A stretch of DNA of 64,000 bases from Candidatus Thorarchaeota archaeon (GTDB lineage: Archaea > Asgardarchaeota > Thorarchaeia > Thorarchaeales > Thorarchaeaceae), in contig JAGSHN010000031.1 in NCBI GenBank assembly GCA_029855935.1, positions 73,650-137,649 of the forward strand, written 5' to 3'. Below the pieces are notes generated by a model. The model had not been told where the DNA came from and made no database searches. It saw nothing but the letters and a program-made list of their open reading frames with translations. This document shows, one piece after another, positions 1-64,000 of the stretch. The position numbers and the translations under genes are program-made. How positions within the stretch are numbered: the stretch's first letter is position 1; every line of letters starts with the position of its first letter.

Positions 1-1275
1 CGCCTTGCAAGAAAGGTCTGTCAGGGCGCTGTGGCTGGTATCCGAAGACTGGGCGTTGAGGCCGAGTTTCGACCTAAGAACGATATCGAAGTCGGGGGCC
101 GAAAGATATCTGGCACTGGCGGCACCGAGCGAGGAGATGCCTTCATGTATCAGGGGACGCTCCTCATCGACTTCGACGTTGACCTGATGCTCAAGACGCT
201 GAGAATCCCTGTGGAGAAGCTGAAGGACAAGGAGATAGACAGCGTCAAGCAGCGAGTCACCTGCCTCAAATGGGAACTAGGGGAGGTACCTCCACTCCAA
301 CGGATAAAGAGGTCCCTCGTGGAGGGGTTTGCAGAGGTCTTTCAGGCGGAGTTCAGAGAGGAGGAACTCTACGAATGCGAAACAGAACTGCTCAAGGAGA
401 GGCTGCCATACTTCCGGTCTGAGGAATGGGTTCACCTCATCGAGCCGCCAGAGTGGACTCAGGGCCAAGTGACGGCACTTCGCAAGACACCCGGTGGGCT
501 GGTACGCGTCTCAATCGCGCTGAACATTCAAGGAAACTTCATCGTCAGTGCCCTCATCACGGGAGACTTTCAGGTCTTTCCGCAGAGAGCAATAATGGAC
601 CTTGAGGCAAGGCTGAAGAATCTCTCAGCAGACGAGGAGTCAATCAGAGAGGCAGTCTATGATTTCTTCCAAGAAACAGAAACACGCATCTTTGGGGTGG
701 AACCAGACGACCTCGTACAGATAATCCTCGAGGCCGTGAAGAAGAAGGCATTCCACGTCATCGGGCTGAATCTGGAGGAGGCGGACCACATAATGACGGT
801 CAACTTCATGCCGGATGAGCTGCTGGAGCAATATTTCGACTACGTGCTATTACCCTATTGTGCAAAGCTGGTCGACTGTGACTACAGATGGATTGAGGGA
901 TGTGATGCGTGCGGTGGTTGTACAATCAGTCCGGTATACGCGCTCTGTGAAACCCTCGGCATACCAGTGCGAACGATTCAGAACTTCGAACACCTGATTG
1001 AAACCATCAACGAGTTCAAAGAGAGGGGAGCACGTGGGTACATCGGGTCCTGCTGCCAGGGATTCTACACCAAACACCACGATGACTTTGTGGATACGGA
1101 GGTACCTGCCCTCCTAGTCGACGTTGACGACTCCACGTGCTACGAGCTCGGAGAGGAACAAGAGGCCTATATCGGTCAATTCGAGGGACAGACGTCACTC
1201 AAGGATGACTTGATGGTGAAGATCATTCGCGAACTTCACAGAAGAGGACGGATTGGTGGGGTGAAATTCGATTAG
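1..1275 (+). CDS. lplA: Lipoate-protein ligase (LplA-type catalytic + accessory domain) fused to a C-terminal Cys-rich DUF116-like domain; 5' truncated by window edge
   Basis: Frame open from base 1; NDIEVGGRKISGTG and QGTLL ligase motifs; ITGDF accessory domain; C-terminal LPYC-x5-C...CDACGGC...GSCC. Confidence 0.88.
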   Translation, partial: RLARKVCQGAVAGIRRLGVEAEFRPKNDIEVGGRKISGTGGTERGDAFMYQGTLLIDFDVDLMLKTLRIPVEKLKDKEIDSVKQRVTCLKWELGEVPPLQRIKRSLVEGFAEVFQAEFREEELYECETELLKERLPYFRSEEWVHLIEPPEWTQGQVTALRKTPGGLVRVSIALNIQGNFIVSALITGDFQVFPQRAIMDLEARLKNLSADEESIREAVYDFFQETETRIFGVEPDDLVQIILEAVKKKAFHVIGLNLEEADHIMTVNFMPDELLEQYFDYVLLPYCAKLVDCDYRWIEGCDACGGCTISPVYALCETLGIPVRTIQNFEHLIETINEFKERGARGYIGSCCQGFYTKHHDDFVDTEVPALLVDVDDSTCYELGEEQEAYIGQFEGQTSLKDDLMVKIIRELHRRGRIGGVKFD

Positions 1276-2332
1276 GAAGTTCGATGTGATCGTTGTGGGT
1301 GGTGGGCCAGCAGGTGCCGCTACTGCGATTGTCAGTGCCCGACGTGGACACAGAGTTTTACTCATTGAGAGAGGAGTCCCCCCACGACACAAGCCGTGCG
1401 GAGGGGTCCTCCCGCAGGTAGCCGAGGAGACCATTGAGGACATCATCGGTGTACCAATCCCCGAGGAGGTCTTCTCAGACCCGTCGCACCTTGGTCTCTA
1501 CTACGTACCACCCTCAGGGAGAGAGAATGGCGGACGCGTCCGTGGCTACTCCATACTCAACGTTGACAGGGACGCATTCGATGACTGGATCCTCACACGA
1601 GCGATAGTGAACGGAGTCCAAGTGAAGTTCGGTGCCACCTTTGTTGGATTTGTTGACAAGTCGCACACGGAGGTCGTCTACTCAAGTCCCGAGGGGATAC
1701 ACAGGGCAAGGGCCAGATTCGTCGTGGGCGCAGATGGTGTCCGGTCAAGAGTTCGGGATGCTCTGGGTGGGGGACCTGTTCCGCTGCTCGTAGTGGCCCA
1801 GTACTATCTTCCTCGGCAGGCCGCGGGGGCCATTGCGAACTGCTTCTACGGGCTTTTCCGCGAGGACATCTCTCCCTCATACGCCTATGCTATTCCCAAG
1901 GACAAGTCGCTCATTGTGGGCACTGGGGTCTTGCCGAAACAGGAGCCAAATGTAGCCGTGGCCATGCGGGCATTGCTACTGTGGATCAGAGAGGAGTTCG
2001 GCGTGGCCACGGAGACCATCCTGAGGAGAGAGGCGTGGGCCATACCATACGGATTCTTCAATCCGGGAGAGCGAAATGTCATCCTCGTCGGAGACGCGGC
2101 CGGTCTGTGCAATCCGCTCTCGGGAGAGGGTATCAGGCTCGCCATCGAGTCCGGAGAGGCCGCAGCTGACGCCATCGACCAGGCAACCAGAGACAGTGAT
2201 GCTGCAGACATCTATCGCAGTGGTGTGAGGCGTATCGCGGACTTTGTCCAGTCGGTCAGAGAGACGATCGATGGCTGGTCGAACGGTGATAGAGAGCAGT
2301 TCGTGAGGGAAGAGCTGACAAGGAGAATGTGA
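1271..2332 (+). CDS. Geranylgeranyl reductase-like NAD(P)/FAD-dependent oxidoreductase
   Basis: DVIVVGGGPAG, KPCGG, GADG and LVGDAAG-x3-PLSGEGI motifs; start either GTG 1286 or ATT 1271 behind a GGGGTGA SD. Confidence 0.85.
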   Translation: MRKFDVIVVGGGPAGAATAIVSARRGHRVLLIERGVPPRHKPCGGVLPQVAEETIEDIIGVPIPEEVFSDPSHLGLYYVPPSGRENGGRVRGYSILNVDRDAFDDWILTRAIVNGVQVKFGATFVGFVDKSHTEVVYSSPEGIHRARARFVVGADGVRSRVRDALGGGPVPLLVVAQYYLPRQAAGAIANCFYGLFREDISPSYAYAIPKDKSLIVGTGVLPKQEPNVAVAMRALLLWIREEFGVATETILRREAWAIPYGFFNPGERNVILVGDAAGLCNPLSGEGIRLAIESGEAAADAIDQATRDSDAADIYRSGVRRIADFVQSVRETIDGWSNGDREQFVREELTRRM

Positions 2333-2420
2333 GTCATTCGCGTCCCCATCAAGGAGAGAGCGGACAGAACTCGCCAGTGGGAGTAGCATACTGTACTGTC
2401 TGATGGAGGAGTGGAGATGA

Positions 2421-2463
2421 TAAGAAAAAGGGGAGCGCATGGGGAGTACTATGACTCCTCATG
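2421..2463 (-). terminator. Hairpin plus pyrimidine tract after dppB
   Basis: CATGGGGAGT/ACTCCTCATG near-perfect stem followed on the minus strand by CCCCTTTTTCTT. Confidence 0.5.
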
Positions 2464-2476
2464 CCTGTTGCTCGGG

Positions 2477-3526
2477 CTATCCGTACTTGATTCGTGGATC
2501 AAGCACGCCGTACAGCAGGTCCGCCACGAAGTTGGCGAGCACCGCCGTGATGGCGATGATCATAAAGATTGCCTGCACGACGGGATAGTCCAGCCGGACT
2601 AGACTATCGAAGATGTATCTGCCGAGCCCACGCCAGTTGAACACGGTCTCAGTAAGCGTTGCCCCGTTGATGAGGAAACCGAAGGTCATTGCAATGATTG
2701 TGACCATCGGCAGCAGCGCGTTCTTCAGACCGTGCTTGTAGAGGACTTGGTTCTCGTCAAGGCCCTTGGCCCGAGCGGTGAGAATGTAGTCCTCTGTCAT
2801 GACGTCGATCAGGTTGTTGCGCATATACAGGAAGTATCCACCGTAGCCTCCGACGCCCAGAGCGACCATCGGCAATATCAGGTGGTGAAGGATGTTGCCG
2901 GCCACGTATAGTGGCCCCAGCGGGTCGTCTTTGACTGCCACCCAGAGTTCGTAGTCCATCGTACCTCGCAACGGGAAGCTAATCAGACCATTCGTCCATA
3001 TTGGCATGTAGAAGGCAAAGACCATCAGGAGCAGCATTCCCAGCCAGAATATGGGGAGGGCGTAGATGAACAGTGCCACTGTGACGGCGGTTACATCCTT
3101 TGTGGAGCCGGGCTCAGCAGCGACCTTCACACCAGTCCAGATGCCCAAGATGATTGATACTATGGAGGAGGTCCCCATCAACAGCAGAGTGTTGGGAAGA
3201 CGACTCATTATCTCATCGATGACAAGGCCCTTGCTGACAAAGGACCTGCCAAAGTTGCCGGTGAACATGTTGACGATGTAGCGCCAGAACATGTATATCC
3301 AGTCGAAGATGTCAGGGTCTGGTACCAGACCAAATCTGAGATAGATCTCCTCGAGAGCCTCACGGGTCAGGTTTCTCCGGAGGTTCTCGTCAATCATCAG
3401 GTCAACGGGACTGATGCCGAGTACAAACGTCGGAAGCCTGAACAGAAAGAAGTTGAAACAGACGACTGCAACTATCAGCAGGAACATGTAGATGCTTCGT
3501 CTGATGACGTATTCTCGGAGCCCCAA
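2477..3526 (-). CDS. dppB: Peptide/nickel ABC transporter permease (DppB/OppB)
   Basis: GNFGRSF, RLPNT, EAA-like TARAKGL-x7-KHGLKNA, ETVFNWRGLG, LDPRI. Confidence 0.93.
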   Translation of the reverse strand: MGLREYVIRRSIYMFLLIVAVVCFNFFLFRLPTFVLGISPVDLMIDENLRRNLTREALEEIYLRFGLVPDPDIFDWIYMFWRYIVNMFTGNFGRSFVSKGLVIDEIMSRLPNTLLLMGTSSIVSIILGIWTGVKVAAEPGSTKDVTAVTVALFIYALPIFWLGMLLLMVFAFYMPIWTNGLISFPLRGTMDYELWVAVKDDPLGPLYVAGNILHHLILPMVALGVGGYGGYFLYMRNNLIDVMTEDYILTARAKGLDENQVLYKHGLKNALLPMVTIIAMTFGFLINGATLTETVFNWRGLGRYIFDSLVRLDYPVVQAIFMIIAITAVLANFVADLLYGVLDPRIKYG

Positions 3527-3712
3527 AGAATCACCTTCTCATACTATTCGTCACTCAGGTACCTAGTGGCGCTAAGTACCGTGTCACACTGGAGCACGAG
3601 CCTCCACCCCCATATAAGGATAATGTTCACCGCGGAGAGAGGCTGCTGCCGCTGGTGACCAGAGGAGTTTTAGGTTGCGTTCTCACCCCCGACTGCAGCA
3701 GGCGGGATCCAG

Positions 3713-4507
3713 ATGTCAGACCGGAGGAGACTGGCAGAGTTCGCGGTTCTCATCTTCGCATACGTCTTGTTGTCCGCTACAGCAGGCCGAATCGTCCCCG
3801 AACAGATGGAGGACGCGGTTGCAACAGTCACATTCTTCGCAGTGCTATTTCTGATGTATGTCACCGTTGCGCTTTTCTTGGACAGAGAGGGGGGCGGATC
3901 GGTCTCCACTCTGGGGTTGCAACAAGATGGGAAGGCGGTGCAACAGATCTCAGCGGGCGTTCTGGCCGGCGTCGGCGCTGCAATGTCGGTCACGCTGCTG
4001 GCAATACTGCTCGGGGGTCAGCTACGCCCGGCGAGCGACGTGACTGCCGGGCTCCTCATCTCGACAGCGTCCATTGCCGTCATTGTATCATTTGTTGAGG
4101 AGCTGACCTATAGGGGATATCTCCTGACAAGGATGGAGAAGTGTCTTGGACAACGCCTTGCCATCGTCGGAAGCTCTGTGTTCTTCTCGCTGATGCACTT
4201 CTCATGGTGGACTCCGCCCTATCAGGTCCCCCCATATCTCGTGGCGATGTTCACCGCCAATATCTTCGTCGGTGGATGCACCCTTGCACTTGCATACTAC
4301 TGGTCGGGTAGAAGACTCTGGGCCCCGATGGCGTTCCACGCTTCGTGGAATGTCGTGGCATACGCTCTCTTTCCGATATACCCTCGAGAGAACGTCACTC
4401 AGGTCATCCTGACCCAGATAGAGTGGGGAGCCACTACTCTAGTGGGCTTCGCCATCGGCATCATTCTTCTCTGGCTCCTACTCACGGAGGGAGAAAAACA
4501 GGTGTAG
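3713..4507 (+). CDS. CPBP (Abi/CAAX protease-like) intramembrane metalloprotease
   Basis: EELTYRGY, FSLMH and HASWN motifs in a polytopic membrane protein. Confidence 0.88.
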   Translation: MSDRRRLAEFAVLIFAYVLLSATAGRIVPEQMEDAVATVTFFAVLFLMYVTVALFLDREGGGSVSTLGLQQDGKAVQQISAGVLAGVGAAMSVTLLAILLGGQLRPASDVTAGLLISTASIAVIVSFVEELTYRGYLLTRMEKCLGQRLAIVGSSVFFSLMHFSWWTPPYQVPPYLVAMFTANIFVGGCTLALAYYWSGRRLWAPMAFHASWNVVAYALFPIYPRENVTQVILTQIEWGATTLVGFAIGIILLWLLLTEGEKQV

Positions 4508-4562
4508 GAGGCGGGCATAGAATCCGCCTCACCACATAACTTCAGCGTGCTGATACTGTGCC

Positions 4563-5282
4563 CTACTCGCTTGGCTGGGGACCGGTCAACCCTTCACGAG
4601 GACCGGACTCTTCCTCCTCATATGGCACCACAAGCATCGTCATACCGCTCACGCCGAGCACTCTGACAGTCTGGCCGGTCTTGACGTGATCACCAACGGT
4701 GCGCGCCCACCAGATCTCGGCACCTGACTTGACCTTGCCCTTGGGAGCAAGGTCCGTTATGGCAACAGCCGTGGTGGGACCAAAGGTATAGTCTGGCCAC
4801 TTGTCGTAGTCTCTCAGAAGCACCATATAGACGCCCATCAGAGCGAGAGCAGTGCCTGCCATTATGTACACTGCAAGCTGATGCGACGGGTCGGCCAACG
4901 TGGCGACCACTATTGCAAGCGCGTAGATTGGGCAGAACTTCAAGGCAACCTTGGCGTTGAGAAAGCCGCCGTGGAGGAAGCTCCCGCCACCAGCAAACAT
5001 GGCGACCATCAGAAACAAGACGACCGCTATCACAAGCAGCTTGCCAGTGTCGAACTGCGCGTTGCCAAGGAAGACCTCAAAGACAAAGAGAAGTACTACC
5101 AGTGGGATGACCACCTGTGCCATGGCCTTCCCTGTCGCGGGCTCCAGTGTCAACACCATCAGAGTGAGTATGACAGCCATCAGAATCAGTCCTATGAAGG
5201 GGTCATACATGACGTATCCTATGACCCAGCTGAGCAGGGTCAGCATCAGCAGGACAATGCACATCTTCACCCAAGCGTCCAA
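4563..5282 (-). CDS. NfeD-family membrane protein (multi-TM + C-terminal OB fold)
   Basis: About 6 TM helices then AITDLAPKGKVK-x3-EIWWART...VRVLGVSG; directly downstream of an SPFH gene. Confidence 0.8.
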   Translation of the reverse strand: MDAWVKMCIVLLMLTLLSWVIGYVMYDPFIGLILMAVILTLMVLTLEPATGKAMAQVVIPLVVLLFVFEVFLGNAQFDTGKLLVIAVVLFLMVAMFAGGGSFLHGGFLNAKVALKFCPIYALAIVVATLADPSHQLAVYIMAGTALALMGVYMVLLRDYDKWPDYTFGPTTAVAITDLAPKGKVKSGAEIWWARTVGDHVKTGQTVRVLGVSGMTMLVVPYEEEESGPREGLTGPQPSE

Positions 5283-5315
5283 TCCGCCTCACCCACCCCT
5301 AGCTGAAGTCTTTAC

Positions 5316-6137
5316 CTAGCCCCCCTTGTCCGAGGGGACCCTGATGCCGCCTGTCGCCGCACTGAGGGCGGCGGACGTGCCCGCGGCCATTCCGACCTCA
5401 GGGATGTTGGTTGGCACCATAATGATGAGATTGGCATTCTTGGATATCTCTTGCATGATGTTCCATGTTCTCAGCACAAAGCCGATAGTCGACTGCTCGT
5501 ATTTCCTCGCCGCCTGCAACATCGTTTCTGAGGCCTCAAGCTCTGCCTGTGCCAAGGTGATTCTAGCACGTCGCTCTCGCTCAGCCTGCGCCTCGCGGCT
5601 CATCGCATCCTGCAGCTGGGTCGGTATGACAACATCGCGAATCTCAACCGATGAAACCTTGACGCCCCAGTGCTCGGTCTTCTCGTCGATGAGCTCCTGC
5701 AGGTGCATTGCGATCTTGTCGCGCTCGGAGAGCAGTTCATCAAGAGTGACCTTTCCTATGGTCTCTCTGAGCGTCGTCTGGGCTGCAAGCTCGACGGCAA
5801 GGGTGTACCTCTCGACCTCCAGAATTGCCTTCTCCACATCGACGACCTTGAAGTACATCACAGCGTCGACGATGACAGGGACATTGTCCTTGGTGAGTGA
5901 CCTCTCGGTCTTGAAGGCGTACGTCTGAAGTCGGAGCGACACCCTCATTGCGATTGTGTCAATCACGGGTGTCACCCAGATGAGGCCAGGGCCCTTGATT
6001 CCCTTGTACTTGCCGAGCCTCATAATGGCGACACGCTCCCATTCGTTCAACCGCTTGATGCCGCTCGCTATGATCATCAGGATGACAAGCAAGAGCAGCC
6101 CAAATAGAACCCATAGCATCGTTGGATCAATCTGCAA
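5316..6137 (-). CDS. SPFH/band-7 (stomatin/slipin) family protein
   Basis: N-terminal TM, GPGLIW, LTKDNVPV, AQTTLRE, WGVKV-x2-VEIRD, QAERERRA. Confidence 0.95.
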   Translation of the reverse strand: MQIDPTMLWVLFGLLLLVILMIIASGIKRLNEWERVAIMRLGKYKGIKGPGLIWVTPVIDTIAMRVSLRLQTYAFKTERSLTKDNVPVIVDAVMYFKVVDVEKAILEVERYTLAVELAAQTTLRETIGKVTLDELLSERDKIAMHLQELIDEKTEHWGVKVSSVEIRDVVIPTQLQDAMSREAQAERERRARITLAQAELEASETMLQAARKYEQSTIGFVLRTWNIMQEISKNANLIIMVPTNIPEVGMAAGTSAALSAATGGIRVPSDKGG

Positions 6138-6288
6138 CTCTTCAATCTCCCTCTGACAAGTCTATGCGACCTCGGAGCAGATGTCTACTCCGGGCCGCAG
6201 TCGAATCATGTGCATATTAATCTTGACACCCACGTGGTGATGCTGGAGATCTGTGTCGCACCGTGTGGCTCCCTAGCGAGCCCGAGTC

Positions 6289-7029
6289 CTAGCTCTGGCC
6301 GCCAGACCTCAAGAACGGGGTACCTGAAAGAGCCTTGAACAAGGCCAGACCAACGACCACAATGAGGATTGTGGCGACTATTCTCTCCACTGGATACACG
6401 AGCAGGACAATATTGTAGGAGGTTGCCACAGACTCGGGAGAGACTCCCAGAGAGACAAAGTAGTAGGCCGCGATCGCCGAGCCGACAATGTGGTCCGTCA
6501 TGACTGACAGGAATGACGTAATTCCGAGGAAAAGGGTGAGCTGGGTCGGCGAACTTGTGTCAAGGCCCCTCTCCACCACAGATGCCACGCCGGGAATCAG
6601 CATCACAAGCGCAATAGGAAGTGCAATAAGATGAAGCCACAGATAGAGCGGCGCATAGGGAGCAATGGGGCTCGCCACGTAGGCCACAACAGCGATGGGA
6701 TATACGATTCCCACCACCTGGCCCTTGCCGGTGCGCAGGCAGCCAGCAGCCAAGGCGCCTGCCGCCGTGGCGATGGGAGTGTACGGACCCAAGACGCCCG
6801 CCGGGGGATTGAGAACAATTCCAACGTAGGAGCCGATGAGGACGGCGATAGGGCCGTAGATCGGCCCTAGGAGCAGCCCAATCAGCGATGCTGAGAGAAG
6901 GCCCACTGAGATGAAGCCATTCCCACCGACAGCAATCGAGAAAGGAATGATTGTTGCCACCGTGTGGAATGCTGCGAAGATTCCTACAAAGGACCAAGCG
7001 TGGGTAAGGGAAGGTATCTCTAGAGACAT
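6289..7029 (-). CDS. ECF transporter S-component-like membrane protein
   Basis: IGLLLGP-x-YG-x5-IG pattern, about 7 TM, C-terminal YPVER; ATG 7029 preferred over the ORF-track start. Confidence 0.65.
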   Translation of the reverse strand: MSLEIPSLTHAWSFVGIFAAFHTVATIIPFSIAVGGNGFISVGLLSASLIGLLLGPIYGPIAVLIGSYVGIVLNPPAGVLGPYTPIATAAGALAAGCLRTGKGQVVGIVYPIAVVAYVASPIAPYAPLYLWLHLIALPIALVMLIPGVASVVERGLDTSSPTQLTLFLGITSFLSVMTDHIVGSAIAAYYFVSLGVSPESVATSYNIVLLVYPVERIVATILIVVVGLALFKALSGTPFLRSGGQS

Positions 7030-7232
7030 TTCAGTCGCCTTGCGGGTTTCTCTGACTTCCCGCCTGAGAACCTCTATATTAAACGTACGGACCGAGAATA
7101 GCGATAGCCCCCAGCTGTCGCAATCACACCGCACCGTAGTCGTGGGCAGCACATCCCGGCAACAAAACCCTGGTGAAGGGCGCCATGAACGAACGTGCAC
7201 GGGCACAATGGGGAAACCGTCGCCGCGGAGAA

Positions 7233-8171
7233 CTAGCTGCTCGACGACGCCACGACCCAGAAGAAGAGAAAGCCAAGAATCCAGACAAAAAGTCCTGCTC
7301 CAAGGACGACACCGAGTGCAGCACCCATCCCCGATGACCCCAGATTCACGTGGGCATTAGTGAACTGCTTGAATCCGCCGACGTACTTCGTCTCGTAGCC
7401 GCAGTGAAACTCCTTGTCTGTGATGGCACCACATATCTCGCAGACATAGCGATTCTGAAACACAGCGCCAATCAGGCTGTCGAGATTGCAGCCGATGAAG
7501 GCGGTGAGAACAGACAACGGAAATATCAGGAGAATCTCTGCTGACGATGTGACGGGGACAAGACCGGGTGTAAAGAGAGCATAGAGCGAAACAATCGTGC
7601 CGATTGCCGCTCCGGCAAAGAGTGCAACGCCTTCTCCGAGGAGAGAAACAGCCCCAATGGTCCCAGCGGGAACCTTGCGGCGGAGATTGGTGATCAGTCG
7701 GGGCTTTCGCTTGCTGAAGACGCCAATCTCGCTTGCCAGTGTGTCCGCGCTTGTCGTGGCCACCGAGCCTATGAACCCGCCGAACATCCAGAATGCAAGA
7801 GAGGGACTGACTGCACCAACTTCAGCAAGACGCTGTGACACAAAGATGCCAATGGAGAACATCATAGGAATTATGCCACTGCCAAAGACATTCTTCCATG
7901 AACGTTTGCCCTTGGCCTCTTGGGCCACATTCTTTCTCATCTTGGCCCTGTACTTGTACTTCGTTGCAATGCCAGAGCTGATGAAGAAGAAGAGAAGGAC
8001 TGTGAACGCCGCGACACCACCGGTGTACCACACTGTGAATCCAACGAAGAAGGCACTGATGAGTCCCGATATGTCTACGAATCCTAGTCTGTAGCTCAGG
8101 GCCCCTAGAAAGGCCATCACTATCAGACCGGATATGACCGAGCTTGACAGGAACTCTATCACACCTCTCAC
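7233..8171 (-). CDS. DUF92 (TMEM19-like) membrane protein
   Basis: RSWKNV, ADTLASEIG, PRLIT, VPAGT-x-GAVS-x2-G, DSLIGA-x2-Q, CEICG...HCG. Confidence 0.9.
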   Translation of the reverse strand: MRGVIEFLSSSVISGLIVMAFLGALSYRLGFVDISGLISAFFVGFTVWYTGGVAAFTVLLFFFISSGIATKYKYRAKMRKNVAQEAKGKRSWKNVFGSGIIPMMFSIGIFVSQRLAEVGAVSPSLAFWMFGGFIGSVATTSADTLASEIGVFSKRKPRLITNLRRKVPAGTIGAVSLLGEGVALFAGAAIGTIVSLYALFTPGLVPVTSSAEILLIFPLSVLTAFIGCNLDSLIGAVFQNRYVCEICGAITDKEFHCGYETKYVGGFKQFTNAHVNLGSSGMGAALGVVLGAGLFVWILGFLFFWVVASSSS

Positions 8172-8363
8172 CTCGTTGTCTTCGCATCACCGAGAGTCAG
8201 CGTCAACGGCAGTGTTCTATGAGTATATATCAGTTGATAGCAGTATTCTCACATTACCAAGAGGCGGCGTATTGGTGGCATTTAAGCCTTTGCCACCGAC
8301 TTCTGCAGTTGCCGAAGCCGAGTTCGATATAGTACAGAGTCGACGCCCATTCCCGGTGTCAAG

Positions 8364-10490
8364 TCACGTGGCCTCGGATGGGACGACGAGAAACGACCGG
8401 GAGTCCGTTGAAGCAACAATCCGCCCCCGACTATCGAGTATGACAAGGCGAAGAACACATCTCTCAGATGTCCGGATGCTCTCTCTACTGACCACGAGGG
8501 GAGGAAAGTCATCAGAGGTGAAGGTCAGGCTCTCTGAGTCGGAGGGGTATAGGATGCCCTCGGTCCCCGCGAGAGGCTGATCCCGAGATGAGGACAGAAG
8601 TTCCACCCTACAGGGGGCGGACTGTATCGATGCGCCACCAGTGTCGATCTTCCCGCGAAACAAGACCGGCGTCTTGCCACGCACATAGGAAACGGTGGCG
8701 AGGGGCTCAATGAAGAGGCGAGGAATGGACGTGGAGAAACCAGCCCTGAGTTGAGTCACTCCCTCACCCATTCGTGCAGTCACGCTGACCGAGTACTCTT
8801 GCGGCTCAACGGCAGTATCAAAGGCCGTCGGCTCTACGATGGTCTGACGAGGGGCGAGGCTAAGAGGACCGACAGAATGCTTCTTGACAATCAAACCCCT
8901 TGCATCGGTCACTAAGCAGACAAGTGATGAGACCGTGATCTCGTGGGCCGTCGTGTTGCGAAGCAATATCGACAGGCGGGCTGTTGTCCCGGCAATCACG
9001 TGGTCTGCACTGAGGAGAAGTCTCAGTTCGAGACCTTGATGCCAGCGCAACCAAGTGGGTAGCATGGGCGCGCCGCCAACAGGATCGCTGGCCCATTCTC
9101 CTATCCAGTCTTGTGCCGTCTTGGCCAAAGAGCGAATCAGAGAGTCCACATCCAGTCCGGACCGCGCGTAGAACGTTAGGACAAGGTCTGCGGGCGTCGT
9201 CCGTGAATGCCAGAGCTCGCTCCCAAACACGGATACGAGGACTGGTCTCAGAAGGGGGCTCTGCAGCACTCCCATCTGGTCCAGCTCTTCACCAATGAGA
9301 TAAAGTAGAGATGTGAGGGCGTCGCCGAGCGTTCGATGGGCGAGTACGTGACCTGTCCCGTTATCGTTGACGTTGGGATCTCTTGTCGGTCCCTGATTGT
9401 AGAGAGCAGCCATCAGGGGGTCTTCGTCGATCGTGGCAGGTGCGAACGGTCCGTTCAGACCCGCCAATATCGCGCTCGTGCAGTTCGTGATAAGAGAAGC
9501 AGTGTCGACACACGGGACCTCAGACCCTGCCACGAGCGATCCAAATGCCCTCACAGCAAGTCCCTGAAGCAGTGCCGCGATGGCCACAGTCCGTGTGACT
9601 GATAGTTGAAGGTCAAAGACCTGAACTCTGACACCCCCGCCCTGGCGCTCAAGCACTATGCAGGCGCCCTTATCGCTTGGAGAGACCGATGATGCTGAAC
9701 CCATGTCATCTCTAGTCAGCGGCGGTACAACGGGAAATCGTCCGCCGCTATCAAGGCTATACTGATGATATAGTCGCAGCGAACGCACGCAACCCTCTGC
9801 CTGCAGCTCGGTATCAGGACCCAGGCTGACATCACAAGTGGGACGAGAGGCCACTATAGGCGAGTTGACGGAGAGGGCAATGAGGTGAGGAAGAAAATCG
9901 CGGAAGATGTTGTATACTGCCCTCCGTGTCAGCTGGTCGGCGTGAGGACCAAGCACTATGTGACGCTCTCCGAAGGACAACCGTTGGTCGTGTGACATCA
10001 CGGGATTGAGGCCCAGCGGGAGAAGCACCACATCCACGGTATGTTTGAATGCCTCCCATACGCTGCGGAGGAGGGCACGTAACCACCAGTCAAGCTCGTT
10101 GAATGAGGAACAGGTGGGAGTTGAGATGATTGGATGTGCAGGACCGTCGGGGGACGACCCAATCTCACATTCAAAGATGCCATAGGATGCCACGCTCCCG
10201 TCAGGAAGAGCATAGCGGACACGTCCTGTGATTCGAGGTCTGACTGAGCTCGGCGAGAGCACCGTTGCTGTACGGAATCGACTCCTGACAGACTTCAAGG
10301 ATGATGTCCTGGCCGCCTCACCAATGAGGGACGCGAGGGTGTTGGCCAGTGATGGGACAGCGGGCAGTATCTCCCCGATTGTGAGCGGCGTGCCATCGGC
10401 GTGGGTGATCTGAGGCTCAATCTCAATCCTGTGGGGAAATGGCAGCCCAATCTCCCCACGGCCTTCGGTCGGCGGAGTTCCAGCGCTCAA
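8364..10490 (-). CDS. Degenerate glutamate-cysteine ligase (GCS2/YbdK)-like domain fused to C-terminal beta-sandwich domains
   Basis: PHLIALSVNSP and VFD motifs of GCS2; C-terminal alternating beta pattern (LSILLRN, SLAPRQT, YSVSVTA). Confidence 0.6.
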   Translation of the reverse strand: MSAGTPPTEGRGEIGLPFPHRIEIEPQITHADGTPLTIGEILPAVPSLANTLASLIGEAARTSSLKSVRSRFRTATVLSPSSVRPRITGRVRYALPDGSVASYGIFECEIGSSPDGPAHPIISTPTCSSFNELDWWLRALLRSVWEAFKHTVDVVLLPLGLNPVMSHDQRLSFGERHIVLGPHADQLTRRAVYNIFRDFLPHLIALSVNSPIVASRPTCDVSLGPDTELQAEGCVRSLRLYHQYSLDSGGRFPVVPPLTRDDMGSASSVSPSDKGACIVLERQGGGVRVQVFDLQLSVTRTVAIAALLQGLAVRAFGSLVAGSEVPCVDTASLITNCTSAILAGLNGPFAPATIDEDPLMAALYNQGPTRDPNVNDNGTGHVLAHRTLGDALTSLLYLIGEELDQMGVLQSPLLRPVLVSVFGSELWHSRTTPADLVLTFYARSGLDVDSLIRSLAKTAQDWIGEWASDPVGGAPMLPTWLRWHQGLELRLLLSADHVIAGTTARLSILLRNTTAHEITVSSLVCLVTDARGLIVKKHSVGPLSLAPRQTIVEPTAFDTAVEPQEYSVSVTARMGEGVTQLRAGFSTSIPRLFIEPLATVSYVRGKTPVLFRGKIDTGGASIQSAPCRVELLSSSRDQPLAGTEGILYPSDSESLTFTSDDFPPLVVSRESIRTSERCVLRLVILDSRGRIVASTDSRSFLVVPSEAT

Positions 10491-10648
10491 TCACAGTGCC
10501 CCCGTCATCTACGTGGCACGTGGCCCGTACAAGAGGTCCGTCACGAGGCGGACAGACAGCAGATGATGGCCACTCGTTGTCACATCACTCTATGGGAGTC
10601 CACTGAGTACGGGACCGACCTTTATTATCTTTGCTCGCACGGGGGATG

Positions 10649-11077
10649 CTACTCGCTGGCAACGAGCCCGAAGACCTCCTTCACCTTCTCACTGATCTCC
10701 CGAAGACGATACCACACGGAGTCGCGGCCCCTTCTCTCAGCAAGCATGACGAAGAGTATCTGATAGTCAAACTCTGTGATGTCCTTGAGTAGGACTAGAG
10801 CTCGGTCATCTATGAAGTGGCTTCGATTGACACGACCGTCACGGAACCTGATGGCTAGGGGACGCAGAGCCTTCTCCGCCCGGTCGAGCTTCCTGATTGC
10901 CTCACGGAAATTCTTGTCAGGATCGCCCATAGCGTAGCCGCCGACAAGGGGGGTCATTCCTGCGCCGAGCGAGCCTCGCCCAATCTCGTCTAGAACATCC
11001 ATCGTTTCCTGAAAGTATGCGTACGCGTCAGAGAGACACTTCTTTATTCCGTACAGGACACGCGCACGGTCTGTCAT
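10649..11077 (-). CDS. Hypothetical helical protein
   Basis: 142-aa ORF filling an intergenic gap; protein-like composition. Confidence 0.65.
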   Translation of the reverse strand: MTDRARVLYGIKKCLSDAYAYFQETMDVLDEIGRGSLGAGMTPLVGGYAMGDPDKNFREAIRKLDRAEKALRPLAIRFRDGRVNRSHFIDDRALVLLKDITEFDYQILFVMLAERRGRDSVWYRLREISEKVKEVFGLVASE

Positions 11078-11185
11078 TGAAGACCCCCGGGCAAGACTGT
11101 GAGAGGGAGAAAGACAGCAGAACTGAAGAGGGGCGGGTCAGATGACCGCGCCCTGCTCATCAGTACTTTACTCTCGTCGACGCAC

Positions 11186-12250
11186 CTAGAGCTCCATCTC
11201 ACCCAGCTCACCAGCAAAGTGGCAAGCGACGTGATGACCGTTGCCCATATCGCGTTCAACGGGTATCTCTCTGGTGCAGATCTCCTGCGCGTATGGACAA
11301 CGCGGGTGAAACCTGCAACCACGTGGGACATTGATTGGGCTCGGGGGCTCGCCCTTCAGCGACTCGACACGACGCTTGACTGTCGGATCTCCAGACGGGA
11401 CTGCAGAGATCAGAGCGCGCGTGTAAGGATGCTGGGGGTTGAAGGCGACCTCGTGAGATGGGCCAATCTCCATTATCTTGCCAAGATACATGATACCGAT
11501 TCTGTCTGCGATATAGGTTGCGACAGCAAGGTCATGTGTGATGAACAGATACGTCAGACCAAGCTCCTCGCGCAGCTTGAGCAGCAGGTTCAATATCTCG
11601 GCACGGATTGAAACGTCTAGCATCGACACCGGCTCGTCGGCGACCATGAACTCCGGGTGGAGAATGAGCGCGCGTGCGATGGATATGCGCTGGCGCTGCC
11701 CGCCTGACAGCTCATGCGGATATCTGTCAATGTAGTCCTCTGCGGGAGTGAGAGCGACACTCTCAAGCGCCTCAAGGACACGCTCCCTGCGCTGACTGGG
11801 AGTGAGCTGAATCTTGTGGACAGTGAGTGGCTCGGACACGATGCTGTAGATGCTCTGCTTGGGGTTGAGAGACTCGTATGGATCTTGGAAGGTGATCTGC
11901 ATTCGCTTCCGCAGTTCCTTCATCTCATTGCGGTCAAGAGTACCGAGATCGATTCCTGCATATATCACCTCACCATCGGTCGGGGGCTCAAGGTACAGAA
12001 TGCACCGTCCAGTCGTTGTCTTGCCGCAGCCGGACTCTCCTGCGAGAACGAGAATCTCTCCCTTCTTGATGTCAAAGCTCACCCCGTCGACTGCCTTCAC
12101 GTACAGCTCCTGTTTGTAGAGCAATGACGAGAGAAACCCTGTGTTGACAGGGAACCATTTCCTTAGATTCCGCACTTGGATGAGAGTCTCGCCTGGGGCT
12201 ACCTCCTGGGCCTCCGTGAGATACCTGCTAGTCTGTGGAATTGCCATCAT
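11186..12250 (-). CDS. dppF: Peptide ABC transporter ATPase (DppF/OppF)
   Basis: GESGCGKTT, LSGGQRQR, ADEPVSMLD, GCRFHPRCP...VACH. Confidence 0.95.
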   Translation of the reverse strand: MMAIPQTSRYLTEAQEVAPGETLIQVRNLRKWFPVNTGFLSSLLYKQELYVKAVDGVSFDIKKGEILVLAGESGCGKTTTGRCILYLEPPTDGEVIYAGIDLGTLDRNEMKELRKRMQITFQDPYESLNPKQSIYSIVSEPLTVHKIQLTPSQRRERVLEALESVALTPAEDYIDRYPHELSGGQRQRISIARALILHPEFMVADEPVSMLDVSIRAEILNLLLKLREELGLTYLFITHDLAVATYIADRIGIMYLGKIMEIGPSHEVAFNPQHPYTRALISAVPSGDPTVKRRVESLKGEPPSPINVPRGCRFHPRCPYAQEICTREIPVERDMGNGHHVACHFAGELGEMEL

Positions 12251-12253
12251 CCA

Positions 12254-13243
12254 TCACTCCAACTCTACCTTCAGCTTGCCCTTCAGCTCCTCAGCGAAGT
12301 GACAGGCCACCCATCTGCCGGGTTCAATCTCCTCGAAAGCCGGCTCTTCTCTCTTGCATATGTCCTGAGCGTACGGACAACGCGGATGGAACCTGCAGCC
12401 GGGCGGTGGGTCAATCAGATCTGGCGGAGAACCCGGGATGGACGTGAGAGTCTTCTTCTCAGCCTTTACCATACTTGGAATTGCTCCCACCAGTCCGGTC
12501 GCGTACGGATGCACCGGCTCCTTGAACACCGACACCACGTCGGCCAGCTCTGCAATTCGACCGGCGTACATGACCGCGACCTTGTCACACGTTTCAGCAA
12601 TGACGCTCAGGTCGTGCGTGATGAGAATCAGTGAGAGGCCGAGGTCCTTCTGAAGCTTCTGCATCAGCTTCAGGATCTGGGCCTGAATAGTCACGTCGAG
12701 CGCTGTCGTCGGCTCGTCGGCAATCACGAGGTCCGGATTGCACGCGAGGGCCATAGCAATCATTGCGCGCTGACGCATCCCACCGCTGAACTCGTGTGGG
12801 TAGTTGTGGATCCGGCCAGGGTCGAGTCCGACCATCTCGAAGAGCCGTGCCACTCTGTCCAGGGCCTCTTCCTCAGTCACGTTCTCGTGCATCAGAATGG
12901 CCTCAGCAATCTGTTCCCCAATCTCGAAGACAGGGTTCAGTGCGTTCATCGCGCCCTGGAAGACTATGGCCACGTTCTTCCATCGGATGTCACGCATCTC
13001 GCGCGGAGTCTTTCGCAGCAGGTCTTCGCCCTTGAAGTAGATGTTACCACCGACAATGTTTGCAGCCGGCGGAAGAAGCTGCATTATGGAATAGGCAAGA
13101 GATGACTTTCCGCAGCCTGATTCACCTGCCAGTCCTATGGACTCTCCCGCCTCCAGCTGAAGCGAAACGTTGTCCACAGCCTTGACAAGTCCGCGCTTGG
13201 TTGAATAGTACATTCTTAGGTTCCTTATATCAAGCAGAGGCAT
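12254..13243 (-). CDS. dppD: Peptide ABC transporter ATPase (DppD/OppD)
   Basis: GESGCGKS, FSGGMRQR, ADEPTTALD, GCRFHPRCP; ATG 13243 (MPLLDIRN). Confidence 0.95.
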   Translation of the reverse strand: MPLLDIRNLRMYYSTKRGLVKAVDNVSLQLEAGESIGLAGESGCGKSSLAYSIMQLLPPAANIVGGNIYFKGEDLLRKTPREMRDIRWKNVAIVFQGAMNALNPVFEIGEQIAEAILMHENVTEEEALDRVARLFEMVGLDPGRIHNYPHEFSGGMRQRAMIAMALACNPDLVIADEPTTALDVTIQAQILKLMQKLQKDLGLSLILITHDLSVIAETCDKVAVMYAGRIAELADVVSVFKEPVHPYATGLVGAIPSMVKAEKKTLTSIPGSPPDLIDPPPGCRFHPRCPYAQDICKREEPAFEEIEPGRWVACHFAEELKGKLKVELE

Positions 13244-13436
13244 CTTCTCAATCTCCGCCGGAGCTCTATAGCAATGGTAGGGTGTCTTGTCTGTCTGCAC
13301 CCATTGCGTGGGGTGCTTCTCGGTCGGCTTAAATATATTCCCTTTGACGACCTCGGCTTTGCACTCGGTTCACAGTTGCAACGTACAGCTGTCGAAATGC
13401 GTAAAAGTAGGAATGGCGAGGATGGCGTGAAGCCTG

Positions 13437-13751
13437 ATGACGATAAGGTCATTTCCAAAGACGCGCAACGAGCCCCGCAAGAGAATACTTCTCATACCTG
13501 TGGTCCTCATTCTTGGAGGCTATGTACTCACTCTTCTTCATCCGGTGTTGGGAACAGGCTTCATCGGCATTCTGCTCGCATTGACGGGGGTGCTCTCGGT
13601 CTTTCTCGTGGGGATGGTCTTTGCTGACATCTGGGTGTCCGCACGGCGGACCAGACAGATGATTGAGAGAAGACAGAGAGAGCTCGCCGACGATAGTGAT
13701 GTGTCGGATGAGGACATTCCCGATCCTTTCCAAGACGAGATGGGCGACTGA
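13437..13751 (+). CDS. Small two-TM hypothetical protein with acidic tail
   Basis: Two hydrophobic segments then DDSDVSDEDIPDPFQDE. Confidence 0.6.
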   Translation: MTIRSFPKTRNEPRKRILLIPVVLILGGYVLTLLHPVLGTGFIGILLALTGVLSVFLVGMVFADIWVSARRTRQMIERRQRELADDSDVSDEDIPDPFQDEMGD

Positions 13752-14022
13752 GCTCTCGGTATGGTGTCACCCGACAATGGCTGTGTGAACAGAGCCTTGC
13801 TCCCCAAACAACAACAGAGAGTAGGCAGTCATTGTGCTGTTACCGTCAGTGCATACAATGTCTGTGTGTCGTCCGGTGGCGAGATGTCGCAAGATGTTAC
13901 TCAAAGGGGATGAGCGCAGACCGAACTGCTTTTTAGGGGAATTTGTCGGAGCTAGCGCGTTCAGAACTAGTACAAAAGGAACGACGTCTATCTGAACTGT
14001 CGGTCCCTACGGAGGTCAGTCC

Positions 14023-15627
14023 TTGTCCATCAAGAAAGGCAGCTGGAAAGACAGTAACTGGTACGTGAGCCTGACCGGATTCTGGAGAGAGTACAAGAAA
14101 CACAGGATAGGTGTCCTTGGACTGCTTGTGATCGTGATGTTCTTTGGAATGGCAATTGGTGCACCACTCTTGGCCACGCACAACCCCTCGCCCGGAGTGA
14201 AGGTGGCACCACCGTTCCTCGCTCCCGCATGGGTGCAGGTCTTTGACTCGGGCGCCATAAGGAACGGAGAGTATCTGCCTGACCCGAATCTTGACAGAGG
14301 AACAACAACCAGTCATTTGCAGATATATGGAAGCGACACGTACGGGAATGAGTCATCGTTCTCGGGATACTATCACCAGGCCACAAGCGCTGACGACCTC
14401 AACTATATGGCGTTGCAATGGAACCATCATGCTGGTGACAGGCCGAGCTTCAGGTTTCCGTGGCCCTCCGAGAGCGAAACAGAGATGCCTATGACAGAAG
14501 ACTTTGTCTACTTCACGCAGACTCTCGACTGGCCATACGAGCGGATGCCGAAGGATGTCAATGTGTCCTTTGCCTTCTCCACCCATTTCACTGGCGACTT
14601 CGCCACGCACGAGGAGGCTGGCCTGATGTTCAAGGTCTACGTCTGGCTCATCGACTCCTCGGGCAACTGGAAAATGATCTACAAGACCTCGCCACCCTAC
14701 TATGACTATCCCATCACACGAGTCGCAGACCTTAACTGGTTCGACATCGTGGCAGGCTGGAGAGGAATGGTGAAGAACAGCACCAGTGGGACCCAGGAGG
14801 ATCCAGAAGACAAACTGACGCTCGCTGTGGGCCTCGCCCCGTACAAGAACTTCTTCTACTACAATGGGCATTGGGTCTACCGCGAGTGGTCGGGTAGCGT
14901 GGAGGTGAGAGTTTCCCGCCTCTCAGTCTACGTCTACGGCGGATACTTTGGATACCTTGGCACAACGGACAAGGGCGGTGACGCATACTCCCAACTCATC
15001 TACGGTTCCAGAGTGTCACTGACGATTGGACTACTTGCAACAGCACTCTCCACTGCTGTCGGTGTCATAGTCGGCATGGTCGCAGGATACTTCGGCGGAA
15101 AGACCGATGAGATACTGATGCGAATCGTTGACTTTCTGCTCGTCATCCCGGGACTGCCGCTTATGATGGTGCTCGCGGCGTTCCTCGGACCAACCATTGA
15201 GAACATCATCGTCGTCATAGCGATACTTGGATGGACCAGTACGTCACGGCTGATACGATCTCAGGTGCTCGCTGAGAAAAACAAGGCATACGTGGAGTCC
15301 GCGCGTGCCATCGGTGCCTCAGACACCTACATCATATTCAGGCACATCCTCCCCAACGTGACGCCCATTCTGTTTGCAAACATCACGCTGGGCGTCGTAG
15401 GCGCAATCCTCTCAGAGGCTGGCCTCTCCTTCCTCGGACTGACTGATCCGAATGTTCCGAGTTGGGGACGCATGCTCGCCGATGCGAGAGCATCTGGTGG
15501 CTTCAGCAACGGTGCGTGGTGGGTGGTCGTCTTCCCGGGACTGATGATCACTCTCCTGTCGCTGGCCTTCACGTTCGTTGGTCACACACTCGACCAGGTG
15601 CTGAATCCACGACTCAGAGAGCGATAG
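14023..15627 (+). CDS. dppC: Peptide ABC transporter permease (DppC/OppC) with a large extracytoplasmic insertion
   Basis: LGTTDKGGD, YGSRVSL, ESARAIGAS-x7-HILPNV, EAGLSFLGL, SWGRML, LNPRLR. Confidence 0.92.
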   Translation: MSIKKGSWKDSNWYVSLTGFWREYKKHRIGVLGLLVIVMFFGMAIGAPLLATHNPSPGVKVAPPFLAPAWVQVFDSGAIRNGEYLPDPNLDRGTTTSHLQIYGSDTYGNESSFSGYYHQATSADDLNYMALQWNHHAGDRPSFRFPWPSESETEMPMTEDFVYFTQTLDWPYERMPKDVNVSFAFSTHFTGDFATHEEAGLMFKVYVWLIDSSGNWKMIYKTSPPYYDYPITRVADLNWFDIVAGWRGMVKNSTSGTQEDPEDKLTLAVGLAPYKNFFYYNGHWVYREWSGSVEVRVSRLSVYVYGGYFGYLGTTDKGGDAYSQLIYGSRVSLTIGLLATALSTAVGVIVGMVAGYFGGKTDEILMRIVDFLLVIPGLPLMMVLAAFLGPTIENIIVVIAILGWTSTSRLIRSQVLAEKNKAYVESARAIGASDTYIIFRHILPNVTPILFANITLGVVGAILSEAGLSFLGLTDPNVPSWGRMLADARASGGFSNGAWWVVVFPGLMITLLSLAFTFVGHTLDQVLNPRLRER

Positions 15628-15646
15628 GCGCGGACAGTGTGACGGA

Positions 15647-15690
15647 GCGGGACTCGCGAGGTCCTGCCTCCATCCCTCCTTTTTCTTCTC
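15647..15690 (+). terminator. Hairpin plus U-tract after dppC
   Basis: GCGGGAC/GTCCTGC stem then CTCCTTTTTTCTTCTC. Confidence 0.5.
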
Positions 15691-15802
15691 GTTCCTCTCA
15701 CGCCAATCAGGTATCCACGACGCCTGACCACGGTGTAGAGATGGCCACTCCCGACCGAGCCGGCTCCTAGATGCGGAGTGAGCACTACGTATGGCCAACT
15801 GA

Positions 15803-15810
15803 TTTAAGTA
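15803..15810 (+). promoter_or_regulatory. TATA-box-like element upstream of the HEAT-repeat gene
   Basis: TTTAAGTA in otherwise GC-rich intergenic DNA. Confidence 0.45.
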
Positions 15811-15892
15811 TCAAGAAGCTACGCCTACAATAGACAGGATAGGTGCACGACCCCTGGTCGACCATTCTATCAGCACGTCGGAGAGAGTATCT

Positions 15893-17131
15893 TTGTCAGA
15901 AACAAGGCGCCTACTGTTGGAGTTCAAGACGGAACTTGTGAGTAGCCGGGCAAAGAGAGATAGCAGGATAAGGGAGGAACTGATCAAAGCAATCTCCGAT
16001 GTTTCTGAGGTGATACGAGAACGAGCACTGATAGCAGCAATAGATCTTGATGACCCAACAATTGTGGAACACATCATCAAGAGCATGGACGACCCTGATG
16101 ACGATGTACGAATTGCAGCCGCCCAGGCACTCGCGTGGTACCGGCAACCTCGTACCGTTCCGGTCCTCCTAAAGGGCCTGAAGGACCCGAATCCGTGGGT
16201 CAGATCGCACTGCGCGGCAGGACTCTCAAAGCTGATGAGCGGACCCATCTGGGCAAGACTGTCGGAGGACGCTGTTGCCAATCTTGTGGCTGGATTCCCC
16301 GACTGGACAGACGAAGAGATCACCCAGTTTATGGAGCGGATTGGCGTCAATCCGAAGGCGATCGCTAACTATCTGGAGTGGAGGAGCAAGGGCTTCGATG
16401 TCGAGATTGACATGTCAGTGATAGAGGAAATGGAGAGCGGGCCGATTATTCTGGCAGGTGCAGAGGAGGAGGCCCGACCCTCGCTGTCGAGCCAGCTGGG
16501 CGTGCCAATGTCATCTGAAGTTGAGGCAATACTGAGCGAGCTCCCGCGAGAAGTGCTTGAGAAACTCCCACCCGAGGACTTGGCACGGCTGACGCCCAAG
16601 ACTGCAAGGGAGCTTGTGGACTCGCTGACCGCGCCAAGCGCGCCCACGCCGCCAGAGCGGCCAGGGAAGAAGAAAGTGAAGGTGCGCCGCGTCAGGAGGG
16701 TCAGGAAAGTCAAGAAGGGGCCGACAAGAGAAGAGCTGATCGCCCAGCTTCCGCCAGAGGTGAGAGAGGCGATTCCCGAGGAGAAGCTCGATGAACTTGG
16801 GGTCGAGGAGTTACAGGCGCTGATTGCTGCACCGCCTCCGGTGGGCGGCACGGGGGTAGAAGCGGCCGGAGTGCCAGAGGACGAGATGGTCCCAGAGGCT
16901 GAGGCCAAGCCAGTGAAGCGGAAAAGAAAGAAGAAGACCAAGGCGAAGAGCGCTGCAAAGACCCCTGAGGAGGAGAAAAAGAGGCTTCTCACGGAGAAAT
17001 TCGGTGCTGATAAGGCCGAGATACTGGTCAAGGTCCCCGATGAGTTGCTTGGCGACATCCCTGAGGAACAGATCAAGCAGATGGATGTCGACACTCTGAG
17101 CGACTTGGTTCGAGCACTTGGTGTGGAATAG
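15893..17131 (+). CDS. HEAT-repeat protein with three C-terminal helical repeats and basic linkers
   Basis: DPDDDVRIAAAQAL and DPNPWVRSHCAAGL HEAT units; repeated LPxEV-x3-(L/I)PxE modules. Confidence 0.8.
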   Translation: MSETRRLLLEFKTELVSSRAKRDSRIREELIKAISDVSEVIRERALIAAIDLDDPTIVEHIIKSMDDPDDDVRIAAAQALAWYRQPRTVPVLLKGLKDPNPWVRSHCAAGLSKLMSGPIWARLSEDAVANLVAGFPDWTDEEITQFMERIGVNPKAIANYLEWRSKGFDVEIDMSVIEEMESGPIILAGAEEEARPSLSSQLGVPMSSEVEAILSELPREVLEKLPPEDLARLTPKTARELVDSLTAPSAPTPPERPGKKKVKVRRVRRVRKVKKGPTREELIAQLPPEVREAIPEEKLDELGVEELQALIAAPPPVGGTGVEAAGVPEDEMVPEAEAKPVKRKRKKKTKAKSAAKTPEEEKKRLLTEKFGADKAEILVKVPDELLGDIPEEQIKQMDVDTLSDLVRALGVE

Positions 17132-17257
17132 GCTCTATGGCGGGTTGGACAGGAACAGACTGATATGCTCCTATGCAGAACAACCGATTGTCAGCTGGCA
17201 GGGAAAGCTGCAATTGGCCAGCCTGATACACCATAGCCATAGTGGTGGGCGCGGGAC

Positions 17258-19882
17258 TTGCTCATAGTTCAGGACACCAAAACCAATGATGTCATTCGTA
17301 TCATCACAGTTGACGCACTCGTGCAGCTCGGCGAGGTCCGGGCAGGCAAACACGTCAGGAGATTCGACCCTCAGAGGCTCTTGGGATATTTCCGTGCGGT
17401 CAATGATCACCTGCTCAGCTTCGCGAGCAGGTACGGCGATGCCTATCGGTATCTCCCCCTTCGCAACCGCCCGAATCCATCTGCGGCCCCATTGATTGGC
17501 GATTTGTATGAGGGTACAACCGATATTGCTCGTAGCTGGCTGGTGGACCTCTTTCTCGTGGCGCCTCTTGTGAAAGTGGGGGACATTGTACTACCTTCGA
17601 ACCAGCAGACATCCAACGTACGCCTGGCCAGAAACTGGTGCCTGATGTCACAGCACTCGTCACGACTCTACGTCGCTCAAGACCTCCGACAGGGACGGGT
17701 AGATGACCCCGGCTGGGTCACCTTTGTGACAGCCTCTGATCTGTCTGGCGGGCACAGCAGCATCAGTACCCGAGCATTGACCACAGCGATAGAGAGGAAC
17801 AGTCCGCTCATAGTCTCGCTGAGTGGAACAGAAGACGTCGACACACTACTGGAATGGCTCGTTAGGCTGAGAGAGGGTCACGCCGACACGCCACGGCTGA
17901 TGTTTCACATTCGCTCATACGAGGAGTGGGAAGGATCCATCGGGAGACTGCTCGACATTCCAAAGTCAATGCTGCTGACAAGCGGAGCGACCATCACACG
18001 CCTGTCAGAGGTCATCAGATATCTACGTAGGCACGACGGCGGAGACTGGTCCCGCAGACTCGTCTTCGCAAGCGCCTATCCTGAAACTCAATCGGGTGAC
18101 AGCATTCCCGAGATCCTGAGTTTTCTGCTGAGCAAGAGCCTTTCAGCGACTCCACTGGACCTTCACAGAATTCTGGGTGGAAATCTGCTGGGAATGCTAC
18201 CACCACGGCCCACATTCCTCAGACTTGCGGACTCAAAGGCGTCGGTGGTAATGGAAGCCACACTCGGCCGGCTGGGACTACGCGAGATAACGAGATTTCT
18301 CAAGGTACTTCTCCGTGGCGACCGTGTGGGCCTAGTCTCAGTGGACTTCATGGTGACGAAGGAGGGCCGGGTGTCAACCTCAGATGCTGTGCTGACACTT
18401 GCGGACATCTACGAGAGCACAGCAAGGGCCTTCGCCCTGTGCACAGAGAGGGATGGCACCTTGATAGCCACAGGATGGCGTGGTTCGTTTGAGGAGGTTC
18501 TAGAGGAACGGGACGATGACACCTTCAGGACAATAGTACGTTCCACTGCGTCATCAGAGGCAACAGTGTTCGACTCTCCAGCCCATCTCAACCAGCTCGG
18601 AGCGATGCTCGTGCGTTTCCTTGGGCTGTCGGAGGCCAATGCCGTTCTCTCAGCACTTCACTACAGAGTCAGCGTGCGGCACAGCTCACCAGGCATGGTA
18701 TTGATGGCACCCGAGGACCTCAGCGCACTCGGAATAGCCAGCGGCGAGAGAGCAATCATACTTCACAGTGGAACCCGGCAGTGGTGGGGAGGCACTGTCA
18801 GAGAACTCAACACGATTCCCAGGCATGAGGTCGGCATAAGTGACAGAGAAGCGGGCCTCTTCGGCGCGAATGAGGGCACCTCTGTCGATGTCGTTAGATG
18901 TCAGATGACACCACAGACATTGGAGGAGCTCGTCATCGGTTTTGAGAGAAGCGACGGGCACGTATCGATCGAGGATGATGCCTACCTGTACATGCATCAT
19001 CAGGCAATTCGGCAGCGACTGGAGGGGGCAATGGTTGGCATCGGCACGCGCCTCAATGTCTTTCCGACCGACACCACGATTAGGGCCTCAGTCATCGCCA
19101 CTGAGCCGCCGTTGATGCCCGGTCAGCTTGGGAGAGTCACTGAAGAGACCCGTATCCAGACGGTCCCGGTCCCGCTGCTTCGCGAGATGAACGTGGTCCT
19201 ATGTATCATCAGCCATGGACATACCAGTGAGGCCACCCTCCCTGTGGAGGATCCAATGTCAATAAGACGACGCCTCGAGCCGCTTCAGCAGGTGGTCCCC
19301 AGGTTCTCTGAGATAGGCGAGAGGATAGAGCGTACGGTCGACCGCCGCAGCGCGACCGTCATAGCCGGGTTGCTAATCCTCTCAGCCCTGAGTCAGAACC
19401 GTTCGCAGGGACGCTTGGCTCTCATTCGCGGGGGTGAGCGTGTCGAGAGATTCGGAATACAGAAAGGGCAGTTGGTGAAGCATTTTGCAGAATTCGAAGA
19501 TGACCTCTCCACACAGGAGATACTGCACTCAATCGTGGCCTCTATCGTGGAGTTGGCCGGGGGGCAGGACACCTACTCTCCGGACGAGGACTTGTACCAG
19601 GCCATCGCCGAGACCCTCTATGAGATGGGCGATGATATGCCGACAATGGTGATCGTACTGTCCGACACGAGGCCCAATCCTAGCGATGATGCCGAGGTGT
19701 TCCTCCGTGCCATTGCAACGCACAAGAGATACACGATAGACTGGTTGACGCTCGGGGCTGAGGAGCAGCCAACGCCGGGAGAACGGCTGATGAAACTGAT
19801 CAACAGCAGGATATTCGTGCTGGCGCAGCTCTCTGCTCGGGAGATCTTGGCCTATCTCCTGACCGCGGTACAATACCGATGA
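17258..19882 (+). CDS. Multidomain protein: inactive amidohydrolase-like barrel + Cdc48/NSF N-domain + vWA-like domain
   Basis: VDALVQLG / RLVFASAYP / ILGGN; VLMAPEDLSALGIASGE...VIATEP...VTEETRI; VIVLSD. Confidence 0.62.
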   Translation: MLIVQDTKTNDVIRIITVDALVQLGEVRAGKHVRRFDPQRLLGYFRAVNDHLLSFASRYGDAYRYLPLRNRPNPSAAPLIGDLYEGTTDIARSWLVDLFLVAPLVKVGDIVLPSNQQTSNVRLARNWCLMSQHSSRLYVAQDLRQGRVDDPGWVTFVTASDLSGGHSSISTRALTTAIERNSPLIVSLSGTEDVDTLLEWLVRLREGHADTPRLMFHIRSYEEWEGSIGRLLDIPKSMLLTSGATITRLSEVIRYLRRHDGGDWSRRLVFASAYPETQSGDSIPEILSFLLSKSLSATPLDLHRILGGNLLGMLPPRPTFLRLADSKASVVMEATLGRLGLREITRFLKVLLRGDRVGLVSVDFMVTKEGRVSTSDAVLTLADIYESTARAFALCTERDGTLIATGWRGSFEEVLEERDDDTFRTIVRSTASSEATVFDSPAHLNQLGAMLVRFLGLSEANAVLSALHYRVSVRHSSPGMVLMAPEDLSALGIASGERAIILHSGTRQWWGGTVRELNTIPRHEVGISDREAGLFGANEGTSVDVVRCQMTPQTLEELVIGFERSDGHVSIEDDAYLYMHHQAIRQRLEGAMVGIGTRLNVFPTDTTIRASVIATEPPLMPGQLGRVTEETRIQTVPVPLLREMNVVLCIISHGHTSEATLPVEDPMSIRRRLEPLQQVVPRFSEIGERIERTVDRRSATVIAGLLILSALSQNRSQGRLALIRGGERVERFGIQKGQLVKHFAEFEDDLSTQEILHSIVASIVELAGGQDTYSPDEDLYQAIAETLYEMGDDMPTMVIVLSDTRPNPSDDAEVFLRAIATHKRYTIDWLTLGAEEQPTPGERLMKLINSRIFVLAQLSAREILAYLLTAVQYR

Positions 19883-19951
19883 GGACTTGCCAGCAGAATG
19901 TGTACCGCATCACATTTTAGTCGGCCTCCGTACTAGGACTAACGAGCACTG

Positions 19952-20329
19952 ATGAACGAGAGCGAGGTTCCTATCGAGTTCCAGTTTGAGGATGGACAGG
20001 TATTGAGAGCCGTTCTCGATGTGGTCAGGGCCCCGCAGATTGTTGATGCAATCAGGCACAGGCTGCCCCTTGAATCGAGAACAGTCCTTGTGAGAAACGA
20101 GATGAAGATACCGCTGGATATTTCGAGGGGGAATCAGAAGCCAACCCACGAGGTCAAGGCTGGCGACATAGCATATATGCCTCTTGGCGACTCGCTCTGT
20201 ATCTACCTCGCGGACATGCGCACCTTCAGCCCAGTGAACGTGATTGGAAGAGTCAGAAGCATCGACAACCTGGATATGCTAAGGCACCTTCGCCGGGGCG
20301 CAAGGGTCACGGTGAGGCTGAGCGAATGA
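19952..20329 (+). CDS. Cyclophilin-like (TM1367/DUF3830-type) protein
   Basis: EVKAGDIAYMPLGDSLCIY and SPVNVIGRV motifs. Confidence 0.8.
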   Translation: MNESEVPIEFQFEDGQVLRAVLDVVRAPQIVDAIRHRLPLESRTVLVRNEMKIPLDISRGNQKPTHEVKAGDIAYMPLGDSLCIYLADMRTFSPVNVIGRVRSIDNLDMLRHLRRGARVTVRLSE

Positions 20330-20431
20330 CGGATCAGACAAGAGAAAAGGTGGACAGGCACACTTGATCTGTCTGATGAGGTGAAAGATCTCGTAGAGGA
20401 ATACCATAGTCGCCACACAGAGATGATCGCA

Positions 20432-20983
20432 CTATATCCTTTGCAGCGATCGCAGGAGCTCTCTTGTCTCCGAAGACTCACGCGGTACTGGGTCAACGAC
20501 TATACCTGGCTCGTATGTTTCGATGATGACCTCTACGCCTGAGTCGCGTACTCGCTTGAAGCCTCTCTTTGACAGGGCACGTACAGTCAGCGTGGTAGTG
20601 TCGAATTGTGTCTTCCCCGTCGCCTGCCCCACGGCTGCATCATGCCTGAGCCGACTTCTCAACATTCTGACCTGTTCTTTCAGCTCGGCAACGCGGACCT
20701 GAAGCTCGTTTCTCTCCTCTGTCACGCGCCGCTCGGCCTCAAGCAGCGCCTCATAGTCCTTCATCGGGACAAACTCCTCGCTTCGATCGATCCAATACAC
20801 TGTTGTGCCGTCTTGTCGGCGCCTGGTACGTACGAGCCCGAGAGCCCTCAATACTGCAATGACATCATAGACTCGCCGCTTGGGGACGCCTATCGTCAGG
20901 GCAATAATGTCACTCCGGATGCCCTCGTCCCCGCACTCCTTTATGAGACTGATGCACTTCTGGGCCAACTCAACGAGCTTCAC
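20432..20983 (-). CDS. E2F/DP-family winged-helix transcription factor-like protein
   Basis: KRRVYDVIAVLRALGLV...W signature, following heptad coiled coil; GTG 20983 preceded by GAGGTG SD. Confidence 0.85.
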   Translation of the reverse strand: MKLVELAQKCISLIKECGDEGIRSDIIALTIGVPKRRVYDVIAVLRALGLVRTRRRQDGTTVYWIDRSEEFVPMKDYEALLEAERRVTEERNELQVRVAELKEQVRMLRSRLRHDAAVGQATGKTQFDTTTLTVRALSKRGFKRVRDSGVEVIIETYEPGIVVDPVPRESSETRELLRSLQRI

Positions 20984-21079
20984 AGTTGCACCTCGGTGGA
21001 GAATCCTGCATGATCTCATATGGAGAGAAGGTGGTCCCCCTACTGCCGAACTCTGTCTTAAGTGTTTGTATTATCCTGT

Positions 21080-21136
21080 CGATTTTTCGCGGTTCCGATT
21101 TTTCGAGAGGCGTATTCGGCCCACTGTGGCGCGAGA
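21080..21136. promoter_or_regulatory. Direct repeat CGATTTTTCG (21080-21089, 21096-21105) and E2F-consensus-like sites TTTTTCGCGG (21083-21092) and TGTGGCGCGAGA (21125-21136)
   Basis: Read directly from the divergent intergenic region upstream of the E2F-like gene. Confidence 0.45.
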
Positions 21137-21214
21137 TAGCAGCACCGACAATTTGATAACATACAGTCAGGGGCCGTCAGTTGCTTGAAACGCAACAGAG
21201 CGGCGGCGATAGTG

Positions 21215-22549
21215 ATGAAAAGAAAGAGAGTAATCATAATGGGTGCTGCTGGCCGAGACTTCCACAACTTCAACGTGTACTTTCGTGACAACGAGGAGTA
21301 CGAAGTTGTGGCCTTCACGGCAGAACAGATCCCCGGAATAGAGGACAGAATCTATCCCCCTGAACTCTCCGGAAGACTGTATCCTGAGGGCATCAAGATA
21401 TACCCTGAGGAGAAACTGCCCGAACTGGTCCAGAAGTATCAGCCAGAGCAGTGCATTCTTGCGTATTCCGACCTGTCGCACATAACGGTCGGACATAAGA
21501 TAGCGTGGGTGAACTCCCTAGGCCCCGACATGCGTCTGATGGGGCCGACGACAACTATGCTGAAGAGCAAGAAACCGGTCATTGCTGTATGTGCCATCCG
21601 GACAGGCTGCGGAAAGAGCCAGACCTCACGCAGAGTCAACAAGATACTCGTAGATATGGGGCTCAAGCCAGTCAATGTCAGGCATCCCATGCCCTACGAC
21701 CCGGATCTGACCACACAGATAGCGCAGAGGTTCGAAACACTGGAGGATATGGACAGGTACCGCTGCACGATTGAAGAGCGGGAGGAGTATGAGCCCATGA
21801 TAAACATGGGTGTCGTGGTCTATGCTGGGGTGGACTATGCAAAGATCCTTGAGCAGGCGGAGCAAGAGGCAGACATCATCACATGGGACGGCGGAAACAA
21901 CGACTTCCCCTTCTACAAGCCCGACCTGCTCATCACGGTCGTCGATCCGCACAGGGCCGGTCACGAGGTGACGTATTATCCGGGTGAGACCAATCTCAGG
22001 ATGGCGGACGTGATCATAATCAATAAGGTCGAAACCGCCGACTATGAGAACATAGAGAAGGTCAGACGGAATATCGAGGCGCTCAACCCCGATGCTGTGG
22101 TCATCGACGCAGCCTCACCAGTCCGTGTCGAGGACATAAGCGTCATCAGAGGCAAGCGTGTGCTCGTCATCGAAGATGGCCCGACAGTGACCCACGGTGA
22201 GATGCGGTACGGCGCGGGCTACATTGCCGCTCGCAAGGCTGGTGCCACGATTGTTGACCCACGGCCGTATGCGGTGGGCAGCATACGCGACACCTTCGAG
22301 AAGTACCGCCATCTTGAGAATGTCCTGCCAGCAATGGGTTACGGTGCCGAGCAGATGAAGGAACTTGAGGAAACAATCAACAAGGCGGATGTCGACGCCG
22401 TTGTAGTAGGTACTCCAATCGACTTGACCCGCATAATCAAGATCAACAAGCCCTCCACGAGAGTGCGCTACGATCTTCAGGAGATTGGAAGACCAGATCT
22501 TGAAGATGTCGTCAAGGAGTTCGTGGAGAAGCACGGGCTCGTCAAGTGA
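21215..22549 (+). CDS. COG2403 P-loop protein (cDPG synthetase superfamily), probable arginine synthetase ArcE type
   Basis: GAAGRDFHNFN, RTGCGKS, RHPMPY, TIEEREEYEP, WDGGNND, EDGPT, PAMGYG. Confidence 0.8.
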   Translation: MKRKRVIIMGAAGRDFHNFNVYFRDNEEYEVVAFTAEQIPGIEDRIYPPELSGRLYPEGIKIYPEEKLPELVQKYQPEQCILAYSDLSHITVGHKIAWVNSLGPDMRLMGPTTTMLKSKKPVIAVCAIRTGCGKSQTSRRVNKILVDMGLKPVNVRHPMPYDPDLTTQIAQRFETLEDMDRYRCTIEEREEYEPMINMGVVVYAGVDYAKILEQAEQEADIITWDGGNNDFPFYKPDLLITVVDPHRAGHEVTYYPGETNLRMADVIIINKVETADYENIEKVRRNIEALNPDAVVIDAASPVRVEDISVIRGKRVLVIEDGPTVTHGEMRYGAGYIAARKAGATIVDPRPYAVGSIRDTFEKYRHLENVLPAMGYGAEQMKELEETINKADVDAVVVGTPIDLTRIIKINKPSTRVRYDLQEIGRPDLEDVVKEFVEKHGLVK

Positions 22550-22760
22550 GAGAGAACAGAGCGAGATGGGCAGTACCGCTGTGGGTGCGAGGAGCAGCGG
22601 TCCACTGCCTCATCTCCCATCGTCTTTTTGCGCACATCACTCATTGATTGAGGTATCTCCCGCATCGGGATATCAGGCGACAGCCCGTGGTCGAGAAAGG
22701 CTATAAACGGGCGATACATCGTTCGCAGCAACCTGGCCTTGTGACCGGGAGAAAGGCAGC

Positions 22761-24431
22761 ATGAGCGTGCACTATCCGATACTTGTCAGCGGACAGGAGA
22801 GAGACACCGGCCACTATACGATATTCCCAGACATGGATAGGGTGATTGAGGACCCGGGTCTGGCGATAGCGTTGCAGCTACGCGATGCCTCAGCAGGTCA
22901 GCGACTGTCATTCAGGTGGCTGCCATTCCTCATCCCGCGCTCCGCCCCGGAGTTGCGATATCTGCGCGACTACCGAAGAGCACATGGAGTACCCAAGTAC
23001 GGAAAGAGCGAGCTAGACGAGGTGACCTTCGCCAAGGTCTCACTGGCCCGTGACAGCGACATCGATGACGCACTCGCCACGGGAGTGAGGGATCATCTGA
23101 GTCTCTTCAACCCGTTCCGTGTTGACGGCATGGGTGTGACCCTCGACGAGCGGGTCGATGCACTGTACCGTGCAGGTCTGGCAGTCAAGAGGGAGTTCAG
23201 ACAGATACGGGAGATCTCCGTCAGAGAGGGGGTGCCCATCAAGACCTTCGAGTGGACGTGGAAGATGTTCACCGAGTATCTTGAGAGAGAGACCTTCAGT
23301 CTCTGGGCTGAGGCTCTGGACGTCTTGGAGAGGCCCGGTAGGGACGGGGGGAGAAACTACAGGTTCAGAGAGCCGTACGGTGTGACATGCCTGTTCACGC
23401 CATACAACTCGCCGCTCGCATTGGGTATCCTCAGTATCACCTCCTCCATTCTCGCTGGAAATGCGACGATACTGAAGCCACCGAGCAAGGTGCCACTGAG
23501 CACGATTGTCCTCGGCCGGATAATGCTAAGCTCCTTTCTAGAGCAGGGTCTTCCGCCAGGCATACTTCAGGTCCTGACAGGGGGCGGAAAGCGGATGATG
23601 AGACGTTTCCTCTCCGACCCGCGTACGGGAGCTCTAGTGTGGTATGGTGACAGCTCAACCGGCATCGAGTTATGGGCCGAGGCCATAAGAAGACGAATTC
23701 AGATGGCACCGGAGCTGGCAGGTAGCGATGCGTGCCTCGTCTGGGGAAGGGATGTCGACCTCGAGAGAGTGGTACAGATCATTGTCAGGGGCCGCTTCCT
23801 CGGCGGCGGTCAGGCCTGCATGGCGATAAAGCGCGTTCTTGTCCAGCGAGAGCTGCACGATGACCTGATTGATCTCCTAGTGGAGGAGATCTCACATCTG
23901 AAGATGGGACGACCCTCCGACCCAGAGGTAGATCTACCGCCGCTGGGACTCACAGCGCTGTACCTTCTGCTCGACCAGATGGAGGATGCCAGGGCCAGGG
24001 GCGCAGATGTAGTCACAGGAGGATACCGTTGCAACTTCCTTGGGGAGCCAGATTCTGCCGGACTCTTCTATGCACCCACAATCATCAGAAATGTGACACT
24101 GGAGATGCGCGTGATGCGGGAGGAGGTCTTCGCGCCAGCCCTGCCAGTGATGAGTGTGGACAGCGTGGAGCAGGCTATCGGGATTGCGAATCAGTCCAGA
24201 TACGGCCTGCGCGCATCTGTGTTCACGGACGATGAGAGAGTCAGGGCCAGATGGATCAAGGAAGTACAAGCGGGAGGGATAATAGTCGAACAGGACCATC
24301 TCTACTTCGATCCTCACATGCCGCATCTGGGCGGCTACAAAGACTCCGGAATAATCGGTGCAAAGTACTTTCCAGTGATGCTCACTCGAATGAAATACGT
24401 ACATACGGGACCGGGCGTGTCACCACTATGA
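22761..24431 (+). CDS. Aldehyde dehydrogenase family protein (divergent)
   Basis: REPYGV, PYNSP, GNATILKP, PELAGSD, GQACMA (catalytic Cys), EEVFAP, YGL, GGYKDSG. Confidence 0.9.
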   Translation: MSVHYPILVSGQERDTGHYTIFPDMDRVIEDPGLAIALQLRDASAGQRLSFRWLPFLIPRSAPELRYLRDYRRAHGVPKYGKSELDEVTFAKVSLARDSDIDDALATGVRDHLSLFNPFRVDGMGVTLDERVDALYRAGLAVKREFRQIREISVREGVPIKTFEWTWKMFTEYLERETFSLWAEALDVLERPGRDGGRNYRFREPYGVTCLFTPYNSPLALGILSITSSILAGNATILKPPSKVPLSTIVLGRIMLSSFLEQGLPPGILQVLTGGGKRMMRRFLSDPRTGALVWYGDSSTGIELWAEAIRRRIQMAPELAGSDACLVWGRDVDLERVVQIIVRGRFLGGGQACMAIKRVLVQRELHDDLIDLLVEEISHLKMGRPSDPEVDLPPLGLTALYLLLDQMEDARARGADVVTGGYRCNFLGEPDSAGLFYAPTIIRNVTLEMRVMREEVFAPALPVMSVDSVEQAIGIANQSRYGLRASVFTDDERVRARWIKEVQAGGIIVEQDHLYFDPHMPHLGGYKDSGIIGAKYFPVMLTRMKYVHTGPGVSPL

Positions 24432-25786
24432 CAGAGCCGAGAGGCCGTGATCGGGAGCCGGGTGGACGTCAGACCACACGAGAGGCGAGAGAGGTTGCAG
24501 TTAGACTGCTGACCGTCTTCACCCAGGGGGTCAAGTCCATGCATGCGGTACTCCGGGACTACCTCTTCACAACCAGACCGCCCGCCAATCTGTTCAATCT
24601 CGTCCAGGCGCTGACTATGAGCACCGTCCGGTATCTCAATACCATCGACTTCATCATAATCCGAAGCGGACTCCCTGTGCGGGTGAAGGATCTGCCAGCC
24701 GAACAGAGAAATGCGCTGAGGCTTGCTGTCTTCGAGGGGCGGTGGCTCGGAGAGCCTATTGAAGAACTGAAGGCCGACTATCTCCGGGGCATTGACGAGC
24801 TTGCGGACGCCGTTGAACGTGCGACCGAGGCCGACTTGGGTCGTCTTGTGTCACGTCTCCCCGAGGACGAACGACTTGGAGTGATGTACTCTCACCCAAC
24901 ATTCATTGTGAGGACGCTGCTTGATAATCTCCCCGAGAAGCAGGTGCTGGCCCTACTCAAGGCCAATCTCTCACCGCGACCGTACTACGTCAGACCGAAC
25001 AGGCTCAAGAACGAGGACGCCAACATTGTAGAGAGTCTCTCAGCGGAGGGCGTGAGAGTCACTCCTGACGGAGATGTAGAGGAACTCTTCCGTGTGATTA
25101 GTGCGCCTGACAAAGTCGTACGATCGCATCTCTTTGCGGAGGGCAGAGTCCTCATTCAGGATAAGGCGAGCCTGCTCACGGTCCGGGCACTGGATGTCAG
25201 GCCGGGGGAAACTGTCTGGGACGCCTGTGCAGCACCAGGCATGAAGACGCAGGCGCTATGGGAGATGATGGATGCAAGGGGGAGGCTGGTCGCTTCTGAC
25301 GTTCACATGGCCCGGCTGAGGACAGCCGTTGATAGAGCGTCCATGCTTGGTCTCGACAGGGTGGCTTGGCTCCACACCGATGCGTCGACGGCACCAGTCA
25401 GGAACGCGGACAAGATACTCATAGACGCGCCCTGCACGTCCACCGGTATCCTTCGAAGTAGACCCTCGTTCAAGTGGAAGCTTAACAAGAAGACACTACT
25501 GAACATAATGTCAGTTCAGAACAAGATACTCTACGGAATTGTCAGGGCATACTTGGATTGCCCCGGGACAGAGATTGTCTACGCCACGTGCTCGATACTG
25601 CCCCACGAGGGAGAGTCACAGATTGACTCGGTCATCTCAAGATTTGATGTCGAGCTCGTGGACGTACCGATAGAGTGTGCCGACCACGGCTATGAGGGCT
25701 ACGCCTGCTCTGAGAAGGTCAGACGTCTCTTCCCACACAGACACGACACGTCAGGTTTCTTCATCGCAAAGATTCGTATCCCCTGA
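24428..25786 (+). CDS. RsmB/NOP2-family RNA m5C methyltransferase with NusB-like N-terminus
   Basis: IQDKAS, DACAAPGMKT, DAPCTSTG, YATCS, GFFIAK; ATGA overlap with ALDH stop. Confidence 0.92.
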   Translation: MTEPRGRDREPGGRQTTREAREVAVRLLTVFTQGVKSMHAVLRDYLFTTRPPANLFNLVQALTMSTVRYLNTIDFIIIRSGLPVRVKDLPAEQRNALRLAVFEGRWLGEPIEELKADYLRGIDELADAVERATEADLGRLVSRLPEDERLGVMYSHPTFIVRTLLDNLPEKQVLALLKANLSPRPYYVRPNRLKNEDANIVESLSAEGVRVTPDGDVEELFRVISAPDKVVRSHLFAEGRVLIQDKASLLTVRALDVRPGETVWDACAAPGMKTQALWEMMDARGRLVASDVHMARLRTAVDRASMLGLDRVAWLHTDASTAPVRNADKILIDAPCTSTGILRSRPSFKWKLNKKTLLNIMSVQNKILYGIVRAYLDCPGTEIVYATCSILPHEGESQIDSVISRFDVELVDVPIECADHGYEGYACSEKVRRLFPHRHDTSGFFIAKIRIP

Positions 25787-25792
25787 GAGGGC

Positions 25793-26611
25793 CTATTGCC
25801 CAGCAGTGATACGTCTATACACGGAGTCCATCACGCGTCGCGCAAACTCTTGGTCGTCCTTGAATGCCCAGGGAATGGAAAAGAACTCCTTGCGAGCCTG
25901 CTCAATGGCCTCCCTGTCTCTGTTGATGAGTGCCTTGAACACAAGCTTGGTCCAGTTGAAGCACGGATGCCTATGGAACTCCTCTATGAAACCCGATGTC
26001 CCGGCCACGCGCTTCAGATACTCAACACCGTCTTTCGGGCGGCCAAGCATAAGGTCCGATAGAGCGCCGAGGCACGCAAAGACCACGGCATTCTTCACGA
26101 TGCCAGACGATATGTATTTCTCAGCCCCCTCCTTGTACTCTTGGGCCTTCTTCGCATAGAGCTGGCGCCCGTCTAGAATGTGTATGTCAGTGGGGATCTC
26201 CTCCCGCTCAACACGCTTGAGTCCGCCGCCACTCAGGATTGCGGCCTTCAACTCCGCCTGCATCATTCGCATGTCCGCATCCTTCTGGAGCGCCCTAGCC
26301 GTATCGACTATTCTTCGACCCGCATCAACGAGTCGGGCCTTGATTGTGGGGTCGACCAGAGCGGGATCATTGCGGGCCACGCCGTTCTCGTAGACAGTAC
26401 GAGCATATCTGAACAGCTCGTAGGCACGTGTTGTCAGGTTCTTCTCAAGTGCAAACTCCACGCCTTCAAGTATTGCAAGGATGGCGTTGTCGGTCTCACC
26501 CAAGTTCTCAAACTGTGTTGCCGCCTCAATGAGCCAGAGGAGCGAGTCTGTGCTCTCAGCCTTGATGAGCCCCTGACCCTTCGCTAGGGAACTGTAGGCG
26601 TCAATACACAT
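25793..26611 (-). CDS. All-helical alpha-SNAP/Sec17-like (TPR-like) protein
   Basis: 272 aa; AAxxF...A..A...A...F..A...Y N-terminal pattern and KLVFKALINRDREAIEQARKEFFSI C-terminus. Confidence 0.55.
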   Translation of the reverse strand: MCIDAYSSLAKGQGLIKAESTDSLLWLIEAATQFENLGETDNAILAILEGVEFALEKNLTTRAYELFRYARTVYENGVARNDPALVDPTIKARLVDAGRRIVDTARALQKDADMRMMQAELKAAILSGGGLKRVEREEIPTDIHILDGRQLYAKKAQEYKEGAEKYISSGIVKNAVVFACLGALSDLMLGRPKDGVEYLKRVAGTSGFIEEFHRHPCFNWTKLVFKALINRDREAIEQARKEFFSIPWAFKDDQEFARRVMDSVYRRITAGQ

Positions 26612-26843
26612 CACTGAACGATCTGTCTTTGTGCACTTGGCAGCAACCTCTCCCTTGGGCAGTGCCACATTTCTCAGGCCGCAAGAGTACTGTGAACCGC
26701 TGACTCTAAGCCAAGAACAATACTCTTGTGACTCCAACGGGCCAACACCAACTGAAGCGTGTGAACATCGCCTAATAAACAAATTCAGCTGTACCGACAA
26801 TCTTAACTTAGCAGAATAGAGCGTCGACCGCGGGGTCGACACA

Positions 26844-27239
26844 ATGGACGATGACGACGCGGAGCTCGCATCAATCCGGCGAAAGAAGATGCTACAGCTT
26901 ATGGAGAGAGAGAAGCGGCTCCGAGAACAGCAAGAACGCGAACAGAAGACCAAGGAAGAGAGAACGAAGCTGCTCCAGAGGTTTCTCGCACCAGACGCAC
27001 AGGCGTATCTGAGCTCCCTGAGAGAGAGAGAGCCGACTGTTGCAAAGAGAATAGAGGATGTGTTCCTTTATCTGATAGTCTACCGTGGACTCAGACAGAT
27101 ATTCAGCCAGATTGACGTGATGTACGTAGAGCGCCGAATAAAGGGCGAGGGGCCACGCATTCGTGTCCAGCGCGATGGTGAGATCTCAGACTTTAGTTCC
27201 TACGTGAGAGAGGCCCTACAGAAAGACTCTGACAAGTAG
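26844..27239 (+). CDS. PDCD5/TFAR19-like DNA-binding protein (divergent)
   Basis: DDAELASIRRKKMLQL N-terminus and LQRFLAPDAQAYL...P-x2-AKRIE core. Confidence 0.75.
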   Translation: MDDDDAELASIRRKKMLQLMEREKRLREQQEREQKTKEERTKLLQRFLAPDAQAYLSSLREREPTVAKRIEDVFLYLIVYRGLRQIFSQIDVMYVERRIKGEGPRIRVQRDGEISDFSSYVREALQKDSDK

Positions 27240-27258
27240 TGCAGTCTTCCGCCTACGC

Positions 27259-28164
27259 TCACTGAAGAGCAGCCGCCCTAGATTTCCACTCCTTGATCTT
27301 GTATCTGAGGTCCTCCGTACTGCCCGGTGAGGACTTCCAAGAACTCGCCGTCCGCCGCATCTGAAATATCAGGGCGCCGCCCCGTGCCATCTTCTGCTCA
27401 AGGAGGTCAACTGCGGTCTCTAGTGCGCGTGCGACGCTCTCCGAATCATCGGTCCGAGAGACTATCTTCTCCAGGTCGTCGAATATCTCCTCAGGAGAGG
27501 CAGCCTGCCATCGCTCTGTTGGCACCTGCGCCTCTCGGTACTTCTTGGCCAACTGCACCACATCGCCAGGGGCCATCTCCAGCTCACCCTCTGCAACAAG
27601 ACGCTCGACGGTTTCCCTGACGGCAGACTTGTCAGATACAAGGAGAGCAGCAAGGTCGTCCAGTTTCATCTTGTGATGACGCATCACGTGGACGAGGACT
27701 CTGTGCTTGCTGTCACCGGCCTCTGCCAAGACGCTCTTCAGAACATCAACTGCCCCCTCGGTGCCAAGTATCACGGCCATGGCAGCCGCCGACAGGCGGG
27801 ACAGGTTTCCTTCGAGAAGACGCAGTTTTGCATTCGCTAGGTCGAGCTGCTCCCGGAGCTGTTTCGAGTCCTCGCGTGCTACCGGGACCGCAGCCTCAGC
27901 GGTGACCCCACCCTGCTGGGACTCCCTCATCGCAGCACCCATTGCACGCATAGCATTCTGGCTCCGCTTGAGCTCGTCCTTCAGACGGAGAATCTCTTCC
28001 TCTCGCTCTCTCAGCTGGGCTTCCAGCTCCTCTACTCGTTGGGACAACTGAGTGGCCCGTCGTACGCTACCGCTGAGCTGAGCCTGAAGGACTTCAAGTC
28101 GTTGGTTCAGCGCGGCAATCTGCATTGTCTTCTCACGAAGCCTTGTGTTGATCTCGTCAGACAC
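27259..28164 (-). CDS. Coiled-coil + winged-helix + helical-bundle hypothetical protein
   Basis: N-terminal heptads; LDDLAALL...VRETVERLVAEGEL wHTH pattern; GTG 28164. Confidence 0.7.
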   Translation of the reverse strand: MSDEINTRLREKTMQIAALNQRLEVLQAQLSGSVRRATQLSQRVEELEAQLREREEEILRLKDELKRSQNAMRAMGAAMRESQQGGVTAEAAVPVAREDSKQLREQLDLANAKLRLLEGNLSRLSAAAMAVILGTEGAVDVLKSVLAEAGDSKHRVLVHVMRHHKMKLDDLAALLVSDKSAVRETVERLVAEGELEMAPGDVVQLAKKYREAQVPTERWQAASPEEIFDDLEKIVSRTDDSESVARALETAVDLLEQKMARGGALIFQMRRTASSWKSSPGSTEDLRYKIKEWKSRAAALQ

Positions 28165-28243
28165 TGTGCACCACCGGTGAATTGTCATATAGCGAGTAGT
28201 AAAAAGGGAATTGTGTACCTCCCACCGGGTCGGAGAGAGATAG

Positions 28244-28999
28244 ATGTTGCGACTATTCGACGCTCACACCCATCTCGATATGCAGCACTACAAGAACGAC
28301 TTGGACCACGTGGTACAACGCGCCAGAGATGCCGGTGTCGAGGGGATGGTCAGTTCTTCGATAGGCCCCGGGTCATTCCGCCGGACACTTGGAATCGTGA
28401 AGAAGTATCAGGGCATTGTGTTTCACACAGCTGGCTGTTCTGTCTCGCAGCTCACAAGAGATGAGGCAGACCGAATCATCGCCCTTGCAAGGAGGTACGC
28501 CTCGCAACTTGTGGCCATCGGTGAGGTCGGGCTCGACTACTATTGGGTGAAAGATCCCGCAGGAAGGCGCGCTCAGGAGCCGCTGTTCCTCGACTTCATC
28601 AGGCTGGCGGAAGAACTAGGTCTCCCGCTTGTCATCCACTCACGTAGGGCGGAGGCTGAGGCTGTCACAATCCTTGAGAGAGAGTTCAACGGCGATGTGT
28701 TGATGCACTGTTTCGACGGTAAGCCAGATGTCGTAAGACGAGTGGCCGAGAACGGGTGGTATATCACCCTACCTGCCAACTTCGGTCGGTACAGGAACAG
28801 GATAAGAGCGGCACAGACACTCCCCCTCGAACAGATCATGCTTGAAACAGATGGGCCGTATCTGTCGCCAACCGGAGAGAGAAACGAACCAGCGAACGTG
28901 AGGTATGGGTGCGAGTCTCTCGCCGAGCTTCTTGGGATGGACGCTGAGGTCGTCGCAGAGACCACAACAAGAAACGCACGGCGCTTCTACCGGGTCTAG
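28244..28999 (+). CDS. tatD: TatD-family nuclease
   Basis: DAHTHL, IGEVGLDY, IHSR, MHCF, LETDGPY, RNEP. Confidence 0.95.
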   Translation: MLRLFDAHTHLDMQHYKNDLDHVVQRARDAGVEGMVSSSIGPGSFRRTLGIVKKYQGIVFHTAGCSVSQLTRDEADRIIALARRYASQLVAIGEVGLDYYWVKDPAGRRAQEPLFLDFIRLAEELGLPLVIHSRRAEAEAVTILEREFNGDVLMHCFDGKPDVVRRVAENGWYITLPANFGRYRNRIRAAQTLPLEQIMLETDGPYLSPTGERNEPANVRYGCESLAELLGMDAEVVAETTTRNARRFYRV

Positions 29000-29080
29000 G
29001 TGTTCCGAGTACCGAAACGGCTCTGACCGATAGCGAGAAAAGATATCGTGAGTCGTATTGAACAGAGCTGTGTGTTGAGT

Positions 29081-29872
29081 ATGTACGTGAGAAAGTTCAT
29101 CGATCCCGACCCCAGCACACTCAATGACCCGGTGGCGGTCGTCGGGCTCCCGGGGATAGCAAATGTCGGGCGAATCGCGGTCGAGACACTGATTGCTGAG
29201 TTGAATGCAGAGTTGTTGCTCTATCTCTTCAGTGACGAGTTTCCACCACGCGTACTGGTCAGAGGGGGCATCTCTGAGATTCCGAAATCGGCGCTCTACC
29301 TGTACAGAGCCGCTCCAGACGAGCCGCACGACCTGCTTCTCCTGACAGGCGACTATCAGCCTGAAACAAGCAGGGGAGTCTTCGAGTATTCCGACTTCAT
29401 CATTCAGAAGCTGGCAGGTCTAAATGTCAAGACCGTCATTGCTCTCGCGGCCTATGAGCAGGACTACCACACATTTCTCAACTCCTATCCTGCAGCGCCC
29501 CGTGTCTACGCCTCCGCAAGCTGTGAGGAGCTGCTCGGACGAATGTCGGCTGCAGACGGTGTCGTATCTATGACGCAGGGAGTTATCAACGGCGCGAATG
29601 GATTCATTCCTGGCTGGGCCGCAACTATGTATGATATGGAGGGCGGTTGCCTACTTGGCGAGACAATGGGTGTCATCAAGGCAGACTACCGTGCCGCAAT
29701 GCGGGTCCTTGAGGTGTTCTCATCGGTTGTCGGCGTGCAAGTTGACCTCAGTGGGATGGACGACCACGTTCACAGGGTGGAAGAGTTCATAGAATGGGCA
29801 AAGAAGGAGATTCTTGAACGGCAGGAGAGCCAAGAGGAGGACGAGTCCGCGCGCGACCGCTACATCGGCTGA
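29081..29872 (+). CDS. PAC2-family proteasome assembly chaperone
   Basis: GLPGIANVGRIA, FPPRV, LTGDYQP, CLLGET, C-terminal YIG. Confidence 0.9.
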   Translation: MYVRKFIDPDPSTLNDPVAVVGLPGIANVGRIAVETLIAELNAELLLYLFSDEFPPRVLVRGGISEIPKSALYLYRAAPDEPHDLLLLTGDYQPETSRGVFEYSDFIIQKLAGLNVKTVIALAAYEQDYHTFLNSYPAAPRVYASASCEELLGRMSAADGVVSMTQGVINGANGFIPGWAATMYDMEGGCLLGETMGVIKADYRAAMRVLEVFSSVVGVQVDLSGMDDHVHRVEEFIEWAKKEILERQESQEEDESARDRYIG

Positions 29873-29877
29873 GATCG

Positions 29878-30069
29878 TCACTCCACAAGTTCCGGCGCAA
29901 GGATATCGGTGATATGCGCCTCACTGTCGAGGTTGATGTAGAAGTAGTGGTCTTTGTGCTTGACCTTGACGGTGACTGGAAATCTTGATGCGCCCTCAAC
30001 GACATGTGGGGGCACACGCAATATGGTCTTGTTACCACACACTGGGCATTTGGCATATCGCTCGAACAA
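29878..30069 (-). CDS. Small putative Zn-binding protein (CxxC...HxxH)
   Basis: CPVC...HKDHYFYINLD; TTG start behind GAGGA SD. Confidence 0.7.
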   Translation of the reverse strand: MFERYAKCPVCGNKTILRVPPHVVEGASRFPVTVKVKHKDHYFYINLDSEAHITDILAPELVE

Positions 30070-30097
30070 CGGTACATTCCTCTATACAATCTTTCAA

Positions 30098-30481
30098 TCA
30101 CGGGGATACGAGTCTGGAGTCTGTCGACAGAACAATGACGGTCTGGAAACGTTCAGGGTCCTGAAGGGCCTCAGTAAAGAGCCTGATTATCTCTTCAGCG
30201 GAACGGCCCGCGATATCCTCCGATCCAGTGGCCACAATTCTGATGTTCTCATAGACTCCCGTCTGCGCAAGCAGCGAGAAGGAAACACCATCCGCACTCG
30301 TCGCCCTCACCACAACGTATCTTGCAAAGTCCTGAAACTCATTCTTCGGGCCCCGGAGACTACCGTTCACCCTCTTGACGCGTCCCGAGGAGAGAGCGGT
30401 GTCGAGCAGGTAGGCACGGAGCACCTGATTCCCGACCTTTCTGCGTATGTCGATGAACTCCTCTACGGAACCGTCACTCAT
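30098..30481 (-). CDS. Hypothetical protein
   Basis: 127-aa ORF with GGAGG SD, co-oriented with the Zn-finger gene. Confidence 0.7.
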   Translation of the reverse strand: MSDGSVEEFIDIRRKVGNQVLRAYLLDTALSSGRVKRVNGSLRGPKNEFQDFARYVVVRATSADGVSFSLLAQTGVYENIRIVATGSEDIAGRSAEEIIRLFTEALQDPERFQTVIVLSTDSRLVSP

Positions 30482-30763
30482 TCGAAGCCTCCACCTGGGG
30501 CCACTGGTCACAGGACATCACCCTTACGTGGAACTCTCGCAGGGCGTACATATAGGGATTTTCGGGACGTAGGGTCGTGAGAAACGCGATGACACGACCG
30601 TGTCTCATAGGTGGTCGCCACAAGGAGCTGTGCGATCTGCACCCGGCCAGATCAACGTGTCCCGAGGTTAGTACTCCTTATGGAGCGGACCTGTTACCCA
30701 GAATATCTTTATTTGGCCGTTGTATACTGTGATGAGATAGCCAGCTGTATCGGAGTGAAGGCA

Positions 30764-31477
30764 ATGCTGCAGACCGTTGACATGGCAATCCGTGAGATTC
30801 ACATCGGCCTATGGTTCTTGGTCGTTGGGTACTACTTCTTCCTGTTCCTGTTCCTTCTCTTTTTCAGATGGAGAAAGTCCAAGAACCCGTTCCAGCTGGC
30901 AATGGCCCTGTTCTTCCTCCTCCTTGCCGTAGGGAGAGCATTCTACTTTGTCGGTGACTTCTACGCCGATTCACGGTCGCTGTACGGTGACCTGTCCAAT
31001 ATGGTTGGTGTGTTTCTGCCGGACCTTCAGCCGTGGCTTCAGGCAGGTGCGTTCTTCCAGTGGATGGCGCTGGCCATCCTATCAGCAACAGCCGGCTTCA
31101 TGATCTTTGGACAGAGATGGGCAGAGATCATCTTTGCGGCACCGGCCATCATCATCGGCATAGCGCTTGGGGTCGTGCCGATGGACAATTCCACACGATT
31201 TCTGATCTCCGGCACTGCTGGCCCAATCTATGCCCTGTTTATTCCCTTGCTGTTCTGGTACCTTGCATACCAGTCAGGAGGGATACTGAGAAGGTCCAAT
31301 TTTGTCCTCGGGACGGGCTTCTTCGTCCTCTTTGCAGGCCGAGTTGTCCACGCTGGCAGGTTCTGGCTATCCGACAACATGTTTGGGACCCTGACCATCC
31401 CCGGCATCCTCGCACCCGGTCTCATTGTCATAGGGCTCATCCTGATTGCCATTGGCAATGAGTGGGGTCAACAGTAG
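30764..31477 (+). CDS. Seven-transmembrane protein of unknown function
   Basis: Seven hydrophobic segments in 237 aa; ATG 30764 behind GGAGTGA. Confidence 0.75.
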   Translation: MLQTVDMAIREIHIGLWFLVVGYYFFLFLFLLFFRWRKSKNPFQLAMALFFLLLAVGRAFYFVGDFYADSRSLYGDLSNMVGVFLPDLQPWLQAGAFFQWMALAILSATAGFMIFGQRWAEIIFAAPAIIIGIALGVVPMDNSTRFLISGTAGPIYALFIPLLFWYLAYQSGGILRRSNFVLGTGFFVLFAGRVVHAGRFWLSDNMFGTLTIPGILAPGLIVIGLILIAIGNEWGQQ

Positions 31478-31616
31478 GGAGCAGACGTCAGGCAGGCCTG
31501 CAAGAGGGAGCAGCTCATCGCTCCCTACATCTGTCAGAAGGAGTGATGACCACGTCAGATCAGACCATCTACTAGCGACTACGGGCCTACGCAGAGAGTA
31601 ATGTCTCTCCAGCCAC

Positions 31617-32231
31617 TCACTCACCAAGCTCTTTCCACTGGAGTATCTTCATGTCCTCGAGAGTGTGTAGAGCCTTCTGGACATCCTTGAGGTGCATCCC
31701 GAGCTGGTCGGCAATCGCTCGGGCAGTCAGGTTGCCCTTGCACATCTTCGCAACATCGTAGGTTTCCTGGTCCATCTGCCCGAGACGGACGAGCATGGGA
31801 GAGACCTTTCCCTTCAGGACAGGTACCAGGACTTTCTTCTCGGAGGCCTTGCCATCCTTCGTAATCTCGTCAATGGTCCTGCGGAACTCCTCGAATGGCT
31901 CAAGATTGCCATCCCAGTCCTGGAGGATCTCGGCATACTTCTTGACGAAGGCATTATTCACATCCGCAAGGATGGCCATTGCTGTGTTGGTGTCATCAAT
32001 CTTATCGATTATGCCGGCCACAATGACGTTGTCCTTCAAGGAGAGACAGATGTCGAACGCCCCGAAATCGATGACGTGAACGCGGTTGCCGGAACTGAGT
32101 TCGCGACCGAATTGGATGAGCGCTGTCAAGAAGCCGCTGATGAGGTTCGGATCGATGTCAGCCTCGCCATATTTCCTGTCAAGCACGCACAGCCCGCTGT
32201 CCGCGATGAGAACGTAGATTGCCTGTATCAA
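31617..32231 (-). CDS. Longin-domain protein with C-terminal winged helix
   Basis: IYVL-x3-SGLC...DPNLISGFLTALIQFGREL...FVKKY...WDGNLEPFEEF; C-terminal TARAIADQLG...ALHTLEDMKIL. Confidence 0.85.
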   Translation of the reverse strand: MIQAIYVLIADSGLCVLDRKYGEADIDPNLISGFLTALIQFGRELSSGNRVHVIDFGAFDICLSLKDNVIVAGIIDKIDDTNTAMAILADVNNAFVKKYAEILQDWDGNLEPFEEFRRTIDEITKDGKASEKKVLVPVLKGKVSPMLVRLGQMDQETYDVAKMCKGNLTARAIADQLGMHLKDVQKALHTLEDMKILQWKELGE

Positions 32232-32359
32232 CTCATAGTCTCTCCCGACTGTGGTCTCTAGGCTGTAGTCATCATTGCTTTATATCAATTCTCGTGGTCT
32301 CTCCCGGAGGCGATAGACCTTTCTGTGGATAGATACTGCCACGGCGTGGTGAGAATCTC

Positions 32360-33055
32360 GTGGACACGGCCAAAGACGCTCGCATTCTCCTTGTCGAAGA
32401 TGCGCTCAATCGAATGCTCGCAGTTGTCAAGCAGCGGCGTCTGAAGACCTACCTAGACTATGCTGCTCTGGCAGCCGCACTCAATGACGCACATGGCGCC
32501 CTCTACGAGGTCAAGTATTCCTATGCCGATGCGGAGCAGGTCTTGAATCTACCAGCCACAACACGTGTCGTGGCCGCGGCAGAGGCCGTCGCCAAAGCAG
32601 TAGGCGATGCTATGAACTCGGGCTACAAGCCGGGCAGTACTGGTGAGAAACTGGCCTTGGCAGAGCTGAACTATGGAACAAGAATCATCACGGGCTTTCC
32701 AAGACGTCTGAGAAACGGTAGTGACGATCCTGGGATGGCCACCGACATAATTGCTGTCGAGACCACACAGGTGTCCGAGGTGAAGGGGTCCGAGAATCTG
32801 CTCGAGTGCAGATGCACAGACGGCTCCCGGATATGGACCGTTGTGACAAACATCAGAGAGGTGAGACCCAATATGACCCTTGCTGCAGCTGTATTGCCGC
32901 CTGCAGAGTTTATGGGAGTCATTAGTGAGGCGATGTTCCTGAGCAAGAATGTCCTCCCGGAGGGGACAGCCCTGGGAGTCATCGAGCAACCCACGCCGGA
33001 CATTCTGAAACAGGCTCGCGCACAGGTCCTTGCCATAGTAAAGAGGCTGATGTAG
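32360..33055 (+). CDS. tRNA-binding domain (Trbp111/Myf-like OB fold) protein with helical N-terminus
   Basis: VVTNI, LPPAEFMGVISEAMF. Confidence 0.8.
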   Translation: MDTAKDARILLVEDALNRMLAVVKQRRLKTYLDYAALAAALNDAHGALYEVKYSYADAEQVLNLPATTRVVAAAEAVAKAVGDAMNSGYKPGSTGEKLALAELNYGTRIITGFPRRLRNGSDDPGMATDIIAVETTQVSEVKGSENLLECRCTDGSRIWTVVTNIREVRPNMTLAAAVLPPAEFMGVISEAMFLSKNVLPEGTALGVIEQPTPDILKQARAQVLAIVKRLM

Positions 33056-33403
33056 ATGGTGGGACTGCGAGAGATACAGCAGAGACTCAGACAGTTCGAG
33101 GAGGCACGTGGATGGAACAGATTCCCCGCATCTCAGGTCTTCACTCATCTCATTGAGGAGCTGGGGGAGATATCACGGTATATAACGGTGGAGGAGGGCT
33201 ACAAGGCCATCGGGCTGGGCCATGAGGCGCCAGACAGATCGGGACTCGCAAGAGAATTCGCCCAGGTCTTTTCCCTCTTCGTTCAGCTCGCCAACCACTT
33301 TGGGATTGATCTTGAGGCCAGTGTCCTGCGTGAGATTGAGCTGATGGAGAAGAGGTTCCCGGCGCGAGAATGGCGTGAATACATGAGCGGAGAGGAAGGG
33401 TGA
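33056..33403 (+). CDS. MazG-like nucleotide pyrophosphohydrolase
   Basis: FEEARGW, LIEELGEI, LANHFGIDLE, KRFP. Confidence 0.85.
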   Translation: MVGLREIQQRLRQFEEARGWNRFPASQVFTHLIEELGEISRYITVEEGYKAIGLGHEAPDRSGLAREFAQVFSLFVQLANHFGIDLEASVLREIELMEKRFPAREWREYMSGEEG

Positions 33404-33440
33404 CTCGATAGCGCAGGCCACCTGAGGCCGTCTCAGCTAC

Positions 33441-33878
33441 TCATTTCATCTTCCGATGGGCGTCGAGTTCCTTCTTGGCCAGGTCCTCAAGGTCCTTTGT
33501 CGCGGCCAACAGGCCAAGTGCCCTGTTGCTCACTGCCTTGATGTTCTTTTCCTTTGCCCACTGCGCCAGACCAGTCACGAGCGGGCCGAGCGCAGTGCGA
33601 GCAGCCTCAACAGTGCCGACTGCCTTTCCAAGAAGCTCAAGGGCATTCTTGGGCTTGAGACGTGCCTCCGCCACACGCAACCAGACAAGAGCATGAATCA
33701 TGTAGAGTGCATCAAGCATCAGTGTTGGTGACTTCGGGTTCTCCTGAACTTTGGCGATCAGACGATTCTTACGGGTCTCGAAGACATCCTTGAACAGGTT
33801 GTAGGCCTTCTTGTAACTACCCTTGTCGAGCTCTATGATACCCTTCTGAAGCTTCTCATCGGTCTCGGACAATCGCAC
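33441..33878 (-). CDS. Hypothetical helical (TPR-like) protein
   Basis: GIIELDKGSYKKAYNLF TPR-like start; true start may be TTG 33872. Confidence 0.65.
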   Translation of the reverse strand: MRLSETDEKLQKGIIELDKGSYKKAYNLFKDVFETRKNRLIAKVQENPKSPTLMLDALYMIHALVWLRVAEARLKPKNALELLGKAVGTVEAARTALGPLVTGLAQWAKEKNIKAVSNRALGLLAATKDLEDLAKKELDAHRKMK

Positions 33879-34032
33879 GCCTCCGCCAGCCGTTTAGGTA
33901 TATGCGCAGTTCAAGATACCCACGACACTATTATGACTTTCTGCGCCGAAAGCCACCGAGAACCCGGGGCGACACAGGGACCATCAGCCAGTCTCGCGAG
34001 AGACCCAGCATATCGCTCTTGAACTCGGGAGT

Positions 34033-34040
34033 ATTTAAAT
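34033..34040 (+). promoter_or_regulatory. TATA-box-like element
   Basis: ATTTAAAT upstream of the ANL-family gene. Confidence 0.5.
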
Positions 34041-34122
34041 CACGGTACTTGAAAGTGAACAGCCACTTGGAGTGAACACGCCCAAGGCGTGTGCCACCAC
34101 ACTACCACACGGAGGATAGCGG

Positions 34123-35715
34123 ATGACCAAGACCACTCTCACGTTTCAGGAACTCAAGCGGATATCGGACCGCGAGATAAGGGAGATGCAAGATCGGAAG
34201 TTCAGGGCGTTCATCAGGTATCAAGTGTGGCCCAACCACCCCTACTACAGACATCTGTTCAAGGAGAACAACATAGACCCGTTCAATATCACCTGCATGC
34301 GAGACTGGGAGAAGTATCAGATCCCCCTTGTCCGTAAGGTCGACTACAAGGACCACATCCGGGAGTTCGTGCTCAATCCGATGGAGGAGGACGGAAAGGA
34401 ACGCGACCCTGCCAACATCGTGAAGAGTGTGATGGCCTATGCGAAGGCCTCCGGCAAGAGTGACCTGTACGCATTCCTTCGGAACAACGGTATCCGTGTG
34501 AAGCTACATATCGGCGCAGATGCGGCAATGGAACGAATCAAGGAGAGACTTGCCTATCTGTACAGCCCACTCCAGTTCTGGCTCAGTTCAGGCCGTGCCT
34601 CCGGTATGCCGGCCCCCGTATTTCTCACTCGGTACGACAATGACCTTCTGTATCGCAACTGCGTGAAGGTGGGACAGATGGCCGTCGATCCGTGGGTGGG
34701 GACCGGATGGAAGCTTGTCAGTATGAACTTGTTTCCGTACGCACCGCATCTTGGTTGGCACGCTGTCAACATGGGCCTGAAACAGATGTCCGAGTTCTAC
34801 GTGGCGACAAGCGCTGGCGGTGCAATTCCGACGCCCAAGCTCGTCGAGATTGCCAAGCTATTCAAGGTGAACGGCTTTGCAGGGATGCCCAGCTATCTCA
34901 GGAACCGCTTCTTCAGAGCGATGAAAGAGATGGACTATGAGGCCCCAGAGAAGGTGGTCGTCCTGCTGGCGGGCGAGAAGATCTATCCGCCGGTCGTGGA
35001 CGACATCGTGGACACGCTGACCAGCAAGGGTGCCAAGGAGGTCCGTGTCGTCGGCGGCTATGCGTCGTCGGAGAGTAAGATCTCGTTCGCTGTGCAGTGC
35101 TCCTACGAAGGTCCATACCACAATGTCAGTCCTCTGATTCTCTCATTCGAGTTCGTCCGGGTCAATGACGATGGTTCGTGGGAGTTTGTGGACGACGACG
35201 AGCCGGGTCACGTGACGCTCTTCCATCTCGACGGCACTGGCACGGTCTTTGAGGGATTCCTGCTTGGTGACATCTCAAGTCGCCACGAGCGGGGTTGCTG
35301 CCCGATCTGCGGAATGGAGGGACCCTTCTTCTGGGACATCGGCCGACAGAACGACGTTGAGGCCCAGATCGACATAATGGGCATCAGCGAGAAGAAGATC
35401 AAGGGGGCAACAGTCAATCTCACAGCGCTGAGGACCGACCTGTTGAGCATAGACGGCATAGAGGAGCTCCAGATAGAGATTGCAAAGGAGGACCCCAACG
35501 ACCCCTACAGCATGGATGTCCTCAACATCTATGTCGCGTTGTACGGTGGGGCCGAAGGACGGAGAGACGAGATAGTCAGAGAGGTGCAGCAGGTGACTAA
35601 GAATGCTGCCGAGATCACTCCGCGCGTATTTGTCATATCCTTCGAGGAGCTGATCGAGCGAAGCGGTGGAATGAAGTTCATGGAGATCAGCGACGTCAGA
35701 CCCCGCCCCGCATAG
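34123..35715 (+). CDS. Phenylacetate-CoA ligase/F390 synthetase-like adenylate-forming (ANL) enzyme
   Basis: HPYYR, IPLVRK, SSG-x2-SG-x-P, LAGE, GYASSE, LGD, KIKGATV. Confidence 0.75.
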   Translation: MTKTTLTFQELKRISDREIREMQDRKFRAFIRYQVWPNHPYYRHLFKENNIDPFNITCMRDWEKYQIPLVRKVDYKDHIREFVLNPMEEDGKERDPANIVKSVMAYAKASGKSDLYAFLRNNGIRVKLHIGADAAMERIKERLAYLYSPLQFWLSSGRASGMPAPVFLTRYDNDLLYRNCVKVGQMAVDPWVGTGWKLVSMNLFPYAPHLGWHAVNMGLKQMSEFYVATSAGGAIPTPKLVEIAKLFKVNGFAGMPSYLRNRFFRAMKEMDYEAPEKVVVLLAGEKIYPPVVDDIVDTLTSKGAKEVRVVGGYASSESKISFAVQCSYEGPYHNVSPLILSFEFVRVNDDGSWEFVDDDEPGHVTLFHLDGTGTVFEGFLLGDISSRHERGCCPICGMEGPFFWDIGRQNDVEAQIDIMGISEKKIKGATVNLTALRTDLLSIDGIEELQIEIAKEDPNDPYSMDVLNIYVALYGGAEGRRDEIVREVQQVTKNAAEITPRVFVISFEELIERSGGMKFMEISDVRPRPA

Positions 35716-35779
35716 TGATAGGGAATAGGGGAAAGGATATTACGCGGTCCGACGCAGTCCAGAACTAGAGGAGTTCACA

Positions 35780-36742
35780 ATGGCAATCGACTTCGGTCCG
35801 GATGATGCCCGTGGATGGGTGGCACCTGAGGAAGAGGCTCTGATACAGCAGATGAAGGTCGGTGCCTTGGAGATGGTGCAGCGAACCTTCACGGTCTGGT
35901 TCAGACGGGTGCTCGACTATATCCTGGCCTGCGGCATAATCATAGCCGCCTTGCACCTGACAGCTGGTGTCGTCGTTGTCAGCATTTTTGGTATGACTAT
36001 GGAGGCACAGCAGGCCATATCAGTCGTCTCTCTCGATCCCTCATCGGTGGTGGTGAGTCTCTACGCACTGATCATTGAACAGAGCCCGTTGGTGCCCTAT
36101 GCGATTGTCCTCGGAGTGACAGCAATCATCATCGGCGCGCTGGCCTCCGGAGCCGCCGTGCGACTGGTCCTGTGGGACTATGGCAATCCAGGTCAGGGAA
36201 CCGTCCAGGAGAGCGTGTCCTGGTCGGCATCGAACCTGCCACGAGTGGCTGGCACCATGGTCGCTGTCGGAGTGATCACTGGTGGACTCAATGCGCCTCT
36301 TCGTACTCTGATCTCACAGATTCAGGGCCTGAGCGAAGTTCAGATGATGCAGTTCCTCATCGACAACAGTCGACTGTTCCTGCTCGCCTTTGTACTTGTG
36401 ATTGTGGGGATATACATCTCGATCCGTATGTTGCCGGTGGTCGCTGCATTGATATACGAGGACACGGGAATTGCAGATGCACTCAAGCGAAGTTACGAGC
36501 TGACATCCGGCGCCTTCTGGCACACTGTGGGATCATACCTCGCACTGGCTATAGCAGTGGGGATTGTGAACTACTTTCTGAGTCTGATTGTGGGGTCACT
36601 GTTGTACGCTGTGTATATGGGATCCGTCATCACATATGCCATCGTCACTATGCTGACGGGACCAGTCTACTACGTGTACGTCGGTATTCTCTACCGAGAC
36701 CTCAGGGCACGAGAGGAGATCCGACAACAGCAGTTCTGGTAG
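35780..36742 (+). CDS. Polytopic membrane protein of unknown function
   Basis: About 6 TM; EDTGIADALKRSYELTSGAFW and LYRDLRAR motifs typical of a widespread membrane family. Confidence 0.75.
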   Translation: MAIDFGPDDARGWVAPEEEALIQQMKVGALEMVQRTFTVWFRRVLDYILACGIIIAALHLTAGVVVVSIFGMTMEAQQAISVVSLDPSSVVVSLYALIIEQSPLVPYAIVLGVTAIIIGALASGAAVRLVLWDYGNPGQGTVQESVSWSASNLPRVAGTMVAVGVITGGLNAPLRTLISQIQGLSEVQMMQFLIDNSRLFLLAFVLVIVGIYISIRMLPVVAALIYEDTGIADALKRSYELTSGAFWHTVGSYLALAIAVGIVNYFLSLIVGSLLYAVYMGSVITYAIVTMLTGPVYYVYVGILYRDLRAREEIRQQQFW

Positions 36743-36814
36743 AGCACCACCGGTATCGTACTACGCAACAGGTCCTCACGTCTGGCCCCGTATCGTGAGG
36801 GCCTGTCCTATTTG

Positions 36815-37333
36815 TCACTGTTGGGATTCTCTCTCCTCTGGTTCATCGGTGAGAATGCGCTCATACATCTGCACAAGCATCCCCTCATCCTGCTCATAGG
36901 GCTCTCCCCACGGGCGAAAGCCGAACTTCTTCATAAGCCGCTCTCCAATCTTGTGGCCAACGAGGATGTTGCAGTAGTTTCTCTTTAGACCGTGAGCACG
37001 CGCATACTCAGCAAACTGGATGTACATCGCTGATGCCAAGCCCGAGGCACGACACTCTGGGCTCACTGTCTGGTGCTCGCCATATAGGCCCTTGTCGGTG
37101 ATCTTGGCCTTGTAGACACCAACTATCCTCCCATTCAGTCTGGCGCCAAAGTAGTGGTATCCGGCACGCATCTCGTCGATGATCTGTTGGGGGGAGTACA
37201 TCCGCTTGCGTCTCCACGACTCAGGATAGTCGGTCTCGAGAGGCCAGACTTGGTGGAACAGCTGCGATATCTCTTCCGCGTCCTCCTCGGTGAACTCGAC
37301 TATGCGTATGTCCTCAGCAGGAATGTGCGCCAT
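36815..37333 (-). CDS. GNAT-family acetyltransferase
   Basis: GRIVG, VSPECRASGLASAM (motif A), KKFGF; ATG 37333. Confidence 0.8.
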   Translation of the reverse strand: MAHIPAEDIRIVEFTEEDAEEISQLFHQVWPLETDYPESWRRKRMYSPQQIIDEMRAGYHYFGARLNGRIVGVYKAKITDKGLYGEHQTVSPECRASGLASAMYIQFAEYARAHGLKRNYCNILVGHKIGERLMKKFGFRPWGEPYEQDEGMLVQMYERILTDEPEERESQQ

Positions 37334-37428
37334 ACGACAGGTCCTCTTCGGTCTGCTCGTCCAACCGCTATGTTTCCGACCATAGATAAACACTCAGTTG
37401 GTGCCCTAGGCACAGGAACGAGCCGTGC

Positions 37429-38541
37429 CTACTGCGAGGCAGCCCAGTCGAATGCCTCCTGTATTGGGGTGCAGCCCCCGCACTTGTGACAGCCTGCTCT
37501 TGTGCGGTCGGGATTCAGTCCCTCGTCACGGAGGATCTCACCGACACGCTTGTAGAAGTGGATCGTCTCGCTCATGTCACTCAGATACGACGGTGTGCTG
37601 TCAGCCAGCTGACTGCCTGAGGCTGGTCTGAATGGCGTCACGACGGGGAGAACACCAGCCTCAGCAATCTGACGAATTCCTTCGAGCGTCAAACTGGAGT
37701 CCTCTCCCAGGCCGTGCAGAATGAAGGTGCTGGCATTACCCCTGCCAAAGACAGACACCGCACGCTCCCACGCGCGCCTGTAGAGATCAATGGGGCCGTA
37801 GCCGTACTTACCAGGACAGATCAGCCTCCGTATGCGCTCATCAGTCGTCTCCAGATGAATACCTGCCGCGTCTGCACCCGCTGCAGCCAGCTCGTCAATG
37901 AGATTCAGGTCCTGAGGAGGCTCGAACTGGACACCGATAGGGAGATCCGAGACCCTCCGGATAGCGGTCACGAGCCGGATGAGACGTCCAATCCCAACAT
38001 CCTCCGAGTCAGGCGTTCCAGTTGTTATGAGGATGTTGCGGATGACGCCCTCTGCCTCAGCGGCCTGAACCACCTCCGCAAGCTGCTCGGGAGTCTTCTC
38101 AAGAATGGTATCGCCCGCATTCAATGAAGTGGGTATCGTACAGAACTTGCACTGTGCGCCACGAGTCCAGTAGCGACACTGCTGATACGCTGTTGTGGCC
38201 AGCGTCTCGGAACCGTGCAGCAGGGCGATCTTGAAGTAGGGAACACCATCTGCTGTCTTCAGGTCGTAGAACTTTGGGCGCGGCACTGCTCGGAGGCGAT
38301 ATCTCCCATCATAGACCCAGACCATCGGATCATCTGTGGGAGTCAGTGGCGCCGAGTTGAATCTTGTCGCCGCGTCACCGCGGCGCAGTGGCACACCAAC
38401 GGGCCGCCCGTTGGGCAATACAAAGTATCGTGCCCCTACTGGGCCAGCACCGCCTCTTCTTGCGCCTGACACATCCTCAGGAACAGCAGCACCCTGGGTC
38501 AGAAGCCTGACCTTCAGAGTGAGCAACTCTTCAGCGTTCAT
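37429..38541 (-). CDS. Radical SAM protein, MSMEG_0568/NitD-like family
   Basis: RRGGAGP, TADGVPYFKIALLHG, C-x8-CKFC, ITTGTP, C-terminal AGCHKCGGC. Confidence 0.82.
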   Translation of the reverse strand: MNAEELLTLKVRLLTQGAAVPEDVSGARRGGAGPVGARYFVLPNGRPVGVPLRRGDAATRFNSAPLTPTDDPMVWVYDGRYRLRAVPRPKFYDLKTADGVPYFKIALLHGSETLATTAYQQCRYWTRGAQCKFCTIPTSLNAGDTILEKTPEQLAEVVQAAEAEGVIRNILITTGTPDSEDVGIGRLIRLVTAIRRVSDLPIGVQFEPPQDLNLIDELAAAGADAAGIHLETTDERIRRLICPGKYGYGPIDLYRRAWERAVSVFGRGNASTFILHGLGEDSSLTLEGIRQIAEAGVLPVVTPFRPASGSQLADSTPSYLSDMSETIHFYKRVGEILRDEGLNPDRTRAGCHKCGGCTPIQEAFDWAASQ

Positions 38542-38598
38542 TGTCGATACTGGCGTATTCTCGCCTATTATGGACTACCGTTGTGGCCATTGCGTCAT

Positions 38599-39705
38599 TC
38601 ATTTCCCGCCGATTGCGTCCGCGACCAGTTCGGGTAGGTCGATCACACGCACCCTGCCACCACTCGCGTCCTCAAGCATGTCCTTGCAGAACGGACACGC
38701 CGTGACGAGAGTCTCGGCCCCGACATCGAGCGCCTGCTGTACTCTCGCCTCGCCAATAGTGCGTGCGCGATCCGGTCGCAGAGTGCGTAGGCCCGCCCCA
38801 TTGCCGCAGCACATAGCATTGTCTCCGTGACGCTCCATCTCTCTGAGAGACTCAGTGCTCACTCTCTCAATGACTGTGCGAGGCGCATCAAGAACGCCCA
38901 TATGACGGGCCAGATGGCACGGGTCGTGATACGTGACGGCACCGAGATTCGAGGCCTGCGGTAGGTGCTCCGCATGCTCGGCGAGGACCTCACTGATGTG
39001 AAGGACTGGAACCTTGAGTTCAAGCCCTCGCTCGGAGTAGTCTGACTTGAGGACACGATAGCATCCCGGGCAGGACACGACTATGGCCTCAGCGTCCATC
39101 CCGTTGAGCACGGTAACATTATGTCTCGCCTGTTCAAGGGCAGTATCCTCTTGGCCCGTCCTGAAGAGGGGTGAGCCGCAACACCATTCGTCGGGGGTCA
39201 CAACAACTGCATAGCCCAGCGCGCTGAGGACCGCCACTGTGGCCCGAGCAATCTCCTGATGCCGATACGCCGAGGTGCAGCCCGTGAAATAGATGACCCT
39301 GCGCCCCTCCTGTGGGGACACGTGAAGCCAGTCAGTCCTTCTCTCGTGCGGCTCGCCGTAGGGATTGTGATGCGTCCTGACGAGGTCTGCAAGCCGGACA
39401 ATCTCCGATGGCGCCCGTCCCTCCGCGACAATCCGTCTGCGTGTGACCTCAACGATTGTTGCGATGTCTATGCCGGTCTTGCAGAGGGTGAGGCAGTTAC
39501 TGCACTCAAGGCACTCATAGAGCACCTCGATACTTCGGGCATCAAGGGGACGGTCCCCACAGGCCTCATAGTGGAGCAGGAGTGCTCTGCCGTGGGGAGT
39601 GGGAACGTCGGACCTCCAAGCGAGAAAAGTTGGGCACACATGCCTGCACATCTTCGGACAGGCTGCGCACATCCGGACCTGCTCTGCCAACTCCTCTTGG
39701 TTCAA
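38599..39705 (-). CDS. 4Fe-4S dicluster + CCG-domain protein (HdrD/GlpC-like)
   Basis: CAACPKMCRHVCP, CLECSNC-x3-C, WCCGSP, YHDPCHL, CCGNG, TACPFC; TTG 39705. Confidence 0.88.
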   Translation of the reverse strand: MNQEELAEQVRMCAACPKMCRHVCPTFLAWRSDVPTPHGRALLLHYEACGDRPLDARSIEVLYECLECSNCLTLCKTGIDIATIVEVTRRRIVAEGRAPSEIVRLADLVRTHHNPYGEPHERRTDWLHVSPQEGRRVIYFTGCTSAYRHQEIARATVAVLSALGYAVVVTPDEWCCGSPLFRTGQEDTALEQARHNVTVLNGMDAEAIVVSCPGCYRVLKSDYSERGLELKVPVLHISEVLAEHAEHLPQASNLGAVTYHDPCHLARHMGVLDAPRTVIERVSTESLREMERHGDNAMCCGNGAGLRTLRPDRARTIGEARVQQALDVGAETLVTACPFCKDMLEDASGGRVRVIDLPELVADAIGGK

Positions 39706-39707
39706 TG

Positions 39708-41132
39708 TCAGTCCCCCTTGAGACCAAGCTTGTCTGGATTGAGAATGCCGTTCGGATCCAGCACGGCCTTTATCCTTCTCAGGACATCGAAGGATGTTCC
39801 CAGCTCTGGCTCCGTGTACGTGCTTCTCCATAGACCCACTCCGTGCTGGTGACTCATCGTCCCGCCCTCACGAAGACAGGCCTCGACGCCATCGTCCCAT
39901 ATCTGTTTGTATCTCTCCCAGGCAGACTCGGCGTCCGGCATCGAGACAAAGAAGATCATGTAGATACTACCTCCGTTCTGATACATGTGTGAGAAGTGGG
40001 CGAGCACAATGGCGTCGTGTGACTCCATGACCTCCTTCATCGCCCAGTACACTCTCTCCAGCCTGTCGTATGTGGCAACAACGTCTATGGTGTCACCGAT
40101 GGAGTATCCCCCGGTGGTCAATGGTGTCGGATAGTACATGTCGTATCGATGTTCCCACCAGTGACGGGAGGGACCCTCTCCAACATCTCGCCCTCCGGCC
40201 TCCTTGCATACACGACTCGCGACCTTGTCATCGAGGTCCACCTGCTCTCTGGAGCCATCAAAGGCGAGCAGAAGAAGACATTCCCCATCACCGACGTCGA
40301 ACTTGCCGGTGAATGTGAATGCAGTGTCCTCCGGGTCATAGAGCCGGACGATTGATGGTGTCACTCCCTTGCGGAAGATGAGCCGTATCGCCTCAAGCCC
40401 CGAATGGATATCATCGAAGGCGAACGTCCTGAACCTCCGTTCCTCAGGGAGGGGAAATAGTCTGAGTGTGGCCTCTGTGATGACACAGAGCGTGCCCTCC
40501 GAACCGATAAAGAGCTGTCTCAGGTCCGGCCCGACAGAGTGACGTGGAACGGCCTTGCAGTCCACGATCGTACCATCGGCAAGCACAACTCTTAGTCCCA
40601 AGGTGAGATCCTCAATCTTCCCGTACAACGAGGACATCGAACCGCCTGAACGTGTGGCAAGGAAACCGCCCACAGTGGAGGCCCTCATAGAGGATGGAGT
40701 GTGGCCTGTCGTGTATCCCAGACGATTGACAGCACCCTCCAAGTCAATTCCGACCACACCAGCCTCCACGGTTACGGTCATAGAGCTGTGATCAATGGAG
40801 AGAATCCTGTCCATGCGCTTGAGGTCGAGCTGAATACCCCCGCGAGTGGGTAGTGTGCCACCGCAGACACCAGCTCCGCCGCCGACTGGGACCACAGGAA
40901 TCCGAAGCCTGTTGGCGACCTTGAGGACCTCCGCGACCTCCTCTGTCGAACCCGGGTACACGACCATATCCGCCAGTGGCAACCTCTCGCAGGCGCGAAT
41001 CTTTGCCTCGCTTAGCGGCCAGGCATCGTGGGCATTGAGGAGGCGGTCCGTCTCGGTGAGCCATATGTTCTTCGCGCCCACTATCTCAGAGATGAGTTGT
41101 GCAACGTGCTGTCTCATCTTCTCATCAAGCAT
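39708..41132 (-). CDS. FAD-linked oxidoreductase, alkyl-DHAP synthase (AGPS)-like
   Basis: GHTPSS-x3-STVGG, SSLYGKIED, GPDL-x4-GSEGTL, HFSHMY-x-NG-x2-IY, SHQHGVG, LDPNGILNP. Confidence 0.85.
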   Translation of the reverse strand: MLDEKMRQHVAQLISEIVGAKNIWLTETDRLLNAHDAWPLSEAKIRACERLPLADMVVYPGSTEEVAEVLKVANRLRIPVVPVGGGAGVCGGTLPTRGGIQLDLKRMDRILSIDHSSMTVTVEAGVVGIDLEGAVNRLGYTTGHTPSSMRASTVGGFLATRSGGSMSSLYGKIEDLTLGLRVVLADGTIVDCKAVPRHSVGPDLRQLFIGSEGTLCVITEATLRLFPLPEERRFRTFAFDDIHSGLEAIRLIFRKGVTPSIVRLYDPEDTAFTFTGKFDVGDGECLLLLAFDGSREQVDLDDKVASRVCKEAGGRDVGEGPSRHWWEHRYDMYYPTPLTTGGYSIGDTIDVVATYDRLERVYWAMKEVMESHDAIVLAHFSHMYQNGGSIYMIFFVSMPDAESAWERYKQIWDDGVEACLREGGTMSHQHGVGLWRSTYTEPELGTSFDVLRRIKAVLDPNGILNPDKLGLKGD

Positions 41133-41141
41133 GCCCAGACA

Positions 41142-42377
41142 TCACTCCCCAGAGAGGTATTGAGCAACCAAGACTGTGAGGTCCTCCACATCCATATCCA
41201 CGCCTGCCCTGAAGGCCGCGTTCTCAAGCTGCGCGACACAGAGGGGACACGGAGCGACTGCCCGATCGACCCCGAGTGCCCCTATGGCCTCAACATTGAC
41301 CCGAGTGACAGCATCAGAGGTCTTCGTATCGTGGTGATTGACGAGGCCGCCACCGCCACAGCACGAGTCCTCCACTCCAGAGTGTTTGACTGTCACAGGA
41401 GCAATCAAGTCCAAGAGCCACTCCATATCGTCACCAATGTTGCGGGAAACATGTCGTATCAGATGACACGGTTGATGCACCGCCACCGCCTCCGGTGGGC
41501 CAGTGGCCGCTCTCAGAGTATCTCTCACACGTTCCTCGCCAATCACCTCTCGGAGATACTCCACTATGTGCAGTACCTTAGCGCTCCAATGGTGTGATAC
41601 CGCAATCTCACTCAATCGGGATGTGCAGCCTGCACAGGTCGTGACCACATATTCGACACCGAGTGACCGTACCTGCTCCGTCAGACGTCCCGCCAGCTCC
41701 TCTGCCTGTTCGTCATCGCCGAGAAGCTCCAGTGGAAGACCACAGCAACGCATCTCCTCAAGGAGCGTGTAGTCGACGCGGAAGTGCTCCAGTATCACCT
41801 TGGCTGCCTCACGTATCTCCTGAGCGCGCTCCTCCGCCTGACAGCCCGGATAGTACAGGACCTCAGCATGGTCGGTGATGCGGTCTTCAAACAGCGGTAG
41901 GCCAAGACGCTCGAGCCGCATATCACGGCTGTCAGCCTTGTCCTCAGGGTCCTCCCAAGGCTCGAAGGCCAGTCCGTACTCTCGAACCCTCTCCTGCAGC
42001 TGATGCAGAGGGAGTGGTACGAGGTCTGGCATGGTGCGGAGAATCCTCTTTCGAATCATATTCACGACCGATGGGATGTCGACGTCATTGGGACAGACCT
42101 CCCTGCACGTCCCACAGCCCGTACAGAGGTATATCACATCGGCGTCGGTCCAGAACTCGGGGGGCGAACGGCTAAGACGGACCGCGATGCCCCGAGGACC
42201 GGGGAATCGCATTACGCCCACTGCGGGGATCAGGGGACAGTGGTTCAGACAGACCCCGCAGTTTATGCACTGCTCAACAGACTTTACGATAGGAAGCTCA
42301 GCCTCACTATAAGGCACTATTCGCTCCCGTGACAGAGTCCCGAGAACGAACTGATAGGCCTCCTCCTCGTCGCTCAT
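41142..42377 (-). CDS. glpC: 4Fe-4S + CCG-domain protein, anaerobic G3P dehydrogenase subunit C-like
   Basis: CINCGVC-x3-CP, CTGCGTC-x3-CP, RCCG, HQPCH, SCCGGGG; coupled to glpB. Confidence 0.75.
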   Translation of the reverse strand: MSDEEEAYQFVLGTLSRERIVPYSEAELPIVKSVEQCINCGVCLNHCPLIPAVGVMRFPGPRGIAVRLSRSPPEFWTDADVIYLCTGCGTCREVCPNDVDIPSVVNMIRKRILRTMPDLVPLPLHQLQERVREYGLAFEPWEDPEDKADSRDMRLERLGLPLFEDRITDHAEVLYYPGCQAEERAQEIREAAKVILEHFRVDYTLLEEMRCCGLPLELLGDDEQAEELAGRLTEQVRSLGVEYVVTTCAGCTSRLSEIAVSHHWSAKVLHIVEYLREVIGEERVRDTLRAATGPPEAVAVHQPCHLIRHVSRNIGDDMEWLLDLIAPVTVKHSGVEDSCCGGGGLVNHHDTKTSDAVTRVNVEAIGALGVDRAVAPCPLCVAQLENAAFRAGVDMDVEDLTVLVAQYLSGE

Positions 42378-43747
42378 TACATCACCTCCTTGGTCTCTCG
42401 TGCGGCGTATGTCCCTGCGGTGTGTCCAGTCACCAGAGCCACTCCGAGGCCGCTTTTCTCAGTTTGATAGTTGTACCCTGCAAGTATGGCACCTGCACAG
42501 AAGAGATTCTCGTAGACGACATCACCATCAACACCAACGGGGCGTAGCATCGTATCCGTTCCGACACCACAGGCAAAGACACGATGGCCAGTAGGTGTCA
42601 CACTACGCACTGAGGTGAGGTGGGAGGGACGCTCGTCGCCGACAAGATAGCGTTGCGCGTCAAAGACTGGAAGTCCGAACAGAAACTCTCGTAGACCTGT
42701 CTCATCACCGACTATGCCACCACCAACAAACTTGCCCGTGGCCAGCACAAAGGCGGACGCCGACACTGTGACACTACGACGACGGGAACGAGCAGTCACC
42801 TCTGTGATTCGTCCGTCAGTCACTCGGTGGTCCTGAACCGTGTGGCCCTTGAGTAGTCGTCCGCCCATAGAGACAACCATCCGCTCAAGGGCAGCCTGGA
42901 GCCTGCTTCCCGGTACAGAGGGAGGTACGCCCAGCGTCTCAATCACCCTGCAACCCAGGGCCGTCTCAAGCGACTCTCTGGCCTCGTGGGAATCGACGAC
43001 CCCCATCACGGGTGGTAGCACCACGTGAGTGGCACCCGTGTTGTTGACTATCGGAACCAGTGCATCCGTAAGCTCGGTCCGACCCGCGTCCGTGTCGAGG
43101 TGATGTGCGATCTCGATGGACGACAGGGCTTGACGCTGGGAGAGAGAGCGAAGTTCGACCACCGTGCCGACCACACGGTGAGGGCCCTCACCTGTCGATT
43201 GACACCACTCAGAGTAGGCAGACGAGGCGGCTCGCGGATTGAGGTCGGGAAGACCCCGCAGTCCCACAAAGAGAACAGTGGCATCGGCGTCCGTGGACAT
43301 CGATCCCGTCACCATCGAGCTCTGTAGGAGTGTGGTAGGTTTGACCGTCCCGAGAACGGACACCGGCCACTGAGTCTCGGACACCGACCCTGAGATTTCA
43401 AGCCCTGCAGAGGAGATGCGATCACGGAACCAGTCGATAGCGTCTGATACTTGCGCGACGCTGGCATCTGCGCTTCTGCCCGCATCCGTTGTACCGAGTC
43501 CAATCAGAGTGTAGGGATGCCACGGGTGAAACATGGCCAACGTGTGAACCCCGTCAGCGGGTATCTCGACAGGGAGCACAGCGCCAGGGAGATAGCCCAG
43601 AATATCAATGGCACCTGATGATGACGCTGTCGCGCCGTGTCCACGTGTCACAACAGTCACTGACAGGCCCGCGTCTAGTGCCACGGCCGCAGCGACCAGC
43701 CCAGCCATTCCGCCTCCTATGACAACGACGTCGCTCTCCACCTGCAA
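42377..43747 (-). CDS. glpB: Anaerobic glycerol-3-phosphate dehydrogenase subunit B
   Basis: SSSGAID, GTVKPT, PPSVPGSRL, LATGKF-x-GGG, SGLGVALVTG. Confidence 0.88.
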   Translation of the reverse strand: MQVESDVVVIGGGMAGLVAAAVALDAGLSVTVVTRGHGATASSSGAIDILGYLPGAVLPVEIPADGVHTLAMFHPWHPYTLIGLGTTDAGRSADASVAQVSDAIDWFRDRISSAGLEISGSVSETQWPVSVLGTVKPTTLLQSSMVTGSMSTDADATVLFVGLRGLPDLNPRAASSAYSEWCQSTGEGPHRVVGTVVELRSLSQRQALSSIEIAHHLDTDAGRTELTDALVPIVNNTGATHVVLPPVMGVVDSHEARESLETALGCRVIETLGVPPSVPGSRLQAALERMVVSMGGRLLKGHTVQDHRVTDGRITEVTARSRRRSVTVSASAFVLATGKFVGGGIVGDETGLREFLFGLPVFDAQRYLVGDERPSHLTSVRSVTPTGHRVFACGVGTDTMLRPVGVDGDVVYENLFCAGAILAGYNYQTEKSGLGVALVTGHTAGTYAARETKEVM

Positions 43748-43750
43748 CTA

Positions 43751-45403
43751 CTACTCCACCTCCTCCCATGGCTGACTCTCCAAGGATGGGCCCATCCTGT
43801 CCAGATTCAGGACGCAAGAATAGGTCCCCTGTACGATCTCCTCCTGGGAGAGCTGGTCACCCCTGAACGACGGCCGCTTGCCCTTCCAACGTTCGCTCAG
43901 GTATCGGAGCAGCTCCGTCTGTGCCTCTCTCCCGCTGAGGTCCAGCTCCTCTGCAAGAATCGGTGCGGCCCTGAGAGCACAGTACGTGCTCTGGCAGGGG
44001 CCAGTGCCGAGGCGAGTCCGACGACGGAGGTCGTTCAGGGTCTGTGGAAACTCCTCGCGGAGAGAGTAGCGCAGCTCGGCCTCGATGACTGGTTCGCAGG
44101 CGCAGATCGTCGACCTCCAAGAGGGGTTCTCACTGAGAAGCTCGAGCACACGTACAGTGAGAGTACCGCGTCGGGCGACCATTCTCTGAACGGTCTGTGC
44201 AGGCACGCCGTATTGCCGTGAGAGGACGAGAACATCAACATCGTCCTCCATGCCAGGCAACGGTCGCTCATGCGTCAAACACTCACTGTCAACACCAAGA
44301 CGCTGGCAAATAAGGTCGGTGACCGTCTGTGCCATACGACGGCACATTACAAGCTTGCCGCCCACAAAGCTGTAGAGGCCCACAACACCATCTTTCTCGT
44401 GATCGATGACCTCATAGCCCCGGGTCACATCGTCCTCGGGGACCTTCCACTGTGCCACAAGCGGCCTGACACCCTCCATCGTCCTGATGATTCTGGCCTC
44501 TCTCACTGACGGAACGACCCAGCTCATACTGGTGAGGAGGTACTCTATCTCGTCGTGCGACGCCGTCAGGTTGTCCGGATCCTCCCAAGTGTCGAGAGCC
44601 GTCGTCCCCAACAGGACCGTGTTCTCGTGTGGAAAGAGATAGATCATGCGTCCGTCAACCGCCTTTGCAATCACTCCTACGTTGACAACTCTTCTGTCCA
44701 GTATCACGTGTGCGCCCTTGTTCAGCCTGAGCTGCAGGGGGACTCCAGCAATCTCCGCTATGCGCGTCGCCCACGGCCCTGTGGCATTTACGACAATTCG
44801 TGCACTGGCACGTTCGATAGAGCCGGACAGACGATCGAAGAACTCGACACCTGTGACCTCACCCTGCCCGACAATGATGTTGGTCACTTCGCAGTAGGTC
44901 CTGATGTCAGCCCCGTGGTTCCGTGCATCAAGAGCCTGAAGGAGGCACAGCCTGAATGGGTCGATGAAGTATTCCTCGAAGTAGAGAGATGCAATGATAT
45001 CGGGGCTCAGCCGAGGCTCAATCTTCAGTGCGTCCTCAGGGGTGAGAAACATCACAGGCGGGACCTCGCGCTCAGCCGCCCTCTTTGAGTACTCCTCGGC
45101 AAAGTTCCCCCCGCTTGACAGGTCGCTCATCTCGATGAGAGGCGTGAGAATCGGGTTCTTCATCACTATGTGCCTTGCAATGTGCCTCAGATGCACGACC
45201 TCGGAGGAACACATATCGACGATGTGCGGCTCGCGCATGTACTTGAGCCCGGAGGAGATCATCCCGGCGCACGTGCCGACGGTCCCAGAGGCAATGTCGT
45301 CACGTTCAAGGAGCAACGTCTTCAGCCCGCGCAGGGCGCAGTCTCGGGCAACAGCTGTCCCCGTACTGCCTCCTCCAATCACTATCACATCATACTCATT
45401 CAT
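43751..45403 (-). CDS. glpA: Anaerobic glycerol-3-phosphate dehydrogenase subunit A (FAD + BFD-like 2Fe-2S)
   Basis: IGGGSTG-x3-ARD-x3-RGL, VNATGPWA, GVRPL, GGKL, ICACE, RRRTRLGTGPCQ-x3-C, ERWKG. Confidence 0.9.
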   Translation of the reverse strand: MNEYDVIVIGGGSTGTAVARDCALRGLKTLLLERDDIASGTVGTCAGMISSGLKYMREPHIVDMCSSEVVHLRHIARHIVMKNPILTPLIEMSDLSSGGNFAEEYSKRAAEREVPPVMFLTPEDALKIEPRLSPDIIASLYFEEYFIDPFRLCLLQALDARNHGADIRTYCEVTNIIVGQGEVTGVEFFDRLSGSIERASARIVVNATGPWATRIAEIAGVPLQLRLNKGAHVILDRRVVNVGVIAKAVDGRMIYLFPHENTVLLGTTALDTWEDPDNLTASHDEIEYLLTSMSWVVPSVREARIIRTMEGVRPLVAQWKVPEDDVTRGYEVIDHEKDGVVGLYSFVGGKLVMCRRMAQTVTDLICQRLGVDSECLTHERPLPGMEDDVDVLVLSRQYGVPAQTVQRMVARRGTLTVRVLELLSENPSWRSTICACEPVIEAELRYSLREEFPQTLNDLRRRTRLGTGPCQSTYCALRAAPILAEELDLSGREAQTELLRYLSERWKGKRPSFRGDQLSQEEIVQGTYSCVLNLDRMGPSLESQPWEEVE

Positions 45404-45570
45404 AGCAGGTCCTTCTTGGCCAACATTGTGCAGATGGTCTGCAGATTGAGAGATGGGGGAGAGTAGTAAGGATTTCGGCCAGAGTGGCACCGGAGAAGCG
45501 GTCTGGACGCACCTGTCACAGATAGATTAAAGTAACGAGTTTTCGGAGTCCGTATCAGACGCTCAGTTTC

Positions 45571-45825
45571 ATGGTGAGAATTGTGCCAACATACAACCTA
45601 GGATTGCTGACGATCACAAGACACGATGTGGAAAAGATAACCGATGCTCTGGGCATCCCGGAATACCGGTTCGAGGACATTGTGGATATCGCTCGACGCG
45701 GATGGCAACACGGTGACACCATCAGCGAGAGCATAGAGTTCATAGCTCAGCGGCTTGTTGGGTCTGAGCTCGTGCTCGCCATGATAATCCTCGGCCGTGT
45801 CTGGGAACAGAACAAGCGTGACTAG
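45571..45825 (+). CDS. Small hypothetical protein
   Basis: 84-aa ORF between glpA and the kinase, TATA-like ATTAAA upstream. Confidence 0.55.
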   Translation: MVRIVPTYNLGLLTITRHDVEKITDALGIPEYRFEDIVDIARRGWQHGDTISESIEFIAQRLVGSELVLAMIILGRVWEQNKRD

Positions 45826-45871
45826 TCTTAGTGTCGAGGGGATTGCCGGGAGAGCGGCTGCCACCGCGTCC

Positions 45872-47329
45872 TCACGACGTGAGTTGCAGCAGCTCTGACA
45901 TCTCGGCAAGTAGTAGTTTGTTAAAGACCTGGTACTGTGCCTCATATGTTTCAACGTTCTCCGGAATCGGCTGGCGTCGTTCCTCAACGTGAAACATGTT
46001 CTCAACTGCCTCTTTGAAGGACCCGTATACGCCCATCCCGATTGATGCAAGCACGGCTGCACCGATTACTGTCGAGTCACGGGACCTCGGAAGTAGGACT
46101 GGCTTGTTGGTGCAGTCTGCGATAATCTGCCTCCACAACGGAGAGTTCGATCCCCCGCCATCGATTCTGAGCTCATCGAACTCTGTGTCGAGCATCCCCT
46201 CCATCATCTCAACATACATGCGGATACCGTAGCCATTTGCCTCCATGATAGCACGAGCCACGTGTGCCTTGGTGTGCCGAAAGCCAAGATTGTAGAATAT
46301 GCCCTTGTTGTACGCCATGAAGGGAAAGACGACAAGACCATCGCTACCAGCCGGGACAGAACTCGCTGACGCCTCTATTATCTCGTAGACATCACGATTT
46401 GTCTCCGCAGCCAGTGTCATCTCCTGTTGACAGTACTGATCACGGAACCATTTGTAGGCAAGGCCTGTCCCGGGTATCACGCCCTCAAGAATCCACTTGC
46501 CGGGGATGGCCGCGGGATTGCAGAACATCACATAGGGGTCCTCAATGAACTCGTCCGTGGGAGTTATGACGAATGTTCCAGTACCGGTCGTCGCCTTGAC
46601 AACTCCTACCTCGATGGTTCCGGTACCCAGTGCAGAACACTGCTGGTCACCACTGCCCATCACGACCGGCGTGCCCGCCCTCAGACCCGTCGCTCTCGCA
46701 GCCCCGGAACTCACCTCACCAATCACCTCTCCGGGACGCACTATCTCAGCTAGCTTGTCCATCGGGATGCCTGTCATCTCACAGAGCTCATCCGACCAGT
46801 CCATGGTCTCATGGTTGAAGGGACCGTAGCGAGCATTGGCTGGCTCGGTCACCATCCTTCCGCAGAGTCGGTAGTTAATCAGGGCGTCTAGAGTGAGAAA
46901 CTTATGTGCCCGTTCGAATACAGATGGGCGGTTCTCAGCAAACCACATCATCTTGTTGACGCTCTTCCGGGGGCCGATATCCTCCGCCATCTCCTTCGCC
47001 CGGTCCGTGGACCTGTTGTCCACCCACGTCACAGTGGGCGCGAGAGGCGCACCATCACGGTCCACTGGTGTTATGCAATCGCGAGTTGTCGCCACCACAC
47101 ACGCGACTACCGACTCCGGACCAGCCCTAGAGGCGGAGAGGGCCCTCTGCATCGTATTGCAGGCTGTACGCCAGAACGTGTCGGCAAGCTGCTCGTGAGG
47201 TCCGAGATCGGATGGCGGAACAGGATACTCCTCATAGTGCCTACTGATCTCATTGCCCTCCTCATCGACAAGGCACGAACGCGCACCGGTGGTGCCAATG
47301 TCGAAGATCGCAAACACTCTCTGACTCAT
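45872..47329 (-). CDS. FGGY-family carbohydrate kinase
   Basis: DIGTTG, TWVDNR, GSGDQQC, TGTGT, DGGGSNS-x-LW-x-QI-x-AD, GAA. Confidence 0.92.
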   Translation of the reverse strand: MSQRVFAIFDIGTTGARSCLVDEEGNEISRHYEEYPVPPSDLGPHEQLADTFWRTACNTMQRALSASRAGPESVVACVVATTRDCITPVDRDGAPLAPTVTWVDNRSTDRAKEMAEDIGPRKSVNKMMWFAENRPSVFERAHKFLTLDALINYRLCGRMVTEPANARYGPFNHETMDWSDELCEMTGIPMDKLAEIVRPGEVIGEVSSGAARATGLRAGTPVVMGSGDQQCSALGTGTIEVGVVKATTGTGTFVITPTDEFIEDPYVMFCNPAAIPGKWILEGVIPGTGLAYKWFRDQYCQQEMTLAAETNRDVYEIIEASASSVPAGSDGLVVFPFMAYNKGIFYNLGFRHTKAHVARAIMEANGYGIRMYVEMMEGMLDTEFDELRIDGGGSNSPLWRQIIADCTNKPVLLPRSRDSTVIGAAVLASIGMGVYGSFKEAVENMFHVEERRQPIPENVETYEAQYQVFNKLLLAEMSELLQLTS

Positions 47330-47450
47330 TCTTAGCACCACGCGAGGAGCTGACAATGTTCAATCCCTCATGTGAATTATGTCACGCGGTGTTCTTGTAC
47401 GGGTCGAACCCTTTTTCTCTCGGCCACACCGTCACAGACTACGAGACACC

Positions 47451-48386
47451 GTGTCTGAAGAGTATCCAGTACTGGTAGAAGTTGAATCCGATGTCTATCT
47501 GGTGAGAGGTGCGAACAGAAGCAGATTCCCTCAGGCCAACTGCGTCCTGATTGACGATGACGTACTCACTCTCATTGACGCCGGTGCCGACCTCCAGAAC
47601 ATCAAACAGGCTCTGAGCAAGCTCGGCCACAGCGTTACAGACATAGACCGAATTGTGCTCAGCCATTTCCACATCGACCACAAGGGCTACGCAGAGATCA
47701 TCCGAAGAGAGGCCGACTGCGAAGTACTCTGTCATCGCCTCGGCGTGGAGGCGACCGAGAAGTTCGCGGGACTTGTGAAGTGCTACGGCCACATCAGAGG
47801 ACCGTACTACGAGGCCTGGCTGCGATTTCTCAAGACGTGGGCACCGTACTCCCTGGAGGACTATGTTGTGACGGGGTCCTATGCTGACGGGCAACGCATC
47901 GACTGCGGAAAGAACTACATAGTGGCGATTCACGCTCCCGGTCATACACACGACCACACGTGTTTCGGGATCAACGGTACCGACATTGTCTACTTGGTCG
48001 ACATAGATCTGACGAAATTCGGACCATGGTACGGCAATGTGGTCAGCGACATCACGCGGTTCAGGCAGGCCGTTGAGAAAATTATCGAGCTGAGACCGAG
48101 GATTGGCCTCAGCTCGCACTTGGTGGAGCCTGTGACTGATGGCCTGACGGAGCGACTGAGAGCATTCGGAAACGCCTTTGACGAACGTGAAAGAAGAATA
48201 ATCGAGAATATTCAGGATGGGCGAGACACCATTGACCAGCTGGCCCACGTTCCAATTGTGTATCCACGCCTTCCACACAAAGTCTACCTGATGTTCGAGC
48301 GAATAATGGTTGAGAAGCATGTGGACCAGTTAGTTCAACAGGGGCGGTTGGCCAGAGAGAACGGCCGACTTGTTGTGGTCGAGTGA
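47451..48386 (+). CDS. MBL-fold metallo-hydrolase
   Basis: LIDAG, SHFHIDH, PGHTHDH, SSH; GTG 47451. Confidence 0.9.
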   Translation: MSEEYPVLVEVESDVYLVRGANRSRFPQANCVLIDDDVLTLIDAGADLQNIKQALSKLGHSVTDIDRIVLSHFHIDHKGYAEIIRREADCEVLCHRLGVEATEKFAGLVKCYGHIRGPYYEAWLRFLKTWAPYSLEDYVVTGSYADGQRIDCGKNYIVAIHAPGHTHDHTCFGINGTDIVYLVDIDLTKFGPWYGNVVSDITRFRQAVEKIIELRPRIGLSSHLVEPVTDGLTERLRAFGNAFDERERRIIENIQDGRDTIDQLAHVPIVYPRLPHKVYLMFERIMVEKHVDQLVQQGRLARENGRLVVVE

Positions 48387-48469
48387 CAAGTACGGCCACC
48401 GACGAGGATCGTGCTGGTGGCCGCATCAGTTTGGGAAACCTGTCCCGACCTAGATGGCCGGAACAGTTC

Positions 48470-49255
48470 TCATTTGTGCTTGAACTGCGGTTCTCTCCGA
48501 TTGAGAAAGGCGTCGACACCCTCCCTCATATCCTCTGTGTCAAAGACCTCGCAGAAGACGTCCACCTCGAACTCAAGCGAGTCCTTCAGCGGCAGCACCC
48601 AGGAATTGTTCAACGAACGCTTCGCCAGCTTGATGGCAACGCCGGGCTTTTTGGCAAGACGCCTGGCCAGCTCCATAGCACCCTCGCGAAGCGCATCAAC
48701 AGAGTCAAACACCTTGTTCACCAAGCCGATCCTCAGCGCCTCATCCGCCTTGATCTGGTCGCCTGTATAGACAAGCTCCTTTGCCACACCGAGGCCCACA
48801 AGACGAGGCAGCCTCACAGTTCCCCCGAAGCCGGGAATTATTCCCAGATTGATCTCAGGCTGACCGAACCGCGCGTTTGCTGATGCATACCGGATGTCGC
48901 AGGCCATCGCTATCTCGCAACCGCCACCAAGTGCATAGCCATTGACGGCAGCAATGACAGGCTTGCTCATCGACTCTATGTATGTGCACAGTGCCTGACC
49001 ATTCTCTGCAAGCGGTCGCACTGTGCTCGAGTCCTTGTCTTGAAACTCTGTGATGTCTGCGCCAGCGGCAAAGGCCTTCTCACCCGCACCAGTGAGTATG
49101 ACGACACGAACCGAGTCGTCCTGTTCGGCCTTCTGAAATAGATCACGCAGCCGCTGAACGGTAGCCACATTCAGTGCGTTTAGCCGCTTCGGGCGATTGA
49201 TCGTGATTGTTGCAACACCATCCGACACTTCGTAAAGCACAGATTCCTCTGACAT
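48470..49255 (-). CDS. Enoyl-CoA hydratase (crotonase)
   Basis: NRPKRLNALN, AGADI, ALGGGCE, QPEINLGIIPGFGG. Confidence 0.93.
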   Translation of the reverse strand: MSEESVLYEVSDGVATITINRPKRLNALNVATVQRLRDLFQKAEQDDSVRVVILTGAGEKAFAAGADITEFQDKDSSTVRPLAENGQALCTYIESMSKPVIAAVNGYALGGGCEIAMACDIRYASANARFGQPEINLGIIPGFGGTVRLPRLVGLGVAKELVYTGDQIKADEALRIGLVNKVFDSVDALREGAMELARRLAKKPGVAIKLAKRSLNNSWVLPLKDSLEFEVDVFCEVFDTEDMREGVDAFLNRREPQFKHK

Positions 49256-49446
49256 TGTGTCTACTCTCCAAGGCACGGCAGGAGAACTCTTCCCATAAAT
49301 AAGCATTCACGGAGGGCGACAGAGGGCAGGTCTGGCCCCTCCACTGAACAAGAGCCCCGGCACCCAAGGTGCCGAGAGGTAGGTAGACTGCCTTCAGACT
49401 GACGGGTGCCAAGCAGACGTTGTCACGCACCGCCATTGAACAAAGA

Positions 49447-49458
49447 GTTGATATCGAG
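49447..49458 (+). promoter_or_regulatory. GTTGATATCGAG motif shared with the promoter of the next paralogue
   Basis: Matches GTTGATATTGAG at 50404-50415 (11/12). Confidence 0.5.
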
Positions 49459-49486
49459 ATACTTGACAGTCGCGGAAAGAAGCCGT

Positions 49487-50317
49487 GTGATCTTCGTGCG
49501 GAGAGTTGAGATTCTTCTGGATGGAGATTCATTCGTCCAAGGCACCGCCATCAAGGGTTCACTGCTGGTGCGGACTGATACCGAGTTCAGATGTGAGAGA
49601 GTGTCAGTCGCGCTTCACGGTGAGACTGGCACGAGTTCGCCGAGAGGCACGGTCGTTGGAAGGCAGAACGTGGTAGCACAGGAGACTGTCCTGAGCGGAC
49701 CAACGACGATATCAGCTGGCGAGTCGATGTTCTACTTCCGGTTCAATCTCCCCGAAACGGCACCCCCGTCATATTTGGGATGGGTGGGGTACGTCAGGTA
49801 CAACGTGAGCGCGCACATAGAGATTTCTCGGGGACGAGACCTCAGTGCCTCCAAGGAGGTCGTTGTTGTTCCCAGAGTGGAGCCTCTTCAGCCCCAGAGG
49901 AGCGAGGACCGCATAGTGCTCGGAGAGATGTCCGACATCTGTGTGGAGATTCCATCAGACATTCTGACACCGGGGCAGCCATTTCTCGTGAGGCATATGG
50001 TTCGCGGAGACCCTAGTGTCAGGGGAATTCGTCTTGAGATCATAAAGACACAACGTAGGAGCATTGGGGATTTTCATATGGAGATGGACGTTCCTATCTG
50101 CAAGGAGTATGTCGATAGGGACCAGCTCGCATACAACTCGTGGTCGGAGACTGTGCTCACCCCCGATGCCAATATGATAGTGAGTGTCGAAACGGAGACC
50201 ATGCACGTGGGCTATGTCCTGAAAGTGACTGCCGACATTCCGTGGCGACGCGACAGAAGCGTGACACTGCCCCTGAGAGTGGGCAGATCCGTTTCGGAAC
50301 AGTCTCAGGGGTCATAA
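49487..50317 (+). CDS. Arrestin/Vps26/SpoOM-fold protein (paralogue 1)
   Basis: FRFNLPETAPPSYLG-x2-GYVRYNVSA; LKVTADIPW; start GTG 49487 or 49496. Confidence 0.8.
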   Translation: MIFVRRVEILLDGDSFVQGTAIKGSLLVRTDTEFRCERVSVALHGETGTSSPRGTVVGRQNVVAQETVLSGPTTISAGESMFYFRFNLPETAPPSYLGWVGYVRYNVSAHIEISRGRDLSASKEVVVVPRVEPLQPQRSEDRIVLGEMSDICVEIPSDILTPGQPFLVRHMVRGDPSVRGIRLEIIKTQRRSIGDFHMEMDVPICKEYVDRDQLAYNSWSETVLTPDANMIVSVETETMHVGYVLKVTADIPWRRDRSVTLPLRVGRSVSEQSQGS

Positions 50318-50403
50318 TGAGGTGATATGCGGACGGTCTGTGCAGTGTCCAACGTACCGGAGATGCGCCATACTGAACTGTCCGGGATCATCTCGTGGCA
50401 AAG

Positions 50404-50415
50404 GTTGATATTGAG
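50404..50415 (+). promoter_or_regulatory. GTTGATATTGAG motif upstream of arrestin paralogue 2
   Basis: Matches 49447-49458. Confidence 0.5.
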
Positions 50416-50445
50416 TCAGTCTAGGCAGATGGCAGAACTGGCAGA

Positions 50446-51294
50446 GTGAGTGCGTTGAGAGAGGTGGAGATTCTTCTGGACAAGGAATATTATGTCCCTG
50501 GCGATGAGATCAACGGGAAGCTACGGGTCATCACAGACAAGGAGTTCGAGTGCAATAGGATTGTGGTGTCGCTTGTTGGCCTAGTTCGCGCCTCCATCAC
50601 GACGTCGGGTGGGAAGCACTCCCACACATACAGGGAGAGGAGAGGGATCGTGGCTGACGAGATTGTTCTCAGTGGGCCCACAAGACTCAGTCCGGGCGAA
50701 ACAGACTATGAGTTCCAGTTCACGCTACCACCAGAGGCCCTGGGTACCTTTCACGGGTACCGCGCAGATGTCGAGTACCATATCCACGGCGTTGTGGAGA
50801 TACCGTGGGCACTCGACCCCAAGGAAACGAAGGAGGTCCTCGTCGCCCCCACAGTGAAACGACTCATGCCTCAGAGAGTAGTGCGGACAATCACGCTGAA
50901 TGACCGTACGGAGATTGCAATCGAGCTGCCGTTCGACATTCTCACGCCAGAGCGCCCTCTGATAGCGAGATACACCGTGTGGGGTGATCCCAAGATACGG
51001 GGACTCCGCTTCGAGATAATGAGGGTCATACGTAGACTCGTCAGAGGCCGTGAGCGAGAGATGCCATTCGTGCTATTCAAGGGGGAGGTCCCGCGAGAGA
51101 ACCTCTCCTACGGTGCTTCAGGCGAGATTCAGCTGGAGTACGATGCGAGTGAGGCGTTCGAGTTCCACACCGACATTCTCGAGGTGGGATATATGCTGAA
51201 GGTGACAGCGGACATACCGTGGCGACCTGACAAGCTCGTGATGATTCCTCTGAGGGTCGGACGATTTGCCACGGAAGACCCCTTCTTCTACTGA
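50446..51294 (+). CDS. Arrestin/Vps26/SpoOM-fold protein (paralogue 2)
   Basis: YYVPGDEINGKL, PGETDYEFQFTLP-x5-TFHG-x3-DVEYHI, LKVTADIPW. Confidence 0.85.
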   Translation: MSALREVEILLDKEYYVPGDEINGKLRVITDKEFECNRIVVSLVGLVRASITTSGGKHSHTYRERRGIVADEIVLSGPTRLSPGETDYEFQFTLPPEALGTFHGYRADVEYHIHGVVEIPWALDPKETKEVLVAPTVKRLMPQRVVRTITLNDRTEIAIELPFDILTPERPLIARYTVWGDPKIRGLRFEIMRVIRRLVRGREREMPFVLFKGEVPRENLSYGASGEIQLEYDASEAFEFHTDILEVGYMLKVTADIPWRPDKLVMIPLRVGRFATEDPFFY

Positions 51295-51469
51295 GGGAGT
51301 AGTGGGTCACGTGAGTCAACGTCAAGGAGCCACGGTGTTCTGTTGAACAGCTGTGGCGTACCAATCGCCGTGAACACGACGCTCTTGCAACCTGGACGAA
51401 ATCAATTCTATCCATTGTCCATTATTCTTATAGGTCGGTTGTGCAATCACGGGAACAGTTCCTGCACAG

Positions 51470-51847
51470 GTGAGGCCCGTGAACACCGATGACCCCCGGG
51501 AGATATGGCGGAGCAGCCTGAGGGCAATGAGAAACTCCTTGCTTGGCACTTATGAGATCACGACAACGGCCGAGGAACAGAGAAGATTCCTCCAGTGCTG
51601 GACAGGGGAGGACAAGAACTACGATGTCTTCGCAGGGTACAGGCGGAACGAGGGACGACGCAGGATTCTCGATATTCTCGAGGTGATCGATGAGGGAATA
51701 AGGCGACTGGAGGAATGTGATATGAGGACGGGCGCCAAGGTGTTCCATGAGACTGTCGAGCAGGTCGCGCTCTTCTCCAGAGTAGCGCAGCTGCTGGAGT
51801 TATCCAACGAGCCTGCGCAGAAGCGGGCGGGCGGCCCACACCAGTAG
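51470..51847 (+). CDS. Hypothetical protein
   Basis: 125-aa ORF with CTTATA upstream. Confidence 0.65.
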   Translation: MRPVNTDDPREIWRSSLRAMRNSLLGTYEITTTAEEQRRFLQCWTGEDKNYDVFAGYRRNEGRRRILDILEVIDEGIRRLEECDMRTGAKVFHETVEQVALFSRVAQLLELSNEPAQKRAGGPHQ

Positions 51848-51934
51848 CAATTCGTGGCGGTGCGGTGCGCCCTAGGGACCAGACCCCCTGTGAGTGCAGA
51901 ATGAGAAATATGGGTGAGGGGAGGAATGAGTCCC

Positions 51935-52354
51935 CTACACCAGCCATTTGTAGGTTATCTTCTTGTCATCGATGCGATCGAAGGCGAGTTTCAGAGTCAT
52001 ACCAATCTCGGGCATCGACATCAGATTGGTGATATGTGCCGTGAGACGCTTGCCCGACGGAAACTCTCCTATCGCCACAACGTATGGAGCACGTGATGCC
52101 AGGCTCTCGGGCGCAAAGTCAACTATGACGTATGAATAGAGCTTTGCCTCCCGCTCGGGAAACTCGACGAGTTCGCACTCTTCAAGGTCCTTCTGGCAAT
52201 GCTGCCGCGGGGGGAGATATTCTGCCCCGCACTTGGGGCATCGGCTCATCATCAGCTTCTCCTGCTCCAGCGCCTCAAGGAACCTCTGGAAGAATGGTGT
52301 CACAGCCTTGTCGGTCGCGTATCCCAAGTATAGCTCCTTCTTCTCTTTGGACAT
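51935..52354 (-). CDS. DUF35 Zn-ribbon/OB-fold protein (thiolase partner)
   Basis: RCPKCG-x-x-YLPPR-x2-C, PYVVAIGEF, EIGM; follows the thiolase. Confidence 0.9.
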   Translation of the reverse strand: MSKEKKELYLGYATDKAVTPFFQRFLEALEQEKLMMSRCPKCGAEYLPPRQHCQKDLEECELVEFPEREAKLYSYVIVDFAPESLASRAPYVVAIGEFPSGKRLTAHITNLMSMPEIGMTLKLAFDRIDDKKITYKWLV

Positions 52355-52358
52355 TCGA

Positions 52359-53525
52359 TCACCAACCTCTCTCAAAGATTATCACGTTGACGAACTGGCC
52401 CGACTGGCCCACATTGTGGGCGAGACCATAGTGAACATCGTCAATCTGTCGTGACGGTTTCTGAACCTGTCCGCGCATCTGCATCAGAATCTCGTATGTC
52501 ATCGATATGCCCGTGGCGCCCAAGGGATGTCCCTTGCTCTTCAGACCCCCGTCCACATTGACCGGAATCCTCCCGTCGTGGTAGTTCTCCTTGTTCTCGA
52601 CTATCTCGCGACCCTTCCCGGGCTCAGCAAAGCCTAGGTCCTCATAGGCAATCAGCTCGGCTATCGTAAAACAGTCGTGAACCTCGGCCATGTCGATGTC
52701 CTTCGGCTCTATCCCGGCCATCTTGTATGCCGCCTTGGCCGCACGCTTTGCGCCCGGGATGGACGTCAGCGATGGTCGGTCTTGAATCATCATCTCAGAG
52801 GCCCCAGCGCCAATGCCCTTTATCCACACGGGCTCATCGGTGAACTCTTTGACCCGGTTCTCTGCTGCGATGACAACGGCTGCCGCACCATCGGTGATGA
52901 GGCTACAGTCGTAGAGATTGAGAGGTCGGGCAATGGGGACCGCATTGTTGGCCTCCTCAAGAGTCACCTCGCGCGGGAGGTGAGCCTTTGGATTCTGGGC
53001 CCCGTAGTGATGCGACTTCACTGCAATCATTGACAGAACCTCATGGGGCAGATTGTACTCGTGCATATACCGGGAGGCCATCAGAGCGTAGAAGGCGGGG
53101 AACGATATCCCGTAGGGATACTCCCACCGCATGTCTCCGGCACGGGCCATCAGCTCCGTGGCCTGTGCAGAGGTCACACGGTTCATCTGCTCGACTCCGA
53201 GGACGAGCATAACATCGTACAGGCCAGAGGCCACCATGCCCCACGCCGCACGAAGCGAGGCCGTACCCGTGGTACAAGCAGACTCGACCCTGAGATGTGG
53301 CTTCTCGTGAAGACCCAGATAGTCCGCAATGAGGGCCGATCCCGCACCCTGCCCCGTGAACTGGGAGGCTGCGTATGACAGGACGGAAGCATCAATCATG
53401 TCCTGTGTGATGCCCTCGTCTAGGATGGGCTTGAAGGCCTCGGCACATAGTTCTCGTACTGTCGCATCGTAGCGTTTGCCAAACTTGCTGTGGCCGCCAG
53501 CTACTACTGCTACGCGTCTTGTCAA
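52359..53525 (-). CDS. Archaeal thiolase (acetyl-CoA acyltransferase, SCP-x type)
   Basis: VESACTTG, ITDGAAA, AEVHDCFT, GGLKSKGHPLGATG. Confidence 0.95.
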   Translation of the reverse strand: MTRRVAVVAGGHSKFGKRYDATVRELCAEAFKPILDEGITQDMIDASVLSYAASQFTGQGAGSALIADYLGLHEKPHLRVESACTTGTASLRAAWGMVASGLYDVMLVLGVEQMNRVTSAQATELMARAGDMRWEYPYGISFPAFYALMASRYMHEYNLPHEVLSMIAVKSHHYGAQNPKAHLPREVTLEEANNAVPIARPLNLYDCSLITDGAAAVVIAAENRVKEFTDEPVWIKGIGAGASEMMIQDRPSLTSIPGAKRAAKAAYKMAGIEPKDIDMAEVHDCFTIAELIAYEDLGFAEPGKGREIVENKENYHDGRIPVNVDGGLKSKGHPLGATGISMTYEILMQMRGQVQKPSRQIDDVHYGLAHNVGQSGQFVNVIIFERGW

Positions 53526-53650
53526 TTCGTGTTCCTCCTAGGGCCCCTGCAAGAGATTCGAAGGCCCCAATGTGTGTCTTGTTGATTTGCTGTTCTTCGC
53601 CTAACAGAGTCTTAAGCTTGACGCTTTGTCGCCGAGATGATACTGGCCAG

Positions 53651-53690
53651 AATGAGAAAAATAGAGAGAGGGTGGTCCTTGGCGGACCAC
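53651..53690 (-). terminator. Hairpin plus U-tract after the enoyl-CoA hydratase
   Basis: GTGGTCC/GGACCAC stem then minus-strand CTCTCTATTTTTCTC. Confidence 0.5.
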
Positions 53691-53701
53691 TCTGAAGACA
53701 A

Positions 53702-54514
53702 CTACTTGCCCTTGAACTTTCCACGGCGCTTCTCAAAGACTGCAGTGATGCCCTCAGCGAGGTCTTCGGTCTTGAAGCACTCTACAGCAGCGTCGACCTC
53801 AAACTGAAGGTTCTCCTCATACGATGCCTCGAAGGCCATATGGGTCGCCTGCTTGGCGAGCTTCAGCGCTATCGGTGCATTGCCCCCGAACTTGGCACCG
53901 TACCACATCGCCTGACTCAGGAGCTCATCGGGCTTGGTCACCTTACTGATTAGACCAATCTGCAGGGCCTCCTGCGCACTGATTTGTCCCCCCGTGAGAA
54001 TGAGCTCCAATGCCCTCCCAAGACCGACTATCCGCGCGAGCCTGACACAGCCGCCCCATGCCGGGATGAGGCCAAGGCTGACCTCTGGTGCGCCAATCTT
54101 CGCCTCTTCATCAGCAATCCGGATGTCACAGGCGAGAGCAATCTCCGTACCGCCGCCAAGACACAGACCGTGAATGGCGGCGATGACGGGCTTGCTAAAC
54201 CTTGCAATCTTGTCAATAGCCTTTTGGCCCATCGCGACAAGCTCGCGGACCTCGTCAGGCTTACCAAGCAGTCCCTGGGCCATCTTCAGGTCTGCGCCCG
54301 TACAAAACACCTTGTCGTGATTGGAGGCGAGTACCACAGACCGCACATCTTGGTCTTTCTCGGCCTCATCCAGCGCGGCAATCAGGTCCTTGATGAACTG
54401 GTCATTGATGGCGTTCAGTGCATCCAGCCGGTTGAACTTTATCAGGGCCACATTCTTCACAGGCGAGAGGAAGGACCCTGCCTTCTCATAGGTCATTGTC
54501 TCAAACTCTGGCAT
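53702..54514 (-). CDS. Enoyl-CoA hydratase (crotonase)
   Basis: FCTGADL, CLGGGTE, PEVSLGLIPAWGG; ATG 54514 behind GAGGTG. Confidence 0.92.
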   Translation of the reverse strand: MPEFETMTYEKAGSFLSPVKNVALIKFNRLDALNAINDQFIKDLIAALDEAEKDQDVRSVVLASNHDKVFCTGADLKMAQGLLGKPDEVRELVAMGQKAIDKIARFSKPVIAAIHGLCLGGGTEIALACDIRIADEEAKIGAPEVSLGLIPAWGGCVRLARIVGLGRALELILTGGQISAQEALQIGLISKVTKPDELLSQAMWYGAKFGGNAPIALKLAKQATHMAFEASYEENLQFEVDAAVECFKTEDLAEGITAVFEKRRGKFKGK

Positions 54515-54600
54515 CTTGTGCACCTCATAGAGACTTTAGGACTCTGGACTGAAGTCCCGACTAATAAACCTCCGCAATCACTGAGGGGATCTCAGAAGAC

Positions 54601-54640
54601 AGAAGAAAAAGAGAGATGGAGGGCAGGGGTGGACCTGCCC
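54601..54640 (-). terminator. Hairpin plus U-tract after the 3-hydroxyacyl-CoA dehydrogenase
   Basis: GGGCAGG/CCTGCCC stem then minus-strand CTCTCTTTTTCTTCT. Confidence 0.55.
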
Positions 54641-54650
54641 CTCTGAGATG

Positions 54651-55775
54651 CTACTGTAGCATCTTTGGCGTGCTGTAGCAGTCGCCAAGCTCCGCCTGGA
54701 GCTTCTCCAGCTCGGCCCGAATGGTGTCGTAGCCGAGCGCCTCGGCCATCTCGAATGGCCCACGTGGGAAGTTGGCTCCAAGCTTCATAGCCTTGTCGAT
54801 GTCCCCCTTCGTGGCAATCCCCTCGTCGACGAGGATCATCGCCTCCCGTATGACGGGGACCGAGATTCGTTTCACAAGCCACTCCGGGTCAGCACCCTTG
54901 GGCGGCTCCTCCTTTGGCGGGGCCCCACCGTATTCGTAGAAGCCCTTCTTTGTCTTTGTGCCCAGAGCTCCGCCCTCGACCAGCTTGACGAGTGTCTCCG
55001 GCGGCTTGAAGCAGTCCCCTAGCTCCCTGTAGAGGGTCTCCATCGTGTGCAGCGCTATGTCAAGTCCGACAAAGTCCCCCAGGACGAACGGCCCCGCGGG
55101 GAACTTTCCGTGAACTGTCATCGCACTGTCTATCTCCTCCTTCGTGGCGACACCCCGCTCATAGAGAAGGATGGCCTCGCGGAGGACCGGCATCAACACG
55201 CGATTGACTATGAAGCCCGGACTGTTCTTGGCCTTGACGGGGATCTTGCCCTGCCTCTCAGCGACTGTGATCGCAGTCTGGATTGTATCCTCGCTGGTCT
55301 TCTCGCCGATGACTATCTCGACCAGCTTCATCGCGGCGACGGGTGAGAAGTAATGCATTCCGATGAACTTCTCGGGTCGCTTTGTCGCACTGGCGAGTTC
55401 ATCGATGCTCAATGACGATGTGTTGGAGGCGAGTATTGTGTGCTCCGGTGCCTGTTCGTCCAGTGAGGCGAAGACCTTCTTCTTCACCTCCATGTTCTCA
55501 AAGATCGCCTCGATGACCAAATCGGCATCCTTGACGGCCTCGGCCTGGTCTGTCGTTGCTCTGAGCCGGCTCATCAGACCCTCAGCCTCGGCAAGGGATA
55601 TCTTCCCTTTGTCGATGCCGGTCATCACGTCACCGCGAATACGCTCCATACCAGCGTCTATGGCCTCCTGCTTGATGTCCACCATTGTGACATCAAAGCC
55701 GTTCCACGCTGAGACGTAGGCGATTCCCGAGCCCATGAGGCCCGCACCAATGACGGCAATCCTCTTGACTTCCAC
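54651..55775 (-). CDS. 3-hydroxyacyl-CoA dehydrogenase with duplicated C-terminal domain
   Basis: GAGLMGSGIA, IEAIFE, SNTSSL, GMHYFSP, PGFIVNR, two IDxAM-x2-G-x3-P-x-GPF units. Confidence 0.95.
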   Translation of the reverse strand: MEVKRIAVIGAGLMGSGIAYVSAWNGFDVTMVDIKQEAIDAGMERIRGDVMTGIDKGKISLAEAEGLMSRLRATTDQAEAVKDADLVIEAIFENMEVKKKVFASLDEQAPEHTILASNTSSLSIDELASATKRPEKFIGMHYFSPVAAMKLVEIVIGEKTSEDTIQTAITVAERQGKIPVKAKNSPGFIVNRVLMPVLREAILLYERGVATKEEIDSAMTVHGKFPAGPFVLGDFVGLDIALHTMETLYRELGDCFKPPETLVKLVEGGALGTKTKKGFYEYGGAPPKEEPPKGADPEWLVKRISVPVIREAMILVDEGIATKGDIDKAMKLGANFPRGPFEMAEALGYDTIRAELEKLQAELGDCYSTPKMLQ

Positions 55776-55788
55776 GGCATCGCCTCCT

Positions 55789-56148
55789 CTACATCGCTGA
55801 CATCATCACTTGGAGTATGAGGTTCGCAAGCGGATTGCTCTCATGAGCATTGCCGATGACTGTCAGTGATCCCTCCTTCATCGTCTGTTTGAACGGCACC
55901 TCACCAGTGAAGATGTTGAGGAGCGTCTGGGCAGAGGCCTTGTAGGTCACGTCCGGACTGGGATAGATGCCGTCGTGGAGACTCATCCCGTCTTTTGTGA
56001 CGACAATGTATTGGGGACCGTCCTCGGTGAACACCTGTAGAATCTTGCCATCGTAGGGGCCAACCCACTCGGCAAGATACTTCTTCAGTTCGGGCTTCTC
56101 GTTGACCTTTGAGATCAGGAACTTGAAGAACTCCTGTAGCTGTGACAT
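55789..56148 (-). CDS. SCP2 sterol/lipid-binding domain protein
   Basis: PDVTYKAS-x-QTL-x2-IFTG...GSLTVIGN pattern; 119 aa; in a lipid operon. Confidence 0.8.
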   Translation of the reverse strand: MSQLQEFFKFLISKVNEKPELKKYLAEWVGPYDGKILQVFTEDGPQYIVVTKDGMSLHDGIYPSPDVTYKASAQTLLNIFTGEVPFKQTMKEGSLTVIGNAHESNPLANLILQVMMSAM

Positions 56149-56152
56149 TCTA

Positions 56153-56425
56153 TCAGTCCTCCTTCGCCATCCACTCTGCGATTGCCTCCTTCACGGCGGC
56201 GTCCACAGAGGATGCCCAGATGTTGCCCTTACGCTCACGGACCTTGTCCAAGAAGGCGTCGTACTCGTCACCATCCATCAACACGACTATGCGTCCCTTT
56301 CGGTCGTTGATGAAGGCCTGGTGGTACATCTTCTTGGAGGTCCAGTACTCGTGCTCGATGTCACCCTCTTTCAGCCTTGGGTAGAAGGGCCACTCTCCGG
56401 ATGGATGCTTTCTGAATCTCGCCAT
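56153..56425 (-). CDS. Small hypothetical protein with C-terminal RHH-like segment
   Basis: IVVLMDGDEYDAF...VDAAVKEAIAEWM; tightly coupled in operon. Confidence 0.65.
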   Translation of the reverse strand: MARFRKHPSGEWPFYPRLKEGDIEHEYWTSKKMYHQAFINDRKGRIVVLMDGDEYDAFLDKVRERKGNIWASSVDAAVKEAIAEWMAKED

Positions 56426-56426
56426 C

Positions 56427-56690
56427 TCACTCCTTCCTCCATTTCTTCACAAGATCGCCGGTTGCCTCAAGGAAACCGGGGCGGAAGGGCCACTGGACTA
56501 CATATCTCATCCCCTTCACGCCATCCACCTCGCCCTTGGACCAACGGCCAGTATAGACACGTCCGCCAGTGTTCCTGCAGAACTCATGTATCACAATCTC
56601 GACGAGGCCCTCGGGCCGGACCCCCGCCTCGTCAGCAAGCTCGTAAAGCTTCTTCATTGTCTCTTCGTTGAAGCTTACCTCCATCGTCAC
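56427..56690 (-). CDS. Small hypothetical protein with N-terminal RHH-like segment
   Basis: MEVSFNEETMKKLYELADEAGV-x3-GLVEIVIHEF; start GTG 56690 or ATG 56684. Confidence 0.65.
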   Translation of the reverse strand: MTMEVSFNEETMKKLYELADEAGVRPEGLVEIVIHEFCRNTGGRVYTGRWSKGEVDGVKGMRYVVQWPFRPGFLEATGDLVKKWRKE

Positions 56691-56691
56691 A

Positions 56692-57462
56692 TCACTCCTC
56701 CTTCTTCCTGAAGGCAAGCCGCTTGTACGGCAGACCCCAGCGCTCCTGGTACATCAGGCCCTCAAGCGGAGGCCGGCTTGGCCCAAGCTGTCGTGCCTTG
56801 CTCGGCTTCCCGATGCAGAATGCTGTCAGGGGCTTCCACATCGGAGGAATGCCAAGCCGATCACGTATGAGCTCGGCGTGTCGTGGGTCAGAACATACGA
56901 GCGCCTCATATCCGCAGCCGTAGCCCAGTTCTGTGGCGACTAGCCACATGTTCGTAACAGCCATCCCTGCGACGACCGAGCCGAAGAGGTCGAGCGGATA
57001 CAGGTAGCCAGCGTCGTGCCACGACTCACTGGCACAGACGACTATCACTGTGTCGCTCTTCTCAGGATAGCGGAACAACTCGCCGTCTCTGAGACGCGCA
57101 TAGACCGCTGCGCGATACGGGTCCGTGATGAACCAGTTCCTACCGCTCGTCAGCTCGAACGGCGCGCCACCAAAGGCGGTCTGTGCCATCTCCTGGGCTA
57201 TGTCGGCAAGGAACTCCTTGGTCTCCTGGTCATCACGAATCACAATAAACCGGATCATAAGCATGTTCTCAGGACTCGGTGCGTGGCGTGCCGCCTCCAG
57301 TATCATCTCGATGTGCTCATCGGGAATCTTCTCACCCGTGAACTCCCGGATGGACCTACGCTCCCTGATGAGCTGAATGGACTGAAGCTCCTCCGTGGTC
57401 GTCGGAGTCTCAGCGGCTGCACCAGATGAGTCCGTCTTGGTCTCGGTAGTGCCTCCAGACAT
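56692..57462 (-). CDS. Nitroreductase-family flavoprotein
   Basis: ERRSIREF, EAARHAPSPEN, NMWLVATELGYG, IGKP, RPPL. Confidence 0.9.
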   Translation of the reverse strand: MSGGTTETKTDSSGAAAETPTTTEELQSIQLIRERRSIREFTGEKIPDEHIEMILEAARHAPSPENMLMIRFIVIRDDQETKEFLADIAQEMAQTAFGGAPFELTSGRNWFITDPYRAAVYARLRDGELFRYPEKSDTVIVVCASESWHDAGYLYPLDLFGSVVAGMAVTNMWLVATELGYGCGYEALVCSDPRHAELIRDRLGIPPMWKPLTAFCIGKPSKARQLGPSRPPLEGLMYQERWGLPYKRLAFRKKEE

Positions 57463-57780
57463 ATTGACACCTCTACTTGTCGTGAATAGTCCCAGATGAT
57501 AAGATTCCGCCTAAAATGTATTCCGAGAAGATGGGCAATGGTATGTGAGTATTTGGCCCATATTTGTGGGATAATGGCCGGACCACACAAGCAGACATAA
57601 GAGCGACCTGCAGTGCACAGTACAGACGCGCACCGAGATACTCATCATCTCTCCTCCCGGCAACTGACGTGCGCGTCATCTCCCTTCTGCAGAACCTCTC
57701 CTCTGCGCAGCAGTCACTCTGACAGCAGTGGCTGGCGGCTTGCCATTCGTGAGAGCGACTAGTGTCTGATGCTGTCTTTG

Positions 57781-57795
57781 GTGAGTATTACTCAC
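57781..57795. promoter_or_regulatory. Perfect palindrome GTGAGTA-T-TACTCAC containing AGTATTACT (aCcr1-box-like)
   Basis: Read directly; about 90 bp upstream of the CdrS-like gene; GTGAGTATT repeated at 57545-57553. Confidence 0.65.
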
Positions 57796-57886
57796 AGCCA
57801 TATTGCGGTATGACCGAGAGTGGTATCAGGCCAGTACCGTGGTCCCAATTGTCGGGGCCGGGTCTGGACAGAGGTTCAGGTGAGAG

Positions 57887-58030
57887 ATGATGAAGCTGGT
57901 CACACTACACGTTCCCGAGACCTACATAGACGGTCTGGAGAAGCTAGTAAAGAACAATCTGTATCCAAACAGGTCCGAGGCCATAAGGATTGCAATTCGC
58001 GATCTGTTGAAGCGAGAGCTGTGGGGATGA
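57887..58030 (+). CDS. cdrS: CdrS/aCcr1-type ribbon-helix-helix transcription factor (47 aa, absent from ORF track)
   Basis: MMKLVTLHVPETYIDGLEKLVKNNLYPNRSEAIRIAIRDLLKRELWG; AGGTGA SD. Confidence 0.85.
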   Translation: MMKLVTLHVPETYIDGLEKLVKNNLYPNRSEAIRIAIRDLLKRELWG

Positions 58031-58086
58031 TCTCAGGCCGTTCCCACAGGCAAGATTAATATCATTTCATAGACGCGAATAAGTCT

Positions 58087-59112
58087 GTGTGCACAGACAA
58101 GGACACGCCGGGAGAGCCCTCCACACACGGGGCGGGCCTCGATACCTCCACACAGATAGTTGTAGGTGGTAAGAGGTCCACCGTTGGCTGCCCTTGTTTT
58201 ATGGACCTCGGAACCGAAACGATATGCATCAACGGCGATCAAGTACGGCCGGTATCCTACGTCAGAGTGCAGAACGGCACGCCAATTGAGATTGACACCT
58301 ACGTGAGAAACAAGTCGACAAGTGACAGGCTCGAGTGCATCCCCTGCTGTGCGACCGTTGACGTGGGGTCACCCGACGGGTATGCCTATTGCACAGTCAC
58401 AGGCGAGCCGTTGGTGATCAACGGCAGACAGGTACGGAGCGCGGACATTGAGGATGCACTGCAGTTCGTGCTCTTCTCAGGAGCGGAGGACGCCGAGACA
58501 TGCTCTCCGTGTATCTACAAGTACCTGGTGACAATTGGCGGTTTCTTCGAGCACGAGATGGGCCCAGAAGAAACTCGGACAGCCATTGAGGAGTACCTGC
58601 GGTTTCTTGCACGGGATACAGGAGCCAGACGATGGACCGCAGAGGAGGCTGGTGACCTGTACAAGGGCATTCTTCGCTCGCATCTGCACGAGCTGGCCCG
58701 TGAGAAACGTGCTTGGTCCGAGCTGGCCGCTCGTACGTCAGCGGGAGACATATCGGAGCGAGTTCGCGAACTGCTCAACATGTACAGGAGTGCCGCTAGA
58801 ATCGATATGATACTCCACGCTCAGCTCCTCACTCTGTGGGAAGACGAAGGCAATACCCCGGTGAGTGCGGCGACCCTCAGGGACACAGCCAAGAAAATAG
58901 TCGGCCTCTGTGGCAAGATTCATCAGGTCTCTGATGAACTTCTTCGTGAGGCCATTCCTGAGGACATCAGGAGGACCATTAGGCATCACCAAGACAACCG
59001 GAGGAGCCTTGAGGAGAGAGTACAGGTCCTTCTTGAGGCTCTTGACCATCATTCGGCAGAGATGCCAGGCCTCAGAGCCCCTCGGGATAGCAGTGAAGCA
59101 AAACACACGTGA
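58087..59112 (+). CDS. Cys-rich hypothetical protein (paralogue A)
   Basis: GCPCF, DIEDALQF, AETCSPCIYK; ATTAATAT at 58055-58062 suggests own promoter; start uncertain. Confidence 0.72.
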   Translation: MCTDKDTPGEPSTHGAGLDTSTQIVVGGKRSTVGCPCFMDLGTETICINGDQVRPVSYVRVQNGTPIEIDTYVRNKSTSDRLECIPCCATVDVGSPDGYAYCTVTGEPLVINGRQVRSADIEDALQFVLFSGAEDAETCSPCIYKYLVTIGGFFEHEMGPEETRTAIEEYLRFLARDTGARRWTAEEAGDLYKGILRSHLHELAREKRAWSELAARTSAGDISERVRELLNMYRSAARIDMILHAQLLTLWEDEGNTPVSAATLRDTAKKIVGLCGKIHQVSDELLREAIPEDIRRTIRHHQDNRRSLEERVQVLLEALDHHSAEMPGLRAPRDSSEAKHT

Positions 59113-59131
59113 CAGTGGAAACCAATCTGGG

Positions 59132-60094
59132 ATGGCGCAGATGACAAGCGGAGATAGCGAGATTAGGCTGGTCCGAGGTTGCCCGTGCTTCAAGACCTTC
59201 GGAGACGAAACTCTCTGTGTCAACAATGACGAGATCCTAGAGGTCGATGTCATCGAGATAGACCCGGCCATCTTCACATTCCACAAGACAAGAGAGGACA
59301 TCGCCAGGGAGATGGTCGGTGATGGTGTGACGTGCTATGCTGCAATCTACGTGAACTACCCCGACAACAGTGTCTACTGCATCTCCCAGGGATGGAAGTT
59401 GAGGATTCACGGACGGGATGTCCCAGGCACTGACCTTGAGGATGCACTGCAGTTCCTCTCAACAAAGGACCTACACGCCACCGCGGAGATCTGCAGTGAG
59501 TGCCTCTACAAGTTTCTCCTCACTCTTGCTGACACCTTTGCCGATACTATGTCAAAGGAGGAGAAGACGCAAGAGATCAAGAAGTACGTTGACAAGTTCT
59601 CGATGATGGTCGCGGTGAAGCATAGTCAGGTCGACTCGATGATGCGCCCCATCGGTAGTGAGGAGGACATCGACAAGACCACGGACAGATTTCAGTTCAT
59701 CAGGGAGTATCTCGTACAGCTTTTGGACCAGCAGCAGTACTGGATGGAGTTGGAGCGACAGCTGACCGAGGAGGGGGCTGACGAGTGGCTGATAGACCTC
59801 GTGAGGAAGAGGGAGAGACTTGCTCGCTTCGAGTTCCAGTTCTACAGCCAGACACTTCAGCTGAGGGACATCAATGACTTCAATCTGATGATCAAGATGC
59901 TATCATTCATTCTCAAGACTGCCGATGAGATACTGAAGGTGAACGCGGAGATACACGATGCCATTCGATCGAAGAAGTTCAAACAGATGGTGGAGAGAGA
60001 CAAACGACTCTCACCTCTTGCAGAATACGCCAAGAAGAGCCGTATTGTTGAACACAACTTCGGGAACATTCTACAGATATTGACGAGAATCTGA
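59132..60094 (+). CDS. Cys-rich hypothetical protein (paralogue B)
   Basis: GCPCF, DLEDALQF, AEICSECLYK; ATG 59132 or 59141. Confidence 0.78.
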   Translation: MAQMTSGDSEIRLVRGCPCFKTFGDETLCVNNDEILEVDVIEIDPAIFTFHKTREDIAREMVGDGVTCYAAIYVNYPDNSVYCISQGWKLRIHGRDVPGTDLEDALQFLSTKDLHATAEICSECLYKFLLTLADTFADTMSKEEKTQEIKKYVDKFSMMVAVKHSQVDSMMRPIGSEEDIDKTTDRFQFIREYLVQLLDQQQYWMELERQLTEEGADEWLIDLVRKRERLARFEFQFYSQTLQLRDINDFNLMIKMLSFILKTADEILKVNAEIHDAIRSKKFKQMVERDKRLSPLAEYAKKSRIVEHNFGNILQILTRI

Positions 60095-60098
60095 GCCC

Positions 60099-61046
60099 TC
60101 AGACAGGCCCGAGGGTTCTCACCAGCCATCGAACGTACTTCCGAACGCCATCTTCGATTGGAGTGCGTCTCGTCCATCCAAACGACTTCAGAAGCGAGAT
60201 GTCAATGTCTGTGATCACCACGTCGCCAGCCCAGCCGCGTTCTGTGCCAGTGTAGACTATTCTTGCGTCCGATGCGCCTACCTCCTGCGTCACAATCTCA
60301 GCGATGCGTCGTACTGTCAGTCGCTCACCCGAGGAGATGTTTACGGGCAGATAGCCCTTGCCCATCCGCTCTGCCATGAGCAGGACGGCATCAATGGCAT
60401 CATCAATGTACATGTAGGCCTTCTCCTGCCGCCCGTCACCAAGAACCTCTAACTTCGATGGGTCGCGTCTGAGCTTCATGTAGAAGTCGTAGATCACGCC
60501 GTGAGTGGAACGCGGACCGATCACATTACCAAAGCGCAGGCTCACAGCATCAATGCCGTAGAGTGAGGCATAGGAGGAGAGGTACATCTCCACAGCACCC
60601 TTTGCGGCACCGTAGTTGCTTATTGGCCGAAAGGGAGTCGACTCGGGTGTTGGAAAGACGTCTGTCTCACCGTAGACGGTGCCACCAGAGGAGGCGAACA
60701 GTATCCGTGGGACATCTAGTCTGCGCATCGCCTCGAGAACCCTCAGACTACCGACCACGTTGACCTCAAAGTCCTTCATCGGGTTGCTGACGCTGAGGCG
60801 AACATCCGGCTGCGCAGCAAAGTGGAACACGGTGGTTGCCTCCTGCATGGCCTCGAACACATCAGACTCATCTGTCACGGAGCCTCTTGTGAAACGAAAG
60901 TTGGGACTGCCCTTGTGAGTGTTGAGATTGTCGAGGCTCCCCCCAGACAGATCATCGAGTACTACCACCTCGTAGTCGCCGACGAGCCTGTCCACAAGGT
61001 GGCTTCCGATGAATCCTGCACCGCCCGTGACAAGCACGCGTTCCAT
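60099..61046 (-). CDS. NAD-dependent epimerase/dehydratase (UDP-glucose 4-epimerase-like SDR)
   Basis: TGGAGFIGSHL, YGAAK, LRFGNVIG, GDGRQEK. Confidence 0.93.
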   Translation of the reverse strand: MERVLVTGGAGFIGSHLVDRLVGDYEVVVLDDLSGGSLDNLNTHKGSPNFRFTRGSVTDESDVFEAMQEATTVFHFAAQPDVRLSVSNPMKDFEVNVVGSLRVLEAMRRLDVPRILFASSGGTVYGETDVFPTPESTPFRPISNYGAAKGAVEMYLSSYASLYGIDAVSLRFGNVIGPRSTHGVIYDFYMKLRRDPSKLEVLGDGRQEKAYMYIDDAIDAVLLMAERMGKGYLPVNISSGERLTVRRIAEIVTQEVGASDARIVYTGTERGWAGDVVITDIDISLLKSFGWTRRTPIEDGVRKYVRWLVRTLGPV

Positions 61047-61108
61047 CTCTCTCACCAAGAACCGGAACTCTGAGCGTCGACTGGGGAGAATCACATAAAC
61101 CTGCCGGG

Positions 61109-61720
61109 TCAGGACTGAAACGTCGGCTCGGAGAGAATGGCACTGATCACGTCGGCAGCAGTGGGCTCAGGAACCTCGCTGTTCCAACGTCCTGCAAATC
61201 GTCTGAAGGCGGCTATCTCCTCAAGTACGACGACACCTGTCTGAAAGAGCCACAACTCCGAAACCGTGGGGCCACGACCTACACCGGGACAGATGTGTAC
61301 GTTGGCGCTCAGACCCCAGACGATCTCTTCATCTCTGATGTCAAAGGTGAAAGGAAATGTGGTACACGTCCCGGGGCGGACGGGATAGATAAGACACTGA
61401 GTCTCGTGGAGAAATATGCAGCGTCCTAGGTCATCTTTCTTGAGAGAGATATATGCAGGTCCCCTCTCCGTCATCACTGCAGGCAGAAATCTGAGCCCCG
61501 CAGGCACATCCCCCAACTCTGAGGGCACGTAGAAGTCGATGGCACGAAGTATCTGACGTGCAGTCAGTCTGAGTGCACGTGCAATACGTACCAAGTCGTG
61601 GCCCGTGAGTGTGACTATCATATTCTCCTGACTGCAGCAGGCTCCACAGCGCTGGCACTCAAAACGTACTGGTTCCCTGCGAGTGTCAGGTCGCAGGCGT
61701 AGTGGGAAGACGTTTGACAT
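61109..61720 (-). CDS. YkgJ-family Cys-cluster protein
   Basis: CQRCGACC, CIFL-x4-CLIYPVRPGTCTTFPF, CPG. Confidence 0.88.
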   Translation of the reverse strand: MSNVFPLRLRPDTRREPVRFECQRCGACCSQENMIVTLTGHDLVRIARALRLTARQILRAIDFYVPSELGDVPAGLRFLPAVMTERGPAYISLKKDDLGRCIFLHETQCLIYPVRPGTCTTFPFTFDIRDEEIVWGLSANVHICPGVGRGPTVSELWLFQTGVVVLEEIAAFRRFAGRWNSEVPEPTAADVISAILSEPTFQS

Positions 61721-62900
61721 GTCCGGGGCCTCTGGGTTTGAGAGTGGCAAGGTAGTCGCCAAGTACGCCCAGACCCTCTTCGATAACATCTGTGGAAACA
61801 GCATAGGTGAAACGCAGATGGTTGTCATAGTCCTTGCCGAAGACTGCGCCTGGGGTGCAGACGACTCCAGTGTCGCGAAGTATCTGCTCCGCCAGCTCGC
61901 TGCTGCGCATGTGATAGGCTGAGAAGTCCGGGAATACGTAGAAGGCGCCCTTGGGTATCACACAGGAGACGCCATCCATAGCACAGAACATCTTCTTCAT
62001 GATGTCACGACGGCGTTCGTACTCCTTTCGCATACGTTCTATCGACGACTGATCACCACGCAGGGCCTCCACGCCCGCCACTTGTACAAAGGAGGCTGCA
62101 CAGGACGTGGTGTTCTGCTGAATCCGCACCATGTTATTGATGATCTCCTCATTGCCAACGGCGTAGCCAAGACGCCAGCCTGTCATAGAGTACGCCTTGG
62201 AGAAGCCGTTGATGACGAGCGTCCGCTCCATCGTCGGGTCGACCTCTAGCATCGATGTCTGCCTGAAACCGTCGTAGACAAGACTCTCGTAGATCTCGTC
62301 GCTGAAGATGACAAAATCATAGTCGCACGCGAGGTCATATAGTGCGCGGAGATTCTCCTTTGTGAGAACGCCGCCCGATGGATTGTTCGGGCTATTGATG
62401 ATTATGCAGCGGGTATCGCGGGTCACTCGCTCCTTTATGACCTCCTCGTCAAACTCATACAGCGGCCCCGCAGGCACCTCGATTGGAGCGCCACCAGCAT
62501 TGCGTATCATCACACGATAGCTCGGCCACGATGGGGTGAGCAGCAAGACATCATCGCCAATGTCAATCACAGCAAGAAAACCCATGAAGAGGGCCATCTT
62601 GGCACCTGGTGTGACTATGACGTTCTTGGCGGGGTCTATGTCGATGCCGCGGTGACGATACCGGTCCGCAATCGCGTCGAGGAGTGGCGGAATGCCCCTC
62701 GCGGGAACGTATTTTGTGAACCCCTGTCTGAGGGCCTCGATGGCCGCATCAACGATGTTTGGAGGCGTCGGAAAGTCTGGCTGGCCGACCTCAAAGTGGT
62801 ATACCTTTAGGCCCTCAGCCTCCAGTCGTGACGCCAAGTCGAACATCCTCAGCGTGCCCGAGGCGGGAATCCGCTGCATGTGGAGCGAGGTCCAGTCCAT
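61686..62900 (-). CDS. PLP-dependent class I/II (aspartate) aminotransferase
   Basis: GQPDF, NSPNNPSG, SDEIY, GFSKAYSMTGWRLG, GAFY. Confidence 0.95.
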   Translation of the reverse strand: MDWTSLHMQRIPASGTLRMFDLASRLEAEGLKVYHFEVGQPDFPTPPNIVDAAIEALRQGFTKYVPARGIPPLLDAIADRYRHRGIDIDPAKNVIVTPGAKMALFMGFLAVIDIGDDVLLLTPSWPSYRVMIRNAGGAPIEVPAGPLYEFDEEVIKERVTRDTRCIIINSPNNPSGGVLTKENLRALYDLACDYDFVIFSDEIYESLVYDGFRQTSMLEVDPTMERTLVINGFSKAYSMTGWRLGYAVGNEEIINNMVRIQQNTTSCAASFVQVAGVEALRGDQSSIERMRKEYERRRDIMKKMFCAMDGVSCVIPKGAFYVFPDFSAYHMRSSELAEQILRDTGVVCTPGAVFGKDYDNHLRFTYAVSTDVIEEGLGVLGDYLATLKPRGPGHVKRLPTTPAT

Positions 62901-62999
62901 GGCACAATCACCACAAGGCTGGCGAGTCGGAGCAACCAGCAAACTGGCGGCTGCAGCACTCGTTATATGACTTTTGATGAGTGTGTAATGAATATTCGT

Positions 63000-63848
63000 T
63001 CAACGCACAAATATTCTTGACGCAATCTCCTGCATAGCATCCACAAGACGCTGTTTCTGGTGCTCTGTCCCAAGCACACGTATTCTGTCCGGCAGGGCCT
63101 CTCCTAGTCCCATATCGTGTGCGCGTCTCAGCAGAGGGATGTTGAGAGGGTCGAGCTCCAGTAGAGTCGCGGCAAGTGCGTCGACGGCGACTACATCTGT
63201 GCTGGCCATCACACCACCAACTCGGACGGGCTCGTCATCTACTGTGCCACGGAGGACAACACTCGTCAGGTCCATTATGGTGAGCTGGGGTCGAAGGTAC
63301 GACAGCAGGTCAAGCAGTACGTCTTCAAGCCGGTCATGATAGACGCTCTTGTCAGGCTCTGGCAGAAGGCCAAAGAGGTTCTTGATTGCTCCCCCAATTG
63401 TGACCCGAGAGTCGATCTTTAGCGTCGGCAGGTTGACAAGAAAGGGTCGGTCTACAACGATATCTGGAAGATGATGACGCTTAAGAAAATGGCCTCCGAG
63501 GTCGACCTCCACCGTGGGCCTTTCAGACAGATTGACGAACTGCACATCAAGGTCAGATACTGCGTCCTCGTACCCAGCAGCTCTAAGTGCAGTTGCACCG
63601 TCGCGTACTGGGTTGTCGCTCTCCACGAGCGTCACCTCACCAGCTGCGCCGAATGTACGGACTGCTGCCCTCACCAACAGGGGGTCTGTGACACCCGGTC
63701 TGGCGGGGTCATAGACGGAGGGTTTCAAGACTATCCTTCGCAGAGATCCCGTGAGAGCAAGAGGGGAGCTCATCTTCCTGAGGGCCTTCGCTAGGGCCTC
63801 GCGGGGATTTCTGGCTACTGCGACTATGACCTCCGATGTATAGTCCAT
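63000..63848 (-). CDS. DUF362-domain protein
   Basis: VLKP, VNLPTLK, GAIKNLFG, DVVAVDA. Confidence 0.85.
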   Translation of the reverse strand: MDYTSEVIVAVARNPREALAKALRKMSSPLALTGSLRRIVLKPSVYDPARPGVTDPLLVRAAVRTFGAAGEVTLVESDNPVRDGATALRAAGYEDAVSDLDVQFVNLSERPTVEVDLGGHFLKRHHLPDIVVDRPFLVNLPTLKIDSRVTIGGAIKNLFGLLPEPDKSVYHDRLEDVLLDLLSYLRPQLTIMDLTSVVLRGTVDDEPVRVGGVMASTDVVAVDALAATLLELDPLNIPLLRRAHDMGLGEALPDRIRVLGTEHQKQRLVDAMQEIASRIFVR

Positions 63849-63916
63849 ATGTTCTCACCACTGCAAACGGCGTGCTCTGTGTGTCGAGTCCAGATGGTGG
63901 TATCGCGGATTGACAA

Positions 63917-64000
63917 CTATGCACCAAAGAAGAGGCGCCTCTTGCGCCGACGCCACTCCTCCTCGGGCTCATCAGACTCCGGGGGCGGTGGGGGCGGCGG
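63917..64000 (-). CDS. C-terminal fragment of a gene running off the right edge: PPPPPPPESDEPEEEWRRRKRRLFFGA*
   Basis: Manual translation of the minus strand; TAG at 63917-63919; Pro tract uses mixed codons. Confidence 0.6.
   Translation of the reverse strand, partial: PPPPPPPESDEPEEEWRRRKRRLFFGA

Follow-up and report, generated by a model that had tools for sequence, protein, structure and literature searches.

The locus and its divergent gene pair

The window, i.e. the whole stretch of 64,000 nucleotides that was analysed, stems from a thorarchaeotal genome of 2.97 Mb with a G+C content of 55.7%. Positions 21057-21160 are intergenic DNA between two genes that point away from each other, a gene for an E2F-like regulator on the minus strand and a GTPase gene on the plus strand. 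As judged from its sequence, this region is a shared control region of the two divergently transcribed genes (Table 1). The pairing is retained in 60 of 66 Thorarchaeota loci. The product of the GTPase gene resembles cyclic 2,3-diphosphoglycerate synthetase-like proteins, and its atlas neighbours carry the name 'putative GTPase / cyclic 2,3-diphosphoglycerate synthetase'. Three sets of orthologous loci serve for comparison, taken from 19 genomes of the same family, 17 non-redundant intergenic regions, and 66 Thorarchaeota records; the loci counted come from related genomes and hence do not represent independent samples.

The start of the E2F-like gene has been moved to the GTG at 20983, since both the start of the orthologues and a Shine-Dalgarno sequence are conserved there. 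In the alignment all orthologues begin with MKLV, and GGGGTGC or GAGGTGC lies five bases upstream of the GTG in nearly all of them. An open reading frame can also be read from the ATG at 21019, yet the 36 extra bases (20984-21019) are 5' leader that includes the Shine-Dalgarno sequence. Small ORFs overlapping the control region were considered and rejected, as this region is conserved in blocks, with indels of roughly 10 bp, and not in a codon-like manner. A search of 20800-21400 for known RNA families gave nothing credible, its one weak match (E 0.52) falling far below the gathering score.

Table 1. Features of the regulator/GTPase locus (positions in the window)
Feature	Position	Strand	Basis
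E2F/DP-family winged-helix regulator gene, 183 aa	20432..20983	-	Pfam E2F_TDP, orthologue alignment
Shine-Dalgarno GAGGTG, 5 nt before the GTG start	20989..20994	-	orthologue conservation
box1, promoter block of the E2F-like gene: CTTAAG + TGTTTGTATTAT	21057..21074	-	conserved in 19/19 family loci
Proximal operator site (candidate) TCGATTTTTCG(C)	21079..21090		top shared k-mers, fixed distance to box1
Second operator site (candidate) CCGATTTTTCGA, 16 bp from the first	21095..21106		exact repeat
TGTGGCGCGAGA, second 'E2F site' of the sequence-only reading	21125..21136		not conserved; chance match
box2, promoter block of the GTPase gene: ACCGACAATTTGATAAC	21144..21160	+	recognisable in 18/19 family loci
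P-loop GTPase gene, CobW/HypB/UreG kind	21215..22549	+	Pfam cobW, 28.9 bits

Promoter blocks

An earlier reading of this DNA, made from the sequence only, had pointed out TATA-like elements at 21057-21062 (CTTAAG) and 21151-21160 (ATTTGATAAC). Both are present, and both turn out to lie in conserved blocks that represent the promoter cores of the two divergent genes. This assignment follows from their positions, which fit a genome-wide count in which TATA-like words peak 51-60 nt before start codons.

The block of the regulator gene, box1, reads TATTTAG in most orthologues, followed by TGTTTGTGTTGT. In the window, CTTAAG takes the first place, and the adjoining TGTTTGTATTAT (21063-21074) comprises, on the minus strand, the BRE-like part ACAAACA and further conserved bases. 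Box1 is kept in all 19 family loci, 66-84 bp from the start codon of the regulator, and in most of the 66 Thorarchaeota loci, too. The block of the GTPase gene, box2 (ACCGACAATTTCTTAAC), combines a BRE-like CCGACA with a TATA-like part; 18 of the 19 family loci have it at a distance of 67-80 bp from the start codon of the GTPase gene. The distance between the two blocks ranges from 72 to 198 bp in this family. As a caveat, the sequence-only reading had noted that CGAAA on the minus strand resembles archaeal BRE elements; across the genome this word shows a mild excess 60-100 nt before start codons, but the motif discussed below does not abut the TATA box.

A conserved array of quasi-palindromic sites

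The 10-bp direct repeat that had been described between the two promoter blocks is confirmed, with CGATTTTTCG at 21080-21089 and 21096-21105 in an exact 16-bp period. In an unbiased count of k-mers shared by the 17 non-redundant regions, pieces of CGATTTTTCGA rank first, being found in 13-15 regions, whereas Markov simulations reach 6-7 at most; next in rank are the promoter blocks of both genes and the Shine-Dalgarno sequence. The array recurs in practically all of the 66 Thorarchaeota loci examined; homologues from outside the Thorarchaeota family showed no CGATTTTTCG arrangement in their upstream DNA.

In the site proximal to box1, two (T)CG(A) cores with a spacing of 8 bp flank a T-tract, and TTTTTCGCGG, quoted in the sequence-only reading, overlaps the 3' half of this site. 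With at most one mismatch, the site occurs 16-18 bp after the start of box1 (27 bp in one locus) in 16 of the 19 family loci, always in the same orientation, leaving a gap of 4-6 bp between the end of box1 and the proximal CGATTTTTCG(A). When box1 is placed automatically, a site of at least 9 PWM bits is located 14-30 bp behind it in 44 of the 66 loci. Since the proximal site is locked to box1 while the distance between box1 and box2 varies, the array is assigned to the promoter of the E2F-like gene.

One to three further copies follow at centre-to-centre distances of 16 (the genus of the window), 26, 36 or 56 bp, as well as at sums such as 42 and 62 bp; 40 of 66 distances from the proximal site equal 16, 26, 36-37 or 56-57 bp, and weaker sites are found 8 bp beside strong ones. 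As the spacing classes differ between genera, the phase has survived separate indels, and the discrete spacings suggest that helical phasing was preserved through these events. The T-run of the further copies faces either way at the same spacing, which suggests that the binder reads a symmetric CGA-N4-TCG. In several genera, an extra conserved element, GATAAC-N8-10-ATTATT, lies between the two operator sites; it is missing from the genus of the window, whose intergenic region is shorter.

A weight matrix built from 31 sites (tCGATTTTTCGAaag) has its most informative positions in the T-run, and its two CpG steps are about equally informative. The weight of the T-run would also fit a promoter architecture that needs no dedicated protein, in which phased A/T tracts bend the DNA upstream of the TATA box in a UP-like manner. 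The location just upstream of the promoter and spacing classes about one helical turn apart point in the same direction. This explanation is nevertheless quite improbable: conservation of the flanking CpG dinucleotides equals that of the tract, the orientation of the T-run is free, spacings of half-integer turns (16, 26, 36 bp) would cancel curvature, and the motif is rare in the promoters of this genome. The array probably represents functional protein-binding sites of a regulator, a view held with high confidence. What is found here is a conserved symmetric cis-element in the promoter region of a factor's own gene, as would be expected of an autoregulatory operator.

E2F-type words in this genome

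In the sequence-only reading, two stretches of the control region were taken for E2F sites. Their letters are correct: all quoted strings are found where they had been placed, including TTTTTCGCGG at 21083-21092, and TTTCGCGG at 21085-21092 fits the canonical E2F consensus (TTTSSCGS / TTTSGCGCSAAA). Likewise, TGTGGCGCGAGA at 21125-21136 agrees with the classical DHFR site TTTGGCGCGAAA in 10 of 12 positions. The counts give these words no signal. TTTSSCGS occurs 9 times in the window (9.17 expected), hence the expected enrichment over background is absent. Matches of at least 10/12 to TTTGGCGCGAAA number 5 in the window, with 2.6 expected and 13 of 100 shuffles reaching 5. Genome-wide, no intergenic enrichment is seen either: with coding DNA delimited by crude gene calls of our own, TTTSSCGS has a density of 0.156 per kb there and of 0.091 per kb in intergenic DNA.

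Conservation upstream of orthologues, which a shared E2F-type specificity would entail, fails in the same way. TTTSSCGS is found in 2 of the 17 regions (1.14 expected, P = 0.33) and in 2 of the 66 Thorarchaeota loci. The word CGCG occurs in 7 of the 17 orthologous regions (7.65 expected), and SGCGCS is present in 2 of the 17 regions and in 5 of the 66 loci, where 7.4 are expected. TGGCGCGA is restricted to this genome among the 17 regions, and neither the CGCGG flank nor TGTGGCGCGAGA is conserved in the 17 regions or the 66 loci. By these comparisons, the first 'E2F site' is made up of the conserved site and an adjoining CGCGG flank that only this lineage has. The stretch at 21125-21136 was rejected as an E2F site and is judged a chance match, being not conserved and belonging to a class of 10/12 matches that is at chance level in the window.

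That the repeats are eukaryote-type E2F boxes (TTTSSCGS with a GCGC or CGCG core), by which the E2F-like protein autoregulates with conserved specificity, is therefore a highly improbable reading, and for this genome the lack of conservation largely refutes it. It could draw on the two matches described above, on the RRxYD motif retained by the protein, and on the GGCGCC or TTTGGCGG words upstream of E2F-like genes in other Asgard lineages. Against it stand the window counts at chance level, the lack of intergenic enrichment, and CGCG-bearing flanks that are not conserved next to a conserved word without a GCGC core. The supposed conservation of the eukaryotic DNA specificity has to be given up, as CGATTTTTCG(A) lacks that core, and the resemblance to eukaryotic E2F sites is, on the comparative counts, a chance and lineage-specific overlap; the tempting textbook match in this genome is an accident. 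A part of the original proposal holds: the region is regulatory DNA of an E2F/DP-family gene, it contains a conserved repeat, and autoregulation is plausible, but the sites are not E2F-consensus sites.

A search for a GCGC-type regulon in this genome yielded two intergenic TTGGCGCCAA palindromes (contig 15 at 19443 and contig 12 at 91428), whose contexts are uninformative. The former (19443-19454) is a perfect 12-bp palindrome of E2F type, TTTGGCGCCAAA, and lies in a 544-bp stretch between convergent ORFs that resembles decayed coding sequence; no promoter context is evident around it. An ORB-like word near this palindrome is present in a single copy. On contig 17 (about 154840-154880), GTTCCAGTGGAAAC is followed by GAAGGGG, a combination which we take to resemble an archaeal origin-recognition-box (ORB) with its G-string and which presumably could mark a replication origin.

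The E2F/DP-like regulator

The eukaryote-like proteins that have been reported for Asgard archaea include homologues of E2F (PMC7617429, citing Spang 2015, Zaremba-Niedzwiedzka 2017). In the searchable literature, no description of their DNA sites or targets was found. The regulator encoded here scores 36.4 bits against Pfam E2F_TDP (PF02319, cut-off 25.7), whereas TrmB, at 21.7 bits, stays under its cut-off of 25.6. Its best PDB match by sequence is the DNA-binding domain of E2F-4 (1cf7_A, E 0.002), aligned over the KRRVYD helix. R36, R37, Y39 and D40 (RRxYD), together with an Arg and a Trp of the wing, are invariant in 22 orthologues, and RRxYD is also retained in distant Asgard homologues. 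By these sequence criteria, the regulator is a bona fide E2F/DP-family winged-helix-turn-helix (wHTH) protein.

The structure is predicted with a mean pLDDT of 83.8 and comprises a confident wHTH, a coiled-coil helix (residues 74-115) and a beta-rich C-terminal domain of four strands and a helix. In a Foldseek search against the PDB, 1cf7_A is matched with a TM score of 0.77, an rmsd of 2.1 A and 31% identity (the highest among the top matches), and no match reaches E 0.001. Z-alpha, ArsR and MarR chains rank equal to or above 1cf7_A, so E2F is not singled out by structure.

When two copies are predicted together, ipSAE amounts to 0.54, versus 0.00 for the best of three controls; runs agree in at least 94% of the contacts, and the partner has a pLDDT of at least 80. 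Of proteins with solved structures, 20 of 30 determined as pairs and 1 of 23 determined as single chains attain this mark. Predicted contacts comprise a parallel, in-register coiled coil (94:94, 98:98, 101:101) and contacts between the C-terminal domains; in addition, the DNA-binding domains touch (residues 2-11 and 39-50), as they do in E2F-DP. The prediction supports a homodimer, though its result may stem from the solved E2F-DP complex being known to the model and would then show likeness only.

Candidate binder and mode of action

Among five flanking ORFs scanned against Pfam, the E2F-like protein is the only DNA-binding protein recognised, which makes its homodimer the obvious candidate binder. 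The proposal favoured here, at about even odds, is that the array serves as an upstream operator to which a symmetric dimer binds cooperatively, most plausibly the homodimeric E2F-like protein, resulting in autoregulation. The array between the promoter blocks consists of two copies of a quasi-palindromic (T)CGA-TTTT-TCG(A). From an activator-type position, the E2F-like homodimer, proposed as binder from its adjacency, would control its own promoter and perhaps that of the GTPase gene. The Arg-Arg pair of the RRxYD helix might recognise the guanines of each CpG core while the wing contacts the A/T tract in the minor groove; such a specificity would be distinct from that of eukaryotic E2F, whose sites have a contiguous GCGC core. 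Measured from centre to centre, the proximal site would be about 25 bp upstream of the TATA element and near -50 relative to a transcription start deduced from the TATA position. With starts set by the usual archaeal TATA-to-start distance, the two sites of the window are centred near -51 and -67 for the regulator and near -96 and -80 for the GTPase. As both sites are upstream of both TATA boxes, they would not be transcribed.

Some features fit this mechanism less well. Asgard lineages with GGCGCC or TTTGGCGG boxes have the very same RRxYD helix, which counts against the E2F-like protein as binder, and nothing was found in the sequence of the thorarchaeotal protein that would explain a changed specificity. 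In the predicted dimer, the touching DNA-binding domains would leave less distance between the Arg pairs than the 8 bp that separate the CpG cores, and a contiguous palindrome would fit better. Finally, the motif is also found in front of an unrelated small-RNA promoter, so it could define the regulon of another factor with the E2F-like gene as a mere target.

A second conserved promoter with the same motif

The exact 10-mer CGATTTTTCG occurs in 6 copies in the genome, 5 of them outside ORFs. At a threshold of at least 16 PWM bits, the matrix has 8 matches genome-wide, of which 7 are intergenic, and they occur in pairs; a search for a CGATTTTTCG regulon in this genome did not go beyond these approximately eight strong matches. 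For the sites on contigs 11 and 29, no clear link to a gene was seen. Those on contig 29 belong to an ORF-poor stretch of 1.7 kb (32817-34582) with three strong CGATTTTTCG-type matches (at 32953, 32960 and 33561), one of which is about 25-35 nt from TATA-like words of the minus strand.

On contig 21, a further CGATTTTTCG-type pair is flanked by a tRNA gene and by a strong TATA box, GGATTTATAGG, which precedes a conserved, structured stretch of about 100 nt. Among 24 orthologous small-RNA loci, 15 have a matrix match at -230 to -365 from the neighbouring gene, with about 0.06 expected per region. Taken together, the conservation at both loci indicates that the motif marks at least two conserved promoters. 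The candidate small RNA itself (contig 21, 259779-260030), about 100 nt long and downstream of the tRNA gene with two CGATTTTTCG-type sites upstream, has a core, CCCTCCCGGCGGAG, and a long-range helix with compensatory changes across Thorarchaeota (CG 7, UA 6 at one pair). Its minimum free energy is about -47 kcal/mol (130-nt stretch folded). No Rfam family matches this small RNA, and the tRNA is all that is recognised at the locus.

The array might consequently be the operator of a different, unlinked transcription factor, with the E2F-like and the small-RNA genes in its small regulon, an explanation regarded as somewhat unlikely. It would account for the motif's presence at another conserved promoter, one without relation to the E2F-like gene, and at a few further non-coding positions, and for a recognition helix that is unchanged relative to lineages with GCGC-type boxes. 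One genome of the family (91% complete) is also in line with it, having motif-like sites at the small-RNA locus while no E2F-like gene was found with the query used. However, no candidate for such a factor was identified, the sole regulator recognised at the locus is the E2F-like protein, and the array is locked to the promoter of its gene throughout the group; moreover, it is ordinary for a regulator to control a second promoter as well. The homodimeric E2F-like protein stays the preferred binder, and the locus supplies a testable candidate system composed of an 11-bp site, an array geometry, and a second target promoter.

Relation to known regulatory systems

With eukaryotic E2F-DP and its sites (TTTSGCGCS; E2F4-DP2-DNA, PDB 1cf7), the system shares an RRxYD wHTH, a coiled coil and a beta-rich domain, as well as a dimer, here a predicted one. 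The location in the factor's own upstream region, with CpG steps beside a T-run, recalls E2F autoregulation in eukaryotes. The thorarchaeotal sites differ in that they have no GCGC or CGCG core and carry their CpG cores 8 bp apart instead of in a contiguous palindrome. Furthermore, 2-4 sites form an array at 16, 26, 36 or 56 bp, and the binder is presumed to be a homodimer and not a heterodimer.

In archaea, activators such as Ptr2 (Methanocaldococcus) and TFB-RF1 (Pyrococcus) bind just upstream of BRE/TATA, and recruitment of TBP or TFB is a known mechanism. Their sites resemble those described here in being palindromic and centred roughly 20-40 bp upstream of the TATA box; the proteins differ, being of Lrp/AsnC or other families and not E2F/DP wHTH proteins, and activation is putative in the present case. 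Autoregulated wHTH proteins of the MarR, TrmB or ArsR type are comparable in their divergent gene pairs with symmetric operators in the shared intergenic region and in the dimer, predicted here, and the structural search scores these families similarly to E2F. By sequence, the protein falls into E2F_TDP, above threshold, and not into TrmB (below threshold) or MarR, and no ligand-binding domain is recognised in it. An operator array in front of a regulator gene is of an ordinary kind; new are the particular motif, its phased geometry, and the association with an E2F-family gene.

Candidate E2F-type boxes in other Asgard lineages

For this genome, the idea of E2F-type boxes in front of archaeal E2F-like genes does not apply; preliminary backing for it comes from other Asgard lineages, in the form of GGCGCC and TTTGGCGG. 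E2F-type words are present in 17 of 54 upstream regions from outside Thorarchaeota, compared with 6.5 expected and a maximum of 13 in 300 simulations, counts that are inflated by relatedness within families. In A+T-rich Asgard lineages, upstream DNA is about 4.7-fold richer in such words than the rest of the same loci.

If it holds, the contrast between these boxes and the thorarchaeotal sites bears on an E2F recognition code predating eukaryotes. In a wider, rather doubtful scenario, Asgard E2F/DP-like proteins would be autoregulated homodimers; Baldr-, Heimdall- and related lineages would have kept an ancestral GCGC core as GGCGCC or TTTGGCGG(GAAA), and Thorarchaeota would have been re-tuned to split TCGA-N4-TCGA in phased arrays. 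Were this true, both the protein-DNA code of E2F and its feedback loop would predate eukaryogenesis, and the thorarchaeotal protein would provide a natural example of a specificity change with an unchanged RRxYD helix.

A larger TTTGGCGG regulon in Heimdall-like genomes was considered and rejected: the 2-3-fold excess of the word over a reversed control is coding bias, as each of the 21 sampled sites falls within an open frame of 100 codons or more. In one Heimdall-like genome, the 12-mer TTTGGCGGGAAA occurs nowhere but upstream of the E2F-like gene. Its uniqueness, along with the coding bias behind the TTTGGCGG excess, suggests that the box belongs to the upstream region of this gene itself rather than to a large regulon.

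The individual boxes take several forms. Three genomes labelled Baldr or Odin have GGCGCC within an imperfect palindrome at about -130 of E2F-like genes. In another family GGCGCC is found at -224 of the E2F-like gene, and in two genomes at -22. Five Heimdall-like loci carry TTTGGCGG, once as TTTGGCGGGAAA, at -59 to -173. A perfect AAATTGGCGCCAAAT palindrome precedes an E2F-like paralogue at one Asgard locus outside Thorarchaeota, and GACGCGCGAC/GTCGCGCG inverted repeats are located upstream of E2F-like genes at three Asgard loci.
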